Assembly: GCA_963733035.1 (NCBI GenBank)
Contig: CAVTBU010000005.1
Span: forward strand, 2,560,001-2,624,000
Origin: Pirellulales bacterium
GTDB taxonomy: Bacteria; Planctomycetota; Planctomycetia; Pirellulales; PALSA-1355
Direction: 5' to 3'
Length of the DNA stretch: 64,000 nt
Shown: in pieces, positions 1-64,000 of the stretch
Position numbering within the stretch: position 1 is the stretch's first letter
Layout of the letters: every line of letters starts with the position of its first letter
Translations under genes and position numbers: made by a program
The notes under the pieces: generated by a model
The model's database searches: none
Seen by the model: only the letters and a program-made list of their open reading frames with translations
Told to the model about the DNA's origin: nothing

Positions 1-387
1 CGTCGCCCAGGAAGCGAAGAGGCGAACCTGCTCGTCAACGAGTTGATTCCACTGGAAGATCTGCACACGCGTTTTACACGCGGAATGATAGTTCGGATTA
101 GCGAAGCCCAGCACTCGGAACGCGGATTGGAGGAACTGTTCGAGATACTTCGCGGGTATCCCGGAAACTGCGAGCTACAGCTCGTTGTGTGCCTGAACGA
201 CGGTAGTCGGGTCTATATGAAAAGTGACAAGGTACGGGTGGAGTTGAACGCGGAAATGCGCAACCGCCTGGATGCCCTGCTTGGACCTGGCAATGTCAAG
301 CTGATCGCCGCGCCTCCGACCCCCTCGCGACCGCAGCAAAGCGGGCGGGGTAGCTACGGCCGCGATCGGGCCATGGCCAGAACCTAG
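1..387 (+). CDS. dnaE: DNA polymerase III alpha subunit, C-terminal end (5'-truncated by window)
   Basis: Frame is open from base 1 (RRPGSEEANLLVNELIPLEDL...LFEILRGYPGNCELQL...LDALLGPGNVKL), resembling the DnaE C-terminal tau-binding region. Confidence 0.7.
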   Translation, partial: RRPGSEEANLLVNELIPLEDLHTRFTRGMIVRISEAQHSERGLEELFEILRGYPGNCELQLVVCLNDGSRVYMKSDKVRVELNAEMRNRLDALLGPGNVKLIAAPPTPSRPQQSGRGSYGRDRAMART

Positions 388-627
388 ACGCTGGCCAATT
401 GCCCTATTTTTTCCGATATTTGCGTCACCGATGCCGCCCTGATGTCGCTCGCGGGCCGGCAAGTTTGGTTGCTTTACCCAAACTACCTAATTAAGATCAA
501 TAGGTGCATGGACGCCTCTATTTTTCGCAACCAAGCGCTTCCACCCCGCGCCGCTCCCTAGTGAGTTTGACTGTGGGGTGGAAGCGTCTCCGGAACCCAT
601 CTGATTTCATTCGGGAGAGCGCGGGAC

Positions 628-1999
628 ATGCGGCTTCGTACTTTCTTTTTGGTGATGCTTTCGGTTGCCATGTCGGCCATCCTGGCTTCCCGTGGCGCTG
701 CACAGACCACAGGCGGCGTCAGCGGCGCAAACGGTGTCATCATCGACGCCGACGGTGTCTTGCGGCTGCAGCACTTTGCCGACCCGGGTGGGCAGCTTGC
801 CAAGAAGCGACTTGCCGAAGCCCGCGCCAAGCTGAATCCCGACGTCGCCAAGTCGAGCGATCTTCGAAAAGTTTCGCTCAATCGGTTGGAAGCCGCCATC
901 CGCGCAATTGGCGAAGAACCAGCCGCCAACCGAAGAGATGCAGTTTCTCGCCGGCCTGACTCGTTTGCAATACGTTTTCTACTACCCGGAAACGAAAGAC
1001 ATTGTGCTGGCCGGTCCGGCGGAGGGTTGGGCGCTCGACGTGGCCAATCACGTCTGCGGGATCGATAGCGGTCGGCCAGTGCTGCAGCTACAGGACCTCA
1101 TCGTGGCCCTGCGAGCATTTCCGCCCAACACGAATAAGCCCCACGTGATCTCAGTATCGATCGACCCGACGCCCGAAGGCCTAGCCCGGATGCAGCAGTT
1201 CTTGTCTCGGTTTGGTGGGCAAATCACGCCCGACCAGGCCGACATGGTCGTTAATGGCTTGCGGACGAACTTGGGCATGCAAAACGTGCGCATTGGCGGC
1301 GTACAAGCAAACACCCACCTGGCCCAGGTGTTGCTCGAATGCGATTACCGCATGAAGTTGATCGGCCTGGGTATGGAAAAACCACCCGTGCGGATCGCCA
1401 GCTATGTGGATCGGGCGACCAGCAGCTCGGCCAACTCGCTGGAACGTTGGTACTTTATTCCCGACTATCATTCGGCCCGTGTGGCGGCCGATAGCCTGGG
1501 CCTCGAACTGATCGGGGACACGGTGAAGTTGGTATCGGAAAATCAGGTCGTCCAGAAAGACGGCCGCCGCGCAATCAGTGGCGGCAAAAACAAGGCCAGT
1601 GAACTCTTCACGACGACATTCACCAAGAAGTATCCCGAACTGGCGGCACGGTTACCGGTGTTCGCGGAAATGCGAAACGCAATCGACCTGATCATCGCCG
1701 CCGCGTTCATCAATCAACAGGACTTCTACACCCAAAGTGGCTGGCAAGCCGAACTGTTCCACGACGAAGGCTCGCTGGCGGTCGAAACCTACAACACGCC
1801 CTTGCAAGTGGAGACGGTTTGCACGGCCGTATGGAAAGGGAGCCGACTGTTTACACCCGTGGGCGGAGGTGTCACGATACAGGCCCGCGACGCCCTGACC
1901 GCCGCGAATCTCCTTCCGGACGACGACGGAAAAATCTCGGAGATTCGCGAAGGAGTTGATCTCCAGAACCTGCCAGCCGATCGCTGGTGGTGGGATTGA
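628..1999 (+). CDS. DUF1598-like secreted protein (planctomycete-typical), apparent frameshift near 905-910
   Basis: Signal peptide plus GVIIDADGVL...SDLRKVSLNRLEAAI in ORF 628..1068 continues as PPTEEMQFLAGLTRLQYVFYYPETKDIVLAGPAE...DYRMKLIGLG in ORF 908..1999. Confidence 0.7.
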
Positions 2000-2058
2000 G
2001 CTAGCCGCGCGTCATCGACAGCCCTGGGATCGCCAACTCGCGGAATCTCTTTGCGACG

Positions 2059-3434
2059 TCATTCCGTTTGCCCGCGCGCGACGAGCACGACTCGCACGTC
2101 GCAAACGTTCGTATGCGTCGGGCCGGTTTTGATTAGCCCGCCAACTGGTTCAAACCAGTGATATGCGTCGTTCCTTGCCAGGAAGTCGGCTGGATCGAGC
2201 GATAGCGATTCGGCCGCGGCAATCACCTGGGCGTCGGCCACGGCTCCCGCCGCATCGGTCGGACCATCTTCACCGTCGGTACCGCCCGAAAGGATCACGA
2301 TTCCCGCCAGGTCTTTCGACCGCAGTCGATCGACGGCGGCCAACACGAGTTGCTGATTGCGGCCACCTCGACCTCGACGCCGGCTGTCGATGAGTTTGAC
2401 CGTCGGCTCACCGCCGCTAATCAGACAGTCTGGTCCGTCCGCGGCGCGCATTGCGAGCGCCGCATCAGCCAATTCCCGACCCACGTCCTCGGCGGCATCT
2501 TCGGACGACGTCGCAGATCGGCTGCGGGTTGTGTACCCCAGCCGCTCTGCCGCACGGACGGCCGCGGTCACCGCCGTAGCATTGTTGCCGATGATGCGAT
2601 TGGTAACCCGACAGCGCGGCGGGGCGGCAGCCACGGATTTGCGCTTTCTGAGCACGGCGAGCACGCGCTCGAAATTGCCGGCCGCCGGTGCCCCGTAGCG
2701 ATCGAGAATCTCGATCGCGTCGGCCGGCGTCGAAGGATCCTCGACGGTCGGCCCAGAGGCGATCAAATCGAGCGGATCACCCAGGACGTCGGAGATAATG
2801 AGTGCCACCAGTCGCCCGGCGCCGCAAGCCCGGGCCAGTCCGCCCCCTTTGATTTGGCTGAGTTGCTTGCGGACGGTGTTTAGCTCCTCGATCGGGGCGC
2901 CGGCATCGCTGAGGAATCGCGTGACAGCCAGCTTGTCGTCGAGCGTGATACCGTCGATCGGGAGGGGCAATAGCGCGCTTCCACCGCCGGAGATCAATGC
3001 GATACCTAGGTCGTCCGGCCCGAGCTGGCGAACCAGTCGCAGAATCTCGGTCGAGCCCCAGACGCCTGCGGCAGTCGGCTCATTCACCCCGGCTGGACGC
3101 CCGGCGTGAAGGCTGATTCGCGTCAGCTTCCGCACGCAATCCGCCGGCACGTTGATCCAGCCGGTCACGTCTTTTTGCGCAGCAGATCCGGACCGAGCGC
3201 GGCTTCGAAGCCGGCCGCCATTCCGGCCCCCGCTTTGCCGGCCCCCACGACAACAATCCGGCGAACGGATGCCAATTCGATCGATTGTCCCGGGATTTCA
3301 AGTCGACTGCCAGACTTTTCATGCACGACACGAACGTTTTCGCGCACGAGGCGCTCGGAGCCAACCGCATCGACGGCAGCTTGCCAAATGGCTTGCGCGT
3401 CGCGACGAAGTTGGGCAATCGTGGGCTGGGTCAT
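2059..3434 (-). CDS. Glycerate 2-kinase / hydroxypyruvate reductase-like (DUF4147 + MOFRL), apparent frameshift near 3170
   Basis: VVVGAGKAGAGMA in ORF 3165..3470; LISGGGSAL, KGGGLA, ISDVLGD, IASGPT, GGRNQ, GTDGEDGPTDAAGA, TGPTHTNVCD in ORF 2059..3168. Confidence 0.85.
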
Positions 3435-3566
3435 GGCGGTCTTCAGCATAACCGGTTTAAGCGGCGACAACAGGCATCCGGTCGTGCCCCGCCGGTGCTG
3501 CTCGCTTCGTCGGCGAAGGGTGTGGTAGTCTACAAATACCCCAACGCACTCATTCTGCTACGGCCG

Positions 3567-5657
3567 ATGCTACGTTATCCGCTCACAATTTTTACTCGCG
3601 CCTTCCTGCTGTTTCAGGTGCAGCCGCTGATCGGCAAGATGATCTTGCCCTGGTTCGGCGGAACACCGGCGGTCTGGACCGCCTGCATGTTGTTCTTCCA
3701 GATTCTGCTGTTGGGCGGCTACAGCTATGCGCATGCCGCGACCCAGCGGTTGCCGGGCGCGGCCTTGGCGGCCGTCCATGGTGGTCTATTGCTACTTTCA
3801 TTGCTTTATTTGCCGGTCGCGCCCGCCGAAGCCTGGCAACCCAACGGCAGCGAAGTGCCCATCTTACAGATCCTGGGGCTGCTGGTATTTACGATCGGGC
3901 TGCCCTACTTCTTGCTTTCGACGACGGGGCCGCTGCTGCAGGAAAGTTTTCGCCGAGAGACCGGACGTACGCCGTATCGACTCTATGCACTTTCCAACAT
4001 TGGCTCACTGCTGGCTCTGCTGAGTTATCCCTTCGTGTTTGAACCGAGCTTGACCATACGGGTCCAATCGCTCGTATGGTCGATTGGCTACGCCAGCTTC
4101 GTGGCTCTTGGTCTCTGGTCCACGGTGGGATTCTTGCGCGTCTGGAGACAAGCGGCGATCCCCCTCCAAACGACGGCGGAAGAGGCGCCGACAACACGGC
4201 CTGGATTTCGCATCATTCTGCTCTGGCTGGCGCTGGCGGCCTGCGGTTCTTTAATGCTGTTGGCCACGACGAACCAGCTTTGCCAGGAAGTGACCTCGGT
4301 CCCGTTTCTGTGGGTCTTGCCGCTCTCGCTTTATTTGCTGACGTTCATCATCACGTTTGATCACGACCGCTGGTATCATCGCGGCGCGATGATCACCACG
4401 TTGGCAGCAGCGGTCCTGCTGGGGTGTTATGCGCTATTCGAAGGACATCATCTCGGCGTCTGGACCCAGTTGATTATCTACTCGGCGACACTTTTCACCT
4501 GTTGTATGGTTTGTCACGGCGAACTGGCCCAATCAAAACCCGCGCCCCAACATGCCACGCTGTTCTACCTGATCGTTTCGGCGGGTGGAGCGTTGGGCGG
4601 AATCCTGGTTGCCGTGGTGGCTCCCGTGGCTTTCAACGGTTATTGGGAATACCCGCTAGGGCTCTTGGCAACGGTCGTTCTGGCGTTTGTCGCATCGCAG
4701 GTACGGTCGGACGCAAAACTAGACCTGCCAAAGCCTGCCTGGTTTGTCGGCGCTGCGGTCGTCGTCGCGCTATCGCTGGCCACCGGAGTCATCATGGGAA
4801 GGCGCAATCGCCTGGTGCAAACGACGCTCGAATCGACCAGAAACTTCTACGGTGTACTCCGCATCAACCGCGAGGAAAGCACGAAGAACGACAACGGCCC
4901 GTTCCGCGAAATGATTCACGGCAGCATCCAGCACGGATTCCAGTATCTCGACCAGGAAAAGAAGAAATGGCCCACGACATACTATGGCCATGAGAGCGGC
5001 GTGGGTCTGGCAATCGACCACCATCCTCGCCGCGGCGCAAAAGATGCCGCCGCGCGTACGCTGCGAATCGGCGTGGTGGGCCTGGGTGCCGGCACGTTGG
5101 CCGCGTATGGCGGACAGGGGGACGTGCTCAAGTTCTACGAGATCAATCCCGAGGTCATCCGCCTGTCGGACGAGTACTTCACCTATCGGCGCGACACGCC
5201 CGCCGAGGTCGAAGTTATTCTGGGCGATGCGAGGCTGAATCTCGAGCGCGAGCGCGCCGACCAGAATTCAGCGAAGTTTGATGTCCTGGCGATCGACGCC
5301 TTCTCGAGCGATTCGATCCCCATGCACCTGCTTACCAAACAGTCCGTCGAGCTCTATCTCGACCGGCTGAAGCCCGATGGTGTCCTTTGTATCCACATCT
5401 CCAACCGGTTTCTGGACCTGCGAGGCGTTGTGCTGGGAATCGCCCAGGAACTGGGATGGCCCAGCAAGCTGATCTCGTCAAAAGGAGACGACTCGCAAGG
5501 AACCAACGACACAAGTTGGGTCATCATTACCAAGAACCAGGCCTTCTTGAACGATCCGCAGGTCAAGAAATCCTTCAGTCGCGACTGGCCGTCAAAGGTC
5601 GAGCCAATTCTGTGGACCGACGACTACGGCAGCCTGGTGCCGATCATCAACCACTGA
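3567..5657 (+). CDS. Membrane protein fused to spermidine-synthase-like SAM/dcSAM-binding domain
   Basis: AFLLFQVQPLIGK...PWFGG..AVW..CMLFFQ start, about 12 hydrophobic segments, then VGLGAGTLAAY, FYEINPEV, GDARL, DAFSSDSIPMHLLT, HISNR, WTDDY. ATG at 3567 preferred. Confidence 0.8.
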   Translation: MLRYPLTIFTRAFLLFQVQPLIGKMILPWFGGTPAVWTACMLFFQILLLGGYSYAHAATQRLPGAALAAVHGGLLLLSLLYLPVAPAEAWQPNGSEVPILQILGLLVFTIGLPYFLLSTTGPLLQESFRRETGRTPYRLYALSNIGSLLALLSYPFVFEPSLTIRVQSLVWSIGYASFVALGLWSTVGFLRVWRQAAIPLQTTAEEAPTTRPGFRIILLWLALAACGSLMLLATTNQLCQEVTSVPFLWVLPLSLYLLTFIITFDHDRWYHRGAMITTLAAAVLLGCYALFEGHHLGVWTQLIIYSATLFTCCMVCHGELAQSKPAPQHATLFYLIVSAGGALGGILVAVVAPVAFNGYWEYPLGLLATVVLAFVASQVRSDAKLDLPKPAWFVGAAVVVALSLATGVIMGRRNRLVQTTLESTRNFYGVLRINREESTKNDNGPFREMIHGSIQHGFQYLDQEKKKWPTTYYGHESGVGLAIDHHPRRGAKDAAARTLRIGVVGLGAGTLAAYGGQGDVLKFYEINPEVIRLSDEYFTYRRDTPAEVEVILGDARLNLERERADQNSAKFDVLAIDAFSSDSIPMHLLTKQSVELYLDRLKPDGVLCIHISNRFLDLRGVVLGIAQELGWPSKLISSKGDDSQGTNDTSWVIITKNQAFLNDPQVKKSFSRDWPSKVEPILWTDDYGSLVPIINH

Positions 5658-5692
5658 TTGCATCGGCGCTCGTGACGAACCGATGCGCTGCT

Positions 5693-8440
5693 TTAACGCC
5701 GCGCCTGCTCTGCGCCCGGCGGACCGCGCTGGACGATCTGCACGGTTACATCGTCTATCGCCGCTTCTCCAATGCCAGCCAGAGCGAACGTTACGATAAG
5801 CGGGCCCGGCCGCGTCGCGGCCCGGTAGAGTGTCACGTGCCTCCAGCCTTTGGTCTTGTAAAGCCGCTCGGCGAGGGCTTCCCCTGAATCCGAGTCGAAC
5901 ATGACCAGGCCATCGGCACTGCCCGTGATGGGCGCGTCAATGCGTATCTGCGCGTCGATCTGCACGAGGTCGCCGGCCTCGAGCACGACCGGCGCGCTGG
6001 TTACCCACACCGGTGGCGTTTCCACGGCAATCGGCTTGTGCTCCGGGTCAGCCGGCGCGGCTCGCAGCAGGAGTCCGGCTGCTCCGGTGTGTGCTCCGCG
6101 CGCTGACAGGTCGACGCTGGTCTGAATCCCTTCAGTCGGGTGTTGGTAGTGCTTCCAACCCGCGGCCAGCATGGCCGACAAGTTCTCACAGCTTCCTTCC
6201 GGCAGCCGGTTCGGCGAACGCGGCAGCGTCGCCAATTGCCGCAGGAATTGATCGCGCACCACCAGCGTGCCAAACGACGCGGAGAGCGGATCGGAAAGCG
6301 GCGCGGTACCGCTGGTCGCCTGCTCCCAATACACCCGCTCGACTTGCCGCAACACTTGCAGCGAGTGCCGGGCTTCGTCGTAGGCCCGTGAGATGTCGAG
6401 CGATGCCAGTGACTCACTCTGTCGCAAGTCATTCTCAACGGCGGTGCGGGCTTGCTGGGTCAGGTTGATTCCTTGTCCGATCTGTCCCAGTCGACCCGCG
6501 GTGTCTTCGACTTCGGCCAGTTGAGCCACGGCGACCTCGCGTGTCAAGAAAAGTGCGCGGCGTTGAATGTCATCGAGAGTCCGCTTTAGATTGCGGATCA
6601 CGTACGGATCGCAAGTGAACACCACCAGCGAGTCGCGCGATTTGTCTCCGAGGACGACCTGCGTGCCGCCCGCTCGCCGGGTGCTTTGCAGTGGTCGCAA
6701 ACCGGCCAATGAGAGTTCGTAGGCGTCGTCTCCCTCGGGAACGCCGGCCACGGTGAAACTGACTAGCGCCGCCGCTTGATTGCCGGTGGCGAATTGGCCT
6801 CCTGGCGGCTGGTAAATCGGCAAAAGCAGTCGGCTGCGATCCGTCTCGAGGACCGCGCCCGTGGTATTCCGTTCGCTCGTATCGGCAATCGCCGCGAAGT
6901 TTCCGGCCGAGGGCCAACGCTCGATCAACCTTAATTCGAGATTCAACAACTCCAGCATCGCCGCCCGCTTGCGAGTCGCCGGGTCGTCGGCATCGAGACG
7001 CGACTCCGACAGGAAGCAAATACCGCGCGCCCGCGAAGCCAACGCTTGGTGCACGAGCGTACGAATCTGCGCTTCTTGCCAGACGGGCGGTTCCACGGGA
7101 AATCGGGCAACCAGTCGCATTTGCTCGACCAGCCACGGCGAGGCCTGCGTGGGAATAGCGACCCACAACGGAGCGCCGGCACGCGCTAGTTGCATTCGTT
7201 CCGACAGCCAACTGCCATAGTGATTGAGCGGTAGGGTGGTGCCCAACGTCGCGCGTTCGGCAAGCCAGATCTTGAACGGCGGTCGCGTGTAGTTTTGCAG
7301 ATCGTCGGTCGCGGCGCATAGAATCGGACGTCCGCGACCGTCGGCCGCCTGTACGGCCGCGGCCCATTGCCGCGTGACGTCGAATTGCCGACTCGTCAGT
7401 CCACTGCCAAAATCCCAGGCCAACACCGGATCGTACTCAGACGGTATCGTGGCACTCCGCGGTGGAGTATTGCGAGGGCCCGCATTGCCACGCAACTCGG
7501 ACATTGGCGGCGGCGGGGCAATCAACCAAAGTTGCAGGCTCGCCGCCTCGACCAACATCTCTGGCGTTGCGGACTGGCTCAGTCGTACCGCATTGAACCC
7601 CAACCGCTGCAAATACGGAAGTGGCTCGCCGCGATACTCGATGATGCGGGGAAAAAACGGTTTGCCACCCACCAGCAAACGACTCTTCATTTCCACCACG
7701 GGCAGCGTCCTCGCGCCTCGCGCCAGGGGAGAAGGGCTGCCGGCAACGGCCACCGTCGGCATACTTGACGCGCTGGATCCGCCCGCCGAAACGGCCGACA
7801 GCGGCACAGCGCCGGTAATTTCCAAGTCATCGAACCAGGCGTTGGTCGTGCCCGGGCCGCCGTAGACGTTGACCAGTAGCATATCGACGTAGGCCTCGCG
7901 CGCATCGACTTGCGACCCAAATTGCGTGCGGAGGACGCGCACTTGCAGTTCAACCGCGCGCGGCAAATTCCCAACCCGCAATATTTGCCAGGCTCCGACG
8001 CGACTGTAAACTTCGCCCCGAATAAGCGTCGTTAGCGGCTGACCCGTGGACGGGTGAGCGCTGTGCGGCAGCACCACACGCGCCACGATCTGCAGCCCCG
8101 GCCGATCCGAGCGCACCCAGAGGCCCATGGTCAACTCGCCAATTACCCGAGCTGGCTGAATCGGATAGCTGTAATAGATGGCCGTGCTACCCTGGCCGCT
8201 GACTCGCAACTGTTCAGAGCGACGGCCCGTATTGGGTCGTTCTTCCACACGCTGGTGGAGTTCGACGCGATGGTTGCCATCACCTCCGGCCGGCTTGAGC
8301 ACCGGCTCGGGCCCCTCGAAATCGTCGCGCAATATCCCTTGCGCATGAGCCCCGAGCGGGGTCGACAGGAGCACCAAGAAGATCACGATGCGGGCGAACA
8401 AGACAGTAGCAAGGGGCTCGAAGTCGCGTGACGGGGCCAA
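5693..8440 (-). CDS. Large secreted hypothetical protein with carbohydrate-binding-like and glycosidase-like segments
   Basis: 915-aa ORF; signal peptide ending AHA-Q; CBM-like ends (DDFEGP...WFDDLEI; AIDDVTV); LLVGGKPFFPR...LGFNAVRL barrel-like start. Confidence 0.6.
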   Translation of the reverse strand: MAPSRDFEPLATVLFARIVIFLVLLSTPLGAHAQGILRDDFEGPEPVLKPAGGDGNHRVELHQRVEERPNTGRRSEQLRVSGQGSTAIYYSYPIQPARVIGELTMGLWVRSDRPGLQIVARVVLPHSAHPSTGQPLTTLIRGEVYSRVGAWQILRVGNLPRAVELQVRVLRTQFGSQVDAREAYVDMLLVNVYGGPGTTNAWFDDLEITGAVPLSAVSAGGSSASSMPTVAVAGSPSPLARGARTLPVVEMKSRLLVGGKPFFPRIIEYRGEPLPYLQRLGFNAVRLSQSATPEMLVEAASLQLWLIAPPPPMSELRGNAGPRNTPPRSATIPSEYDPVLAWDFGSGLTSRQFDVTRQWAAAVQAADGRGRPILCAATDDLQNYTRPPFKIWLAERATLGTTLPLNHYGSWLSERMQLARAGAPLWVAIPTQASPWLVEQMRLVARFPVEPPVWQEAQIRTLVHQALASRARGICFLSESRLDADDPATRKRAAMLELLNLELRLIERWPSAGNFAAIADTSERNTTGAVLETDRSRLLLPIYQPPGGQFATGNQAAALVSFTVAGVPEGDDAYELSLAGLRPLQSTRRAGGTQVVLGDKSRDSLVVFTCDPYVIRNLKRTLDDIQRRALFLTREVAVAQLAEVEDTAGRLGQIGQGINLTQQARTAVENDLRQSESLASLDISRAYDEARHSLQVLRQVERVYWEQATSGTAPLSDPLSASFGTLVVRDQFLRQLATLPRSPNRLPEGSCENLSAMLAAGWKHYQHPTEGIQTSVDLSARGAHTGAAGLLLRAAPADPEHKPIAVETPPVWVTSAPVVLEAGDLVQIDAQIRIDAPITGSADGLVMFDSDSGEALAERLYKTKGWRHVTLYRAATRPGPLIVTFALAGIGEAAIDDVTVQIVQRGPPGAEQARR

Positions 8441-8671
8441 CGGCAGTCATGGGGTTGCATTTGCGGACCGACAGCGCGGCCTAAACGCAACATCCGGTGC
8501 CGAGGGCGAGTTTTTTCGTAAGTCGTGCTTGTATCAGTCTTTGCGGAACGCATCCAGATCAGGTGTGTCCTTTTTTCACCCCGTACCGCCGCGCTTCCAA
8601 CCGTTGCATGCACCCTCAACTTGTTATACTGGAAGGTCTTAGGACACCTCGCTAGGAAACCTCTCGGGTTC

Positions 8672-8687
8672 TGGCATACGGTCTGCT
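8672..8687 (+). promoter_or_regulatory. Putative sigma-54 (-24/-12) promoter
   Basis: TGGCATACGGTCTGCT: GG-N10-GC with TGGCA and TGCT, about 47 nt upstream of the ATG at 8735. Confidence 0.55.
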
Positions 8688-8734
8688 TTCAGTCTGTTCC
8701 CTGTTCCCATGAACCCTAGAGAGCCGAGAGCAAC

Positions 8735-9016
8735 ATGAGCCAAGCATCGCGAATCGTGAAAAACCACAACGAAGAACTGCCCGCCGATATTCTGGAACTT
8801 GCCGATGCGTTCGAGCGGTTGCCGATGGAAGATCGCCGGCGAATCGAACCGCTATTTGCCCGCGTGCTGGAAAGCACCAAGCGCCGCCGCCGGATCCTGG
8901 GTTTGGTCCAGGATGCCCTGTCGCAACTGCGGTTGGACATGAAGTATTTGATGTTCGACCTGGAGGCCACGCGCCGCGAGCGCGACGAGTTTCGGCGCAA
9001 ATGCGAGGAAACCTGA
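8735..9016 (+). CDS. Small helical/coiled-coil hypothetical protein
   Basis: 93 aa, RRRRILGLVQDALSQLRLDMKYLMFDLEATRRERD; purine-rich GAGAG upstream. Confidence 0.75.
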   Translation: MSQASRIVKNHNEELPADILELADAFERLPMEDRRRIEPLFARVLESTKRRRRILGLVQDALSQLRLDMKYLMFDLEATRRERDEFRRKCEET

Positions 9017-9113
9017 GAGAGGGCACTCGGCAACTCCCCGCCGAGGAAACCTGGTCGGTCGACGGGGCGTTGGTAGCGTCACGAAACACCGATGGCGGGG
9101 GCACGCGTGAGCG

Positions 9114-9142
9114 TTGCGACTCGCCAAAATGTGGAATACTAT
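9114..9142 (+). promoter_or_regulatory. Putative sigma-70 promoter for kinase gene
   Basis: TTGCGA-N17-TACTAT. Confidence 0.4.
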
Positions 9143-9237
9143 AGGTAGTTGGGAACGAAATCATCTGAACCTTTCCCCGAGAGCGGAGGTGTCCTGGGAA
9201 AGAGTCGGTGGAACAGAACGATGGAGAGTGGCTCGCC

Positions 9238-10714
9238 ATGGTCGAGCTGTCAGCCGAACAGGTCGCTCAGCGCCTTCGACCTGAATCTCGTTGACGAGCG
9301 CCAGCTCCAAGAGGTTTGGGGGCAAATTGGCACTCGCGAGGTTACGGGCGAGGAATTTCAGCAGTTGCTGCTGCGCCGCGAGCTACTGACCAATTACCAG
9401 ACGAAGCTGTTGGAGCGCGGTGAAACGACCGGCTACTTCTACGGCGACTACAAGGTGCTGTATCTAATTGGCACCGGCACGTTTGCCCGCGTCTATCGGG
9501 CCTGTCACCGCACGACTGGCGAAATCGTCGCGGTCAAAGTCCTCCGGCGCAAATTCTCAGACGATCGCGAGGAGTCGGAACGTTTCGTGCGCGAAGGCCA
9601 GATGGGGGCCACGCTCAAGCACCCCAACATCGTGCCGATCATGGAGGTGCACTCTCAGAAGAGCACTCACTACCTGGTGATGAAATTCGTCGAGGGGCGA
9701 AACCTCCGCGAGTTCATCAAGATTCGCAAAAAGTTTGAGCCCCTGCAGGCCGCCCAGCTGGTAATCGACATTTGCGCCGGCTTGAACTATGCCGCTGCCC
9801 GGGGAATCTGTCATCGCGACCTCAAGATGTCGAACGTGATTGTTTCCAGTACGGGCACGGCCATGCTGCTCGACTTTGGACTGGCCGGTGGTGACAAGAA
9901 TCTTTCCGACGACGCCATCGCCAAAATGCAGAATCCGCGCACGATCGACTACGCGGGGCTCGAACGAGCAACCGGCGTACGCAAGGACGATCCGCGCAGC
10001 GATATTTATTTTCTCGGCTGTATCTTCTACCACATGCTCACCGGTCAGCCACCGCTGGTTGAAACTCGGGATCGCATTCAACGACTCAGCCGCACGCGGT
10101 TCACCGACATCGTGCCCATCCTCAAGCACGATGCGACCATCCCCAAGCCAATCGTGCAGGTCGTTAATCGGGCGATGGAAATGAACGCCGACCAACGCTA
10201 CCAGTCTCCGGGCGAGATGCTGGCCGAGCTCAAAGCCGCCATCAACAAGCTCAGCGATCCGAACGCGGCACCGGACGACGAGGAAACCGGCAAGCCGGCC
10301 GCGGTTGCCACGCTGCCACCCCAACGCGCATTGATGTTCGTCGAATCGAACGTCGGACTGCAGGACATTCTGCGCGAGCGGCTCAAGAGCAACGGTTACC
10401 GCGTGCTGGTGACGGCCGACCCCGAACGTGCGTTGAGCCGTTTTACCGCTGAAAACAAAGCGGCGGACTGTGTGATCTTCAGTACCGGTGAGCTTGGTGA
10501 AGCGGCCTTTTCGGCTTTCAACCGGTTCGCCGAGGGGAAGCATACTCGCGACATTCCCGCCGTGCTGTTGCTCGGTGAGCACCATCTCGACTGGAAGAAG
10601 CGGGCCAAGCTGGCCGATCACCGTGCCGTGGTGGCCATGCCTATCAAGCTGCGACAACTTCGCGAAGTACTGGCCAAGCTCGTTCCGCTGAAAGCTGCGA
10701 GCCGCAGCGCGTAG
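9238..10714 (+). CDS. Hanks-type Ser/Thr protein kinase with C-terminal receiver-like domain; probable frameshift near 9271
   Basis: IGTGTFARVY, VAVKVL, HPNIV, HRDLKMSN, LLDFGLA, RSDIYFLG. ATG at 9238 gives MVELSAEQVAQR, which joins AFDLNLVDERQL in the main frame. Confidence 0.85.
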
Positions 10715-10812
10715 TAGCCCAACGCAGAATTCGCGACCGCGTCGTCGCGTCAATGCGCTGGAAAAGACGGCGTACCTTGAGCTTGTCGCTCGCCTGCGGA
10801 GGCAGCGGGCGA

Positions 10813-11553
10813 CTAGGCCTTGTTGTCCAGCTCAACGCCCAGTCGCCGCATCAGTGTTTTCATGTCTTCCCAAACGTCTTTTTTTGCCGCGGGGTTGCGC
10901 AATAAATACGCCGGGTGATAGGTACACATCACCTGGATGCCGCGATAGTCAAAAAACTTGCCGCGCATTCGACCGATCGGGGTTTCCGTTTCCAGTAGCG
11001 TTTGCGCGGCGATCGTACCGAGGCAACAGATATACTCCGGCTGAATGATCGCCAGTTGCCGGTTCAAAAACTCGCGGCAGTTGGCCACTTCGTGGGGGAG
11101 TGGATTGCGATTGCCCGGCGGCCGGCACTTAAGCACGTTCAAAATGTAGACGTCCTCGCGCGAGAGCGTGCAGGCCTCGATGATCTTAGTCAATAGCTGC
11201 CCGGCCCGACCCACAAAAGGTTCGCCGCGGGCATCTTCATCGGCGCCTGGCGCTTCGCCCAGGAAACACAATCTTGCTTGTGGATTACCCACGCCGAATA
11301 CCGTTTGCGTGCGCGTGCAGGCCAACTCGTCGCAAGCGGTACAGGCGGCCACTTCCGCACGAACGGCCTCCAGTGAATCGCCGGCAACCGGCTCTTGCTG
11401 GGACATCTCGTCCGGCGATTGCGGGACGCGAACCGAGGGGCCGATTCGCTTGCCAGGCGTTCCCTTCGGCAGTTGCGCGACGCCGGCTCGGCGGAGGCTT
11501 TCAAGGGTTTGGACGGTCTGTCGAGTGGTTTTTGAGTTGCGTGCCGCGGCCAT
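10813..11553 (-). CDS. Uracil-DNA glycosylase, family 4 (Fe-S type)
   Basis: [53 protein letters not shown]. Confidence 0.92.
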
Positions 11554-11804
11554 GCTGCTTTGTGCCTCGCTTCCTGGCGGACTCAGTTTCTTAACGAAAG
11601 CGTCATTCTTGAGCTATCGCGTGGCATTCAGTATACGATTGCCCCCTGGTTCGGGAAGCAGCGACGCATCAACGCGGCGCGATTGACCATCGCTTGGGCA
11701 CTTCGATTGGCCCGCCCCGCCAAATTCAACTATGATGAGGCGAGTTCATTTTTGGTCCGCCGACCGCTGCTCCCTTTCCTTTGCTGTATTGTTCACCCTG
11801 CACC

Positions 11805-13241
11805 ATGGGGATTCCACAGGTTGTCATTGTCGGCCGACCCAACGTCGGCAAATCAAGCCTGCTCAATTGGCTGGCCCGCAAACGGCTCGCCATCGTCGAT
11901 GATACGGCCGGCGTGACTCGCGATCGAATGACGTACCTGATGTTCGAGCGCGAGCGCTATTTTGAATTGGTCGACACAGGCGGCATCGGATTCGACGATC
12001 CCGACAACCTCACCTCGAAGATCGAGCAGCAGATCGCGTCGGCCATTGAAGAGGCGGACGTTGTATTGTTCGTGGTCGATACCCGCGCAGGGCTGACGCC
12101 GCTTGACCAGGAGGTCGCGCGGCGACTGCGTTACGTCGATGCGCCGGTGATTTGCGTGGCCAACAAGGCCGACGATCACACGTTCGATACCCAGGCCGAC
12201 GAGTTCTACAAGCTTGGCCGCGGCAAGCTGATCTGCGTGAGCACCATGCAGAACCGCGGCCGCCAGCAATTGCTCGACATGATCGCCGAGCGGCTTCCGA
12301 AGCAGATAGTGGGAGAAGTTCAGCCGCCGAGTATCGATTCGGTGATGAAAGTAGCCATCGTCGGCCGTCGCAACGTGGGCAAGAGCACATTTGTCAACAC
12401 GCTGGCCCAGGCCGAGCGGATGATCGTCAGCGAGGTGGCCGGCACCACGCGCGATTCGGTGGACGTGCGATTCGAACTCGATGGAAAGCCATTCGTAGCC
12501 ATCGACACGCCGGGGCTAAAACGGAACAAAAGCATCGCCTCGGACGTGGAATTCTACAGCACGCATCGCGCTCAGCGCAGCATTCGCCGGGCCGACGTCG
12601 TGCTGATGTTTTTCGATCCAACGCAGCGGATCGGCAAGGTCGACAAGCAGCTCTGCGAATACATCGCCGAGAACTACAAGCCTTGCGTATTCGTGGTCAA
12701 CAAGTGGGATCTGGTCGCCGGCAGCATGCCCACCGAAAAGTGGGTTACCTATTTGCACGACACCTTCCGAACGATGTGGTACGTGCCGATGGCCTTCGTC
12801 ACCGGCCTGACCGGCAAAAACGTCAAGGCGCTGCTGAATCACGCCCAGATGCTCTTCAAGCAGGCCGGCCAGCGCGTGACCACGGGCCAATTGAACAAGG
12901 TGCTGCGCGAGGCCATCGATGCCAATCCGGCGCCGCTTTATCAGAACCGGCGTCCCAAGATCTATTACGCCACGCAAGTCGGCACCGAACCGCCGACGAT
13001 CGTGCTTTTTTGCAACGAACCGAAGGCCTTTAGCGAACCTTATCGCCGTTATCTGCTGGGTGCGCTCCGCGAACACATGCCGTTCGCCGAAGTGCCCATC
13101 AAGCTCTACCTTCGCAAGCGACAGTCGGGTGACGGCCGAGCCGAGATCGAAGTCGATGACTCCGAACCGGAAGTTGCAGAGGCCCCCGAATCGCTGCCCA
13201 CGGATCCCGCCGATTCAGCGATTGGCGAGACTACCGAGTAA
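11805..13241 (+). CDS. der: Ribosome biogenesis GTPase Der (EngA)
   Basis: Two G domains (GRPNVGKS/GVTRD/DTGG/NKAD and GRRNVGKS/GTTRD/DTPG/NKWD) plus KH-like C-terminus (KIYYATQV..PPT). Confidence 0.95.
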   Translation: MGIPQVVIVGRPNVGKSSLLNWLARKRLAIVDDTAGVTRDRMTYLMFERERYFELVDTGGIGFDDPDNLTSKIEQQIASAIEEADVVLFVVDTRAGLTPLDQEVARRLRYVDAPVICVANKADDHTFDTQADEFYKLGRGKLICVSTMQNRGRQQLLDMIAERLPKQIVGEVQPPSIDSVMKVAIVGRRNVGKSTFVNTLAQAERMIVSEVAGTTRDSVDVRFELDGKPFVAIDTPGLKRNKSIASDVEFYSTHRAQRSIRRADVVLMFFDPTQRIGKVDKQLCEYIAENYKPCVFVVNKWDLVAGSMPTEKWVTYLHDTFRTMWYVPMAFVTGLTGKNVKALLNHAQMLFKQAGQRVTTGQLNKVLREAIDANPAPLYQNRRPKIYYATQVGTEPPTIVLFCNEPKAFSEPYRRYLLGALREHMPFAEVPIKLYLRKRQSGDGRAEIEVDDSEPEVAEAPESLPTDPADSAIGETTE

Positions 13242-13484
13242 CGCTGGCGCGAACCCGCAAGACGTTTTTGCCCTCCGTTTCAGAGCCCCCAACGTCGTCC
13301 TAGGCGGCATCGCAGCCGTGGGCCGGTTTTCGGCAGGAAACCACGGCAGCGCGGTCCCTTGTGGGGCGTGTGGCAGGGGACTATCATCATTGGTTTAACT
13401 TGTTGGGACGCCGTCGGTTTCCGCGTGAAATCGTCCGTCTGCCCTCCAAACCGGCCGACCAAAATACGGCCAGAATTCTCGACT

Positions 13485-13994
13485 ATGCGTCATGTCCTTT
13501 CGGCGGTGGTTCAAAACGTCCCGGGTGTGCTGGCCCATATTTCCGGCATGCTCGCCTCGCGCGGCTACAACATCGACAGCCTGGCGGTCGGCGAAACCGA
13601 AAACGCCGACCTTTCACGGATGACCTTCGTTGTCGTGGGCGACGACACGGTGCTCGAGCAAGTGCGCAAGCAGCTCGAAAAGGTCGTTACCGTGGTCCGC
13701 GTGGTCGACGTCAGCTCGCAGGACTTTGTCGAACGCGACCTGATGTTGATCAAGGTCCGCGCGCCGCTCGGTCGACGGAGCGAGATTCGCGAGTTGGCCG
13801 ACATCTTTCGCGGTCGCATCGTCGACGTGGCCGACGAGGAAGTGATCGTCGAAATCTCCGGCCAGGAACGGAAAGTCGAATCGTTCATCGACCTGATGCG
13901 CCGATTTGGCATCGTCGAACTGGTGCGTACCGGGCGGATCGCGATGGTCCGCGGCAAACGAGCCGGTCAAGAGCCCGAGGCCAAAGCCAAATAA
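13485..13994 (+). CDS. ilvN: Acetolactate synthase small (regulatory) subunit
   Basis: MRHVLSAVVQNVPGVLAHISGMLASRGYNIDSLAVGETE ACT domain; ERDLMLIKV; ELVRTG. Confidence 0.93.
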   Translation: MRHVLSAVVQNVPGVLAHISGMLASRGYNIDSLAVGETENADLSRMTFVVVGDDTVLEQVRKQLEKVVTVVRVVDVSSQDFVERDLMLIKVRAPLGRRSEIRELADIFRGRIVDVADEEVIVEISGQERKVESFIDLMRRFGIVELVRTGRIAMVRGKRAGQEPEAKAK

Positions 13995-14067
13995 CATCCG
14001 CTAATCATTCGCGCCGGCCGGCATTTCATGGCGGCAACGAGCGCCTTGCAAATCCGGAGAAACAAAC

Positions 14068-15069
14068 ATGACCAAAATGTACTATGAAAAAGACGCCGAC
14101 CTGTCGCTGCTCAAGGGCAAGACAATCTCAATCATCGGTTATGGTTCGCAGGGCCATGCCCATGCCCAAAACCTCCGCGATAGCGGTTGCAACGTCGTCG
14201 TCGGGCAGCGCCCCGGCAGCGCCAATTACGACCTGGCCAAGAGCCACGGCTTTGAGCCCGTCTCGGCCGAGGAAGCGGCCAAGCAGGGAGATCTGGTTAA
14301 CATCCTGTTGCCGGACGAAGTGCAAGGCGACATCTATCGCCAGTTCATCCGGCCGCAGCTCAAGCCGGGCAATATCCTGATGTGCTCGCACGGTTTCAAC
14401 GTGCACTTCGGACAAGTTGAAGCCCCTGAGGGCGTCGACACCGTGCTGGTGGCTCCCAAAGGTCCAGGCCACCTGGTGCGCAGCGAATTTGAGAAGGGGG
14501 GCGGCGTGCCCTGCTTGATCGCTTTGAACCCCGGCGCCAGCGAAACCTCGCGTGCCCTGGGTCTGGCCTATGCCAAGGGAATCGGTGGCGCCCGAGCGGG
14601 TATCATCGAAACCACCTTTGCCGAAGAGACCGAGACCGATCTGTTCGGCGAACAAGCCGTGCTTTGCGGCGGCGTCAGCGCGCTGGTCAAGGCCGGTTTT
14701 GATACGCTCGTCGAAGCCGGCTATCAGCCCGAAATGGCCTATTTCGAATGCATGCACGAGCTGAAGTTGATCGTCGACTTGTTCTATCAGGGCGGTTTGA
14801 ATTACATGCGTTACAGCGTGTCGAACACGGCCGAGTACGGCGACTACACGCGTGGCCCGCGAATCGTGAACGAGGAAACTCGCAAGGAGATGAAGCGGAT
14901 TCTCGAGGAGATTCAGTCGGGCCAGTTTGCCCGGGACTGGATGCTGGAGAACAAGGCCAACGCGCCGTCGTTCAAGGCCACGCGCCGTCGCGAGCGATTG
15001 CATCCGATCGAGGAAGTCGGTCGCAAACTCCGCCGGTTGATGCCCTGGATCAACTCCAAGGAAGTTTAG
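14068..15069 (+). CDS. ilvC: Ketol-acid reductoisomerase
   Basis: [50 protein letters not shown]. Confidence 0.97.
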
Positions 15070-15096
15070 CCTCGCGCTTTTTATAGGAAGCCCACG

Positions 15097-15372
15097 ATGA
15101 GCACCAACGCCGCATCGCGCCAATTGTTCACCGAGCTCAAGCCGGGAGATCGCATCGAAGTCGAGCATCAGGTGAAGGTGGGCTCGTCGAAAACCTGGAC
15201 CACGCTCACGGTCGGCACGGTTGAACATACGGAGCGTCGCCGCCAGGGGCTGCATTTCCGCCGCAATCGCGACGATAAGGTATTTGCCGACATGATCGTG
15301 CTCCGCCGCGACGACGGCGAGTTGACGACGATCACCATGGACGAATTCACCGAGCTCCGAAAGCTCCGCTAA
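15097..15372 (+). CDS. Small hypothetical protein (beta-rich)
   Basis: 91-aa ORF with AGGA upstream, directly after ilvC. Confidence 0.65.
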   Translation: MSTNAASRQLFTELKPGDRIEVEHQVKVGSSKTWTTLTVGTVEHTERRRQGLHFRRNRDDKVFADMIVLRRDDGELTTITMDEFTELRKLR

Positions 15373-15522
15373 CACCTCACGTGTGCGATCGAGTGCCGCC
15401 TCGCGGAGAGGCCCGAGGAGTGACTGCCTTGGGTATTTCCCTGCGCCCGGAGAGCGACGAAGGGCGTATAATGATTACATGCCCAATACGATTGCTATTT
15501 CTTCGCCGCCGCTGCTCTGTCG

Positions 15523-16419
15523 ATGAATTCTTCTTCCCGCGACGGACACCCCCTGCACACGCACCACGAACGTTCGTTTCATACGAACCGTTTCGTATAT
15601 CCGGTGCTCAGCCGGCGGTCGGGCGGAATCTCGGTCGGCGTGAATCTGAACCCCGACAAAGTGTGCAATTTCGATTGCATCTATTGCCAGGTCGATCGCA
15701 CTCGGCAAAGCGAAACGCGGTTCGTGGCCATGAACGAACTATTGGCCGAGCTCGAACAAATGCTTCGCCTCGTTCATTCCGGCGAACTGTTCGAAACGCC
15801 GCAGTTCGCCTCCACGCCGCAAGAACTACGCCACCTGAACGACATGGCCTTTAGCGGCGACGGCGAGCCCACGACCTACCGCAACTTCGATGAAATCCTC
15901 TCGGCTTGCGCTCAGATCAAGGGCCGACTGGGCCTCGACGACGTGAAAATGGTGCTAATCACCAACGCCAGCATGTTTCATCGTGCGCATGTGAAGCGAG
16001 GGTTGGCGATTCTTGATGACCACAACGGCGAAATCTGGGCCAAGCTCGAAGCCGGCACCGAGGCATACTTTCAACTCGTCGATCGCACGCCGATTCCGTT
16101 TCGACAAATCCTCGACAATATCGCTAGTGCTGCGCAGATGCGCCCGCTTGTCATTCAATCGTTGTTCATGCGGGTCAACGGAGAAGCACCCCCGGCAGAT
16201 GAGTTGGCCGCGTTTTGCGAACGACTCCGGGAAATCACGGCCAAAAACGGACAGATCAAGCTGGTTCAGGTTTACACCGTTGCACGACGTCCGGCCGAGT
16301 CGTACGTCGCGCCGCTATCGAATGAGGAAGTCGATGCGATCGTCAACCTCGTCGCGACGCGCACGGGACTGCCTGCGACCGCCTTCTACGGCATTGGCTC
16401 GGCGGCGGATCACGAATAG
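15523..16419 (+). CDS. Radical SAM protein of unknown function
   Basis: CNFDCIYC (CxxxCxxC), YPVLSRRSGGISVGVNL, FSGDGEPT, LITNAS. Confidence 0.88.
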   Translation: MNSSSRDGHPLHTHHERSFHTNRFVYPVLSRRSGGISVGVNLNPDKVCNFDCIYCQVDRTRQSETRFVAMNELLAELEQMLRLVHSGELFETPQFASTPQELRHLNDMAFSGDGEPTTYRNFDEILSACAQIKGRLGLDDVKMVLITNASMFHRAHVKRGLAILDDHNGEIWAKLEAGTEAYFQLVDRTPIPFRQILDNIASAAQMRPLVIQSLFMRVNGEAPPADELAAFCERLREITAKNGQIKLVQVYTVARRPAESYVAPLSNEEVDAIVNLVATRTGLPATAFYGIGSAADHE

Positions 16420-16476
16420 GTCCGATTCAGGTGGCCCTGTTCTAGCCAAGGCCTGACCGATCTCTCGTGGTCGTGT

Positions 16477-17514
16477 TTATGGCATCACTTGCGGATAGAC
16501 ATGGTACCCGGGAATCGCAAGGTCGCAGCAATACAGGCCGTACTTTTTCGCATCACCGCCGGACGACGATGGTGACGCGGCCGTCACGTAGAGCCGTTTC
16601 GCCTCCGTGCCGACACCAAAGACACAGTTGGTTGGATCACCGGGCGTGGAGATGAATGCCAGCGGAATTCCGGTCGAACTGAACACATAAATCCCGGCTT
16701 CGTCACCGGCGCCGGCGGCCGAGTAGATATTGCCGCGCTGGTCAAGGGTCATGCCGTCGATGCCCCGCTTATGGGCGCCAAAATCGAACAGCACGCGTTT
16801 GTTGCCCAACGCGCCGTTGGGCCCAATGTCGAACGCCAACAACGTATGGGCACCGGTCGGGTCGCTATTGTGATCGGCCACGTACACCGTCCGTTGGTTC
16901 GGCGCCACAAGGATGCCGTTGGGCTTCTCGACGTCGCGCGTGGCGACCTTCACCTTGCCGCTGGGTTCCACCAGAAACACCGCCTCGAACGCCAATTCTC
17001 GTGGTTCGCTGCCGACGTAGCGGGGATCCGTGAAATAGACATTGCCGGTTTTGGTGATCGCCAAATCATTGGGGCTATTGAAGCGTTTACCTTCGTAGGA
17101 GTCGGCCAGCGTGCGCACCTTCCTGTCGATTCCGGTGATCGAGATGCGCCGCTCTCCGCCAGGGCCGGCTCCTTCGCAGGCGATGAGCTGACCTTTGGAG
17201 TCGTACATCAAACCGTTTGCTTTTCCGCTCGGTTCGCGAAAGACGCCGGCCTCCTGTGTTTTCGGGTCGAACCGCATGATGCGATTGCCAATGTCGGAAA
17301 ACAGAATATCGCCGCCGGCCATCGGCGCGGGACCTTCGGTGAACTCGCCCTCGTCCCAAAGCAATTGCATTTTGGCGCCCGGCGGAATGACCTGTTCCTG
17401 GAACTTCGGAACGAAGTTCGGCACTGGGTGCCCGGCGCGGGAAAGGTCACCGAAGCACGTGATTGCTAGCAGGCAGAGCGGCAGCGAAATTGTCCGACAG
17501 ACGTTGCAATGCAT
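16477..17514 (-). CDS. SMP-30/gluconolactonase/LRE family secreted protein
   Basis: FTEGP, FSDI, ANGL, RFNSPNDL, YFTDPRY, PNGI, DGMTLD, PTNCVFG; signal peptide. Confidence 0.9.
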   Translation of the reverse strand: MHCNVCRTISLPLCLLAITCFGDLSRAGHPVPNFVPKFQEQVIPPGAKMQLLWDEGEFTEGPAPMAGGDILFSDIGNRIMRFDPKTQEAGVFREPSGKANGLMYDSKGQLIACEGAGPGGERRISITGIDRKVRTLADSYEGKRFNSPNDLAITKTGNVYFTDPRYVGSEPRELAFEAVFLVEPSGKVKVATRDVEKPNGILVAPNQRTVYVADHNSDPTGAHTLLAFDIGPNGALGNKRVLFDFGAHKRGIDGMTLDQRGNIYSAAGAGDEAGIYVFSSTGIPLAFISTPGDPTNCVFGVGTEAKRLYVTAASPSSSGGDAKKYGLYCCDLAIPGYHVYPQVMP

Positions 17515-17696
17515 GATGTTTACCCCGGCAAGTTTTCGACCCAACCTGAACAAGCGTCCCTATTGTGTGCTGGCCGCGCCGCGGGCCGCAAGTTCCACGG
17601 CAAGTTTCCGACACAGCCGGCACGACCCGCACGACGAGCCCGACCGCTGCCAGCCGCCAACCCGCGCGACGGCCCGGACGTTGCTAGCCGTGGCGT

Positions 17697-19181
17697 ATGG
17701 TTGAATCGAGACCGGTCGGTTTCCCGGTTTGCGTTCTTGCACGTCGCCCCCGCGCGCCAGGATTTCGTCTCGTGGATTTGATGCTTTTGGCCGTTGGAGC
17801 GCTGGTGGCCGTGGTCTGGTCGGCCGTCTTGATGGCTCGAGGCGGCCTGGTCGGCACGGCCCTGTTGGTGCTGCTGGCGGGATGCTGTTTTGGGCATCCG
17901 TTCTTTCACGTGGCGACTGGCGCCGTACCGCTAACGTCCGACCGCTTGCTGTTGGTTGTCCTCGTGGCGCAATACGCCGTTTATCGCCATTGGGGTTGGA
18001 CCGATTCCAAGCCGTTGGCAAAAGTGGACTTTTTGTTGGCCGCGTTGCTGTCGGTGTTGGTCATCAGCACGCTGACGCACAATTTTCGCATCGAAGGCTC
18101 CCGTCCATTGGCCTTCCTGGTGATCTTCTATTTGATGCCGACGACCTTGTACTGGGTCGCGCGTGAGACACGCTGGACCGCCGACGCCGCCTGGTGGGTG
18201 CTCGGTTCGCTCGCCGTTTTCGGCCTGTACTTGTGTTTGACGGCTGTGGCCGAGACACACGGTTGGTGGTCGTTGGTCTTTCCGCGCTACATCACTTCGG
18301 TCCAATACGAGGAGTTTTTGGGGCGCGGACGCGGACCATTCCTCAATCCGGTGTCCAACGGCATTTTTCAGGGCGTCGGGCTGTGCGCCGCGTTGCTGTG
18401 GTGGCCCCGATTGCATCGACCGGGTCAACTCCTATTGTTGGCGGCCATCCCAATTTACGCGTGGGGCGTTTACAGCACGCTGACGCGCAGCGTGTGGATG
18501 GGCGCCGGCTGTGGATTGTTGATCGTGGTGGGGATGGCGACGCCGCGCACCTGGAGAGGTGTTGTCGTGGGAAGCGCGATCATGTCGTCGCTAGTGGCCG
18601 CCGCGGTCGGTTGGGAAAGTCTGATGACGTTCAAACGCGACAAGGATCTCGACGCGGAACTGACGGCCGAGTCGGCCAAGCTCCGCCCGGTCCTGGCCAC
18701 CGTCGCCTGGCACATGTTCCTCGATCGCCCACTGTTGGGATTTGGTTTTGGGCAATACCGCGAGGAAATGCCCGACTACCTGGCCGATCGTTCGACCGAC
18801 CTGCCCTTGGAGAAGGCCAGGCCGTTCGTGCAGCACAACGTCTTTTTGGCAATCCTGACTGAAACCGGGCTCGTTGGCCTGGGCCTTTTCGTCGCCGTGC
18901 TCGGCTGTTGGACTTGGGGAGCCTGGCAACTGTGGCGCAGCAACTCGTTGCCGATCTGGGAGAACCAGCTGGGGCTTCTGTTTCTGGCCACGATCGGCGT
19001 CTACTTGCCCAACGGCATGTTTCACGACGTCTCGATCGTGGCCATGGTCAACATGCTGTTGTTTTTTCTGGGTGGCACGATCGCGGGGCTGTCCTTGACG
19101 AGCCGGGCCGTGGAGCGAGCCCAGGAGAGCAGCCAACCGGCGGGGAACACGAACTTCGAAAAATCGCTGGTGTTGCACTAG
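17697..19181 (+). CDS. O-antigen ligase (WaaL/Wzy_C)-like membrane protein
   Basis: Multiple TM helices; GRGRGPFLNP, STLTRSVW, MFLDRPLLGFGFGQY, HNVFLAILTETGLVG. The real start may be about 17772-17781. Confidence 0.82.
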   Translation: MVESRPVGFPVCVLARRPRAPGFRLVDLMLLAVGALVAVVWSAVLMARGGLVGTALLVLLAGCCFGHPFFHVATGAVPLTSDRLLLVVLVAQYAVYRHWGWTDSKPLAKVDFLLAALLSVLVISTLTHNFRIEGSRPLAFLVIFYLMPTTLYWVARETRWTADAAWWVLGSLAVFGLYLCLTAVAETHGWWSLVFPRYITSVQYEEFLGRGRGPFLNPVSNGIFQGVGLCAALLWWPRLHRPGQLLLLAAIPIYAWGVYSTLTRSVWMGAGCGLLIVVGMATPRTWRGVVVGSAIMSSLVAAAVGWESLMTFKRDKDLDAELTAESAKLRPVLATVAWHMFLDRPLLGFGFGQYREEMPDYLADRSTDLPLEKARPFVQHNVFLAILTETGLVGLGLFVAVLGCWTWGAWQLWRSNSLPIWENQLGLLFLATIGVYLPNGMFHDVSIVAMVNMLLFFLGGTIAGLSLTSRAVERAQESSQPAGNTNFEKSLVLH

Positions 19182-19203
19182 GGTCCGCGATGGTGGACAA
19201 GGA

Positions 19204-20070
19204 GTGAGAACGATGTTGCATTGCATTCGACGGTGGGGCAAATCGACGCTACGTCGGTGGCCACGTCTGTATCGCACCTTCAAACGCTGGTACGGCAACC
19301 TCACCTACCGGTTGCGGATTCCGCACGATGAGGACTTTGCGTTCTTCCGTAACTTTGGAGGTCGCGAAGGACTGCTAGTTGACGTCGGAGCCAACACGGG
19401 GCAATCGGCGCGCTCCGTGCGGATCTTCAACCGCGCGTTGAATATCCTGTCGTTCGAGCCAAACCGACTGCTCGCGTCCGAACTGGCCGCCACGCGTCGA
19501 TTGCTCGGCCCCGGCTTCGACTATCGTATGGTAGGGCTCGGTCGCCGGGAACAGACGCTGACGCTCTTTTGCCCCGTCGCCGGCAACACGCCGCTGACGC
19601 CGTGGGCAACCGCTGACCGGTCCTCACTCGAACGCAACCGCGCCTTGATCGAGCGCGAGGCCGGCACCACGATCCACGTCACCTCCGTGCCGATTGAGAT
19701 TTGTCGATTCGACGATCTGCACCTGCACCCCGTGGCCGTCAAGATCGACGTCGAAGGCTTGGAACTCGAAGTGTTGCAAGGGATGCGCGAAACGCTCGAA
19801 CACGACGAACCGATCCTGATGATCGAGTGCAGTGATCACACGCCGCAGGTGGCCGAGTTCCTGGCCGCGTTCGGCTATCACACGTATGCCTACGATCCGC
19901 GCGCCAACGCACTCCGCGAAACCGACGATCCGGCCGCCACGACCAACTATTTTGCCTGCACGCCGGGAGTACTCGAGCGGCTCGTTGATACCTCATCGCT
20001 AAGGGTCATCGTCGCGCCGGCAAGCCGCGCCGACCAGCCCCTCGCCATGTCGCCAATCAGAACCGAGTAA
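19204..20070 (+). CDS. FkbM-family methyltransferase
   Basis: VDVGANTGQS, SFEPN, KIDVEGLELEVLQGM, PILMIE. Confidence 0.88.
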   Translation: MRTMLHCIRRWGKSTLRRWPRLYRTFKRWYGNLTYRLRIPHDEDFAFFRNFGGREGLLVDVGANTGQSARSVRIFNRALNILSFEPNRLLASELAATRRLLGPGFDYRMVGLGRREQTLTLFCPVAGNTPLTPWATADRSSLERNRALIEREAGTTIHVTSVPIEICRFDDLHLHPVAVKIDVEGLELEVLQGMRETLEHDEPILMIECSDHTPQVAEFLAAFGYHTYAYDPRANALRETDDPAATTNYFACTPGVLERLVDTSSLRVIVAPASRADQPLAMSPIRTE

Positions 20071-20128
20071 CTCAGACCAGGCACGGCACACGCGCCAACG
20101 TTCTATCGGTTGCGGCACTGGCAATCGA

Positions 20129-20851
20129 TCAGGCTTGTCGGGCTCCCAGCTGCGGAAGTCGTCCGCGCTGGGGAGCCTCCCGCGGATCGCGAAGCATGCC
20201 AAAGCGGCTCGCCTGCCATAGGGCGCGGGTGCGTGTTTCAATGGCCGTCAGCCAACCGTGACGCCAGCAACCTGTGTCGATGCAAACCAGAAACCCCAGG
20301 TCTAGTATTTCGCTATTGTGCTGTTCGGTGTGTCCGACGAACACGGTTTTGCCGGAGCCGTGCGGCCGTGCCTCGTCGGCTTCCAACAACGCCCAACGCA
20401 ACTGATGGTCGGGCTGATCGCTCATCGGCACGTCGGGCAAGTAGCCAGCGTGCGTGAAAATGAAATCGTCGGTCTCGTAATAGGACCGGCAGCTTTGCAC
20501 CAACGCCCAATGAGCTGGCGGGATGCTGGCCAGCGTGGCGCCATAGCGATAGGAATTCAACGTGGCGAGTCCACCGCAGACTTCCCAGTAGCGGAGGGCC
20601 GTCTCGCTCTGGCGAGCCGCTAACATCATTTCCTCGTGATTTCCCTGGATCAGAACCACCTGACATTGGTCGTTCAGCGCGATCACTCGATCGAGGACTT
20701 CGCGGCTGTCGTGTCCTTGATCGATCAGATCGCCGAGGAAGACCAGACAGTCGTCTCGAGATGGTGAGATCGCCTCAACCAGCGCGTCGAGCGCATGCAC
20801 ACAACCGTGCACGTCGCCAATGGCAATCAGTCGGGCAGGCTGCGTGGACAT
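20129..20851 (-). CDS. Metallophosphoesterase (PrpA-like Ser/Thr protein phosphatase)
   Basis: IGDVHG, LGDLIDQG, GNHE, FTHAG, VGHT, IDTG. Confidence 0.88.
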   Translation of the reverse strand: MSTQPARLIAIGDVHGCVHALDALVEAISPSRDDCLVFLGDLIDQGHDSREVLDRVIALNDQCQVVLIQGNHEEMMLAARQSETALRYWEVCGGLATLNSYRYGATLASIPPAHWALVQSCRSYYETDDFIFTHAGYLPDVPMSDQPDHQLRWALLEADEARPHGSGKTVFVGHTEQHNSEILDLGFLVCIDTGCWRHGWLTAIETRTRALWQASRFGMLRDPREAPQRGRLPQLGARQA

Positions 20852-20982
20852 GATCGGCTCCGCCTCGGGCCAAGCTGTTCGACAATCAAACGGTAAGCAG
20901 CCGTTCCACATGCTGCAAGTGCAGGATTTCGTCCAACCGCATCAGGCCTGGCCCACGGTGCCTCACCGAAAAGACTTTCGAC

Positions 20983-22668
20983 CTACTGCGGGATCATCCA
21001 AGTCAACCAGTAGGCCTGCGCCAGCGTAAGTAAGCCAACCAGACACGCCAACGCAATACTGTGCAGGAAGACGAACCGCAGGATCTTCCCTTCGCCACCC
21101 GACTGCCCCGTGGCCACGGCCGCCACGACGATGCTTTGCGCGTCGATCATCTTGCCCATCACGCCACCCGTGCTGTTCGAGGCGACGATTAATACGGGGT
21201 TCAAGCCGAGCTGTTCGGCCGTAATCCGCTGAAGGCTGCCGAACAGGGCATTGGACGACGTATCCGAACCGGTCAGCGCCACGCCGAGCCAACCGAGCAT
21301 GGGCGCGAAAAAAGGATAAAACCAGCCGGTGCGGGTGAACGCCAGCCCCAGTGTGGCATCGCCGCCGCTGTATTTAGTAACGAATGCCAACGCGAGCATG
21401 CAGGCGATCGTCAATAGAGCCCAGCGCATCTTGGAAAGCGTCAACAGGAACTGCAGAGCGAAGGCGGCCGGGGTGATGCGCAGCCAAAACGCCGAAAGAA
21501 TTGCGGCCATGAAGATGCCTGTGCCAGTCGTGGAGAGCCAGTTGAAATCGTAAACCGCCTTCTCCCCTTGTGCAGCGCGGTCGCTGCCGCTGGGCACATC
21601 CACCACCGGAGCTGCGCGGTACACGCGACCGTCCAACCGCGGCATTTCCCATGAGTAGCGTGTGACGCCGGCCAATGCATTCGGGTTGTCGGGAGGGCCG
21701 CCATTGAGCAGTTCGCGGAATTGCGGCCCTCCCCACAAAAACACCAGCACCGACAACAGCACCCAGGGAACCCAGGCATAGACGATTTGCCGTCGCGTGA
21801 GGTGCCGATGTTCATCGCTCGGGGGCTCCCCCGCTTCGTCGGGAAAGCGCCAGACTTCTTTCGGTTGCCAGAACCTCAGAAAGATTGTCAGGCACACGAG
21901 CGAACCGAGTCCGCCGACAACGTCGACCAGCGTCGGCCCGTGAAAATTCGCGGCCAGGTACTGAATGCCCGCAAAACTGCCGCCACATACCAGGATCGCC
22001 GGCCAACAGCCGACGACGCCGCGCCAGCCGGCCATCGTCGCTACCAGCCATGCCGGCACGATGACCGAGAAGAACGGCAACTGTCGTCCCGCCATCTGGC
22101 TGAGTACCATTTCGTCGAGGCCGGAAATCTTCGCCAGCGTGGTGATGGGGGTGCCCAGCGCGCCGAACGCCACGGGCGAAGTGTTCGCCAGCAGCGCAAG
22201 CCCGGCGGCATACAACGGTGAAAAACCCAAGCCAATCAGCAGCGCCGCCGAAATAGCCACCGGCGTACCAAAACCGGCGGCCCCCTCGATAAACGTGCCG
22301 AAGGAAAATGCAATCAACAGGGCCTGCATCCGCCGGTCTGGCGAGATCGCGGCCACCGAGTGCTTAACCACCTCGAACTGTCCGGCGCGGACGGTGAGGT
22401 GAAACAAGAACACCGCCGAGAGCACAATCCAACCGATCGGCAACAGTCCAAAACAGGCACCGTACGCGGCCGAGGCCAACGCCGCGTTGCCTGGCATGCC
22501 GAAGCCTAGAATGGCGACGCCCATGGCCACGAGCAGTCCGATCAGCGCCGCGCGGGGTGCAGGCTGGCCCGCGACCAGCAGGCCCAACAGCACCACGATT
22601 GGTGCCGCGGCCATCAACGTGGAGAGCCACGGCGAACCCAATGGATCGTAAACCTGTACCCAGTCCAT
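20983..22668 (-). CDS. lctP: L-lactate permease
   Basis: WVQVYDPLG, DRRMQALLIAFSFGTFIEGAAGFGTPVAI, LTGSDTSSNALFG, GKMIDAQSI. Confidence 0.93.
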   Translation of the reverse strand: MDWVQVYDPLGSPWLSTLMAAAPIVVLLGLLVAGQPAPRAALIGLLVAMGVAILGFGMPGNAALASAAYGACFGLLPIGWIVLSAVFLFHLTVRAGQFEVVKHSVAAISPDRRMQALLIAFSFGTFIEGAAGFGTPVAISAALLIGLGFSPLYAAGLALLANTSPVAFGALGTPITTLAKISGLDEMVLSQMAGRQLPFFSVIVPAWLVATMAGWRGVVGCWPAILVCGGSFAGIQYLAANFHGPTLVDVVGGLGSLVCLTIFLRFWQPKEVWRFPDEAGEPPSDEHRHLTRRQIVYAWVPWVLLSVLVFLWGGPQFRELLNGGPPDNPNALAGVTRYSWEMPRLDGRVYRAAPVVDVPSGSDRAAQGEKAVYDFNWLSTTGTGIFMAAILSAFWLRITPAAFALQFLLTLSKMRWALLTIACMLALAFVTKYSGGDATLGLAFTRTGWFYPFFAPMLGWLGVALTGSDTSSNALFGSLQRITAEQLGLNPVLIVASNSTGGVMGKMIDAQSIVVAAVATGQSGGEGKILRFVFLHSIALACLVGLLTLAQAYWLTWMIPQ

Positions 22669-22801
22669 ATCCAAATCCGCCTCACGATTGAATGTTCTGG
22701 CCGCCGTGGATTTGTGCTATTCGGTGCGGCGGCAGGCTGTTAGTCTACTGGTTACAGCGAACCGCGAATATCACCTTGCAGGCCGAAAGGAGGCTCTTCC
22801 G

Positions 22802-23341
22802 ATGGCCAAGAGTCGCAAAGCCGAAGTCGAAGCCGTGCTCCCGCAAATCGACTTTTCCAAGCATGACTATCAAGTCGAGCTCGACACCAGCGAAGGCAAG
22901 ATCACGCTCGATCTGTTTCCGGATGTCGCACCGGGCCACGTCCAGAACCTGGTCGCCCTGGCAAAGATCGGCTACTACGACGGCCTCTCCTTTCACCGCG
23001 TGATCAGCGGCTTCATGATTCAGGGAGGTTGTCCCGAGGGAACCGGCACGGGCGGACCCGGCTATACAATCAAAGCCGAGTTCAATCCCACGAAGCACGA
23101 ACCGGGCGTGGTCTCGATGGCCCGCACGGCCGATCCGAATTCAGCCGGATCACAGTTCTTCATCTGCCTCGAACGCGTGCCGCATCTCGACAACCAGTAC
23201 ACGGCCTTCGGCAAGACGGCTGATGCGGAAGGCCTGGCCGTGGTGAAGAAAATCGGCGCGGTGAAAACCGGCGCTCAGGACCGGCCGGTCACTCCCGTGA
23301 CCATCAACAAGGCCACGGTCGTCGAAAAGCCCAAGGGCTAG
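22802..23341 (+). CDS. Cyclophilin-type peptidyl-prolyl isomerase
   Basis: YYDGLSFHRVISGFMIQGGCP, SMART..PNSAGSQFFI, HLDNQYTAFG; AGGAGG RBS. Confidence 0.93.
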   Translation: MAKSRKAEVEAVLPQIDFSKHDYQVELDTSEGKITLDLFPDVAPGHVQNLVALAKIGYYDGLSFHRVISGFMIQGGCPEGTGTGGPGYTIKAEFNPTKHEPGVVSMARTADPNSAGSQFFICLERVPHLDNQYTAFGKTADAEGLAVVKKIGAVKTGAQDRPVTPVTINKATVVEKPKG

Positions 23342-23368
23342 CAATCCGCCGCCGGCATGGCGCGGACG

Positions 23369-23434
23369 TCAGATGCACAAGATCAACACGCCCAGACCGA
23401 TGAACAGCGCCCGAGTCAGTGTTTCACGGTCCAT
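23369..23434 (-). CDS. Candidate 21-aa hydrophobic small protein MDRETLTRALFIGLGVLILCI
   Basis: ATG-to-TGA ORF in an otherwise empty 520-bp intergenic region; AAGAGA 5 nt upstream; one TM-like stretch. Confidence 0.35.
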   Translation of the reverse strand: MDRETLTRALFIGLGVLILCI

Positions 23435-23861
23435 GATGGTTCTCTTAGCGATCTGAATATGCGAAGCAGTTGCTTCGGCGACAGCAAGATCGGCTGATGC
23501 GCCGCGGAACTTGAATCGGATCCGTGAGAATTTCTGCTAGCAGCGCCGATGTGAAATTTTCGGCGCCGGCGGCATGTATCCGTTGCGGACGTCCGCGCTA
23601 GATTGCGGTTTGCGACACACGAGCTACATTTGCGCGGCGACGTGCGCCGCGTGCGTCCAACCGTAGGCTCACAAAAAAGACAGCTAAAAGAGTCTCAAAG
23701 CCCGTGCTGCCGCGGAGTTCTGGGAACGAGCCCGCTCGTTGACGATCCGCCCCCAGCCCCCTAAACTCAGCGGATTGTTCGCCGCCTGGCCGCGCCGGCC
23801 CGCAGTGGCGCCAGTTCCCGACTCCCCCTATCCAGCCGCCACCTAAGCCACGAGCACCCGC

Positions 23862-25942
23862 ATGGCTCAACAAACCCAGAAACAGCCCGCGAAACCGGCC
23901 GGTTCGATTGATCAACTCGCGATCAACACCATTCGCACCCTCTCGATGGACGCCGTGCAGAAGGCCAACAGCGGCCATCCTGGCACGCCGATGGCCCTGG
24001 CGCCCATGGCTTATACGCTATGGAACGAAGTGCTGAGGTACGACCCAGAACATCCGCTGTGGCCCGGCCGCGACCGCTTTGTGCTCTCGTGCGGGCATGC
24101 GTCCATGCTGCTCTACAGCGTGTTGCATCTGGCTGGGGTCAAGCAGTATCGAGACGGCAAGCCGACGGGCGAGCTGGCCGTGCCGCTCGACCAGATCGAG
24201 CAGTTTCGCCAATTGCACAGTCGCTGCCCCGGACATCCCGAGCACGATGAGACCTCGGGCGTCGAAACCACGACCGGCCCCCTGGGTCAGGGCGTCAGCA
24301 ACAGCGTCGGCATGGCCATTGCTCAGCGCTGGCTAGCCTCGCACTTCAACAAGCCGGGTTTCGAGTTGTTCGATTACAACATCTACGCCGTGTGCAGCGA
24401 CGGCGATCTGATGGAAGGCATCTCGAACGAAGCGGCGTCTCTGGCCGGACACCTCAAACTGTCGAATCTCTGCTGGATCTACGACGACAACACGATCACG
24501 ATCGAAGGGCATACCGAGCTGGCCTACAGCGACGACGTGCCGACGCGTTTCAAAGGCCTCGGCTGGCACGTCATCGAAATTGCCGACGTCAACAATCTGG
24601 ACTGCGCCTGCGCAAGGCTTACAAGTCGTTTGCCAAAACCGGCGACAAGCCGACGCTGATCATCGTTCACTCGATCATCGGCTATGGCGCGCCCGACAAG
24701 CAGAACACCTCGCATGCCCATGGATCGCCGCTGGGCGAAGATGAGATTCGCAAGGCCAAGGAGTTTTATGGCTGGCCGCCCGATGCTCATTTCCTGGTGC
24801 CCGACGAGGTACCCCAGCACTTTGCCGCGGGGATCGGAGCGCGCGGCAAGAAGCTATATGCCGACTGGCATGCCCAGTTCGAAGCATACGCTCAGAAGTA
24901 CCCCGAGCTTGCCGCCGAGTGGCAGACGATGGCCGCGCGCGAGTTGCCGAAGGGATGGGACAAGGACATTCCCACTTTTCCGGCCGATGCCAAGGGCCTG
25001 GCCAGCCGCAAGTCCTCGGGCGAAGTTATCAACGACGTGGCGAAGAACGTCCCCTGGTTGATCGGCGGATCGGCCGATCTGGCCCCGTCAACACTGACCA
25101 CGCTCAACGGCAACGATTCGTTCGAGGCCGGTTCCTACGGAGGCCGAAACTTCCATTTCGGCATACGCGAACATGGCATGGCCGCGGCGCTCAACGGCAT
25201 GGCCTTGTCAGATGTGCGCGCCTTCGGTTCGACGTTTTTCGTGTTCAGCGATTACCTGCGACCGTCGATGCGTCTTAGCGCGCTCATGCAATTGCCGGTG
25301 GTCTATATCTTCACGCACGATTCGATCGGCGTCGGTGAAGACGGCCCGACGCACGAACCGGTCGAACACTTGGCGGCGGCTCGGGCAATTCCGAACCTGT
25401 ACGTCATGCGTCCCGGCGATGCGAACGAAGTGGCGGCGGCCTGGCGGGCGATTATGCCGATCAAGAACCACCCGGTAGCGCTAGTGCTTACACGGCAGAA
25501 TCTGCCCACGCTCGATCGCACGAAATACGCGTCGGCCGACGGCGTGCTCCGCGGCGGCTATGTGCTGGCGGATTCCAAGCCGGGAAAACAACCAGACGTG
25601 ATTCTGATGGGCACCGGCAGCGAAGTCGGCGTCTGCGTCACCGCCTACGAACAGCTCGCCGCCAGCGGCGTAAGCGTGCGGCTGGTGAGCCTGCCGTGCT
25701 GGGAGCTATTTGATGCCCAGGATCAGTCCCATCGCGACAGCGTGCTGCCGCCGGCGGTTACCGCGCGCGTGGCCTGCGAGGCCGGCGTCGTGCAGGGCTG
25801 GGAAAAATACCTCGGCTTCCGCGGGCGATTCGTCGGCATGTCGACTTACGGCGCCTCGGCCCCCGGTGACCTGCTTTTCAAGCATTTTGGCATTACCGCC
25901 GAGAACGTCGTCAAGCAGGCCCAAGAACTACTTAAGAAGTAA
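23862..25942 (+). CDS. tkt: Transketolase, apparent frameshift near 24602
   Basis: [32 protein letters not shown] in ORF 23862..24659; [29 protein letters not shown] in ORF 24392..25942. Confidence 0.93.
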
Positions 25943-26054
25943 GCGTTCGCGGTGGCGCTCGGCAATCTCGACGCCCCGAGCGACATGCGAACCTTTGTAT
26001 TGCCATATCCCTCACCCTAAGCGTCGTTCGGTTGCGTACCAGGAGTCTCGTCCC

Positions 26055-27251
26055 ATGGCATTGCGTATTTCCCGAATTCTCGAGGCTCTCGAACCGTCGG
26101 CCACCATGGCCATGGCCGCCAAGGCCAAGGAGCTGAAAGCGGCCGGGAAAACGGTGTACGACTTCAGCCTGGGCGAGCCGGATTTCACTACGCCGGAGCA
26201 CATCTGCCAGGCTGCCATTGAGGCCATGAAGGCCGGACACACGCATTACACGCCAGCGCCGGGCATCCCCGAATTGCGCGCGGCGATTGCCAAACAATTT
26301 AAGGAAACGCACGGCCTGGAATACGCCGCCGGTCAGGTTGTCGTTTCCAACGGGGCCAAGCACTCGCTGCACAACGTCTTTACGGCACTGTTAAACCCGG
26401 GCGACGAGGTGATCATTCCCGCGCCGTATTGGGTCAGCTATGCCGAACTGGTCAAGCTAACGGGCGCGATGCCGGTGATCGTCGAGACCGAACAGGCAAA
26501 TGACTTCAAGTTGACGCCCCAGCAGTTGCGCGACGCGATCACTGCCAAAACGACCATGTTGTTGGTTTGTTCGCCGAGCAATCCGACCGGTAGCATGTAC
26601 GCGCCAGCCGATCTGGCCGCCTTGGCCGACGTCGTGCTGGAACGCAATCTGACGGTCGTCTCCGATGAAATCTACGAGCGGCTCGTTTACGGCAACAATA
26701 AATTCGTCACCTTCGCCGGCGTGCGCCCGGGGATGCAGGAGCGGACCATCGTGGTCAACGGAGCAAGCAAGGCCTATGCGATGACGGGCTGGCGCATCGG
26801 CTGGACGCTCTCGCCGGCCAATGTGGCCAAGGCCATGTCCGACTTGCAAAGCCAGGAAACGAGCAACCCCTCGAGCATCAGCCAGTACGCCGCCCTGGCG
26901 GCCGTCACCGGCCCGCAAGATTGTGTCGAGCAAATGTTGGCCGAATTCACCAAGCGACGGGCATTCGTCCGCGAGCGCATCGAAAGCATTCCGGGGCTCA
27001 GTTGTCCGGACATGGGTGGAGCATTCTACGCCTTCATCAACATCAAGCAGCACCTGGGTCGCCATTACGGCGGTGCCCGCGTGGACAACTCAACGCAATG
27101 GTGCCTCGCGCTGCTCGAACAGCAAAACGTGGCCACCGTGATGGGCTCGGCCTTTGGCGCCGAGGGCTATGCCCGCATCTCCTTCGCCACGAGCATGGAT
27201 GTACTCAAAGCCGGCTTCGATCGCATCGAAGCTTTCTTGGCGGGAAATTAG
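26055..27251 (+). CDS. Class I PLP-dependent (aspartate-type) aminotransferase
   Basis: GEPDFTTP, GAKHSL, PYWVSY, SPSNPTG, SDEIYE, SKAYAMTGWRIG; AGGAG RBS. Confidence 0.92.
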   Translation: MALRISRILEALEPSATMAMAAKAKELKAAGKTVYDFSLGEPDFTTPEHICQAAIEAMKAGHTHYTPAPGIPELRAAIAKQFKETHGLEYAAGQVVVSNGAKHSLHNVFTALLNPGDEVIIPAPYWVSYAELVKLTGAMPVIVETEQANDFKLTPQQLRDAITAKTTMLLVCSPSNPTGSMYAPADLAALADVVLERNLTVVSDEIYERLVYGNNKFVTFAGVRPGMQERTIVVNGASKAYAMTGWRIGWTLSPANVAKAMSDLQSQETSNPSSISQYAALAAVTGPQDCVEQMLAEFTKRRAFVRERIESIPGLSCPDMGGAFYAFINIKQHLGRHYGGARVDNSTQWCLALLEQQNVATVMGSAFGAEGYARISFATSMDVLKAGFDRIEAFLAGN

Positions 27252-27418
27252 AGCCCTCGGGCCGACGCAGGCTGTCGTTTTTCCAGCTTGTGCGCTGCGC
27301 GACGGATTCCTACATTGTTGGGGGTTATCGAGTGCCCCTGATATGCAGTCCCCTGTCGATCGTGCGGCGTCCCACGTGTTGGAGGCGGTTCACTACCCGT
27401 GACTGAGAGGATCTCAAC

Positions 27419-27793
27419 ATGCATTGTGCAAAGTGCGGCAGTCCGAACCCTGACAATGCCACCGCCTGCGGGTCATGCGGTGCATCGTTGGCAAATCCTT
27501 ATGGAACAGCGCAGGCCCGAGGGCCGATCAATAACTACCTGATACCTGCGATCTTTTCCACTGTGTGCTGCTGTTTGCCGTTGGGAATCGTCTCGATCGT
27601 GTATGCCGCGCAGGTGAATGGGAAGTTGTCCGGCGGCGACGTCGCAGGTGCTCAGGAATCGGCGAACAAAGCCAAGATGTGGTTTTGGATTGCGTTCGGC
27701 CTGGGACTGCTGGTGAACGCCCTCGTCTTGATTGTGCAGATTCTGGGAGCCGTTATCGCGGTTCAAGAGAATCAGCCGGGTGGCGGGTTCTAG
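27419..27793 (+). CDS. Zinc-ribbon + CD225/dispanin family membrane protein (copy 1)
   Basis: CxxC-x10-CxxC N-terminus; NNYLIPAIFSTVCCCLPLGIVSIVYAAQVNGKLSGGDVAGAQESANKAKMW. Confidence 0.85.
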   Translation: MHCAKCGSPNPDNATACGSCGASLANPYGTAQARGPINNYLIPAIFSTVCCCLPLGIVSIVYAAQVNGKLSGGDVAGAQESANKAKMWFWIAFGLGLLVNALVLIVQILGAVIAVQENQPGGGF

Positions 27794-27817
27794 CAACGGC
27801 ATCGGAAACCAGCACGC

Positions 27818-28192
27818 ATGTATTGCCAGAATTGTGGTACGCAATTGCCTGATGGCACGGCCGTGTGTCACCAATGTGGCAACCCACCGCTGCGCATGCC
27901 GGTCGCGATGTCAACTTCTATTGAGAGCGATCCGGGCATGCGGATGCTGCTTCCCGTGGGACGCAGCGTGTGGGCGGTGCTTGCCGGATATGCCGGGCTG
28001 TTTGCCGTGCTGGGCGTCTGTGCGCCATTCGCTTTGATTTTGGGAATCATCGCGTTGGTGGACCTGAAGCGACATCCGGAGAAATATGGCCGGGGTCGGG
28101 CGATATTCGCGATCGTGATGGGCACGATTTTCAGCCTGATTGTCGTCTTCATTGTGATTGCGATCGCGTATGAGGAAGCGTCGCGCCACTAG
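27818..28192 (+). CDS. Zinc-ribbon + DUF4190-like membrane protein
   Basis: CxxC-x10-CxxC; LLPVGRSVWAVLAGYAGLFAV..APFALILGIIALVDLKRHPEKYGRGRAIFAIVMG. Confidence 0.75.
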   Translation: MYCQNCGTQLPDGTAVCHQCGNPPLRMPVAMSTSIESDPGMRMLLPVGRSVWAVLAGYAGLFAVLGVCAPFALILGIIALVDLKRHPEKYGRGRAIFAIVMGTIFSLIVVFIVIAIAYEEASRH

Positions 28193-28201
28193 GAACTCAG
28201 C

Positions 28202-28600
28202 ATGTACTGTCACGTTTGCGGCAAGCACAATCCTGACAATGCCTCGAGTTGTCATGCCTGCGGCGCTACATTCGCCAATCCATATCAAGCTCCTGCAGCT
28301 CCCCAACAAGCTGCCGGCACGTATTCAGGGGGCACGCCAACGCACCTCAACAATTACTTGGCGCCCGCAATTTTCGCCACGCTTTGTTGCTGCCTGCCGT
28401 TTGGCATCGTGTCGATCGTCTATGCGGCACAAGTCAACGCCAAGCTTGCCGGCGGCGACATATACGGCGCAATGCAGTCGGCGCAGAGTGCGAAGATGTG
28501 GTTTTGGATCGCCTTTGGCTTCGGCGTCGTTCCCCAGGTTCTGTACTTGGGGCTCATCCTATTTGGCGCGATCACCGGCCTCCTCGAGGGCCCAAGATGA
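28202..28600 (+). CDS. Zinc-ribbon + CD225/dispanin family membrane protein (copy 2)
   Basis: CxxC-x10-CxxC; NNYLAPAIFATLCCCLPFGIVSIVYAAQVNAKLAGGDIYGAMQSAQSAKMW. Confidence 0.85.
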   Translation: MYCHVCGKHNPDNASSCHACGATFANPYQAPAAPQQAAGTYSGGTPTHLNNYLAPAIFATLCCCLPFGIVSIVYAAQVNAKLAGGDIYGAMQSAQSAKMWFWIAFGFGVVPQVLYLGLILFGAITGLLEGPR

Positions 28601-29014
28601 GCAATCTTGTGCAATCGCGAACGGCACTCCGCTCACTTCGCGCGGTTGCAATTCTCGTCGGAATGCTCGGATTGATCCTGGTTCTATATCAGGTTAATCC
28701 ATCATCGGTGAGCTGGCTGCCGAAGTGCCCCGTCTACCAATTGACCGGCTGGCACTGCCCCGGATGTGGAGCCACACGCGCCGCTCATGCCATGCTGCAT
28801 GGCGACCTGCCTCGCGCTGGCCAAGAACCCGCTACTTGTTGGCGCCGGGCCGCTGATCGTGGCGTACGGTGTCTGGAAGCGACAGCGCGAAGGTCGCGGC
28901 TGGACGACCACTGTTTCGGCTCGCGCAATTCTCATTCTGCTCGCCGTGCTGATTGTGTTTGCGATCCTGCGCAACCTACCGGGCTATCCGTTTGAGCTGC
29001 TTGCACCGCATTGA
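28597..29014 (+). CDS. DUF2752-like membrane protein, apparent frameshift near 28810
   Basis: ATGA overlap with the previous stop; LPKCPVYQLTGWHCPGCGATRAAHAMLHGDL continues in another frame as ALAKNPLL...FAILRNLP. Confidence 0.8.
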
Positions 29015-29320
29015 GCAGCGCAATTTCGCGTTGTTGTCATGGTCAACCGATAAATCCTACTCAAGCCAACGCGGACACCCGATGGTAGTGGTAGGGTAAC
29101 TGAGGTATTTTGCGCACGATTCTACCGTTTGCGAGCGCAAAGTCGTTTGGGTTTTTGTTTTGGGCCGCTTTTGGTAGCTTGGCCCCAGCCAACCACCCCC
29201 ACCGCCATGCTCGCAACGTAGAATGGATGAAGGCGGCGCGCTTCGTGCGGGCTGTAGCGACTGCGACAGTACCCCACATTCAATACGCGTCCATTTAGGC
29301 AGTGCCGTGGAGCTTGCACC

Positions 29321-30817
29321 TTGAGAATCTTGTTGGCCACCAGCGAAGCGGTGCCCTTCGCCAAGACCGGCGGCCTGGCCGACGTTTGCGGCGCGCTGCC
29401 GGTCGAACTGGCGAAACTGGGACACGAGCCGGTCGTCCTCCTGCCAGCCTATCGACAGGCCCTGGCAGCCGGCCTGCTCGTGGAGCGGACCGGCGTCAGC
29501 TTCGATGTGCCGATCGGCAGCAAGACCGTCAGCGGCGAGTTTCTCAAAAGCCACTTGCCCGACAGCGACGTGCCGGTTTACCTGGTCGAGCACGACCACT
29601 ACTACAACCGCGCGGGATTGTATCAAGACGCCGGCGAAGACTACCGCGACAACTGTGAACGATTCGTGTTCTATTGCCGCGCGGTGTGCGAAGCGATCCG
29701 GCTCTTGGATCTGAACGTCGAAGTCGTGCATGCCAACGATTGGCAAACTGCACTGATTCCGGCGTACCTCAAACTCGAATATCACGGCATCCCGGGCTAC
29801 GAGCAGCTGGGCACGCTGTTCACCATCCACAACATGGCCTATCAGGGCGTGTTCTGGCACTGGGATATGCTGCTCACCGGGCTGGATTGGAAATACTTCA
29901 ACTGGCAACAGATGGAATTCTTCGGCAACCTCAACTTGCTGAAGACCGGGTTGATCTTTTCCGATCGGCTCAATACCGTCAGCCAGCGGTACTCCGAAGA
30001 AATTCAATCCGCGCCGCTTGGTTGCGGATTGGAGGGAGTGCTACAAAACCGCCGCGAAGTCCTTTCGGGCATCGTCAACGGCGTCGACGACCGCCAGTGG
30101 GATCCGGCGAAAGATGGCCGACTGGCCGAGACGTACACGGTCGAAACGGTTACCGCGGGTAAGGCGGCCGGCAAGAGCGCCTTGCAACTCGAGCTCGGTC
30201 TACCGCAAAAGCCGGACGTGCCGCTGGTGGCGTTCATCGGTCGCCTGGTGACGCAAAAGGGCATCGACCTGTTGACGGCCACCATTCGCGATTGGGTGCA
30301 GACACGCGACGTACAATGGGCCATTCTGGGGACCGGCGAAGCCGACTACGAGCAGCAACTTGCACAACTGACCGAGCGATTCCCGCATCGGGTGGCCACG
30401 AAGCTCGAATTCTCAAACGATCTTGCTCACCGCATGGAAGCCGGTGCCGACATGTTGGTGATGCCCAGCCGTTATGAGCCGTGCGGGCTGAACCAACTCT
30501 ACAGTCTCAAATACGGCACGGTGCCGATCGTGCGAGCCACCGGTGGCCTGGTCGACACGATCACCGACGCGAACGAGGCCACGCTGGCCGCTGGCAAGGC
30601 AACCGGCTTCATGTTCGGCGACTACAGCACGCTGGCCCTGAGCGAGGCTCTTGACCGGGCCTGCGCCACCTACGCCCGCCCGGAAATCTGGCGGCAACTC
30701 GTCACAACCGGCATGCGGCAAGATTGGTCGTGGGCCAACAGCGCTCGGCAATATGTCGAGCTATACCGCGCCACGATCAACGGGGTCCGTCGCGGCCTGG
30801 TGACGGGAAATGCCTAG
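29321..30817 (+). CDS. glgA: Glycogen synthase (GT5)
   Basis: SEAVPFAKTGGLADV, HANDWQT, FTIHNMAYQG, GIVNGVD, MPSRYEPCGLNQLYSLKYGT. Confidence 0.95.
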   Translation: MRILLATSEAVPFAKTGGLADVCGALPVELAKLGHEPVVLLPAYRQALAAGLLVERTGVSFDVPIGSKTVSGEFLKSHLPDSDVPVYLVEHDHYYNRAGLYQDAGEDYRDNCERFVFYCRAVCEAIRLLDLNVEVVHANDWQTALIPAYLKLEYHGIPGYEQLGTLFTIHNMAYQGVFWHWDMLLTGLDWKYFNWQQMEFFGNLNLLKTGLIFSDRLNTVSQRYSEEIQSAPLGCGLEGVLQNRREVLSGIVNGVDDRQWDPAKDGRLAETYTVETVTAGKAAGKSALQLELGLPQKPDVPLVAFIGRLVTQKGIDLLTATIRDWVQTRDVQWAILGTGEADYEQQLAQLTERFPHRVATKLEFSNDLAHRMEAGADMLVMPSRYEPCGLNQLYSLKYGTVPIVRATGGLVDTITDANEATLAAGKATGFMFGDYSTLALSEALDRACATYARPEIWRQLVTTGMRQDWSWANSARQYVELYRATINGVRRGLVTGNA

Positions 30818-30999
30818 CGAGGGGCCTGGAAAGAGTGCCGGCAAGAGCGTAGGCTAAGGGCGCTGTAAAAAGTCAGGCGGTTGGGCATTCGATCGGCGGC
30901 ACCTTAACGATGGTCCGCGGTAACGCTGCCCGCGAGTAATTGGGCCCATTGTGGTACCCGAGCTTTGAAAGGCTCCTAGCGCCGCCCTGAACACGCGTC

Positions 31000-33195
31000 A
31001 TGCACGACCTCTCCGTCGCCTTCGTCTGGCATCAGCATCAGCCCTACTACGTTGACGACGTGGCCGGTTTTAATCCCATGCCCTGGGTGCGGCTGCACGG
31101 CACCAAAGATTATTGGGGGCTGGCCATGCATCTGGCCGAAGTGCCCGAGGTGCATGCCACGATCAACTTGGTGCCGAGTTTGCTGCAGCAGATCCTGGGA
31201 TACACCAAGCACGGGCAGCAAGACGAACACCTTCGTGTTTCGCACTTGCCGGCCGATGGATTGAGCGAGGCCGAGGGCCGCTTCCTTCTCGATACGTTCT
31301 TCATGGCCAACCCGGACCAGATGATCCGGCCTTATCCGCGGTATTGGGAGCTCTACCAGCAACGTGGCCTGCACGTCGACAGCGCCGAGCGCGCGCTGCG
31401 TCGCTTTGCACCGCGAGACATCCTTGACTTGCAGTGTTGGAATAACCTGGTCTGGTTTCATCCGATCGCGTTTGAGAAGGACAAAGACCTGGCGGAGTTT
31501 CGCCACAAGGGAGGACATTGGACCGAAGACGAAAAGCGGTGGCTGCTCGACAAGCAGATGCAGCTCCTGGCCGAGGTAATTCCGCTACATCGGAAGCTGG
31601 CCGAACGAGGCCAGGTCGAACTCACCACGACGCCGTTTTTTCATCCCATCCTGCCGCTGCTCATCGACAAGCGGCTGGCCAAGGCCGCCATGCCCGGCGT
31701 GCATTTGCCCAAGCGACTGGAAGGCTATCCGGAGGATGCCGCCGAACATATTCGCCGCGCCGTGGCTTATCACACGGAACTATTCGGTAGCCCACCAGTC
31801 GGCATGTGGCCCTCCGAAGGTTCCGTCGCCCAGCCGATCATCCCACTGGTGGCGGCCGCCGGCATCCAGTGGATCGCCAGCGACGAGGAGATTCTATCCC
31901 GCTCAACCGATGGTTGGGTTTCGCGCGACGGCCAAGGCATGGTGCAGCACCCCGAAATGCTGTATTGCCCTTGGCGGGTGGAAGAATCGGGACACGAGCT
32001 GAGCATGATCTTTCGCGATCATGCTCTCAGCGACCAGATCGGTTTTCACTATCAGCGATATCACTCGGATCAGGCGGCCGAGGACTTGATTGGCAAGCTG
32101 GAAGCGATCGGGCGGGCGACCGAGGCTCATTCCGCGCGGCGGCCGACGCTGGTTAGCATCATTCTCGACGGAGAGAACTGCTGGGAGTACTACCCGAACA
32201 GCGGCGTCGAGTTCCTGCGGTCGCTGTACCACGGCATCGCGCGGCATCCGCGAATTCACGGCGTGCGCGTCCGCGATTACCTGGAAAAGCATCCTCCGAC
32301 CGAACGTCTCGGGCATTTGTTTGCCGGTAGTTGGATCAGTCATAACTTCGGCATCTGGATCGGGCATCCGGCCTGCAATCGAGCCTGGGACCTGCTCTCG
32401 GAGACGCGTGAAGTGCTCGTGCAGCAGGCCGCCAAAGTTGAGATCTCGCCCGCCAAACTAAAACAAGCTTGGGAGGAGCTCTTCATTGCCGAGGGGAGCG
32501 ACTGGTTCTGGTGGTTCGACGACCGGCATTCCAGCGCTCAGGACTCGCTGTTTGATGAACTATTTCGCAAGCGTCTGCAAAACGTCTACGCGCTCGTCGG
32601 CCTCGAGCCACCCGCCGCGCTACAGAAACCGATCGGTGGTGATCGCCGACACGTCGTGCCTTACACGCAGCCGACGGCACTGCTGCACGTGAAAGTAGAC
32701 GGCCGCGAAACCTATTTCGAATGGCTCAACGCCGGCCTGTATAGCACCTCGACCGGACGCGGCACGATGAACATGGCCGACGTTCAACGGATCGAAAAGG
32801 TGCTGTTCGGCTTTGACGACGACCGGCTGCTGCTCCGTTTTGACACGCAGGGCACGGCGCGCGATCGCCTGGTCGACGTCGATCAAATGCGAATCGCCTT
32901 TCTGCAGCCGGCCGGGTTTGAACTCTTGATCAGCCACCCCGGCAAGCAGCGGTGCACGGCCCGCTTGTTTCACAACGAGGTGCCGGTCAGCGCGCCCGGA
33001 ATCGAAGTCGCGATCGGCACGATCCTGGAAGTGGCAATCCCGTGGCGGAGTCTGGCCGCCGCGGCGGGTGCTCCGCTGCACTTCGTGACTGAACTATATG
33101 TTGAGGAGCGTTCCATCGAACGCATACCCCAGGAGGGTGCGCTGGAGACGACCGTGCCCTCGCCCGACTTCGAACTGATGATGTGGCAGGCCTAG
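31000..33195 (+). CDS. GH57 alpha-glucanase (amylopullulanase-like)
   Basis: WHQHQPYY, PWVRLHGTKDY, HPILPLL, GMWPSEGSV, ILDGENCWEYY, AEGSDWFWW. Confidence 0.9.
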   Translation: MHDLSVAFVWHQHQPYYVDDVAGFNPMPWVRLHGTKDYWGLAMHLAEVPEVHATINLVPSLLQQILGYTKHGQQDEHLRVSHLPADGLSEAEGRFLLDTFFMANPDQMIRPYPRYWELYQQRGLHVDSAERALRRFAPRDILDLQCWNNLVWFHPIAFEKDKDLAEFRHKGGHWTEDEKRWLLDKQMQLLAEVIPLHRKLAERGQVELTTTPFFHPILPLLIDKRLAKAAMPGVHLPKRLEGYPEDAAEHIRRAVAYHTELFGSPPVGMWPSEGSVAQPIIPLVAAAGIQWIASDEEILSRSTDGWVSRDGQGMVQHPEMLYCPWRVEESGHELSMIFRDHALSDQIGFHYQRYHSDQAAEDLIGKLEAIGRATEAHSARRPTLVSIILDGENCWEYYPNSGVEFLRSLYHGIARHPRIHGVRVRDYLEKHPPTERLGHLFAGSWISHNFGIWIGHPACNRAWDLLSETREVLVQQAAKVEISPAKLKQAWEELFIAEGSDWFWWFDDRHSSAQDSLFDELFRKRLQNVYALVGLEPPAALQKPIGGDRRHVVPYTQPTALLHVKVDGRETYFEWLNAGLYSTSTGRGTMNMADVQRIEKVLFGFDDDRLLLRFDTQGTARDRLVDVDQMRIAFLQPAGFELLISHPGKQRCTARLFHNEVPVSAPGIEVAIGTILEVAIPWRSLAAAAGAPLHFVTELYVEERSIERIPQEGALETTVPSPDFELMMWQA

Positions 33196-33204
33196 AGACC
33201 TCCG

Positions 33205-34212
33205 ATGCCCGACTTGCGTAAAGATCCAATTGTCGGCCGCTGGGTGATTATCGCCAAAAACCGCGCCAAGCGGCCCCACGAGCTCATCGACGGCACCGCC
33301 ACGCGCCCCACGGGTTCGTTCTGTCCCTTCTGCGAGGGTCACGAGAACCACACCACGCCGGAGATTGCCGCCTATCGCACGCCCGGCACACACCACGACA
33401 AGCCAGGTTGGCGTGTGCGCGTCGTGCCCAACAAGTTTCCAGCGCTAGAAATCGAGGGTGAACTGGGCAAACGCGGGCAGGGGATGTACGACATGATGCG
33501 CGGCGTGGGCGCGCACGAAGTGATCGTTGAGAGTCCCAAACACCTGACCAGCACGACGGACCTGTCGGCCGAGGCGCTGCGCGACGTGTTCTGGATTTAT
33601 CGCGACCGGCTGCTCGATCTGCAGCGCGACAAGCGCCTGGTCTACGGCATGGTGTTCAAGAACGTGGGGGCGGCGGCGGGCGCCTCGCTGGAACACACGC
33701 ATAGCCAGCTGATCGTTACGCCGATTGTACCGATTAACGTGGCGGAAGAGATTGACGGGGCAAGCCAGTATTATCGATATCGCGGTCGGTGCGTGTATTG
33801 CGACATGGTCGAGCAGGAGTTGTCGCAGGAGAAACGAGTCGTGCTCGACTCCCCGGGGTTTGTGGCATTTTGTCCGTTCGCGGCCCGGTTTCCCTTCGAA
33901 ACCTGGATTGTCCCGATTCAGCACGCCAGTCACTACGAAACGCTATCGCGGCCCGCGGCCGAAGAATTGGGGCGCGTTATCAAACGCGTGATGGAGAAAA
34001 TCGAAACCGCGCTGGACCGGCCGGCGTACAACTATATCATTCACACGGCGCCGTTTGACACTCCTGCGTTGGGTCACTATCACTGGCATATAGAGATTAT
34101 TCCGCGCGTCACGAAGACAGCGGGCTTTGAATGGGGGACCGGTTTCTACATCAATCCGGTACCTCCGGAAGAGGCGGCGACCTTCATGCGATCGTTGGAA
34201 GCCGCCCCGTAA
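33205..34212 (+). CDS. galT: GalT-family nucleotidyltransferase (galactose-1-P uridylyltransferase-like)
   Basis: [30 protein letters not shown] (HxHxQ), [15 protein letters not shown]. Confidence 0.8.
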
Positions 34213-34330
34213 GCGGCGCAAGAATTTCTGGCAAGGATGACTGGATAAACCGGGCTCTCTTTGCCGATCACAACTTTACATCGAGCCCTCCCTGCAAACC
34301 CTCGCCCAGCGCCAACTTCTAAAGCCCGCC

Positions 34331-36520
34331 ATGTCGAACAACGTCCGCCTCATTTTCGTCTGTCACGATCATCAACCCGTCGGCAACTTTGATCACGTCT
34401 TCGAGCAGGCGTATCAGGACAGTTACAAGCCGTTTCTCGACGTATTCGAGCCCTACGAGTCGCTCAAGATCGGCCTGCATACCAGCGGTCCGTTGATGGA
34501 GTGGCTCGACGTGAATCATCCCGAGTATCTCGACCGCGTGGCCGCCCTGGTTCAAGCCGGTCGCATCGAGGTCATCGGGGGCCCGTTCTACGAGCCGATC
34601 ATGTCGATGATCCCCCGGCACGATCGCGTCGGGCAGATTCAAACCTTCACTCGCTGGATCGAGCGGCGGCTCGGCACGCAAGTGACCGGGGCCTGGATTC
34701 CGGAGCGCGTGTGGGAACAGAGCATGACCAGCGACCTGGTGGCCGCCGGCATTCGATACACGATGCTCGACGACTTCCACTTCAAGAATGCCGGTCTCTC
34801 GGACGACGAGTTGCACGGCTACTACCTGACCGAGGACGACGGCAAGCTGCTGGCCGTGTTCCCCGACAGCGAGCCACTGCGGTACATGATTCCCTTTCAG
34901 ATGCCGCACGAGACGATCGACTATTTGGGCCGCCTGGCCGCCCGTCATCCTGGCGCCATCGCGGTGTTCGGCGACGATGGCGAGAAGTTTGGCGCCTGGC
35001 CCGAAACCAAAAAACACTGTTACGACGACGGCTGGTTGCGCAACTTCTTCGATTTGCTGGTGCAAAACGGCGAGTGGATTCAATCGGTCACGCCCTCCGA
35101 GGTGCTCGACACCACCGCGCCGCTGGGCCGCGTCTATCTGCCCGAAGGCAGCTATCGCGAGATGACCGAATGGGTGCTGCCAGCCGAGCAGCTGGCGGAA
35201 TACGTCGCGGTTCGCCGCGAGTTGGAACACGACCCACGCTGGCCCCGCATCGCGCGGTTCGTCCGGGGCGGGTTTTGGCGCAACTTCCGGGTGAAGTATC
35301 CGGAAGCCAACGAGATGTACACCCGTATGATGATGGTCAGCAAGAAACTACAAGCCGCCCTTGAGGCCGGTGCCCAGCGCGACCTGGTCGATCAGGCCCG
35401 CACGGCCCTGTATCGGGGCCAGTGCAACTGTGCATACTGGCATGGCGCCTTTGGCGGCGTCTACCTGCCGCATTTGCGGAATGCGATTTTTCAGCAGCTT
35501 ATCACTGCCGACACGTTGCTCGACAAAGCACTCGGCAAGCCGGCCGAATGGGTCGAGCTGATCTCCGACGACTACACGTTCGACGGCTGGCAGGAAGTTC
35601 AGCTCGCGGGCGACCACCTGACGGCGCTGCTGGCACCGGGCAAAGGGGGCATGATCTACGAGCTCGATGTCCGCCAGATCGCCCACAATCTGCTGGCCAC
35701 GTTCACCCGTAAACCCGAGGCTTACCATCGCAAGGTGCTCGCCGGCGCCGACGACCGCAACGACGTAGCGGGCGTGATGGACAAAGTCATCTTCAAGCAA
35801 GAAGGGCTCGACGAGCGGATTCAATACGACAACCATCCTCGCAAGAGCCTGATCGACCACTTCTACGACCCACAGACCACCCTGGCCGCCGTGGCCCAGG
35901 GCGAGGCGCCCGAGCGGGCCGACTTCCACCTGCGTCCCTACGAAGCCCGCCTGCGTCGCAATCCCAAGCGGATGCAAGTTCAGCTTACATGCCAGGGGAT
36001 GGTCGGCGACGTGCCGCTCAAGCTGACTAAGAGCGTGACGCTGGCCGCCGGCAGCTCGACGCTCGAAATCGGCTACCTGCTCGAAGGCCTGCCGCAAGAC
36101 CGCACGCTGCACTTCAGTCCCGAGTTCAATTTCGCCGGCCTGCCCTCGGGCGCCGACGATCGATATTTCTACGGTCACGATCGCCAACGTTTCGGACAAC
36201 TAAGCACCCGGCTCGATCTGCACGATGCGGGCGAGCTCGGCCTGGTGGATGAATGGCTCGGTGTGGACGTGAATCTGGCTTTCTCACGTTCAACCGGGCT
36301 CTGGACTTTCCCAATCGAGAGCGTCAGCCAGTCGGAGGGCGGATTCGAACTGGTGCATCAATCGGTCGCCGTACAGCCGCACTGGTTCGTGCAAGGCGAC
36401 GAGAACGGCCGCTGGTCGGTTTCGATCCACCTGAATATCGACACCTCGCTTGCTGAAAGCCGCCGCGACCAGAATCAATCGAACAAGCAAGACGATCTGG
36501 CATTCCAGCACACGGCCTAG
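34331..36520 (+). CDS. GH57 4-alpha-glucanotransferase/alpha-amylase (DUF1925/DUF1926-type C-terminus)
   Basis: HDHQPVGNF, WIPERVWE, DDGEKFGAWP, SYREMTEW, WRNFRVKYPEAN, QCNCAYWHGAFGGVYLPHLR, VSQSEGGFE. Confidence 0.9.
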   Translation: MSNNVRLIFVCHDHQPVGNFDHVFEQAYQDSYKPFLDVFEPYESLKIGLHTSGPLMEWLDVNHPEYLDRVAALVQAGRIEVIGGPFYEPIMSMIPRHDRVGQIQTFTRWIERRLGTQVTGAWIPERVWEQSMTSDLVAAGIRYTMLDDFHFKNAGLSDDELHGYYLTEDDGKLLAVFPDSEPLRYMIPFQMPHETIDYLGRLAARHPGAIAVFGDDGEKFGAWPETKKHCYDDGWLRNFFDLLVQNGEWIQSVTPSEVLDTTAPLGRVYLPEGSYREMTEWVLPAEQLAEYVAVRRELEHDPRWPRIARFVRGGFWRNFRVKYPEANEMYTRMMMVSKKLQAALEAGAQRDLVDQARTALYRGQCNCAYWHGAFGGVYLPHLRNAIFQQLITADTLLDKALGKPAEWVELISDDYTFDGWQEVQLAGDHLTALLAPGKGGMIYELDVRQIAHNLLATFTRKPEAYHRKVLAGADDRNDVAGVMDKVIFKQEGLDERIQYDNHPRKSLIDHFYDPQTTLAAVAQGEAPERADFHLRPYEARLRRNPKRMQVQLTCQGMVGDVPLKLTKSVTLAAGSSTLEIGYLLEGLPQDRTLHFSPEFNFAGLPSGADDRYFYGHDRQRFGQLSTRLDLHDAGELGLVDEWLGVDVNLAFSRSTGLWTFPIESVSQSEGGFELVHQSVAVQPHWFVQGDENGRWSVSIHLNIDTSLAESRRDQNQSNKQDDLAFQHTA

Positions 36521-36542
36521 GTTCGTCGTGCTACGAGCTCTT

Positions 36543-36585
36543 GGAGCGGGGGGTGCAACTCCTGGTCGAGTTGCGTCCCCGCTTC
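36543..36585. terminator. Long GC-rich hairpin between convergent genes (probable bidirectional terminator)
   Basis: GGAGCGGGGGGTGCAACTC-ctggtc-GAGTTGCGTCCCCGCTTC between the GH57 stop (36520) and the MFS stop (36585). Confidence 0.55.
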
Positions 36586-37935
36586 TATTTGGCAGCCTCC
36601 GCGGGTGCCTGGTCGAGCTCTTCATCGGTGGAGATGCCGCCGGGAGCCGCCGGTCTTTCGTCCGGCAGATCGTGTCCGTCCAAGCGACCGTAGCGCCGCA
36701 GCTCCGGCACGCTCGCCGCCGCCACCAGCACGACCACCAGCGTTCCCAGTCCCCCAAACACGACGGCAAACACGGCGGAAGTAAGCCGTGCCAGCGTGCC
36801 GGATTCGAACTCGCCAAGCTCGTTCGAGGCGCTGATGAACATGCCGCTAATGGCTGATACTCGGCCGCGCATTCGGTCGGGCGTGAGCATCTGCACCAGC
36901 GTATGGCGAATGATGACGCTCACGCAGTCGAAGGCGCCCATTGAAAGTAGCGCCAAAAACGACAGCACGAACGACCGCGAGATTCCGAACACAAACGTCG
37001 AAACGCCAAATCCGGCGACGGACCACAGGAGCGATCGGCCCGCCTTGGCCATCGGCGGACGATGCATCATGGCCAGCGACATCGTCAGCGCACCGATCGA
37101 TTCGGCGGCCGCCAACCAGCCGTAACCGACTGGTCCCACTTCCAGGATGTCCTTGGCGAAGATCGGCAGCAAGGCTTTCGCTTCGCTGAGCAGCACGGCG
37201 AACATGTCGAGTGCCATGGCACCCAGAATCACCTTGTTTCGCCAGACGAACTCAAAGCCCTCGACCAGCGTCCGCATCGTGGCCGCCTGGGGCGTAAACT
37301 CCGACGGGCGGCGTTCGACGCGCGTCAGCAGCAGGATAAACACGGCCGCGGCCACCGCCTGGTACAAATAGGCGAAGTAAGCCTGGCCGAGCAGCCGCCA
37401 GCGACAAGCCACCAAGCGCCGGCCCGACGGCAGCCGCAAGTTGAAAGCCACCCAGGTTCCAGGTTACCGCGTTGGCGAACACCGATCGCGGCACCAGTTG
37501 CGGCAGCAGCGAACTCTTGGCCGGTTGTTGAAAGGCTCGGGCCACGCCGATCATGAACAAGCAGCCGTAAAGCCCCACGATGTGCCATTGAAAGAATGAG
37601 ACCGCGGCTAATCCTAGAGAAGCCAGGAGATTTAGCGCCAGCGCGCAACTCAAAACGATGCGTCGGTCGAATCGGTCAGCCACGTGCCCGCCGACCAAGG
37701 CCAGCGAGAGCACCGGCACGACCAGTACCAATCCAACCAGGCCGATGCTGAACGGATCGCCAGTCCGCTTGTAAACCTCCCACACCACGGTCACCGACTG
37801 CATTTGCATGCCCAGGATCGACAGCATGTTGCCGAACCAATACTTGCGGAAGTTGCCGCTACGAATGGCGGCATACGCATCGTGAACCGGGGGCGAGGGA
37901 GACGGGCTGGAATCGTCGGAGTTAGGCGTGCTCAC
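36585..37935 (-). CDS. MFS transporter (EntS/DHA3-like), apparent frameshift near 37400
   Basis: GGHVADRFDRR motif A in ORF 37252..38025; ALDMFAVLL, TPDRMRGRVSA, SNELGEFESG in ORF 36585..37451. Confidence 0.85.
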
Positions 37936-38103
37936 AGGTCCATTATGGCAAGCCCCCGGCCACAGGTAAGACCCTTCGCAAAATCCAAACGCTCCGGCGC
38001 GGTTCCACGATGGGCAAGCATCCACTCAGCCAACGTGCGCCCGATGGTCGACTGTGCGACAAACCATGCCCGGGTTGCTCGTTCGCGCATCGGCGCGGCA
38101 CGG

Positions 38104-39474
38104 CTAGGCCGGCAATAGTTCGGCGATGGGCGTGCCGTCGGCAGGAACCGGGATCGGCCGGCCCGAGAAGTCGGGGAACTGCAATCCCGTGGTTTGGATA
38201 CCCAAATGGCGGTAGATGGTCGCCAGAAAGTCGGACACGCCGACGCGCCGTTCGACCGCCTCGGCGCCGTTGCGGTCGGTCGCGCCGATCACCTGCCCCG
38301 TCCGCATTCCGCCGCCGGCAAACAACAACGAAGTTGCCAGCGGCCAATGATCTCGCCCCGGCTGGCCGTTGGCATAGCTGATCTTGGGCGTGCGACCGAA
38401 CTCGCCGGTGACCACGACCATCACGCGTCGGTCGAGTCCACGGTCGTATAGGTCCTCAATGAGAGCGGTAACGGCCTGATCGAAGTTTGGGGCTCGGAAT
38501 TTCATCACGTCGAATACGTGATGATTGACGGCATGATCGTCCCAGTTCTGGACTTTGCCAGCCTCGGGTCCGGCGAGCGAAGTCGTAACCAGATCGACTC
38601 CGGCTTCGACTAACCGGCGTGCCAGCAGGCATTGTTGGCCCCAACACGTACGCCCGTAGCGATCGCGCGTGCGAGACTCCTCTGTGGAAAGATCGAATGC
38701 CTCGCGCGTGGCAGGTGAGGTCAACATATTCCAGGCTTGCTCTTCGAACGTGTCGAGTGCCTCCATGTTGCCCCCCAGATCCAACGCACCACGCATCCGA
38801 TCGAACTGCTGGCGCAACCCACGCCGAGTCTCAATGCGCGCGGCTCGCTCCGAGGAATCGACCTGCACATTCTGGACGCGGAAGTCCGGCGCGTTCGGAT
38901 TGCCGTACACCGTGAACGGCTCGTAATTCAAACCGAGATACGCCGGACCCGTGTAGGGTACCGGAGGCACGCCGACGTAGTTCGGCAATGCGCGGCTGTT
39001 GTCGTTGCGCATCAGACTAGCAATCGAGAAGCAATCCGGATGGTCAGGCTTATTGCGCAGTTCGCGTACCGGGTGCCCGGTAAACATCTGCTGCACGCCT
39101 TGTTGATGACAGAACCCGGAATGCACCAGCGAGCGGAGAATATTGAAGCGGTGCGCCAGCTTGGCGTGTCGTGGCAAAAGTTCGCAGAACTGTGTCCCGG
39201 GCACGCTCGTCGAAATCGGCCGATACGGTCCGCGAATGTCGTCCGGCGCCAGCGGCTTCGGGTCGTAGGTTTCGAAATGCGACGCGCCACCGTGTAGCCA
39301 AATGACAATCAGTGCCGTACGCTCGCGAGAAGCCGGACCGGCCGCCCGGGCACGCAGTTGCAAGAGCCCCGGCAAGCTCAAGGAAGCCAACCCGGCCAGG
39401 CCGCAGCGCAGAAACTCTCGCCGCTGGGGAGCCTGCGCAAGTCGCGTGTTCGATGGACTAGGGTGGCACGGCAT
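38104..39474 (-). CDS. DUF1501 domain protein
   Basis: RREFLRCG Tat-like start, WLHGGASHFETYDPKP, RYGR..GQQCLLARRLVEAGV, WDDH, GEFGRTP, GRDHWP. Confidence 0.9.
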   Translation of the reverse strand: MPCHPSPSNTRLAQAPQRREFLRCGLAGLASLSLPGLLQLRARAAGPASRERTALIVIWLHGGASHFETYDPKPLAPDDIRGPYRPISTSVPGTQFCELLPRHAKLAHRFNILRSLVHSGFCHQQGVQQMFTGHPVRELRNKPDHPDCFSIASLMRNDNSRALPNYVGVPPVPYTGPAYLGLNYEPFTVYGNPNAPDFRVQNVQVDSSERAARIETRRGLRQQFDRMRGALDLGGNMEALDTFEEQAWNMLTSPATREAFDLSTEESRTRDRYGRTCWGQQCLLARRLVEAGVDLVTTSLAGPEAGKVQNWDDHAVNHHVFDVMKFRAPNFDQAVTALIEDLYDRGLDRRVMVVVTGEFGRTPKISYANGQPGRDHWPLATSLLFAGGGMRTGQVIGATDRNGAEAVERRVGVSDFLATIYRHLGIQTTGLQFPDFSGRPIPVPADGTPIAELLPA

Positions 39475-39622
39475 GCCGGAAACTCCGGGTGGCGGGAGCA
39501 CGCCCGCATTGTAGTGATTTCGCGATACGCAAGGAAGCAAATTGCCGGCACCGGCTTGCATGGTACTTGCCCCTCAAGCATGATGGCGATCAAGATTTGC
39601 TCCACATCGAGGCTAGACAACT

Positions 39623-42630
<3,008 letters not shown>

Positions 42631-42668
42631 TGATTCGCGTGCGAACGACCTGCGCGAATCAACGATCT

Positions 42669-43436
42669 TTACTTCTGATACACCTCGTCCAGGAAGCGAC
42701 GCGTTGCTTCCTGGCGGGGTGCGTCAAAGATCTGCTCGGTCGGACCGCTTTCCACGATGCGTCCCGTTTCAAAAACGTGCAAGGTTTGGGCAGCCCGACG
42801 CGCAAGGCGCAGCGAATGGGTCACCACGATCATCGTTTGGCCGCTGGCGGCGAGTTCCGTTATCACGGCTTCGACCTCCGCCGCCATGCGCGGATCAAGG
42901 GCGCTCGTCGGCTCGTCAAACAATAACACCTCGGGTTGCATTGCCAGGGCTCGCGCGATGGCGACTCGCTGCTGCTGGCCTCCAGAGAGCATGTCGGGCA
43001 TGTGCTCTAGCTTGTCGGCCAGTCCAACTCGCTCGAGCAGCGCCTTGGCGCGCGACACGGCCTCGTCGCGCGATAAACCGAGCACGTGGATGGGCGCTTC
43101 AACCACGTTGCCCAGAGCCGTGCGATGAGGAAACAGATTGAACTGTTGAAAAACCATCCCCACCCGGCGCCGCACGCGCTGCAAGAGCCGCGACTTCGTG
43201 TCGCTGGGGATCTCGGGGCTGAGCACTTCGCCCGCCACGTCAACCTCGCCGCCCTGAAAATCTTCCAAGCCGTTGAGGCAGCGGAGCAATGTCGTCTTTC
43301 CACCGCCAGAGGGACCAATGATGCCGCACACTTCGCCCGCGGCAACGGTTAGCGAAACGTCGTCGAGAATGACTTGGCCGTCGAATCGCTTCACGAGCGA
43401 ACGAACCGCAACGGCAGGTACCGCGTCGTGGCTCAT
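42669..43436 (-). CDS. Polar amino-acid ABC transporter ATP-binding subunit
   Basis: GPSGGGKTT, VFQQFNLFPH, LSGGQQQRVAIARAL, LFDEPTSALDP. Confidence 0.92.
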   Translation of the reverse strand: MSHDAVPAVAVRSLVKRFDGQVILDDVSLTVAAGEVCGIIGPSGGGKTTLLRCLNGLEDFQGGEVDVAGEVLSPEIPSDTKSRLLQRVRRRVGMVFQQFNLFPHRTALGNVVEAPIHVLGLSRDEAVSRAKALLERVGLADKLEHMPDMLSGGQQQRVAIARALAMQPEVLLFDEPTSALDPRMAAEVEAVITELAASGQTMIVVTHSLRLARRAAQTLHVFETGRIVESGPTEQIFDAPRQEATRRFLDEVYQK

Positions 43437-44962
43437 CGTCGGTGTCCTCCCAGCCGCCGGCCATCCATCCGTTTTTCCAAGTACGATGCCAGGCGTGCCA
43501 GCGGAATGCTCATCAGCAGGTAGAGCAGGGCGGTCAGGGCGGCAAGTTCCACGGTCGCGCCCGTGTCGTTGCGCTGCACGCTGTATTGTTTTGTGAGCTC
43601 CATCACGGTGATCACCGAGCAGACACTGGTGTCCTTGAACATCGCAATGAAGTCGTTGGTCACCGGCGGCACCACGATTCTCACAGCCTGTGGTACGATG
43701 ATCCGGCGCAACGCGAGCGACTGCGACATGCCAAGCGACAACGCCGCTTCCATCTGCCCGCGCGGTACGGCCTGCAAACCGGCACGGTAGATCTCCGCCT
43801 CGTACGCCGAGTAGTTGATCGCCAGTCCGGCCACCGCCGCGTAGAAAGCCGGAATCGCAATGCCGACTTCCGGCAACAGGTAGAACACCACATACAGTTG
43901 CAACAGCAGCGGCGTGCCGCGCAGCACCTCGACGTAGCCGATCGCCAGCCAGCGTAGCGGCGCGGGGCCGAACAGCCGCAACAGCGCGATGCCAAGTCCC
44001 AGCGCCATCGCCAGCGGCATGGAAACGCAAGCCAGCAGAATCGTCATGCCGGCCGCTTCCACCAGCAGCCAGCCGCGGCTCTTGATGACGCCCCAGCCGC
44101 GCAGCTCCGTGGCCCGAATGCCCAATTGCTCGTCACTTTGGCGGTCGAGCGTCGCCAGCTCCTGCTGCACGTCGTTCCATAGACCGTACCGCGTATAGAG
44201 CTCCTCGAGCTGTCCGCTGGCCAGTGCGTTGCCAATGGCGACATTGAGCGCGTTGCGCAGCGCTTCGTCACCGGGTCGAACAAAAATCACGTAGTAACCG
44301 CGCCCAACCGGCTGACCAATCTGCGTGAGCTTCGTAAAGCGGTCGCGATAGAATACAACCGCCGGCAAGTCGGCCAACGTCGCGTCGAGCTTCCCGGTTT
44401 CGACCTCGCGCATCGCGTCGGTCGTGCCTTCGTAGATCACGAGCTCCGCGTCGTCGGCATAGTGGTCTTCGAGATACGACTGCGCGGCGGACGCTTCCAG
44501 CACGCCAATCTTCAGCTTGGGTTGCTTCGGGTCGCGATGTTTCAGGTCGTCCCAACTCGTCAGCCGCGGGTTGTCTCGCCTGCCAAGCAGTATCAGCTGA
44601 TAGATGTAGTAGGGGCGGGTATGCGGATAGCGGCCGGCCCGCGCCGGCGTCAGTTCATAGCCGTTGAGGACGATGTCGATTTGGCGCGTCCCCAACAGGT
44701 CGAGCAAATTGTGCCATGGACCTTGAAAGAAACGTGGCGAGACGCCCAGATCGGTGGCCAGCAACTTGGCCAGCTCGGCTTCAAAGCCAATCATCGTGCG
44801 GGGATCTTGCGGATCGGGATAGACGTAGGGCCCGCCCCCCTCGGCATCGGCGCCCCAAATGAGTGTGCCGCGCTCCTCGATTGCCGCCAGCGTATCTTCG
44901 CCGCGCGCAGCCGTGCCGACAACGTAGGCGAACGACAAGAATAGGCAAACGAGAGCCCGCAT
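43433..44962 (-). CDS. Polar amino-acid ABC transporter, fused substrate-binding + permease subunit
   Basis: SBP_bac_3-like N-terminus (WGADAEGG.PY), then RGTPLLLQL, AYEAEIYRAG, GQMEAA, FKDTS. Confidence 0.9.
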   Translation of the reverse strand: MRALVCLFLSFAYVVGTAARGEDTLAAIEERGTLIWGADAEGGGPYVYPDPQDPRTMIGFEAELAKLLATDLGVSPRFFQGPWHNLLDLLGTRQIDIVLNGYELTPARAGRYPHTRPYYIYQLILLGRRDNPRLTSWDDLKHRDPKQPKLKIGVLEASAAQSYLEDHYADDAELVIYEGTTDAMREVETGKLDATLADLPAVVFYRDRFTKLTQIGQPVGRGYYVIFVRPGDEALRNALNVAIGNALASGQLEELYTRYGLWNDVQQELATLDRQSDEQLGIRATELRGWGVIKSRGWLLVEAAGMTILLACVSMPLAMALGLGIALLRLFGPAPLRWLAIGYVEVLRGTPLLLQLYVVFYLLPEVGIAIPAFYAAVAGLAINYSAYEAEIYRAGLQAVPRGQMEAALSLGMSQSLALRRIIVPQAVRIVVPPVTNDFIAMFKDTSVCSVITVMELTKQYSVQRNDTGATVELAALTALLYLLMSIPLARLASYLEKRMDGRRLGGHRR

Positions 44963-45016
44963 CGTGGCTCAAGTGTAACCGACCGCCCGTCCGAGACTAG
45001 AGCAGCCGCGCCGCGG

Positions 45017-46274
45017 CTATTGGCCGGCGTTTTCAATCCGATACAGATGCGTATCGCTGCGCAAGAAGATGGCGTCATCGACAATGGCCAACGAGGCCTG
45101 CGTGTGACCATCGAGTTGATTCGTGGCCAACAGCTCGTACTCTCGGCCCGGTTTGAGCACGTAGGTTTTGCCAGAATCGTCCAGGCAATAGATCCGCCCC
45201 GCGGCATAAACGGGCGAGGCCCAAAAGTTGCTGCCGAGTCGCTGTTGCCAGCGTTGCTTGCTCGTCGCAACATCGAAGCACGCGGCAATGCCCGCGTCGG
45301 TGATCGTATAAAGCTCGTCACCCACGATCAGCGGCGAGGGATCCATGGGCACGAGGCTCCCTTTTTTCATGGTCCAGACGGCGTTCGACCGGGTCACGTC
45401 TCCCCGGCCGCCGGCACGAATGGCGTGAAACACCGGATCGCCAAAGCCGCTCGAGAAGAACAGCATCCCGCGCGAAAACGGGCATCGAAACATTCGAGTA
45501 ACCGTCGAACGAGAAGTACCAAATCTCCTCGCCGGTCGAAGGTTCGTAGGCGACAACTTCGTCGCTCCCCAGCGAGACGAGCTGCGTGCGACCGTCAATC
45601 TCCAGCAAGAGCGGCGTGCAGTAGGCCATCGGCACCGGTTTTTCGCCACTCTTGCGAGCTTCGCTGATGTGTGCCCGGTCGCGCTTCCAGCGAATGTCGC
45701 CCGTACGTTTGTCGAGCGCGACGACAAACTGAATGTCCGAGCCATCGCAATTGACGATCAACAAATCCTTCCAGATGACTGGCGAACCTCCAGGCCCATG
45801 GCGATGGTCGTACTTCAGCGCCTGCGTTTTCCAAAGGACCTTGCCGTCGGTCGACAAGCAGGCCGTTCCATGAGCACCAAAGTGAACGTAGACACGGTTG
45901 CCCTCGATATACGGCGTGGGCGAGGCGTGGCTGTTGTTGGCATGAATCGAACCGGGATCGTCCAATTGGAAGATCTCAACATCGTGCAGGAGCTTGCCAC
46001 TGGTGCGGTCAACGCAGATGGCACGCAGCGAATGCCCGTCGTCCGTGGCGGTCGTCAGCCAGATCTGTTCGCCGGCCACCGAGGGTGATGACCAGCCCGT
46101 GCCCGGAATGGCCGTCTTCCAGGTAATGTTTTCCGTCTCGCTCCAGGTGAGCGGTACGTCGGTCGAGGTGGAATGCCCCATCGCATCCGGTCCGCGAAAC
46201 TGGGGCCAATCGGCGGCATCGGCCGGGGCGGACAGCAATCCCAGCAACAACACCGTGCAAAGCAATCGATTCAT
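45017..46274 (-). CDS. PQQ-like beta-propeller secreted protein, apparent frameshift near 45470
   Basis: ADWPQFRGP, WSETENITWKT..PG.GWSSP, NSHASPTP, HGPGGSP; C-terminal FWASPV, FLRSDTHLYRI in a second frame. Confidence 0.82.
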
Positions 46275-46579
46275 CGGCAGGAGACTCACGGGTGGGAAAC
46301 AGGGGCGGGTGGGGTTCACTAACTGAACATCCTGGCCGACAGACGTGCCACATGCAACTGCAACAAAAAACTGCGAATTCGACCGGGCAAACGGCCAACC
46401 CGAGCAACGAAGGCAGCCTCCCGGGCGAATCTTGGCAGAACCGTCTCCTTCATCACAAATTCAGGTCAGAAGGCGCAACTTTGGCCAACAACCCACGGAA
46501 CGCTACACTCGGCCAAGATTCGACATCGCCGGGCGAAGTAGGCTGTAACCGACCGCTGCATTCTCCAGGAGCATTTCCC

Positions 46580-47980
46580 ATGCGTGGCTCAACCATTCTT
46601 GCGAAGCATCGACCCGTCCTCGCACTGGCGATCATCTGCCTTGTCGCGACGAAATCACTGGCGGCCCGAATTCCGGACGGCGCGATTGCGGCCATCGACA
46701 AGATCGCCCAAGAGCAGGTCGACCAGAAGAAGGTCGCTTCGTTTGCGGTCGGCGTCGTGAAGGATGGCCGGCTGGTGCTCGCGCGTGGTTACGGCTTTGC
46801 GGACTTGGAGAACCAGGTGCCGGCCACCGCCGAGACGGTCTATCGTCTCGGCTCAATCACCAAGCAATTTACCGCCATGGCAATCATGCTGCTGGCCGAA
46901 GAGGGAAAGCTTTCGGTCGACGACGAGCTAACGAAGTTTCTGCCCGACTTCCCCACGCACGACAACAAGATCACCCTCCGGCATCTGCTGAACCACACTT
47001 CGGGCATCAAAAGCTACACGAGCCTGCGCAACTTTCCCAAACTTGCCCGTAGCGACTACAGCCACAACGAGCTACTCGCACTCTTCAAAGACGAACCGCT
47101 CGAATTTGAACCAGGCACGAAGTGGGGCTACTGCAACTCGGGCTACTATCTGTTGGGCATGGTGATCGAGAAGGCCAGCGGCCAGAAGTACGAGGAGTTT
47201 CTCACCGAGCGCATCTTCCAGCCCCTGGGAATGAGCGACACCCGCTACGGGCATCTGCGGCCGCTGATTCCGCGCAGAGCGATGGGCTATCGCCGTTCCC
47301 CCGAGGGTCTGGTGAACGACGACTACATCAGCATGGACGCACCGTTCGCGGCCGGGGCACTCGTGTCGACCGTGCTCGACCTGATCAAGTGGCATCAAGC
47401 CTTGGAACAGAACGCACTCCTCTCAAGCGAGTCGTACCAAGCGATGTACAAGCCGGCGAAACTGACGGGTGGCGCAACGCGGCCGTATGGCTTCGGATGG
47501 CAACTCGGCGACCTGGCCGGACACAAAAACATCGGCCACGGCGGGGGAATCCCGGGCTTCTCGACAATGATCATGCGTTATCCGGACGATCGGCTGGCGG
47601 TGATCGTGCTCTCGAACACCTCCACGGCCAACAGCGGCGCCGTGGCCAAGGAAATTGCCAAGGTGATGCTCGGCGTCGAAGACGAACCGCAAACACCGGT
47701 CGAAGACAAGCCGATCGATTCCGGGCTCCTCGATCAGCTCGTCGGCAAGTACAAGTTGGAAGAAGAGCAGGTCGAAGTCGAAATCACCACCGCCGACGGC
47801 AAGCTCTTCGGCAGTCTGAATGGCCGGCCAAAGGAGCGACTGAAATACCAAGGCGAGCGCGAGTTCGTCGTCGACAACGACGACCGGCCGCGCGTGGAGT
47901 TCACGCCCAAGGAAGGCAAGGCCGAGGGATTGCTGGTCAGCACTCCGGACGGGAAGCTGGAGGGGAAGCGAGTGGAGTAA
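46580..47980 (+). CDS. Serine hydrolase, beta-lactamase/AmpC-like family
   Basis: GSITKQF (SxxK), LLNHTSG, YCN, HGGGIPGF; signal peptide; AGGAG RBS. Confidence 0.9.
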   Translation: MRGSTILAKHRPVLALAIICLVATKSLAARIPDGAIAAIDKIAQEQVDQKKVASFAVGVVKDGRLVLARGYGFADLENQVPATAETVYRLGSITKQFTAMAIMLLAEEGKLSVDDELTKFLPDFPTHDNKITLRHLLNHTSGIKSYTSLRNFPKLARSDYSHNELLALFKDEPLEFEPGTKWGYCNSGYYLLGMVIEKASGQKYEEFLTERIFQPLGMSDTRYGHLRPLIPRRAMGYRRSPEGLVNDDYISMDAPFAAGALVSTVLDLIKWHQALEQNALLSSESYQAMYKPAKLTGGATRPYGFGWQLGDLAGHKNIGHGGGIPGFSTMIMRYPDDRLAVIVLSNTSTANSGAVAKEIAKVMLGVEDEPQTPVEDKPIDSGLLDQLVGKYKLEEEQVEVEITTADGKLFGSLNGRPKERLKYQGEREFVVDNDDRPRVEFTPKEGKAEGLLVSTPDGKLEGKRVE

Positions 47981-48204
47981 CAAACAGGGTCGATCGTCGT
48001 GGCTATCCCAGCTGATAATATTGATTTGTAAGTTAAATTCTCTTGGGTTATGATTTTAGTCGATGTGCGCCCTGCGGCCGACTGTCTCAGCGGTTCGTTC
48101 CCGCCTTTGTTTTGAATGAGGCGAAAGTCCCTGCTAATGAAAACCATCTTCAGCATGACCTAGTGGTTGTTCTGTTTGGTTTTCAGGTGGGAGCCTTTTA
48201 CCTC

Positions 48205-49344
48205 ATGATTCGTCTTTTCTCGTCTTTGCTTGCCGCGTGCCTTGTCGCACTACCCCGCATCGCCGCAGCCGCGAATTTGCAAGTCACCGATCTAGGTCCG
48301 GCGGAAAATGCTAGCGTCGGTTTGATGAACCAATTGATCACCATCAATGACTTGGGACAAGTCGCAGGAGTCTTGAACGACTCGGGAAATCCGCTCCCGT
48401 TTGTTTGGCAAAATGGCGTGATGTCCTATCTCCCGAATCTCCCGGGCGCAACGTTTGTATACACTACCGCGATTAGCGACTCCGGGCAGGTCGTTGGCTA
48501 TTCAAATGCGGCGGACGGAAAAAACCATGCAGTCACGTGGCAGAACGGCGCAATATCGATGCTACCCACAATCGACGGCCAAAATAGTATGGCATTCGGC
48601 GTGAACGATTCAGGGCAGATCGTTGGCGCAATTGGAGACTACAGTAACACGTGGCGTCCCGTATTGTGGGATGGTAATTCCATCATCGATCTCGGGGCTG
48701 CAGCCGGAACCGTCGCGTACGACATCAATAATTCGGGAGTTGTTACCGGCGGGACGCCTCTGAACACCTACTCCTCACGAAGGGCGATGGACGGTTTTAT
48801 CTGGCAAAACAGCACGCTGACCGACCTCGGTTCGCAGGGAGTCGTCGCAGGTATAGCAATCAACGACCAGGGAACCATGGCGGGAGACAACTTCATCATT
48901 GTGCCCGGCTCTTATACTTTCCATGCGGTCGTCTATCAAGACGGCGTGCTGACGGACATCGGAAAGTCTCCCGATGGACCTGCAGGCATCGCAACGGGAA
49001 TCAATGATCTCGGTCAGGTGATTGGTGTTGGGGACTTTAACGGAGCATACCCATTTATTTGGCAAGACGGCCAGAAGACGTCGCTTCGGTCGCTAAGTTC
49101 CCAAGGCAGTCCTTGGTTTGTCGACACCATATGGGACATCAACGACCACGGGCAGATAGTCGGCCTTGCATCGAATAGCGATACACGGCAAACTGAATTG
49201 GTGCTACTGACCATCCCCGAGCCACCGACGTGCCTTCTTCTGCTTTTTGGCCTGCCACTGCTGGGCATGTTCGCTGCGCGACGGAATGGTGCGCGTGGCG
49301 TCGCAGCCGCTGATCGAAAGCCGTCGGACGTACGTGGCCGCTGA
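48205..49344 (+). CDS. HAF-repeat-like secreted protein with PEP-CTERM sorting signal
   Basis: Repeated IND.GQV.G...(H)A/PF.W.NG units; C-terminal IPEP-hydrophobic helix-RR. Confidence 0.8.
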   Translation: MIRLFSSLLAACLVALPRIAAAANLQVTDLGPAENASVGLMNQLITINDLGQVAGVLNDSGNPLPFVWQNGVMSYLPNLPGATFVYTTAISDSGQVVGYSNAADGKNHAVTWQNGAISMLPTIDGQNSMAFGVNDSGQIVGAIGDYSNTWRPVLWDGNSIIDLGAAAGTVAYDINNSGVVTGGTPLNTYSSRRAMDGFIWQNSTLTDLGSQGVVAGIAINDQGTMAGDNFIIVPGSYTFHAVVYQDGVLTDIGKSPDGPAGIATGINDLGQVIGVGDFNGAYPFIWQDGQKTSLRSLSSQGSPWFVDTIWDINDHGQIVGLASNSDTRQTELVLLTIPEPPTCLLLLFGLPLLGMFAARRNGARGVAAADRKPSDVRGR

Positions 49345-49432
49345 GAAAGTCACGACTTGCCGCGTCTTTTCTCCAGCTCGATCAAGCCCAAGATGGCTTT
49401 CTCCATCTGACGTCAAGAAATCACCGTGGATT

Positions 49433-50278
49433 TTACACCGTCCCCTTAAACCCTTTCGGCAGGAAGAAATCCTGCAGCAGCTTCGCACCGGGGACGACGG
49501 AGTACTTGTCGAGGTCCGTCACGCCTTCTTCACGCAGCACGTCGCTGTCGACGTAGAAGTTGCCCGTGCACTTGCGGCTGTCGCGGGTCAGGATCGCGTA
49601 GGCGGCGTCGGCCATGATCTCGGGCGTGCGCCCCTGGTCGACCATCGTCTGGCCGCCAAGCAGGTTGCGCACGGCGGCCGTGGCGATCACGGTCTCGGGC
49701 CACAGGGCGTTGACGGCCACCCCTTGCTCGCGGAACTCTTCAGCCATCCCCAGCACACACATGCTCATGCCGTACTTGGCCATCGTGTAGGCCACATGGC
49801 CGGCAAACCAGCGCGGCTCCATCGCCAGTGGCGGCGAGATGTTGAGGATGTGCGGATTCGACGCCTTCAGCAGGTGCGGCAGGCAGAGCTTGCTGGTCAT
49901 GAACGTGCCGCGGATGTTGATGCCGTGCATCAAGTCGTAGCGCTTCATCGGCGTTTCGAGCGTGCCGGTAAGGCTGATCGCGCTGGCGTTGTTCACCAGG
50001 ATGTCGATCCCCCCGAACTTCTTGACGGTCTCGTCAACCGCCGCCTGCACTTGTTCCTCAAAGCGAATATCGGTGATGCAAGCCAATCCCTTGCCGCCGG
50101 CCTTCTCGAATTCCTCGACGGCGGTGTAAGCCGTGCCTTCGAGTTTGGGGTGGGGTTCCGCAGTTTTGGCAACCACGACCACGTTGGCCCCGTCGTGGGC
50201 CGCCCGCAGACCGATTGCCTTGCCGATACCCCGACTGGCGCCGGTAATGAAAAGGGTTTTTCCTTTGAGAGTGGCCAT
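49433..50278 (-). CDS. Short-chain dehydrogenase (HSDL2-like)
   Basis: ITGASRGIG, KTAEPHPKLEGT, NNASAI, YTMAKYGMS, NALWP. Confidence 0.9.
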   Translation of the reverse strand: MATLKGKTLFITGASRGIGKAIGLRAAHDGANVVVVAKTAEPHPKLEGTAYTAVEEFEKAGGKGLACITDIRFEEQVQAAVDETVKKFGGIDILVNNASAISLTGTLETPMKRYDLMHGINIRGTFMTSKLCLPHLLKASNPHILNISPPLAMEPRWFAGHVAYTMAKYGMSMCVLGMAEEFREQGVAVNALWPETVIATAAVRNLLGGQTMVDQGRTPEIMADAAYAILTRDSRKCTGNFYVDSDVLREEGVTDLDKYSVVPGAKLLQDFFLPKGFKGTV

Positions 50279-50505
50279 GATGGTTCGTTTCCGCCCGGGG
50301 TTAAGAAGAACTGGCGATAATTGGGGTGCGTCATCCTACCGCATGGTCCGGCAGACTCGCAAACGGCCACCGTCAAAGCGTTTTGAGCGCAGGATGGCGG
50401 GCGCGCAGAGGCGTCCAAATCGGCCCAAATCCTACGGCCGGATGCCCCGAGGCTCAGGCTTCCCCGATTTCGACCCTGCCACCTTGTAACGCAGTCTGTC
50501 GCTCG

Positions 50506-50534
50506 TTGACACCTTTTCGTAAGCCATTTACAGT
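50506..50534 (+). promoter_or_regulatory. Putative sigma-70 promoter for argH operon
   Basis: TTGACA-N17-TACAGT upstream of argH. Confidence 0.55.
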
Positions 50535-50596
50535 AAATATGTTGCCGTTACTTGAACGACGTTCTTTGCCCATCGTCTGGGCACTTGCGAGGCACT

Positions 50597-51988
50597 GTGA
50601 CAAAGAAGGCTTGGGGTGGCGTATTTAACCAGGCGACCGACAAGCGGGTCGAGGAGTTCACTGAAAGTGTGAGCTTCGATCGCCGTCTTTATGCGCATGA
50701 CATCACGGCCTCGATCGCACATGCCCAGATGCTGGCCCAGGTTGGGCTGATCTCGATCGACGAATGCCAGCAAATTGAGCAAGCACTGGGCACTATCCGC
50801 CAGGAAATTGAGCAGGGCGATTTTCCGTTCAAGGTCGAGCTCGAAGACATCCACATGCACATCGAGAGTGCATTAATAGAACGCTTGGGCGACGTGGGGC
50901 GCAAGCTTCACACGGCGCGCAGTCGCAACGATCAAGTCTCCACCGATCTCCGGCTTTGGGTGCGCGATTCGATCGACGAGATCGACGACCGCTTGATCAC
51001 GCTCCAAAAGGCATTCATCGGCCGCTCCGAAGGCGACCAAGGGATCATCTTACCTGCCTACACGCACTTGCAGCGTGCTCAGCCGGTGCTCGCCACGCAC
51101 TATTGGCTCTGCTACTGCGAAAAATTTGATCGCGATCGCGGTCGGTTGGCCGGCTGCCGCGCTCGTGCGAACGTGCTCAGCCTCGGATCGGCGGCGGTCG
51201 CCGGCACAAGTTTGCCGATCGATCGCGACGACGTCGCCCGGCGGTTGGGTTTCGGCGCCATCGCCGGCAATAGCATCGACGTTTCCAGCGATCGCGATTT
51301 TGTGGTCGAGTTTGCCTTCGTGCTTTCGATGATCGCCGAGCACCTGAGCACCTGGGCCGAGGAGTGGATTCTGTGGTCCACTTCGGAATTCGATTTTCTC
51401 AAGTTGCCACAAACCTTTTGCACCGGCTCATCGATCATGCCGCAAAAGGTCAATCCCGACGTGCTGGAATTGATCCGAGGCAAAACCGCCCGCGTGATCG
51501 GGAACCTGACATCGCTGCTCGTGCTCATCAAGGGCTTGCCACTGGCGTACAATCGCGACTTGCAGGAGGACAAGCCGCGTATCTTCGACTCGTTCGACGC
51601 CGTCAATGCCTGTCTGCAACTCGCGGCGCCGCTGGTCGCCGCGGCGGAGCTCAATCGCGAAAACATCGCGGCGAGGCTCGACCGTGGACATCTCGATGCC
51701 ACGACACTCATGGAATACCTGATTGGTCGCGGCGTGCCACAACGCACGGCTCACGGTGTGGTTGGAAAACTCGTTCGCAAGGCGCTCGATCGCGGCGTTC
51801 GGCTGGCCGATTTGTCGCTTGACGATTTCCAAGCAGCCGATCCCAGTCTGGACGAGGGCGTATTCGATGTGCTGGGTGTCGAACAGTCGATCGGGGCCTT
51901 CAAGAGCTACGGTTCTACCGCTCCCGACCAGGTGGCCGAACAATTGTTCCAATGGAAGCAAAAGCTGACCATCAACCCAGTCAGTTGA
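50597..51988 (+). CDS. argH: Argininosuccinate lyase
   Basis: WGGVF, EDIHMHIE, HTARSRNDQV, YTHLQRAQP, GSSIMPQKVNPD, YNRDLQEDK. Confidence 0.95.
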   Translation: MTKKAWGGVFNQATDKRVEEFTESVSFDRRLYAHDITASIAHAQMLAQVGLISIDECQQIEQALGTIRQEIEQGDFPFKVELEDIHMHIESALIERLGDVGRKLHTARSRNDQVSTDLRLWVRDSIDEIDDRLITLQKAFIGRSEGDQGIILPAYTHLQRAQPVLATHYWLCYCEKFDRDRGRLAGCRARANVLSLGSAAVAGTSLPIDRDDVARRLGFGAIAGNSIDVSSDRDFVVEFAFVLSMIAEHLSTWAEEWILWSTSEFDFLKLPQTFCTGSSIMPQKVNPDVLELIRGKTARVIGNLTSLLVLIKGLPLAYNRDLQEDKPRIFDSFDAVNACLQLAAPLVAAAELNRENIAARLDRGHLDATTLMEYLIGRGVPQRTAHGVVGKLVRKALDRGVRLADLSLDDFQAADPSLDEGVFDVLGVEQSIGAFKSYGSTAPDQVAEQLFQWKQKLTINPVS

Positions 51989-52009
51989 CGGAAGCTCGAA
52001 AAACGATAG

Positions 52010-54509
52010 ATGCACACTTCTTCGAACTCACTTCTTCGGTTGATCGCCATGCATCGTTGCCACTCGCTCGCACTATCGACGTTGCGTCCCGCTTTGTGCG
52101 GGATCGCGCTGGTTCTACTTTCGTACACCGCCTCGCACGTTGCCGCACAGCCGGCGGATGACAGTCCGCCTGCGGCCGTGGACGACAACCCATTTGCCAC
52201 ACCGGCGGAACCGGGCGCCGCTCCAGCGGCCGCGGACGACAATCCGTTTGGGGCCGCCGAGCCGGCCGCCGACAATCCATTCGCCGCCCCCGCCGCCCCC
52301 GCTGCCGAAAATCCGTTTGGCGGCGAGCAGCCACCCGCAGCCGCTCCGCCAGCCGCGCCGGCCGGTGGCGAAGCGGTCGAGTCGGCCGAACCGGCCGTGC
52401 CCGACGATCCAGCGGTGCTGGCCGTACTCGAATCGCATCCGCAATCTCCCTTCGAGCTCTTGCGTGCCGTTCGAATTCTCACGGATCTCGGTCACCCCAA
52501 GCTCGCCGCGCCGTTTGTCAAACAGCTCACGGACCAGCCGCTCGATCGCGACCAGAAAGCGGCCCTCTTCCGAAAGTTCCCCTCCGCCATGTTGATGCGA
52601 ATGGCGCGTAACCCAGAACTGGAGAAGTCGCTGGGCCCGTTCATCGACGGGTTGTATCAGGCGGCCGACGAAATGCGCCGCGACCCGGCGCGGCTGGCTG
52701 AGTGGATTAAGCATCTGAGTGATCCGAGCGAAGCAGTACGCGCAAGCGACGGTGGCACTATTACGCGCTGGCGATGCGGCCGTTGCGCCCCTGGTGGCCA
52801 TACTTGCCGACCCGGCGCGAGCCAGCGAGCAGCGGTTGGCCAAGCGAATTCTCGTGCAACTGGGACAGGCGGCCGTGCCGCCGCTGCTGGGCGTGCTGGA
52901 ATCGCCGGATATGAATCTCAAGACGCAGGTCGCCGAAGTGCTCGGGGCCATGCAGGCCGAGGACGCCGTCGCGTCGCTGCTCGCGCCGTTGGTCTCACCC
53001 GAAAGCACTCCGGCACTGCACGCAATGGCCGCGGCGGCGCTCCGCCGAATTGGCGGCCGCGTGCCCGACTCGGTCGAAGCGCTCGCGTTGTTGGAACATG
53101 CGGCCAGGCGCCGGCTCGCCGAATCGCAGCGAGAAGCGGGCGATGGCGACCGCGTCGTCGAAGTCTGGCAATGGGACCGCACCAAAAAGGAGAGCGTGCC
53201 GGTCAACTACGACCCGGCGGGAGCCTCGCTGGCCTTTGCATTGCGATTGGCGGCCGACCTCCACGGACTCGATCCGCAGAGCAGTTCGCGGCGCCGCTTG
53301 TATCTGATTACCATCCTGCAGGCGGCAAAACTTGCCGGCGGGCTCGACAAACCGCTGTCGACCGAAGCGGGCACCCCCTATACGCTGGCCGCCGGATACG
53401 GTCCGAACGTCGTCGAAGACGTGCTGGCCGGTGCAATGGCCGACGGATATATTCCCGCCGCGATCGCGGCCGCGCAGATTCTGGGCGACATCGGTTCGGC
53501 CGACCAATTGGCTGCCGGCGCCGCCAAGCCCAGCACGCTGGTTCGCGCCGTGGAAAGCAACGACCGCCGGCTCCGATTCGCGGCCACATCAGCAATCATG
53601 AAGCTCTCGCCCACCCGCCCCTTTGCCGGCTCAAGCCACGTAACCGAGGCGCTGGGATTTTTCGCGGGATCCTATGGTGTTCCAAGAATCCTGATTGCTC
53701 ACCCGCTTAGCGCCGAGGGGGGCAAACTAGCTGGATTGGCTGCCGCAATGGGCTACGACGCCGACGTCGCCACGACCGGTAGGCAAGCCTACGAATTGGC
53801 AATTGCTTCGCCCGACTACGATCTGGCATTGATCCACGCGGCCATCGGTCGGCCGGCAGTGGACGAACTGGTGGCGCAGTTGCGGCGCGACCGGCGCACG
53901 GCAGAGTTGCCAGTGGGCTTGATCGCTCCGCTCAATAACACGGAGCGCATTCAAAACTACGCCCGTCGGGCGGGCAATCTGGAAGTCTTCCTGCAACCGC
54001 AAAACGACGCCGAGATGAAACTGTTCGTCGGCGATGTGCTGGCCCATGCCGGCCGCTCGCACGTCTCGGTTGAGGTGCGCCGGCAGCAAGCACTGGCCGC
54101 GATGGACTGGCTCGTCGCGCTGTCGCACGCACCGGGACGAGTGTTCGATTTGCAGCAACTCGAGTCAACGATCGTGCCGCTCATGTACGTGCCTGAAGTC
54201 GCCGGGCGCGCCATCGAGCTGCTGGCCGATATTGGCACCGAGCAATCTCAGGAGGCCCTGGTTCAATTGGCCGACAACTCCGCGCAGCCAGTGGCGACCA
54301 GGCAGGCCGCCGTCACGGCCCTGGCGCGCGGCATTCGCCGCAACGGCACGCTGCTGACGAGCGGTGAAATCTACGCGCAATACGATTTGTACAACCTCAA
54401 TGCCGGGCGGAACCGAGAGACTCACCAGGTACTCGGGGCGCTGCTCGACGTGTTCGAATATCAGGGCGATCCTCCGCCCGAATCCGCCGCGGCCATCGAC
54501 AGCCGCTAG
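52010..54509 (+). CDS. Secreted HEAT-repeat protein with NPF repeats and receiver-like domain, apparent frameshift near 52740
   Basis: Signal peptide, four D/E-NPF repeats, HEAT-like helices ([28 protein letters not shown]), CheY-like segment RILIAH...YDLALIH. Confidence 0.7.
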
Positions 54510-54527
54510 AAACACCGCACTCGTGCC

Positions 54528-55594
54528 ATGAGCAGTTCCTTCGACGCCTTCAGCCAGGACCCGCGCGGCCCCCGATATCCGGGCTGATTGGCAATAGTCC
54601 GGCCATGCAGAAGGTCTACGCCCTGACGCGGCGCGTAGCGCGTTCGAACGCCTCGGTGCTATTGCTCGGCGAAACCGGCACCGGCAAGGAACTCATCGCC
54701 AAAGCCATTCACCAAATCAGCCAGCGGGCCACGGGTCCGTTCGTGCGCGTCAACTGCGGCGCCTTGAGCGAAAGCCTGTTGGAGAGCGAGCTATTCGGTC
54801 ACGTGCGAGGCGCGTTTACCGGCGCCATTGCCAATCGCACCGGGCGTTTCGAGGCCGCGCACACCGGCACGATTTTTCTCGACGAAATCAACTCGACCAC
54901 GCCCAAATTGCAGGTAAAGCTGCTACGCGTGCTGCAAGAACGGGAGTTCGAAAGGGTGGGCGACACGCAAACCGTGCGAGTCGACACGCGCGTGGTCGCC
55001 GCCAGCAACCGCGACCTGCTGACCGAGGTCGAGACCGGTGATTTCCGCGAGGATCTCTATTACCGTCTGAACGTGGTGCCGATCCATCTGCCGCCGCTGC
55101 GCGATCGGTCGGAGGATATCCCCGAGCTCATCGGTCACTTTCTTACCTACTACAACGAGGAAAACGACCGCTACGTCACGCATATCGATCCCAAGGCTTT
55201 ACAGCTATTGCAGAACTACCATTGGCCCGGCAACGTCCGCGAATTGCAGAACTACGTGGAACGCGCCGTGGTGATGGCCACGGGCGACGAGCTGACTTGC
55301 GAGCTGCTGCCCGATACCGTGCTGCGGGGCCCCAAAGCACGCGGCACTTCAAAGCCGCGGCCGGTCGATCTGGAATCCCTGACGTTCGAACTAGTGCAGC
55401 AGGGACTCGCCTCGGCCGGACCCCAGGAAGATAACTTGCATGCCAAGGTGGTGAATCGGGTCGAACGCGAACTGATCGCCCAAGTGATGACCGCCTGCGA
55501 TAGCATTCAGACCAAGGCTGCCACGAAGCTGGGCATCAACCGCAACACATTGCATAAAAAACTAAAAGAGTATGGGCTCGACGGCGAGGCCTAG
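54528..55594 (+). CDS. Sigma-54 enhancer-binding activator (AAA+ and Fis HTH, no N-terminal sensor); probable frameshift near 54580
   Basis: [65 protein letters not shown] precedes the 54605 ATG. Confidence 0.9.
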
Positions 55595-55687
55595 GCGACA
55601 AGCCGCCGGCGCCCAGATTTCTCGGCGATGCGCGGCTTCCCGTTTTACGCCCGGTAACACTCGCCCGCGAATACCACGGAACCTTCC

Positions 55688-56634
55688 ATGGGTAGCATTC
55701 TTTCCGGCATCAGCTTGTTGTGCTTTGGCGCCAGCTACGCCGTGGCTTGGAGCCTGGAATTGCTCAGGCTGTTGGTGCGCAGCGGAGTGCGGCGGCTACT
55801 GATGTTGGGTTTCGTGCTGGCTGGTTTTCTGGCCCACACGCTCTACCTCGGATATCGCGCGGTCGAGCTATCCGCCACGCCGCTCTCCAGCAGCTTCGAT
55901 TGGTGCCTGGTGGCCGCCTGGCTGCTGGTGGCCGCATATTTATATCTTTCGTACTACTATCCGCGGGCGGCGCTTGGTTTGTACATGCTTCCGCTGGCGC
56001 TGGCGCTGGTGATTGCCGCGGCCTTTGCCGATCGCAAACCGTTTGCCGTCAGCGACGCGCTGCAAGCCTGGGGAGCCATCCATGGTATCGCGCTGTTGGC
56101 CGGAACGCTTGCCGTGATGGTCGGGTTCGTGGCCGGACTGATGTACCTTGTGCAATCCTATCGCCTGAAGCACAAGCAACCGCCCGCTCCCGGCTTTCGC
56201 CTGCCGAGCCTGGAATGGCTGGAAAAAGTCAACAGCCGGGTGATCATTCTTTCCACGCTGTTAATCGGTGTCGGCTTCCTGGCTGGTATTATTCTTAATC
56301 TGCAAGGCGGCGCGGCCGGCCGAAGCGTGCCCTGGTCGGATCCGGTAATCTGGAGTTCGGCCCTGATGTTTGCCTGGTTGGTCACCGCGGCCGTCTTCAA
56401 CGTTTTCTATCGCCCGTCGCGGCGCGGCGCAAAGTTGCCTATCTGACTGTCGTAAGCTTTGGCTTTCTGGTGCTCTCGCTGACCATGTTTTTGCTGGTCG
56501 ACAGCGAGCACGGCAGCACCGGCCCAGAACGAGACACTGCCCAGGCAGCGGCCGAGATGAACTGCGAACCGCCGCCGTCCCGCGCCATGCGACTTCAGGC
56601 GCCCACCGTCTCGAACCGAGAGGTGAGGCCGTGA
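55688..56634 (+). CDS. Cytochrome c assembly CcsA/HemX-like membrane protein, apparent frameshift near 56428
   Basis: TM helices, AIHG, MYLVQSYRLK, LPSLEWLE, WSDP; continues as KVAYLTVVSF... to a TGA overlapping the hemA GTG. Confidence 0.75.
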
Positions 56635-57905
56635 AAGTCCAGATGATTGGCTGCAGCCATCACCACTCGTCCGTCGCCGTACGAGAACGACTGGCTTTCG
56701 GGCCGGCGCAGGTGGGCGAGGCACTCGATCGCTTGCGAGCTCAATTCCCGTTGTCGGAAGCCGTGCTGTTGTCGACGTGCAATCGCGTTGAAATCTACAC
56801 GGCTGCCGAATCGCCCGATGCTTCGCCCACGCACGAGCAAGTGGCCCAGTTCATGGCCGACTTTCACGGCCTGCCCATTTATGAGATTTTCGACGATCTC
56901 TTCGAGCGCACCGGTGAAGACGCCGTTCGGCACTTGTTCATGGTGGCGGCGAGCCTCGATAGCATGGTTGTCGGTGAACCGCAGATCCTCTCGCAAGTCA
57001 AGCAGGCCTACGAAACGGCCAAGCATCGGCAGAGCACCGGGCCGCTCACTCACGGTATCTTCCAAACCGCTGTTCGCGTCGCCAAGCGCGTGACCAGCGA
57101 AACGACTTTGCACCAGCGCCGAGTCAGCATTCCCAGCGTCGCGGTGGGAGATTTCGCAGCGCAGATCTTCGAGCAATTCGACGACAAGGCCGTGCTGGTG
57201 ATCGGCGCCGGTGAGATGGCCGAAGAGACGCTGCGCTATCTACAAAACGAAGGGGCGCACGACGTCACGGTCGTCAACCGCAACCTGCCCCGGGCCGAGC
57301 AACTCGCCGCCCAGTGGCAAGGCCGCGCCGCCGCCTGGGAAAAGCTGCCCGAGGAGCTCGTGCGCGCCGACCTGGTCATCAGTACCACCGGTGCCGGCGA
57401 ACCGATCGTGACACTTGCGGCATACAAGAAAATCGAAGCGGCCCGTTATCAACGGCCGATCTTCATTCTCGACCTGGCAATCCCCCGCGATTTCGACCCG
57501 GCAATCGGCGATCGATTGGGGGTGTATCTGTACTCGATCGACGACCTGCAGGCCGCTTGCCAAAAGAATCGGCTGGCTCGCGACCGCGAGCTGCCCGGGG
57601 CGATTCATATCGTCGAGGAAGAGACGATGCGGTTCATGGTCGACTTGCATCACCGGACCACCGCACCGATTATCAAGCGATTGAAAGACGGCTGGCAACA
57701 GCCCAAAGAGGACGAGCTGCGCCGACTCTTCAACAAGCTCCCCGAGCTTGACGACAAAACTCGGGCGGAAATCACCCAGTCGTTTGAACGGTTGATCAAT
57801 AAGTTGCTGCATCCACCGCTGGAGTCGCTACGAAGCGAATCGCAACAAGGTCCGCCACACGGTTTGCTGGAAGCGCTTAAGCGGTTGTTCCAGCTAAAGG
57901 ACTAG
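56631..57905 (+). CDS. hemA: Glutamyl-tRNA reductase
   Basis: RERLAF, LSTCNRVEIY, ASLDSMVVGEPQILSQVK, IGAGEM, DLAIPRD, NKLLHPP. Confidence 0.96.
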   Translation: MKVQMIGCSHHHSSVAVRERLAFGPAQVGEALDRLRAQFPLSEAVLLSTCNRVEIYTAAESPDASPTHEQVAQFMADFHGLPIYEIFDDLFERTGEDAVRHLFMVAASLDSMVVGEPQILSQVKQAYETAKHRQSTGPLTHGIFQTAVRVAKRVTSETTLHQRRVSIPSVAVGDFAAQIFEQFDDKAVLVIGAGEMAEETLRYLQNEGAHDVTVVNRNLPRAEQLAAQWQGRAAAWEKLPEELVRADLVISTTGAGEPIVTLAAYKKIEAARYQRPIFILDLAIPRDFDPAIGDRLGVYLYSIDDLQAACQKNRLARDRELPGAIHIVEEETMRFMVDLHHRTTAPIIKRLKDGWQQPKEDELRRLFNKLPELDDKTRAEITQSFERLINKLLHPPLESLRSESQQGPPHGLLEALKRLFQLKD

Positions 57906-58060
57906 CGGTCTGTTGAATAGTGCCGTCGTGGCATTTTTCAACCTCGCGCAGCGCGAAGTCAAGCTCCGTACCGTTCGCGAAATAACGACTTACGTCGGCT
58001 ATTTCGTCATCGCATCCCTGCGATGAACGCAGCCGGTTGAATTCTTCAACCGGCCGCCAG
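57902..58060. mobile_element. MITE/REP-like non-autonomous element with imperfect terminal inverted repeats and internal hairpins
   Basis: CTAGCGGTCTGTTGAA ... TTCAACCGGCCGCCAG (13/16 inverted match) enclosing four stem-loops. Confidence 0.5.
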
Positions 58061-58074
58061 GCGTTTCGGCGCGT

Positions 58075-58102
58075 AAAAAAGCCCGGACGCGTTGTCCAGG
58101 CT
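58075..58102 (-). terminator. Rho-independent terminator for scpB/acidic-protein transcript
   Basis: Minus strand GCCTGGAC-aacgc-GTCCGGGC followed by TTTTTT. Confidence 0.7.
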
Positions 58103-58151
58103 ATGTGGCGCTAAAATGAGACGACGGCCGACCGATCACCAGGTTAGCGGG

Positions 58152-58484
58152 TCACTCTTCGTCGTCTTCCCATTCCTCGTCCTCGTCTTCGTCTTCGTCC
58201 CAATCCTCGTCTTCCTCGTCGTCCCAATCCTCATCTTCCTCGTCGTCCTCGGCCTCGTCGTCGTCGTCTTCAACTTCTTCCCACTCGTCCTCTTCGAGAT
58301 CGTCCTCTTCTTCGTCGTCGTCATCTTCGTCGTCGTCGAAGTCGTCCTCGTCATCCTCTTCTTCATCAAATGCCCGGGGAGCATTCAACAAGTCGGCTGG
58401 ATGCTCTTCCAGGTCGGTCGCCCGGGCGCCAAACAAGTCGACGAGTTCATTGAGGGCATCTTCGGGCAAGGCGGTGGTGATCAC
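58152..58484 (-). CDS. Extremely acidic small protein (D/E tract with spaced Trp)
   Basis: GTG start with GAGGAGG 9 nt upstream; 63 of the last 71 residues are D/E. Confidence 0.65.
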   Translation of the reverse strand: MITTALPEDALNELVDLFGARATDLEEHPADLLNAPRAFDEEEDDEDDFDDDEDDDDEEEDDLEEDEWEEVEDDDDEAEDDEEDEDWDDEEDEDWDEDEDEDEEWEDDEE

Positions 58485-58525
58485 GTTCGCATTCCTCCTC
58501 GATTCATTTCGGGCAGTAGTTCAGT

Positions 58526-59302
58526 TTATGACTCGTTATGAATCTCGCGATCGCGAGATTGGTTAGTGGAAATTGTCGGGACGGTCGATGCCGTGTCGGC
58601 AGGCACTAATCGCAACAATGCGGCCCGGGGCAGATCGTCCAGGTGCTTGAGGCCGAAGACCTGCAGAAAGCGTTTCGTGGTGGCGTATAAATAGGGACGT
58701 CCCAACTCCTCGGCTCGACCGGCGGCGCGGACCAGGTTCCGATCCATCAACTGCCTGAGTATCTCGCCGCAATCGACTCCACGAATCGCTTCGATCTCCG
58801 ACCGCATGACTGGTTGACGATAAGCCACGACCGCCAAAGTTTCTAGTGCCGGCGTTGAGAGCCGGATTTCGCCCGGCCCACCGTGCAATCGCCGCAACCA
58901 ACCGGCGAACTGAGGCCGCGACATCAGCTGAAAGCCGCCTGCCACTTCTTCGGCCACAAACGCACTGCCGGTTTCGTCATACCAATGGTTCAACCGGCGA
59001 ATCAATGTACGAGCTTCTGTTCCGTCTGCCAAGTGTGCCAGTTGAGCCAACTTACGCGTCGTGACGGGTTCGCGGGACAAAAACAGGACCGCCTCCAAGC
59101 GAGCCGTCCCGGCGTCGCGGGCAAACGGATCTGGCGCCGCGCTCGACTGCCGGCCGCGAGAATTCAGCCGCCGCCGCCAGACGCCCGACTTTTTGCCTTC
59201 CGCTTGCAGCCCGAGCTCGGGCGCTGAGCCACTGCGCAGGCGTCGGCGAGCACCCGAAAGTTGGGCCGCGGCGGTACGGTGTCGTTTTCCAGGGCGTGGC
59301 AA
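58526..59302 (-). CDS. scpB: SMC-ScpAB complex subunit ScpB (start uncertain)
   Basis: LEAVLFLSREP, EVAGGFQL, LSTPALETLAVVAYRQPV.RSEIEAIRGV, GRPYLYATTKRFLQVFGL. Confidence 0.92.
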   Translation of the reverse strand: MPRPGKRHRTAAAQLSGARRRLRSGSAPELGLQAEGKKSGVWRRRLNSRGRQSSAAPDPFARDAGTARLEAVLFLSREPVTTRKLAQLAHLADGTEARTLIRRLNHWYDETGSAFVAEEVAGGFQLMSRPQFAGWLRRLHGGPGEIRLSTPALETLAVVAYRQPVMRSEIEAIRGVDCGEILRQLMDRNLVRAAGRAEELGRPYLYATTKRFLQVFGLKHLDDLPRAALLRLVPADTASTVPTISTNQSRDREIHNES

Positions 59303-59532
59303 AGCTTGGCCTGCGCGAGCTGATCGGGTTTTTGACCCAACACATTAACAGGTAAGGGTAAGCGGCGCGGCCCAGACTGACAAGTACCATCTGGGATGCC
59401 GAAAAAAGCCGGCGGCCAACGAGGCATATCCGGGGCTCCGGCCAGAAAAATCGCCCCTCGAAAAATGCCTGCCAGGGCTGACTAAGCGAAGGCGACTGGC
59501 TCAAGCAACCGCCGGTTCCAAGCTGGGGCAAC

Positions 59533-60333
59533 TCAATGCGCCGGTCCGTTGCGCCACGCTTCTACCTGCGCTAGAACGTCGGCCATGGCCTTCAAAGCAT
59601 CGCGATCCGTCGCTTCGAAATGCCGGCTGTAAGCGCCGTTGTTGGCGACAGCCATTCGGCAGTGAAACCGATAGAGTTCGCCGGCGCTTCCCCAGGTCTC
59701 AAGCAAATAATAAGTCGCTCCGTATTCGCGCAGCCGGCGTTCCATCTCGGTAAAGCGGTCTGGCTGTTCGAGCGGGCAGGCCGTTCGATCAACCCCCACC
59801 ACACCTGGATTCGCCGACACCGCCGGTGCAGAGTTCCCCGGCATGCCGCCCTGCGCCGGAGCAAACTGGGGATAGGAGTTCGGGGGTTGCGTTACCGCTG
59901 GCGATTGACCCGCCGGTGGAGCGGTTTGCGGCTCGACTGGCACCGAAAAACTAGCCGATTGGTTGTAGCCCGGTCGATCGCCAGGCCCGCTCACCGGCAC
60001 GACTGCCGGCGTGGCCCTTGTCGAACCATCCGCCTGCCAGGCCGCGGCTTCGGCACCTGGCGCACCCCATCGCGGTGCTTCCCAGTTCCCCGCACCATCG
60101 GCCGGCATCCCTCCGATGGATGGCCCCGAGGTGACCTCGCGGAAACCGTGTGGGTCGGAGGCGACCGTCGCCGGTTCCACGGGCTTGCCGGTACTCAGCG
60201 CAACAATGCGGTCCACCAGCACGCTCTTAACCACGTCGGGGAACGCGCTGCCGAAGATAGCCGCCATCGGCACGATGATCAGGCAGCTCAACATCACAAA
60301 GATGCGAAATGCCAAAACCGTCGAGGATTCCAT
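59533..60333 (-). CDS. Membrane-anchored hypothetical protein with Pro/Ala/Gly-rich linker
   Basis: N-terminal TM (FRIFVMLSCLIIVPMAAIFG), low-complexity middle, C-terminal LREYGATYYLLETWG...FHC domain. Confidence 0.65.
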   Translation of the reverse strand: MESSTVLAFRIFVMLSCLIIVPMAAIFGSAFPDVVKSVLVDRIVALSTGKPVEPATVASDPHGFREVTSGPSIGGMPADGAGNWEAPRWGAPGAEAAAWQADGSTRATPAVVPVSGPGDRPGYNQSASFSVPVEPQTAPPAGQSPAVTQPPNSYPQFAPAQGGMPGNSAPAVSANPGVVGVDRTACPLEQPDRFTEMERRLREYGATYYLLETWGSAGELYRFHCRMAVANNGAYSRHFEATDRDALKAMADVLAQVEAWRNGPAH

Positions 60334-60515
60334 TCCAATCGGTTCCTGCCGCGAGATTTCCGGGGCGTCCATGCCGCCAGGCAACGCTGCCCAAGTACAA
60401 GCGACGCGAGCGACTCCTGAATCCTGGGCGGGCGGGGATCATAGACGCATATGCGCATCGGGAGCAATGGCAGTCGTCCCATCCCCTTGCTAGCAGGTGC
60501 ACGGTTCCACGGCGC

Positions 60516-61196
60516 TCACTTTCGTGGCCGATACGCTGCCTTTACTTCGCGTACAAAGTAACTCAATTCCTTAAGCGGATTGGCCGCCGTAATCACCGGA
60601 TGACCAATGGCGATCAACTCGGCGCCCTGCTGCGAAGCCCGGATCCCGTCCTCGGCCAGGAAACAGCCAACTCCGATTGGCACGCGCACGGCTTGCTGAA
60701 CTGCCTCGAGCCATTGGGTGCTGTCCTGTGTGGCGTCGGCTCGGCGCTGGTCGGCACCGTAGTGCAGATACACCATGTGCACGCCCCAGTCGGCACATTG
60801 TCGAGCGCGGGCCGGCTGATCCTTGACGCCGATTGTATCGGCAACGACCCACACCCCGGTTTCTTTCGAATCGGCGATCGCGGCCTTGACGGTTTCGTCT
60901 GGCGCATTGGCGCAGACGGTCATGATGTGTCCGCCTTGCTCGGCCGTGCGGTGCACGTTCTTTCCACCCGAATCCATGGTTTTGTAGTCGGCCAGCACGG
61001 GGTAATCGGGAAATGCTCGGACCATCTTGCCGATGGGTGCGACTCCCTGCGAGACGATCAAGGGTGTACCGATCTCCAGCCAGTCGACGCCGGCTTCGAT
61101 GCCGATCTTGGCCATCTCGATGGCCTCTTCAATCGTGGCGTAATCGAGCGCAATTTGGATGATCGGTGGTTTGGAAATCTTGAGCGTCACTTGCAT
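60516..61196 (-). CDS. 3-hexulose-6-phosphate synthase / KGPDC family (OMP decarboxylase superfamily)
   Basis: IQIALD, DWLEIGTPLI, VLADYKTMDSG, LHYGADQ; GGAGA RBS. Confidence 0.8.
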   Translation of the reverse strand: MQVTLKISKPPIIQIALDYATIEEAIEMAKIGIEAGVDWLEIGTPLIVSQGVAPIGKMVRAFPDYPVLADYKTMDSGGKNVHRTAEQGGHIMTVCANAPDETVKAAIADSKETGVWVVADTIGVKDQPARARQCADWGVHMVYLHYGADQRRADATQDSTQWLEAVQQAVRVPIGVGCFLAEDGIRASQQGAELIAIGHPVITAANPLKELSYFVREVKAAYRPRK

Positions 61197-61263
61197 TGCT
61201 GTCTTCTCCGTCAAAGGGCAGGGGCGTCGCCGCATCATAACGGCGCGTCGGCAGCAAGGAAAA

Positions 61264-62145
61264 TCAAAGGCGCTGGTCAGCCGCCAGTAGTTTATCGAGG
61301 GCGGCGAGCGCCACGTTCCAAGCGGAATTCGAGCCCTGATACGTCGCCCACCAATCGAGCAGCAAATCGGCGTCCACGGCCGGAATTCGCCATGCTTCGA
61401 CGGCCGATACGAGTGTCTCGCGGTTGCAACTGGCTAACTCGACTTCTTCGGCAGCGGCCAAAATCGGGGGAACAAGCGCCAGCGGACCGATCTCCTCGCG
61501 GCGCTGTCGGCCCACCTGCTCCTCGTACTTCGGCAAGTCGAGATTCAATTGTCCCCATAGCCATCCCAGTCGCACGATTTCCGGCAGCTCTGGCACCGGG
61601 TTGGCGAGCATCGCCTCGAAGTGCAGCGAATTGTAGAGCGGATGCGCTCGTCCCGCGCCGCCGAGGATGGGCTGCACCAGGATGACGTCGGCCGACTCGA
61701 CGACGACATCGGCCTCCGTCAGACGCCCGAGCGTGGCAAGTAGACCCGGCCCCCTCGCTTCCCACTGGGCGCGCAGCGGCCCGCTGCGCAGCTCAAGCTG
61801 CTCGATGCCATCCGGCAGCGCCTGGCAAAACGCCGCGAACAGGGTCGTCAGTCTTTGCGACAGACCGCCGGCGGCCTCGATGTTCGCCGGGCCCAGCAGC
61901 TTGCCAAGCACCACTTCGGCCAATTGCCGTGGCACGTCAAACTTCACGGCCAGAGGAATCGCGTGCGAGAAGAATCGCCTCGGCTCCCCAACGATGGGCG
62001 CCAACTCCGCGGCGAGCGCGGCTGCCTCCGCGGCAATCGCCGCATGCAGGCGAGCATCCGCGGGTGGCGTGCCGGCCAAACAACATTCCGCCGCGTGCAA
62101 GGCGCTGGCCGACATGCCGGCAATCCAACGTGCATCTCCGGGCAT
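61264..62145 (-). CDS. Hypothetical protein
   Basis: 293-aa ORF (SALHAA..., LRAQWEARGPGLL, FEAMLANP..ELPE) filling the gap between the HPS-like gene and speA. Confidence 0.65.
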   Translation of the reverse strand: MPGDARWIAGMSASALHAAECCLAGTPPADARLHAAIAAEAAALAAELAPIVGEPRRFFSHAIPLAVKFDVPRQLAEVVLGKLLGPANIEAAGGLSQRLTTLFAAFCQALPDGIEQLELRSGPLRAQWEARGPGLLATLGRLTEADVVVESADVILVQPILGGAGRAHPLYNSLHFEAMLANPVPELPEIVRLGWLWGQLNLDLPKYEEQVGRQRREEIGPLALVPPILAAAEEVELASCNRETLVSAVEAWRIPAVDADLLLDWWATYQGSNSAWNVALAALDKLLAADQRL

Positions 62146-62376
62146 GTACGTCTCTACTTTGCAAGGGGCACGGTCGGGAACTTGAATAGGAATTATCTTC
62201 CCTCACGCGATTGCCCACCAGCCCACGATCGGCGTCGCCCAGGGCCTGTGGCCGGCCCGCGAAATTCGAGCCGAAGCGGGGTATTTTGCCGTGGCACTCC
62301 GTCGACCGTATGCCAATAATTCGATACGATGTGATGTTTGGTTCCGAGGTTCTCTTCGCCCAGGGTGAAGCCAACA

Positions 62377-64000
62377 ATGCTCGATCAAGAAGTGCGACGT
62401 TGGACGGTCACGGACGCCGCCGAGATGTACGACATTGCCCGCTGGGGAAAGGGCTACTTTTCCATCGGCGAAGACGGCCATTTGCGCGTGCATACCGAAA
62501 AGGATCCGGATCGCTGGCTCGACTTGAAGCAGCTCGTCGACCGCCTGCAACTGCGGGGCATCGATCTGCCGATTCTGATCCGCTTCGCCGAGATTCTCAA
62601 GCATCGGCTCGGTGAGATCCACAAAGTCTTCGCCAATGCGATTGCCGAACACAAGTACAACGGCGCCTATTGCTGCGTGTATCCAATCAAGGTCAACCAG
62701 CAACGTCAGGTGGTCGAGGAGGTCGTGCGATTCGGCCGACCTTATCAATTCGGCCTCGAAGCCGGCAGCAAACCCGAACTAATGGCCGTGGTGGCCATGG
62801 CCACCGATGATACGCCGATCATCTGCAACGGCTTCAAGGATGCCGAGTTCATTGAGATGGCGATGATGGCCCTCAAAATGGGGCGCCACATCATACCGGT
62901 CGTCGAGAAATACACCGAACTAGCCTTGATCCTCGACCTGGCCGAAAAGCTCGGCGTGCGGCCAATGATCGGCTTCCGCGTCAAGCTTGCCGCGCGCGGC
63001 AGCGGACGCTGGCAACAGTCGGGCGGCTATCGCTCCAAGTTTGGCCTCACGGTCAGCGAAATCCTCAGGGCCCTCCAGGAACTTAAATCGCGGGGCATGG
63101 AAGACTGCTTCAAGCTGCTGCACTTTCACCTCGGCAGCCAGATCACCAACATTCGCCAGATCAAAGGCGCGCTCAACGAAGCCATTCGCGTCTACGTCGA
63201 TCTGGCCCAACAGGGCGCCGGTCTCGAATATCTGGACGTGGGTGGCGGCCTCGGGGTTGATTACGACGGGTCGCAAACCAACTTCGAATCGAGTGCCAAC
63301 TACACCCTGCAGGAATACGCCAACGACGTCGTCTATCACGTCCAGACCGTGTGCGACGAAGCCGGTGTCGCGCACCCGACGATCATCTCCGAAAGCGGCC
63401 GAGCCGTCGTGGCGTACCACAGCGCGCTAGTGTTCGGCGTTCTCGGCGTCGCCGGGCAGGGAGAGAACGACGTCCCGTTGCAATTGCCCGAAGAAGCCGA
63501 ACAACCGCTGCGCGATCTGCTCGATACGTATCAAAACCTCACCGTCCGAAACGTGCTCGAGGCGTACCACGACGCCACCCAGTCGCTCGACATGGCGATG
63601 AGCCTGTTTGCCGGCGGATACCTGCCGCTGGTTCAGCGCAGCACCGCCGAGAATCTGTTTTGGGCCATCTGCCACAAGATCCAACGTTTGACCAAGCAGC
63701 TCGAATTCGTGCCCGAGGAATTGGAAGGGCTCGACGCTCAGCTTTCAGACACCTATTTCTGCAACTTCTCGCTGTTTCAGTCGATGCCCGACAGTTGGGC
63801 CATCAAGCAATTGTTCCCGGTCATGCCGATCCATCGGCTCGATGAGCGGCCGACGCGGCACGCCGTGTTGGGCGACATCACTTGCGACTCGGACGGCAAG
63901 ATCGAGCAGTTCATCGACCGCCGCGACGTCAAGCGCACGTTGCCGTTGCATGCCTATACGGGCGAACCTTACTACCTGGGCGCCTTCCTGCTGGGCGCGT
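62377..64000 (+). CDS. speA: Biosynthetic arginine decarboxylase (3'-truncated by window; absent from ORF track)
   Basis: Manual translation from ATG 62377: MLDQEVRRW...WGKGYF...VYPIKVNQQR...GLEAGSKPEL...CNGFKD...HFHLGSQI...DVGGGLGVDYDG...ESGRA...NFSLFQSMPDSWAI...DITCDSDG. Confidence 0.95.
   Translation, partial: MLDQEVRRWTVTDAAEMYDIARWGKGYFSIGEDGHLRVHTEKDPDRWLDLKQLVDRLQLRGIDLPILIRFAEILKHRLGEIHKVFANAIAEHKYNGAYCCVYPIKVNQQRQVVEEVVRFGRPYQFGLEAGSKPELMAVVAMATDDTPIICNGFKDAEFIEMAMMALKMGRHIIPVVEKYTELALILDLAEKLGVRPMIGFRVKLAARGSGRWQQSGGYRSKFGLTVSEILRALQELKSRGMEDCFKLLHFHLGSQITNIRQIKGALNEAIRVYVDLAQQGAGLEYLDVGGGLGVDYDGSQTNFESSANYTLQEYANDVVYHVQTVCDEAGVAHPTIISESGRAVVAYHSALVFGVLGVAGQGENDVPLQLPEEAEQPLRDLLDTYQNLTVRNVLEAYHDATQSLDMAMSLFAGGYLPLVQRSTAENLFWAICHKIQRLTKQLEFVPEELEGLDAQLSDTYFCNFSLFQSMPDSWAIKQLFPVMPIHRLDERPTRHAVLGDITCDSDGKIEQFIDRRDVKRTLPLHAYTGEPYYLGAFLLGA

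Follow-up and report, generated by a model that had tools for sequence, protein, structure and literature searches.

IFITM proteins and other dispanins are important to both antiviral immunity and neuronal signalling. PRRT1 (SynDIG4), PRRT2 and IFITM3 belong to the Pfam family CD225, as do the products of two genes, g1 and g3, of the bacterial locus described here (Table 1). With eukaryotic CD225 proteins these two products share a broken first hydrophobic segment, a basic GD-x-x-GA loop, one transmembrane (TM) helix and a double cysteine. The N-termini differ, being a Cys4 zinc ribbon in the bacterial dispanins and proline-rich or endocytic in eukaryotic CD225 proteins, and the bacterial genes lie beside a DUF2752 gene, unlike their eukaryotic relatives. 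To our knowledge DUF2752 has no eukaryotic counterpart, and we know of no partner channel, SNARE or virus for bacterial zinc-ribbon dispanins. The hallmarks of an IFITM are restriction of virus entry, S-palmitoylated cysteines and induction by interferon; only the cysteines are seen in g1 and g3, and we do not class the two as IFITMs.

A published description of SynDIG4 gives it a re-entrant helix and a single TM helix and has it bound to AMPA receptors (PMC13262616). A bacterial CD225 profile matched PRRT1 (PDB 9zks chain M, residues 216–299) with an E-value of 1.2e-17 over 84 columns. Dispanins as a group are thought to derive from bacteria (PMC3282796), and the bacterial dispanins and mycobacterial "IFITMs" presented in the literature have the CD225 domain, two hydrophobic domains and, in many of them, a di-cysteine (PMC3282796; PMC4488726). 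Compared with these, the subfamily found here has in addition a zinc ribbon and a DUF2752 partner. The word "operon" is absent from both papers, and "neighbor" from PMC4488726. Our literature search returned no paper with DUF2752 or PF10825 and none that combined CD225 with DUF4190, a family mentioned in only one paper.

The locus lies in a window of 64,000 nucleotides from a Pirellulales bacterium, the whole stretch of DNA that was analysed. A sequence-only reading had described a cluster of four short membrane-protein genes, in the order dispanin, DUF4190, dispanin and DUF2752, between an aminotransferase gene and glgA. Open reading frames and translations confirm the first three genes and the tight same-strand packing, with gaps of 24 nt (g1–g2) and 9 nt (g2–g3) and an ATGA overlap of the g3 stop with the g4 start. 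Pfam identifies the flanking genes as a class I/II aminotransferase and a glgA-type starch synthase, and all four family names correspond to Pfam matches above the cut-offs; NCBIfam gave no match over its cut-offs for the cluster proteins. The window genes around the cluster (transketolase, aminotransferase, glgA and GH57) are housekeeping genes. A whole-genome profile search found 2 CD225, 3 DUF4190 and 2 DUF2752 matches in 6.65 Mb, and the 1.6 kb of the cluster holds both genomic CD225 genes, one DUF4190 gene and one DUF2752 gene. In 14 control genomes CD225 was absent throughout. Because these matches are so few genome-wide, the clustering is far above chance.

Table 1. Features of the dispanin–DUF2752 cluster and its borders (window positions).
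Feature	Position	Strand	Description
g1	27419-27793	+	124 aa; N-terminal Cys4 zinc ribbon and CD225/dispanin domain (Pfam)
g2	27818-28192	+	124 aa; N-terminal Cys4 zinc ribbon and DUF4190 domain (Pfam)
g3	28202-28600	+	132 aa; N-terminal Cys4 zinc ribbon and CD225/dispanin domain (Pfam)
g4, first part	28597-28813	+	DUF2752 start, TM1, C-x9-CPGCG-x-TR; frame of 28597
g4, frameshift site	28813-28817	.	CGCGC run; 2 nt fewer than related DNA
g4, second part	28814-29014	+	Next frame: ALAKNPLL, TM2, basic loop, TM3, LRNxPxYPFxLLAPH, stop
Terminator-like hairpin and T run	27263-27277	+	Just 3' of the aminotransferase stop; consensus match only
Terminator-like hairpin and T run	29132-29149	+	About 120 nt 3' of the g4 stop, before glgA; consensus match only

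The upstream hairpin, if it is a terminator, would separate the cluster from the preceding gene. Three terminator-like sites were found in the region where 2.2 were expected, a count not above chance. A scan limited to sigma-70-like promoters detected none in the region.

Both dispanin genes match CD225 (PF04505, cut-off 27.1 bits) well above threshold, g1 with an E-value of 4.9e-24 (84.7 bits) and g3 with 1.4e-21 (76.8 bits), and the two are 55% identical over 129 columns. The Zn_Ribbon_1 profile (cut-off 25 bits) likewise scores over its cut-off in g1 (28.3 bits), g2 (28.9 bits) and g3. The motifs picked out in the sequence-only reading are all present in the translations: a CCC cluster in each dispanin (residues 50–52 in g1), the loops GGDVAGAQESANKAK in g1 and GGDIYGAMQSAQSAK in g3, and C-x9-CPGCG in the DUF2752 protein. 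In an alignment of 51 dispanins, every sequence has C51, conservation at C52 reaches 98%, and the loop positions G73, D74, G77 and A78 are conserved. The loop carries 3.25 Lys and Arg residues on average, with a mean net charge of +1.1. An AF2 model of g1 (pLDDT 86.1) places helices at residues 41–50, 53–71 and 75–117, with a break at the CC motif. The modelled protein is thus consistent with the CD225 build of two hydrophobic segments, the first one broken, with a conserved basic loop between them, and hydrophobic segment 1 appears to be re-entrant. A Foldseek search of solved structures with the g1 model found nothing at E ≤ 0.001; PRRT1 did not come up, and 9zks may be absent from the structures searched, because their entries end in April 2026.

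The product of g2 matches DUF4190 (PF13828) with an E-value of 5e-10 and 39.4 bits (cut-off 35). It has 415 homologues at E ≤ 0.001, and PF13828 was found in 120 of 120 among the matches listed. Homology between g2 and the dispanins is confined to the zinc ribbon (29 columns, probability 97.9).

The fourth gene had been read as one frame from 28597 to 29014. This stretch is in fact interrupted: translation from 28597 reaches a stop at 28995 after a non-membrane tail, and the break lies near 28813. The match to DUF2752 (PF10825; E-value 6.3e-14, 52.2 bits, cut-off 27) covers the first part only and ends at profile position 31 of 49, and the conserved C-terminal part of g4, LALAKNPLL...LLAPH, sits in the next frame. 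Our own DUF2752 HMM matches both halves (3e-19 and 3e-15), and the positions invariant in DUF2752 (C-x9-C-P-G-C-G-x-T-R, N68 and R116-N117) are all present across the two frames. The spacing HGDxxxALxxNPLL is kept in 47 of 47 aligned homologues, which fits a CGCGC run that has lost 2 nt. Two contigs from public soil runs carry the two bases, each with CG inserted behind 28812: one from run X1 (302 nt) is otherwise identical to the window, and one from run X3 (887 nt) is about 94% identical. With the 2 extra nt restored, g4 would encode 139 aa.

Other conserved genes are split as well, at least two more in the window (the transketolase and an MFS gene; the further suspected frameshift positions are 24603 and 37255–37463) and YmdB on another contig of the assembly, and the genome reaches 92% completeness in 10 contigs, compared with 97–100% for genomes of the same genus. 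Because the X1 and X3 contigs restore the frame and other conserved genes are split, the g4 frameshift is most likely an assembly error. That g4 is truly broken in the organism, with the module decaying and the cluster non-functional as it stands, we consider quite unlikely. The window sequence itself carries the 2-nt loss, and the module is dispensable within the genus (see below), but g4 has no other defect, and the split genes together with the lower completeness form a pattern that fits indel errors of assembly.

Related loci were collected with single proteins as queries, namely the dispanin g3 and two DUF2752 proteins, P0001 and P0077. The g3-based search of the species collection recovered 32 related loci, 31 with a CD225 match, and in 30 of these 31 a DUF2752 gene follows directly downstream on the same strand. 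Record titles place the g3-related loci in Planctomycetota, Dehalococcoidia, Acidobacteriota, Verrucomicrobiales, Bacteroidota and Actinomycetota. From the DUF2752 side, the P0001-based search found CD225 and/or DUF4190 directly upstream in 21 of 66 loci, and the P0077-based search found CD225 upstream in 34 of 80; these 34 loci are mostly from Xanthomonadales, with Clostridia and Acidimicrobiia also represented, and so are not independent. All three pattern-based sets are biased to close subfamilies and hold many related species, and partner counts that rest on our own CD225 and DUF4190 HMMs alone are lower bounds, because these HMMs missed many DUF4190, TM2 and DUF4234 neighbours later found by Pfam. 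The pair, a CD225 gene followed by a DUF2752 gene, occurs in about 10 phyla by record titles. Measured over 81 pairs, the CD225 stop and the beginning of the DUF2752 HMM match lie a median of 89 nt apart, and 38 of the 81 overlap by 1 or 4 nt when the nearest in-frame start is chosen, a choice that favours short gaps. This close adjacency of CD225 and DUF2752 genes, maintained in many phyla, lends indirect support to the view that their products may act together. In the sequence-only reading DUF2752 had the same standing as the other three genes; the comparison of loci identifies the CD225–DUF2752 pair as the conserved core and the DUF4190 gene and the second dispanin as add-ons.

An even sample of the window's phylum shows how far the link extends. 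CD225 scored over its cut-off in 15 of 251 genomes, and among the roughly 16 assessable CD225 loci outside the window genome, DUF2752 was directly downstream in 3, with a weak DUF2752 match upstream in one further locus. The DUF2752 link is specific to one CD225 subfamily and is not general for CD225. From the other direction, the phylum sample gave 80 DUF2752 loci, and in 23 of them the gene directly upstream on the same strand encodes a small membrane protein. These partners are TM2 (8), DUF4190 (5), DUF4234 (5), CD225 (2), Yip1 (2) and DUF975 (1), and 14 of the 23 loci have a Zn-ribbon or GYF_2 match. The other 57 loci have no such partner, some of them standing behind Rce1-like, LptE, HU or YmdB genes. 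Such swapping of CD225 for DUF4190, TM2, DUF4234 or Yip1 beside DUF2752 suggests one common membrane machine. Weighing against a joint complex, a link of this kind is general for neither CD225 nor DUF2752, and no fused DUF2752 longer than 227 aa, a CD225–DUF2752 fusion included, was present among 8000 candidates, which is weak evidence. Long open frames around DUF2752 matches were rejected as fusions, being upstream read-through in GC-rich DNA.

Closer relatives carry several versions of the locus. Within the same family, genomes G007 and G017 have CD225–DUF2752 and G004 has DUF4190–CD225–DUF2752. The aminotransferase upstream is shared by G007 and G017 and is the same as in the window, and in G000, G007 and G017 the locus keeps its place, with the aminotransferase on one side and the downstream genes on the other. 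Among the loci examined, the window and the X3 relative (about 92–94% identical) were the only ones with the order CD225–DUF4190–CD225–DUF2752; in that relative contigs bridge g1–g2 and g2–g3–g4, and g4 is intact. A DNA-level search in 30 relatives returned fragments only. A strong dispanin is present in 3 of the 30 relatives and absent from three same-genus genomes that are 97–100% complete, which makes the module dispensable.

The DUF2752 protein is predicted to have its N-terminus in the cytoplasm and three TM helices, with the cysteine loop and the C-terminus in the periplasm. Mean net charges along the family are +2.1 for the N-terminus, −0.1 for the cysteine loop, +2.2 for the loop at 90–98 and −0.3 for the C-terminus. 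The homologues have three invariant cysteines, apart from one subfamily that lacks the first, and in an AF2 model (pLDDT 93.7) CPGCG stands at the start of a helix. This model had no Foldseek match at E ≤ 0.001, and a protein-atlas search gave no usable match.

We consider it moderately probable that the locus is an enlarged two-gene dispanin–DUF2752 membrane module whose products form an inner-membrane complex with a role other than defence, the frameshift in g4 being an error of the assembly. Its core would be the gene for a zinc-ribbon dispanin with the DUF2752 gene directly after it, to which the lineage of the window would have added, in front, the zinc-ribbon DUF4190 gene and the second dispanin. 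The four genes probably form one transcription unit, and their products may assemble in the cytoplasmic membrane. There, DUF2752 would be the common core of the complex, with its invariant C-x9-CPGCG-x-TR loop facing the periplasm, while the hairpin proteins would be exchangeable auxiliary subunits that bind it through their membrane parts. Each hairpin protein would consist of a cytoplasmic zinc ribbon, a re-entrant segment with a cysteine cluster at the turn, a basic cytoplasmic loop and one TM helix. Such binding might resemble the way PRRT1/SynDIG4 is seated on the membrane domain of the AMPA receptor. As for physiology, a constitutive function in the membrane or envelope is the most likely role, rather than phage defence.

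DUF2752 might instead be no stable subunit but a dedicated, transiently needed biogenesis factor that helps small re-entrant hairpin proteins to insert or fold. Its partners do come from several unrelated small membrane families of similar build, its gene is always the downstream one and often translationally coupled, and in some clusters (that of the window and those of loci L088, L089 and L137) a single DUF2752 gene accompanies several hairpin genes. A dedicated helper is harder to reconcile with the 57 of 80 DUF2752 genes that have no such neighbour, with the other CD225 genes of the phylum, most of which have no DUF2752, and with the eukaryotic and many bacterial CD225 proteins that insert without it. 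We regard this role as unlikely.

DsbB and VKOR are small polytopic inner-membrane proteins with a periplasm-facing CxxC, two cysteine pairs and a quinone site. DUF2752 resembles them in being a small polytopic membrane protein with a CxxC that would be periplasmic on the predicted topology, but it differs in having three predicted TM helices, three cysteines and no evident quinone site. No similarity of sequence or fold was detected between DUF2752 and DsbB or VKOR; over 48,161 chains, the best VIA-align Z for the DUF2752 model was 3.5, and neither protein was among the chains listed, which excludes neither. A further reading gives DUF2752 more than a structural part: it might be an enzyme or cofactor subunit with thiol activity, working by disulfide exchange, metal binding or S-acylation on the membrane cysteines of its neighbours. 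The invariant cysteine triad, with CPGCG starting a helix, would supply the chemistry, and the (near-)invariant CC of dispanin segment 1, which the g1 model places deep in the membrane at the break between its first two helices, would supply the target. The cysteine motif is moreover kept in bacteria, where S-palmitoylation is described as not known (PMC3282796).

Judged by charge bias, however, the two loops face opposite ways, that of DUF2752 with its cysteines towards the periplasm and that of the dispanin towards the cytoplasm. No cysteine is conserved in the membrane part of the DUF4190 partners, although 36% of them carry one or more there, and one DUF2752 subfamily dispenses with the first cysteine of the triad. 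As for S-acylation, g4 has no Pfam match to DHHC, the g2 zinc ribbon reaches an E-value of 0.44, which is noise, and the sequence D-H-H-C is absent from the g4 and P0001 translations. Nor does a stop codon stand at a cysteine position in any of 200 motif instances in the loci collected; when the species collection was scanned with a narrow TGA-at-Cys pattern, the 36 matches were all out-of-frame noise in GC-rich DNA and none lay in a DUF2752 gene. On balance a thiol-active DUF2752 is quite improbable. Its most specific form, in which the triad modifies, oxidises or metal-bridges the dispanin membrane cysteines as a counterpart of the palmitoylation control of IFITM3, with DHHC enzymes taking the place of DUF2752 in eukaryotes, would, if true, account for the retention of the cysteine motif in bacteria, but strikes us as most improbable.

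The sequence-only reading had proposed that the cluster makes the membrane stiffer or more curved, as IFITM3 does, so as to block phage DNA entry or predators or to counter envelope stress, which would make the cluster a defence system. Three things speak for it: g1 and g3 are true CD225 homologues with the double-cysteine and GD-x-x-GA motifs, mycobacterial CD225 proteins are described as giving moderate influenza resistance in human cells (PMC4488726), and the patchy spread, with a strong dispanin in so few relatives, is compatible with an accessory gene. Against it, PADLOC-DB 2.0 has no matching family at E ≤ 0.01 for any of five proteins (g1, g2, g3, P0001 and P0007). A small flank survey of 68 ORFs, 63 from 15 loci of other lineages and 5 from the window, returned only housekeeping or metabolic Pfam families apart from one IS110 transposase, and neither the window cluster nor any of the 15 loci has a recognisable defence gene nearby; the suggested proximity to defence islands was not seen in this sample. 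The position beside the aminotransferase is stable in the three genomes named above, and all recovered Xanthomonas and Lysobacter species loci carry the CD225–DUF2752 pair, which looks like a core gene and not like part of a variable defence island. Tailed phages, moreover, inject their DNA and do not fuse membranes. The single paper found that ties IFITMs to phage defence uses them as a eukaryotic analogy only. We find no support for membrane stiffening against phages or predators and consider a defence system very unlikely.

Taken by itself, the window is of moderate value: it holds a slightly enlarged instance of the pair, and its own g4 is unreadable as assembled. A partner gene attached to one dispanin subfamily across about 10 phyla provides a testable handle on bacterial dispanins, since the two genes can be transferred together into a host that has neither family.

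Between a class I/II aminotransferase gene on one side and a glgA-type starch synthase gene on the other, the window carries four short, co-directional genes (g1 to g4) that are as tightly packed as the sequence-only reading had described, with gaps of 24 nt between g1 and g2 and 9 nt between g2 and g3, and the ATG of g4 overlapping the stop codon of g3 (ATGA). The family names given there were also right by Pfam profile search, and the CCC clusters, GD-x-x-GA...AK loops and C-x9-CPGCG motif are present. A Cys4 zinc ribbon stands at the start of each of g1, g2 and g3 (Zn_Ribbon_1, above cut-off), and is the sole part common to the dispanins and the DUF4190 protein (profile comparison: 29 columns, probability 97.9). 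The whole 6.65 Mb genome has only two CD225, three DUF4190 and two DUF2752 matches; co-occurrence within 1.6 kb is therefore not chance. Directly 3′ of the cluster lies a glycogen-metabolism pair, glgA (Glyco_transf_5) with a GH57 family gene downstream of it (29321-33195, + strand).

Genes of the four-gene cluster, with Pfam profile matches
Gene	Family	Start	End	Strand	Pfam match
g1	CD225 (dispanin)	27419	27793	+	E 4.9e-24
g2	DUF4190	27818	28192	+	E 5e-10 (39.4 bits, cut-off 35)
g3	CD225 (dispanin)	28202	28600	+	E 1.4e-21
g4	DUF2752	28597		+	E 6.3e-14

The end of the cluster had been placed at 29014, where the conserved part of DUF2752 does end, but the frame opened by the g4 start codon stops at 28995 instead. 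The tail of this frame is unrelated to DUF2752, with the Pfam match ending at profile position 31 of 49, and the remaining conserved part lies in the next reading frame (28814-29014). The spacing from HGD to NPLL is identical in 47 of 47 aligned homologues, which fits a two-base loss in the CGCGC run at 28813-28817. A CG insertion behind 28812 occurs in contigs of two public soil metagenome runs from different studies, X1 and X3; the X1 contig is otherwise identical to the window over 300 nt, and the X3 contig is ~94% identical over 887 nt. The transketolase gene of the window (23862-25942, + strand) is split over two frames with a break at ~24603, Transketolase_N positions 1-219 falling within 23862-24659 and positions 222-334 in the frame of 24392-25942 (Pfam), and this break fits a 1-nt loss after the GA of CTGGA-CTGCGC. 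An MFS_3/MFS_1 transporter gene (36588-38025, − strand) is split near 37255-37463 into two overlapping frames (profile positions 3-168 and 168-391). With this transporter, three conserved genes are frameshifted within 64 kb, which points to roughly one indel every 20 kb of the assembly. The genome has 10 contigs and 92% completeness, with same-genus genomes at 97-100%. On contig 7 of the same genome (locus L086, 564709-570852, minus strand), a YmdB-like phosphoesterase gene is also split into two ORFs. The g4 frameshift is very probably an assembly error and not gene decay.

The conserved core of the cluster is the pair of a dispanin gene followed by a DUF2752 gene. A strong dispanin was found in only 3 of 30 relatives, all from other genera of the same family, and in none of three same-genus genomes; two of the three (G007 and G017) have the order CD225-DUF2752 and retain the aminotransferase upstream, and the third (G004) has DUF4190-CD225-DUF2752. 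A g3-seeded scan, in which each species was represented by a single genome, yielded 32 loci, with a CD225 match in 31 (L275 has a zinc-ribbon match only) and a co-directional DUF2752 gene immediately downstream in 30 of these 31 (L274 has CD225 alone). Seeding with DUF2752 itself gave CD225 and/or DUF4190 directly upstream in 21/66 loci for P0001, an intact natural homologue, and CD225 upstream in 34/80 loci for P0077, a second query protein. Pfam searches of upstream ORFs added DUF4190 at 12 and DUF4234 at three more DUF2752-seeded loci; this supplement took 48 hydrophobic ORFs from 62 matchless loci, leaving out 26 Actinomadura/Spirillospora loci. The adjacency is kept across Planctomycetota and other phyla, namely Lentisphaerota, Verrucomicrobiota, Acidobacteriota, Armatimonadota, Chloroflexota, Bacteroidota, Pseudomonadota, Actinomycetota and Bacillota, with phylum names read from record titles and many loci coming from related species and hence not independent. 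All Xanthomonas, Lysobacter and Stenotrophomonas loci recovered in Pseudomonadota carry the pair. From the CD225 stop to where the DUF2752 HMM match begins, the median distance is 89 nt (81 pairs), and 38 of the 81 overlap by 1 or 4 nt when the nearest in-frame start is taken, a choice that favours short gaps. DUF4190-CD225-DUF2752 triplets recur (L102, L108, L109, L133, L236, L249), while among the loci examined the four-gene order is found only in the window and its X3 relative, where contigs join g1 to g2 and g2 through g3 to g4.

Other genes were also seen beside these loci. Flavobacteriaceae (Dokdonia and Winogradskyella, L260-L273) carry two modules in tandem: a divergent DUF2752 comes first and a CD225-DUF2752 pair last, with a weak CD225-like ORF in between at some loci. 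Between the modules of L264 lies a small ORF matching MpPF26. RDD-family membrane proteins adjoin CD225-DUF2752 in G017 (L235, 2772-3359, +) and in a proteobacterial MAG (L127, 4324-5262, −), where an ORF with a Zn-ribbon and a pilin domain also adjoins the pair.

An unbiased view of the link comes from 251 genomes sampled evenly across the phylum to which the window belongs. DUF2752 is common here (152/251) and CD225 rare (15/251 above cut-off), and, with the window's own genome set aside, DUF2752 lies directly downstream in only 3 of the ~16 CD225 loci that could be assessed (G066, G108 contig 134 and G107); the G051 locus has a weak DUF2752 match upstream, and one locus lies at a contig end. 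The three linked CD225 proteins rank with those that most resemble the dispanins of the window, so the DUF2752 link is a property of one CD225 subfamily. From the DUF2752 side, we considered 80 loci of this sample, the best match of 60 genomes plus 20 hand-picked lower-scoring ones. A small membrane protein is encoded directly upstream on the same strand in 23 (TM2 in 8, DUF4190 in 5, DUF4234 in 5, CD225 in 2, Yip1 in 2 and DUF975 in 1), with an additional Zn-ribbon or GYF_2 match at 14 of the 23, whereas 57 lack such a neighbour. Thus DUF2752 is a broad family with one branch linked to small membrane hairpin proteins from several unrelated families. Recurring upstream genes at the 57 loci encode an Rce1-like (CAAX/CPBP) intramembrane protease on the same strand (6 loci: L014, L016, L034, L038, L050 and L060), LptE (3), HU (3), E2-like UQ_con (2) and YmdB (2). 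The E2-like gene, in L051 and L064 of one genus, is a 303-aa ORF immediately upstream of DUF2752 that matches the ubiquitin-conjugating enzyme family (UQ_con, E 6.6e-11). The second DUF2752 gene of the window's genome lies downstream of the split YmdB-like gene of L086 and has no small membrane neighbour; the same order with an intact YmdB occurs in G220 (L084). In Actinomadura and Brachybacterium (L154-L156, L148), DUF2752 lies a few hundred nt 3′ of a Trp_oprn_chp membrane protein gene, without CD225.

The P0001 model has a pLDDT of 93.7 (47-sequence alignment). No solved-structure relative of DUF2752 was found by sequence or by Foldseek, an all-against-representatives structure alignment gave no relative (best Z 3.5), and a protein atlas search returned no match. 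Over the alignment, mean charge is +2.1 at the N-terminus, +2.2 in loop 90-98, −0.1 in the Cys loop and −0.3 at the C-terminus. This bias suggests that the N-terminus and loop 90-98 are cytoplasmic, and that the 46-residue Cys loop, with its three invariant cysteines, and the conserved C-terminus are periplasmic. Our data gave no support for selenocysteine at these cysteines: a stop codon stands at a Cys position in 0 of 200 motif instances, and none of the 36 matches of a narrow pattern scan of the species collection fell on a DUF2752 gene. In the g1 model (pLDDT 86.1), the CC motif is precisely where the first hydrophobic segment breaks, into helices 41-50 and 53-71; one long helix follows. 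The bacterial CD225 profile matches PRRT1/SynDIG4, a CD225 protein of solved structure, with an E of 1.2e-17. As an auxiliary subunit of native AMPA receptor complexes, SynDIG4 is described as having a re-entrant helix and one TM helix (PMC13262616), and a bioRxiv abstract describes the same for PRRT1 with GluA1.

We propose that g1-g4 would be transcribed as one transcript, and that their products may form a membrane complex in which DUF2752 is the common core. The hairpin proteins with their zinc ribbons would serve as exchangeable auxiliary subunits, an analogy drawn from eukaryotic CD225 proteins, which attach to other proteins of the membrane. Through the zinc ribbon that they share, all three hairpin proteins would have the same contact in the cytoplasm. 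The add-on genes beside the CD225-DUF2752 pair vary between relatives. A membrane unit of this kind is plausible though unproven; DUF2752 may instead be a transient biogenesis helper, which our data do not separate from a stable subunit. A rival reading is that the Cys triad of DUF2752 undergoes thiol chemistry with the cysteines of the dispanins. The Cys motif is retained in bacteria even though these are not known to palmitoylate (PMC3282796), but the predicted topology places the two Cys sets on opposite sides of the membrane, DUF4190 partners have no conserved membrane cysteines, and the first Cys is missing from one branch of DUF2752. The phage-defence role proposed by the sequence-only reading lacks support, given no PADLOC matches for five of five proteins searched, Pfam matches among 68 flanking ORFs that are all to housekeeping or metabolic families except one transposase, and a stable chromosomal position in three genera.

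Bacterial dispanins were catalogued in 2012 (PMC3282796) and a 2015 study expressed two mycobacterial dispanins in human cells (PMC4488726); the word “operon” is absent from the PMC texts of both. Our literature search, with subscription journals and supplements outside its scope, found no paper naming DUF2752 or PF10825 and none combining CD225 with DUF4190, which only one paper mentions; a single paper joins IFITM and phage defence, and it uses IFITMs as an analogy from eukaryotes. In the window, the CD225-DUF2752 module, recurrent yet unpublished, is present as an enlarged variant. The module itself is worth an experiment, although the present case contributes little more than its four-gene order.
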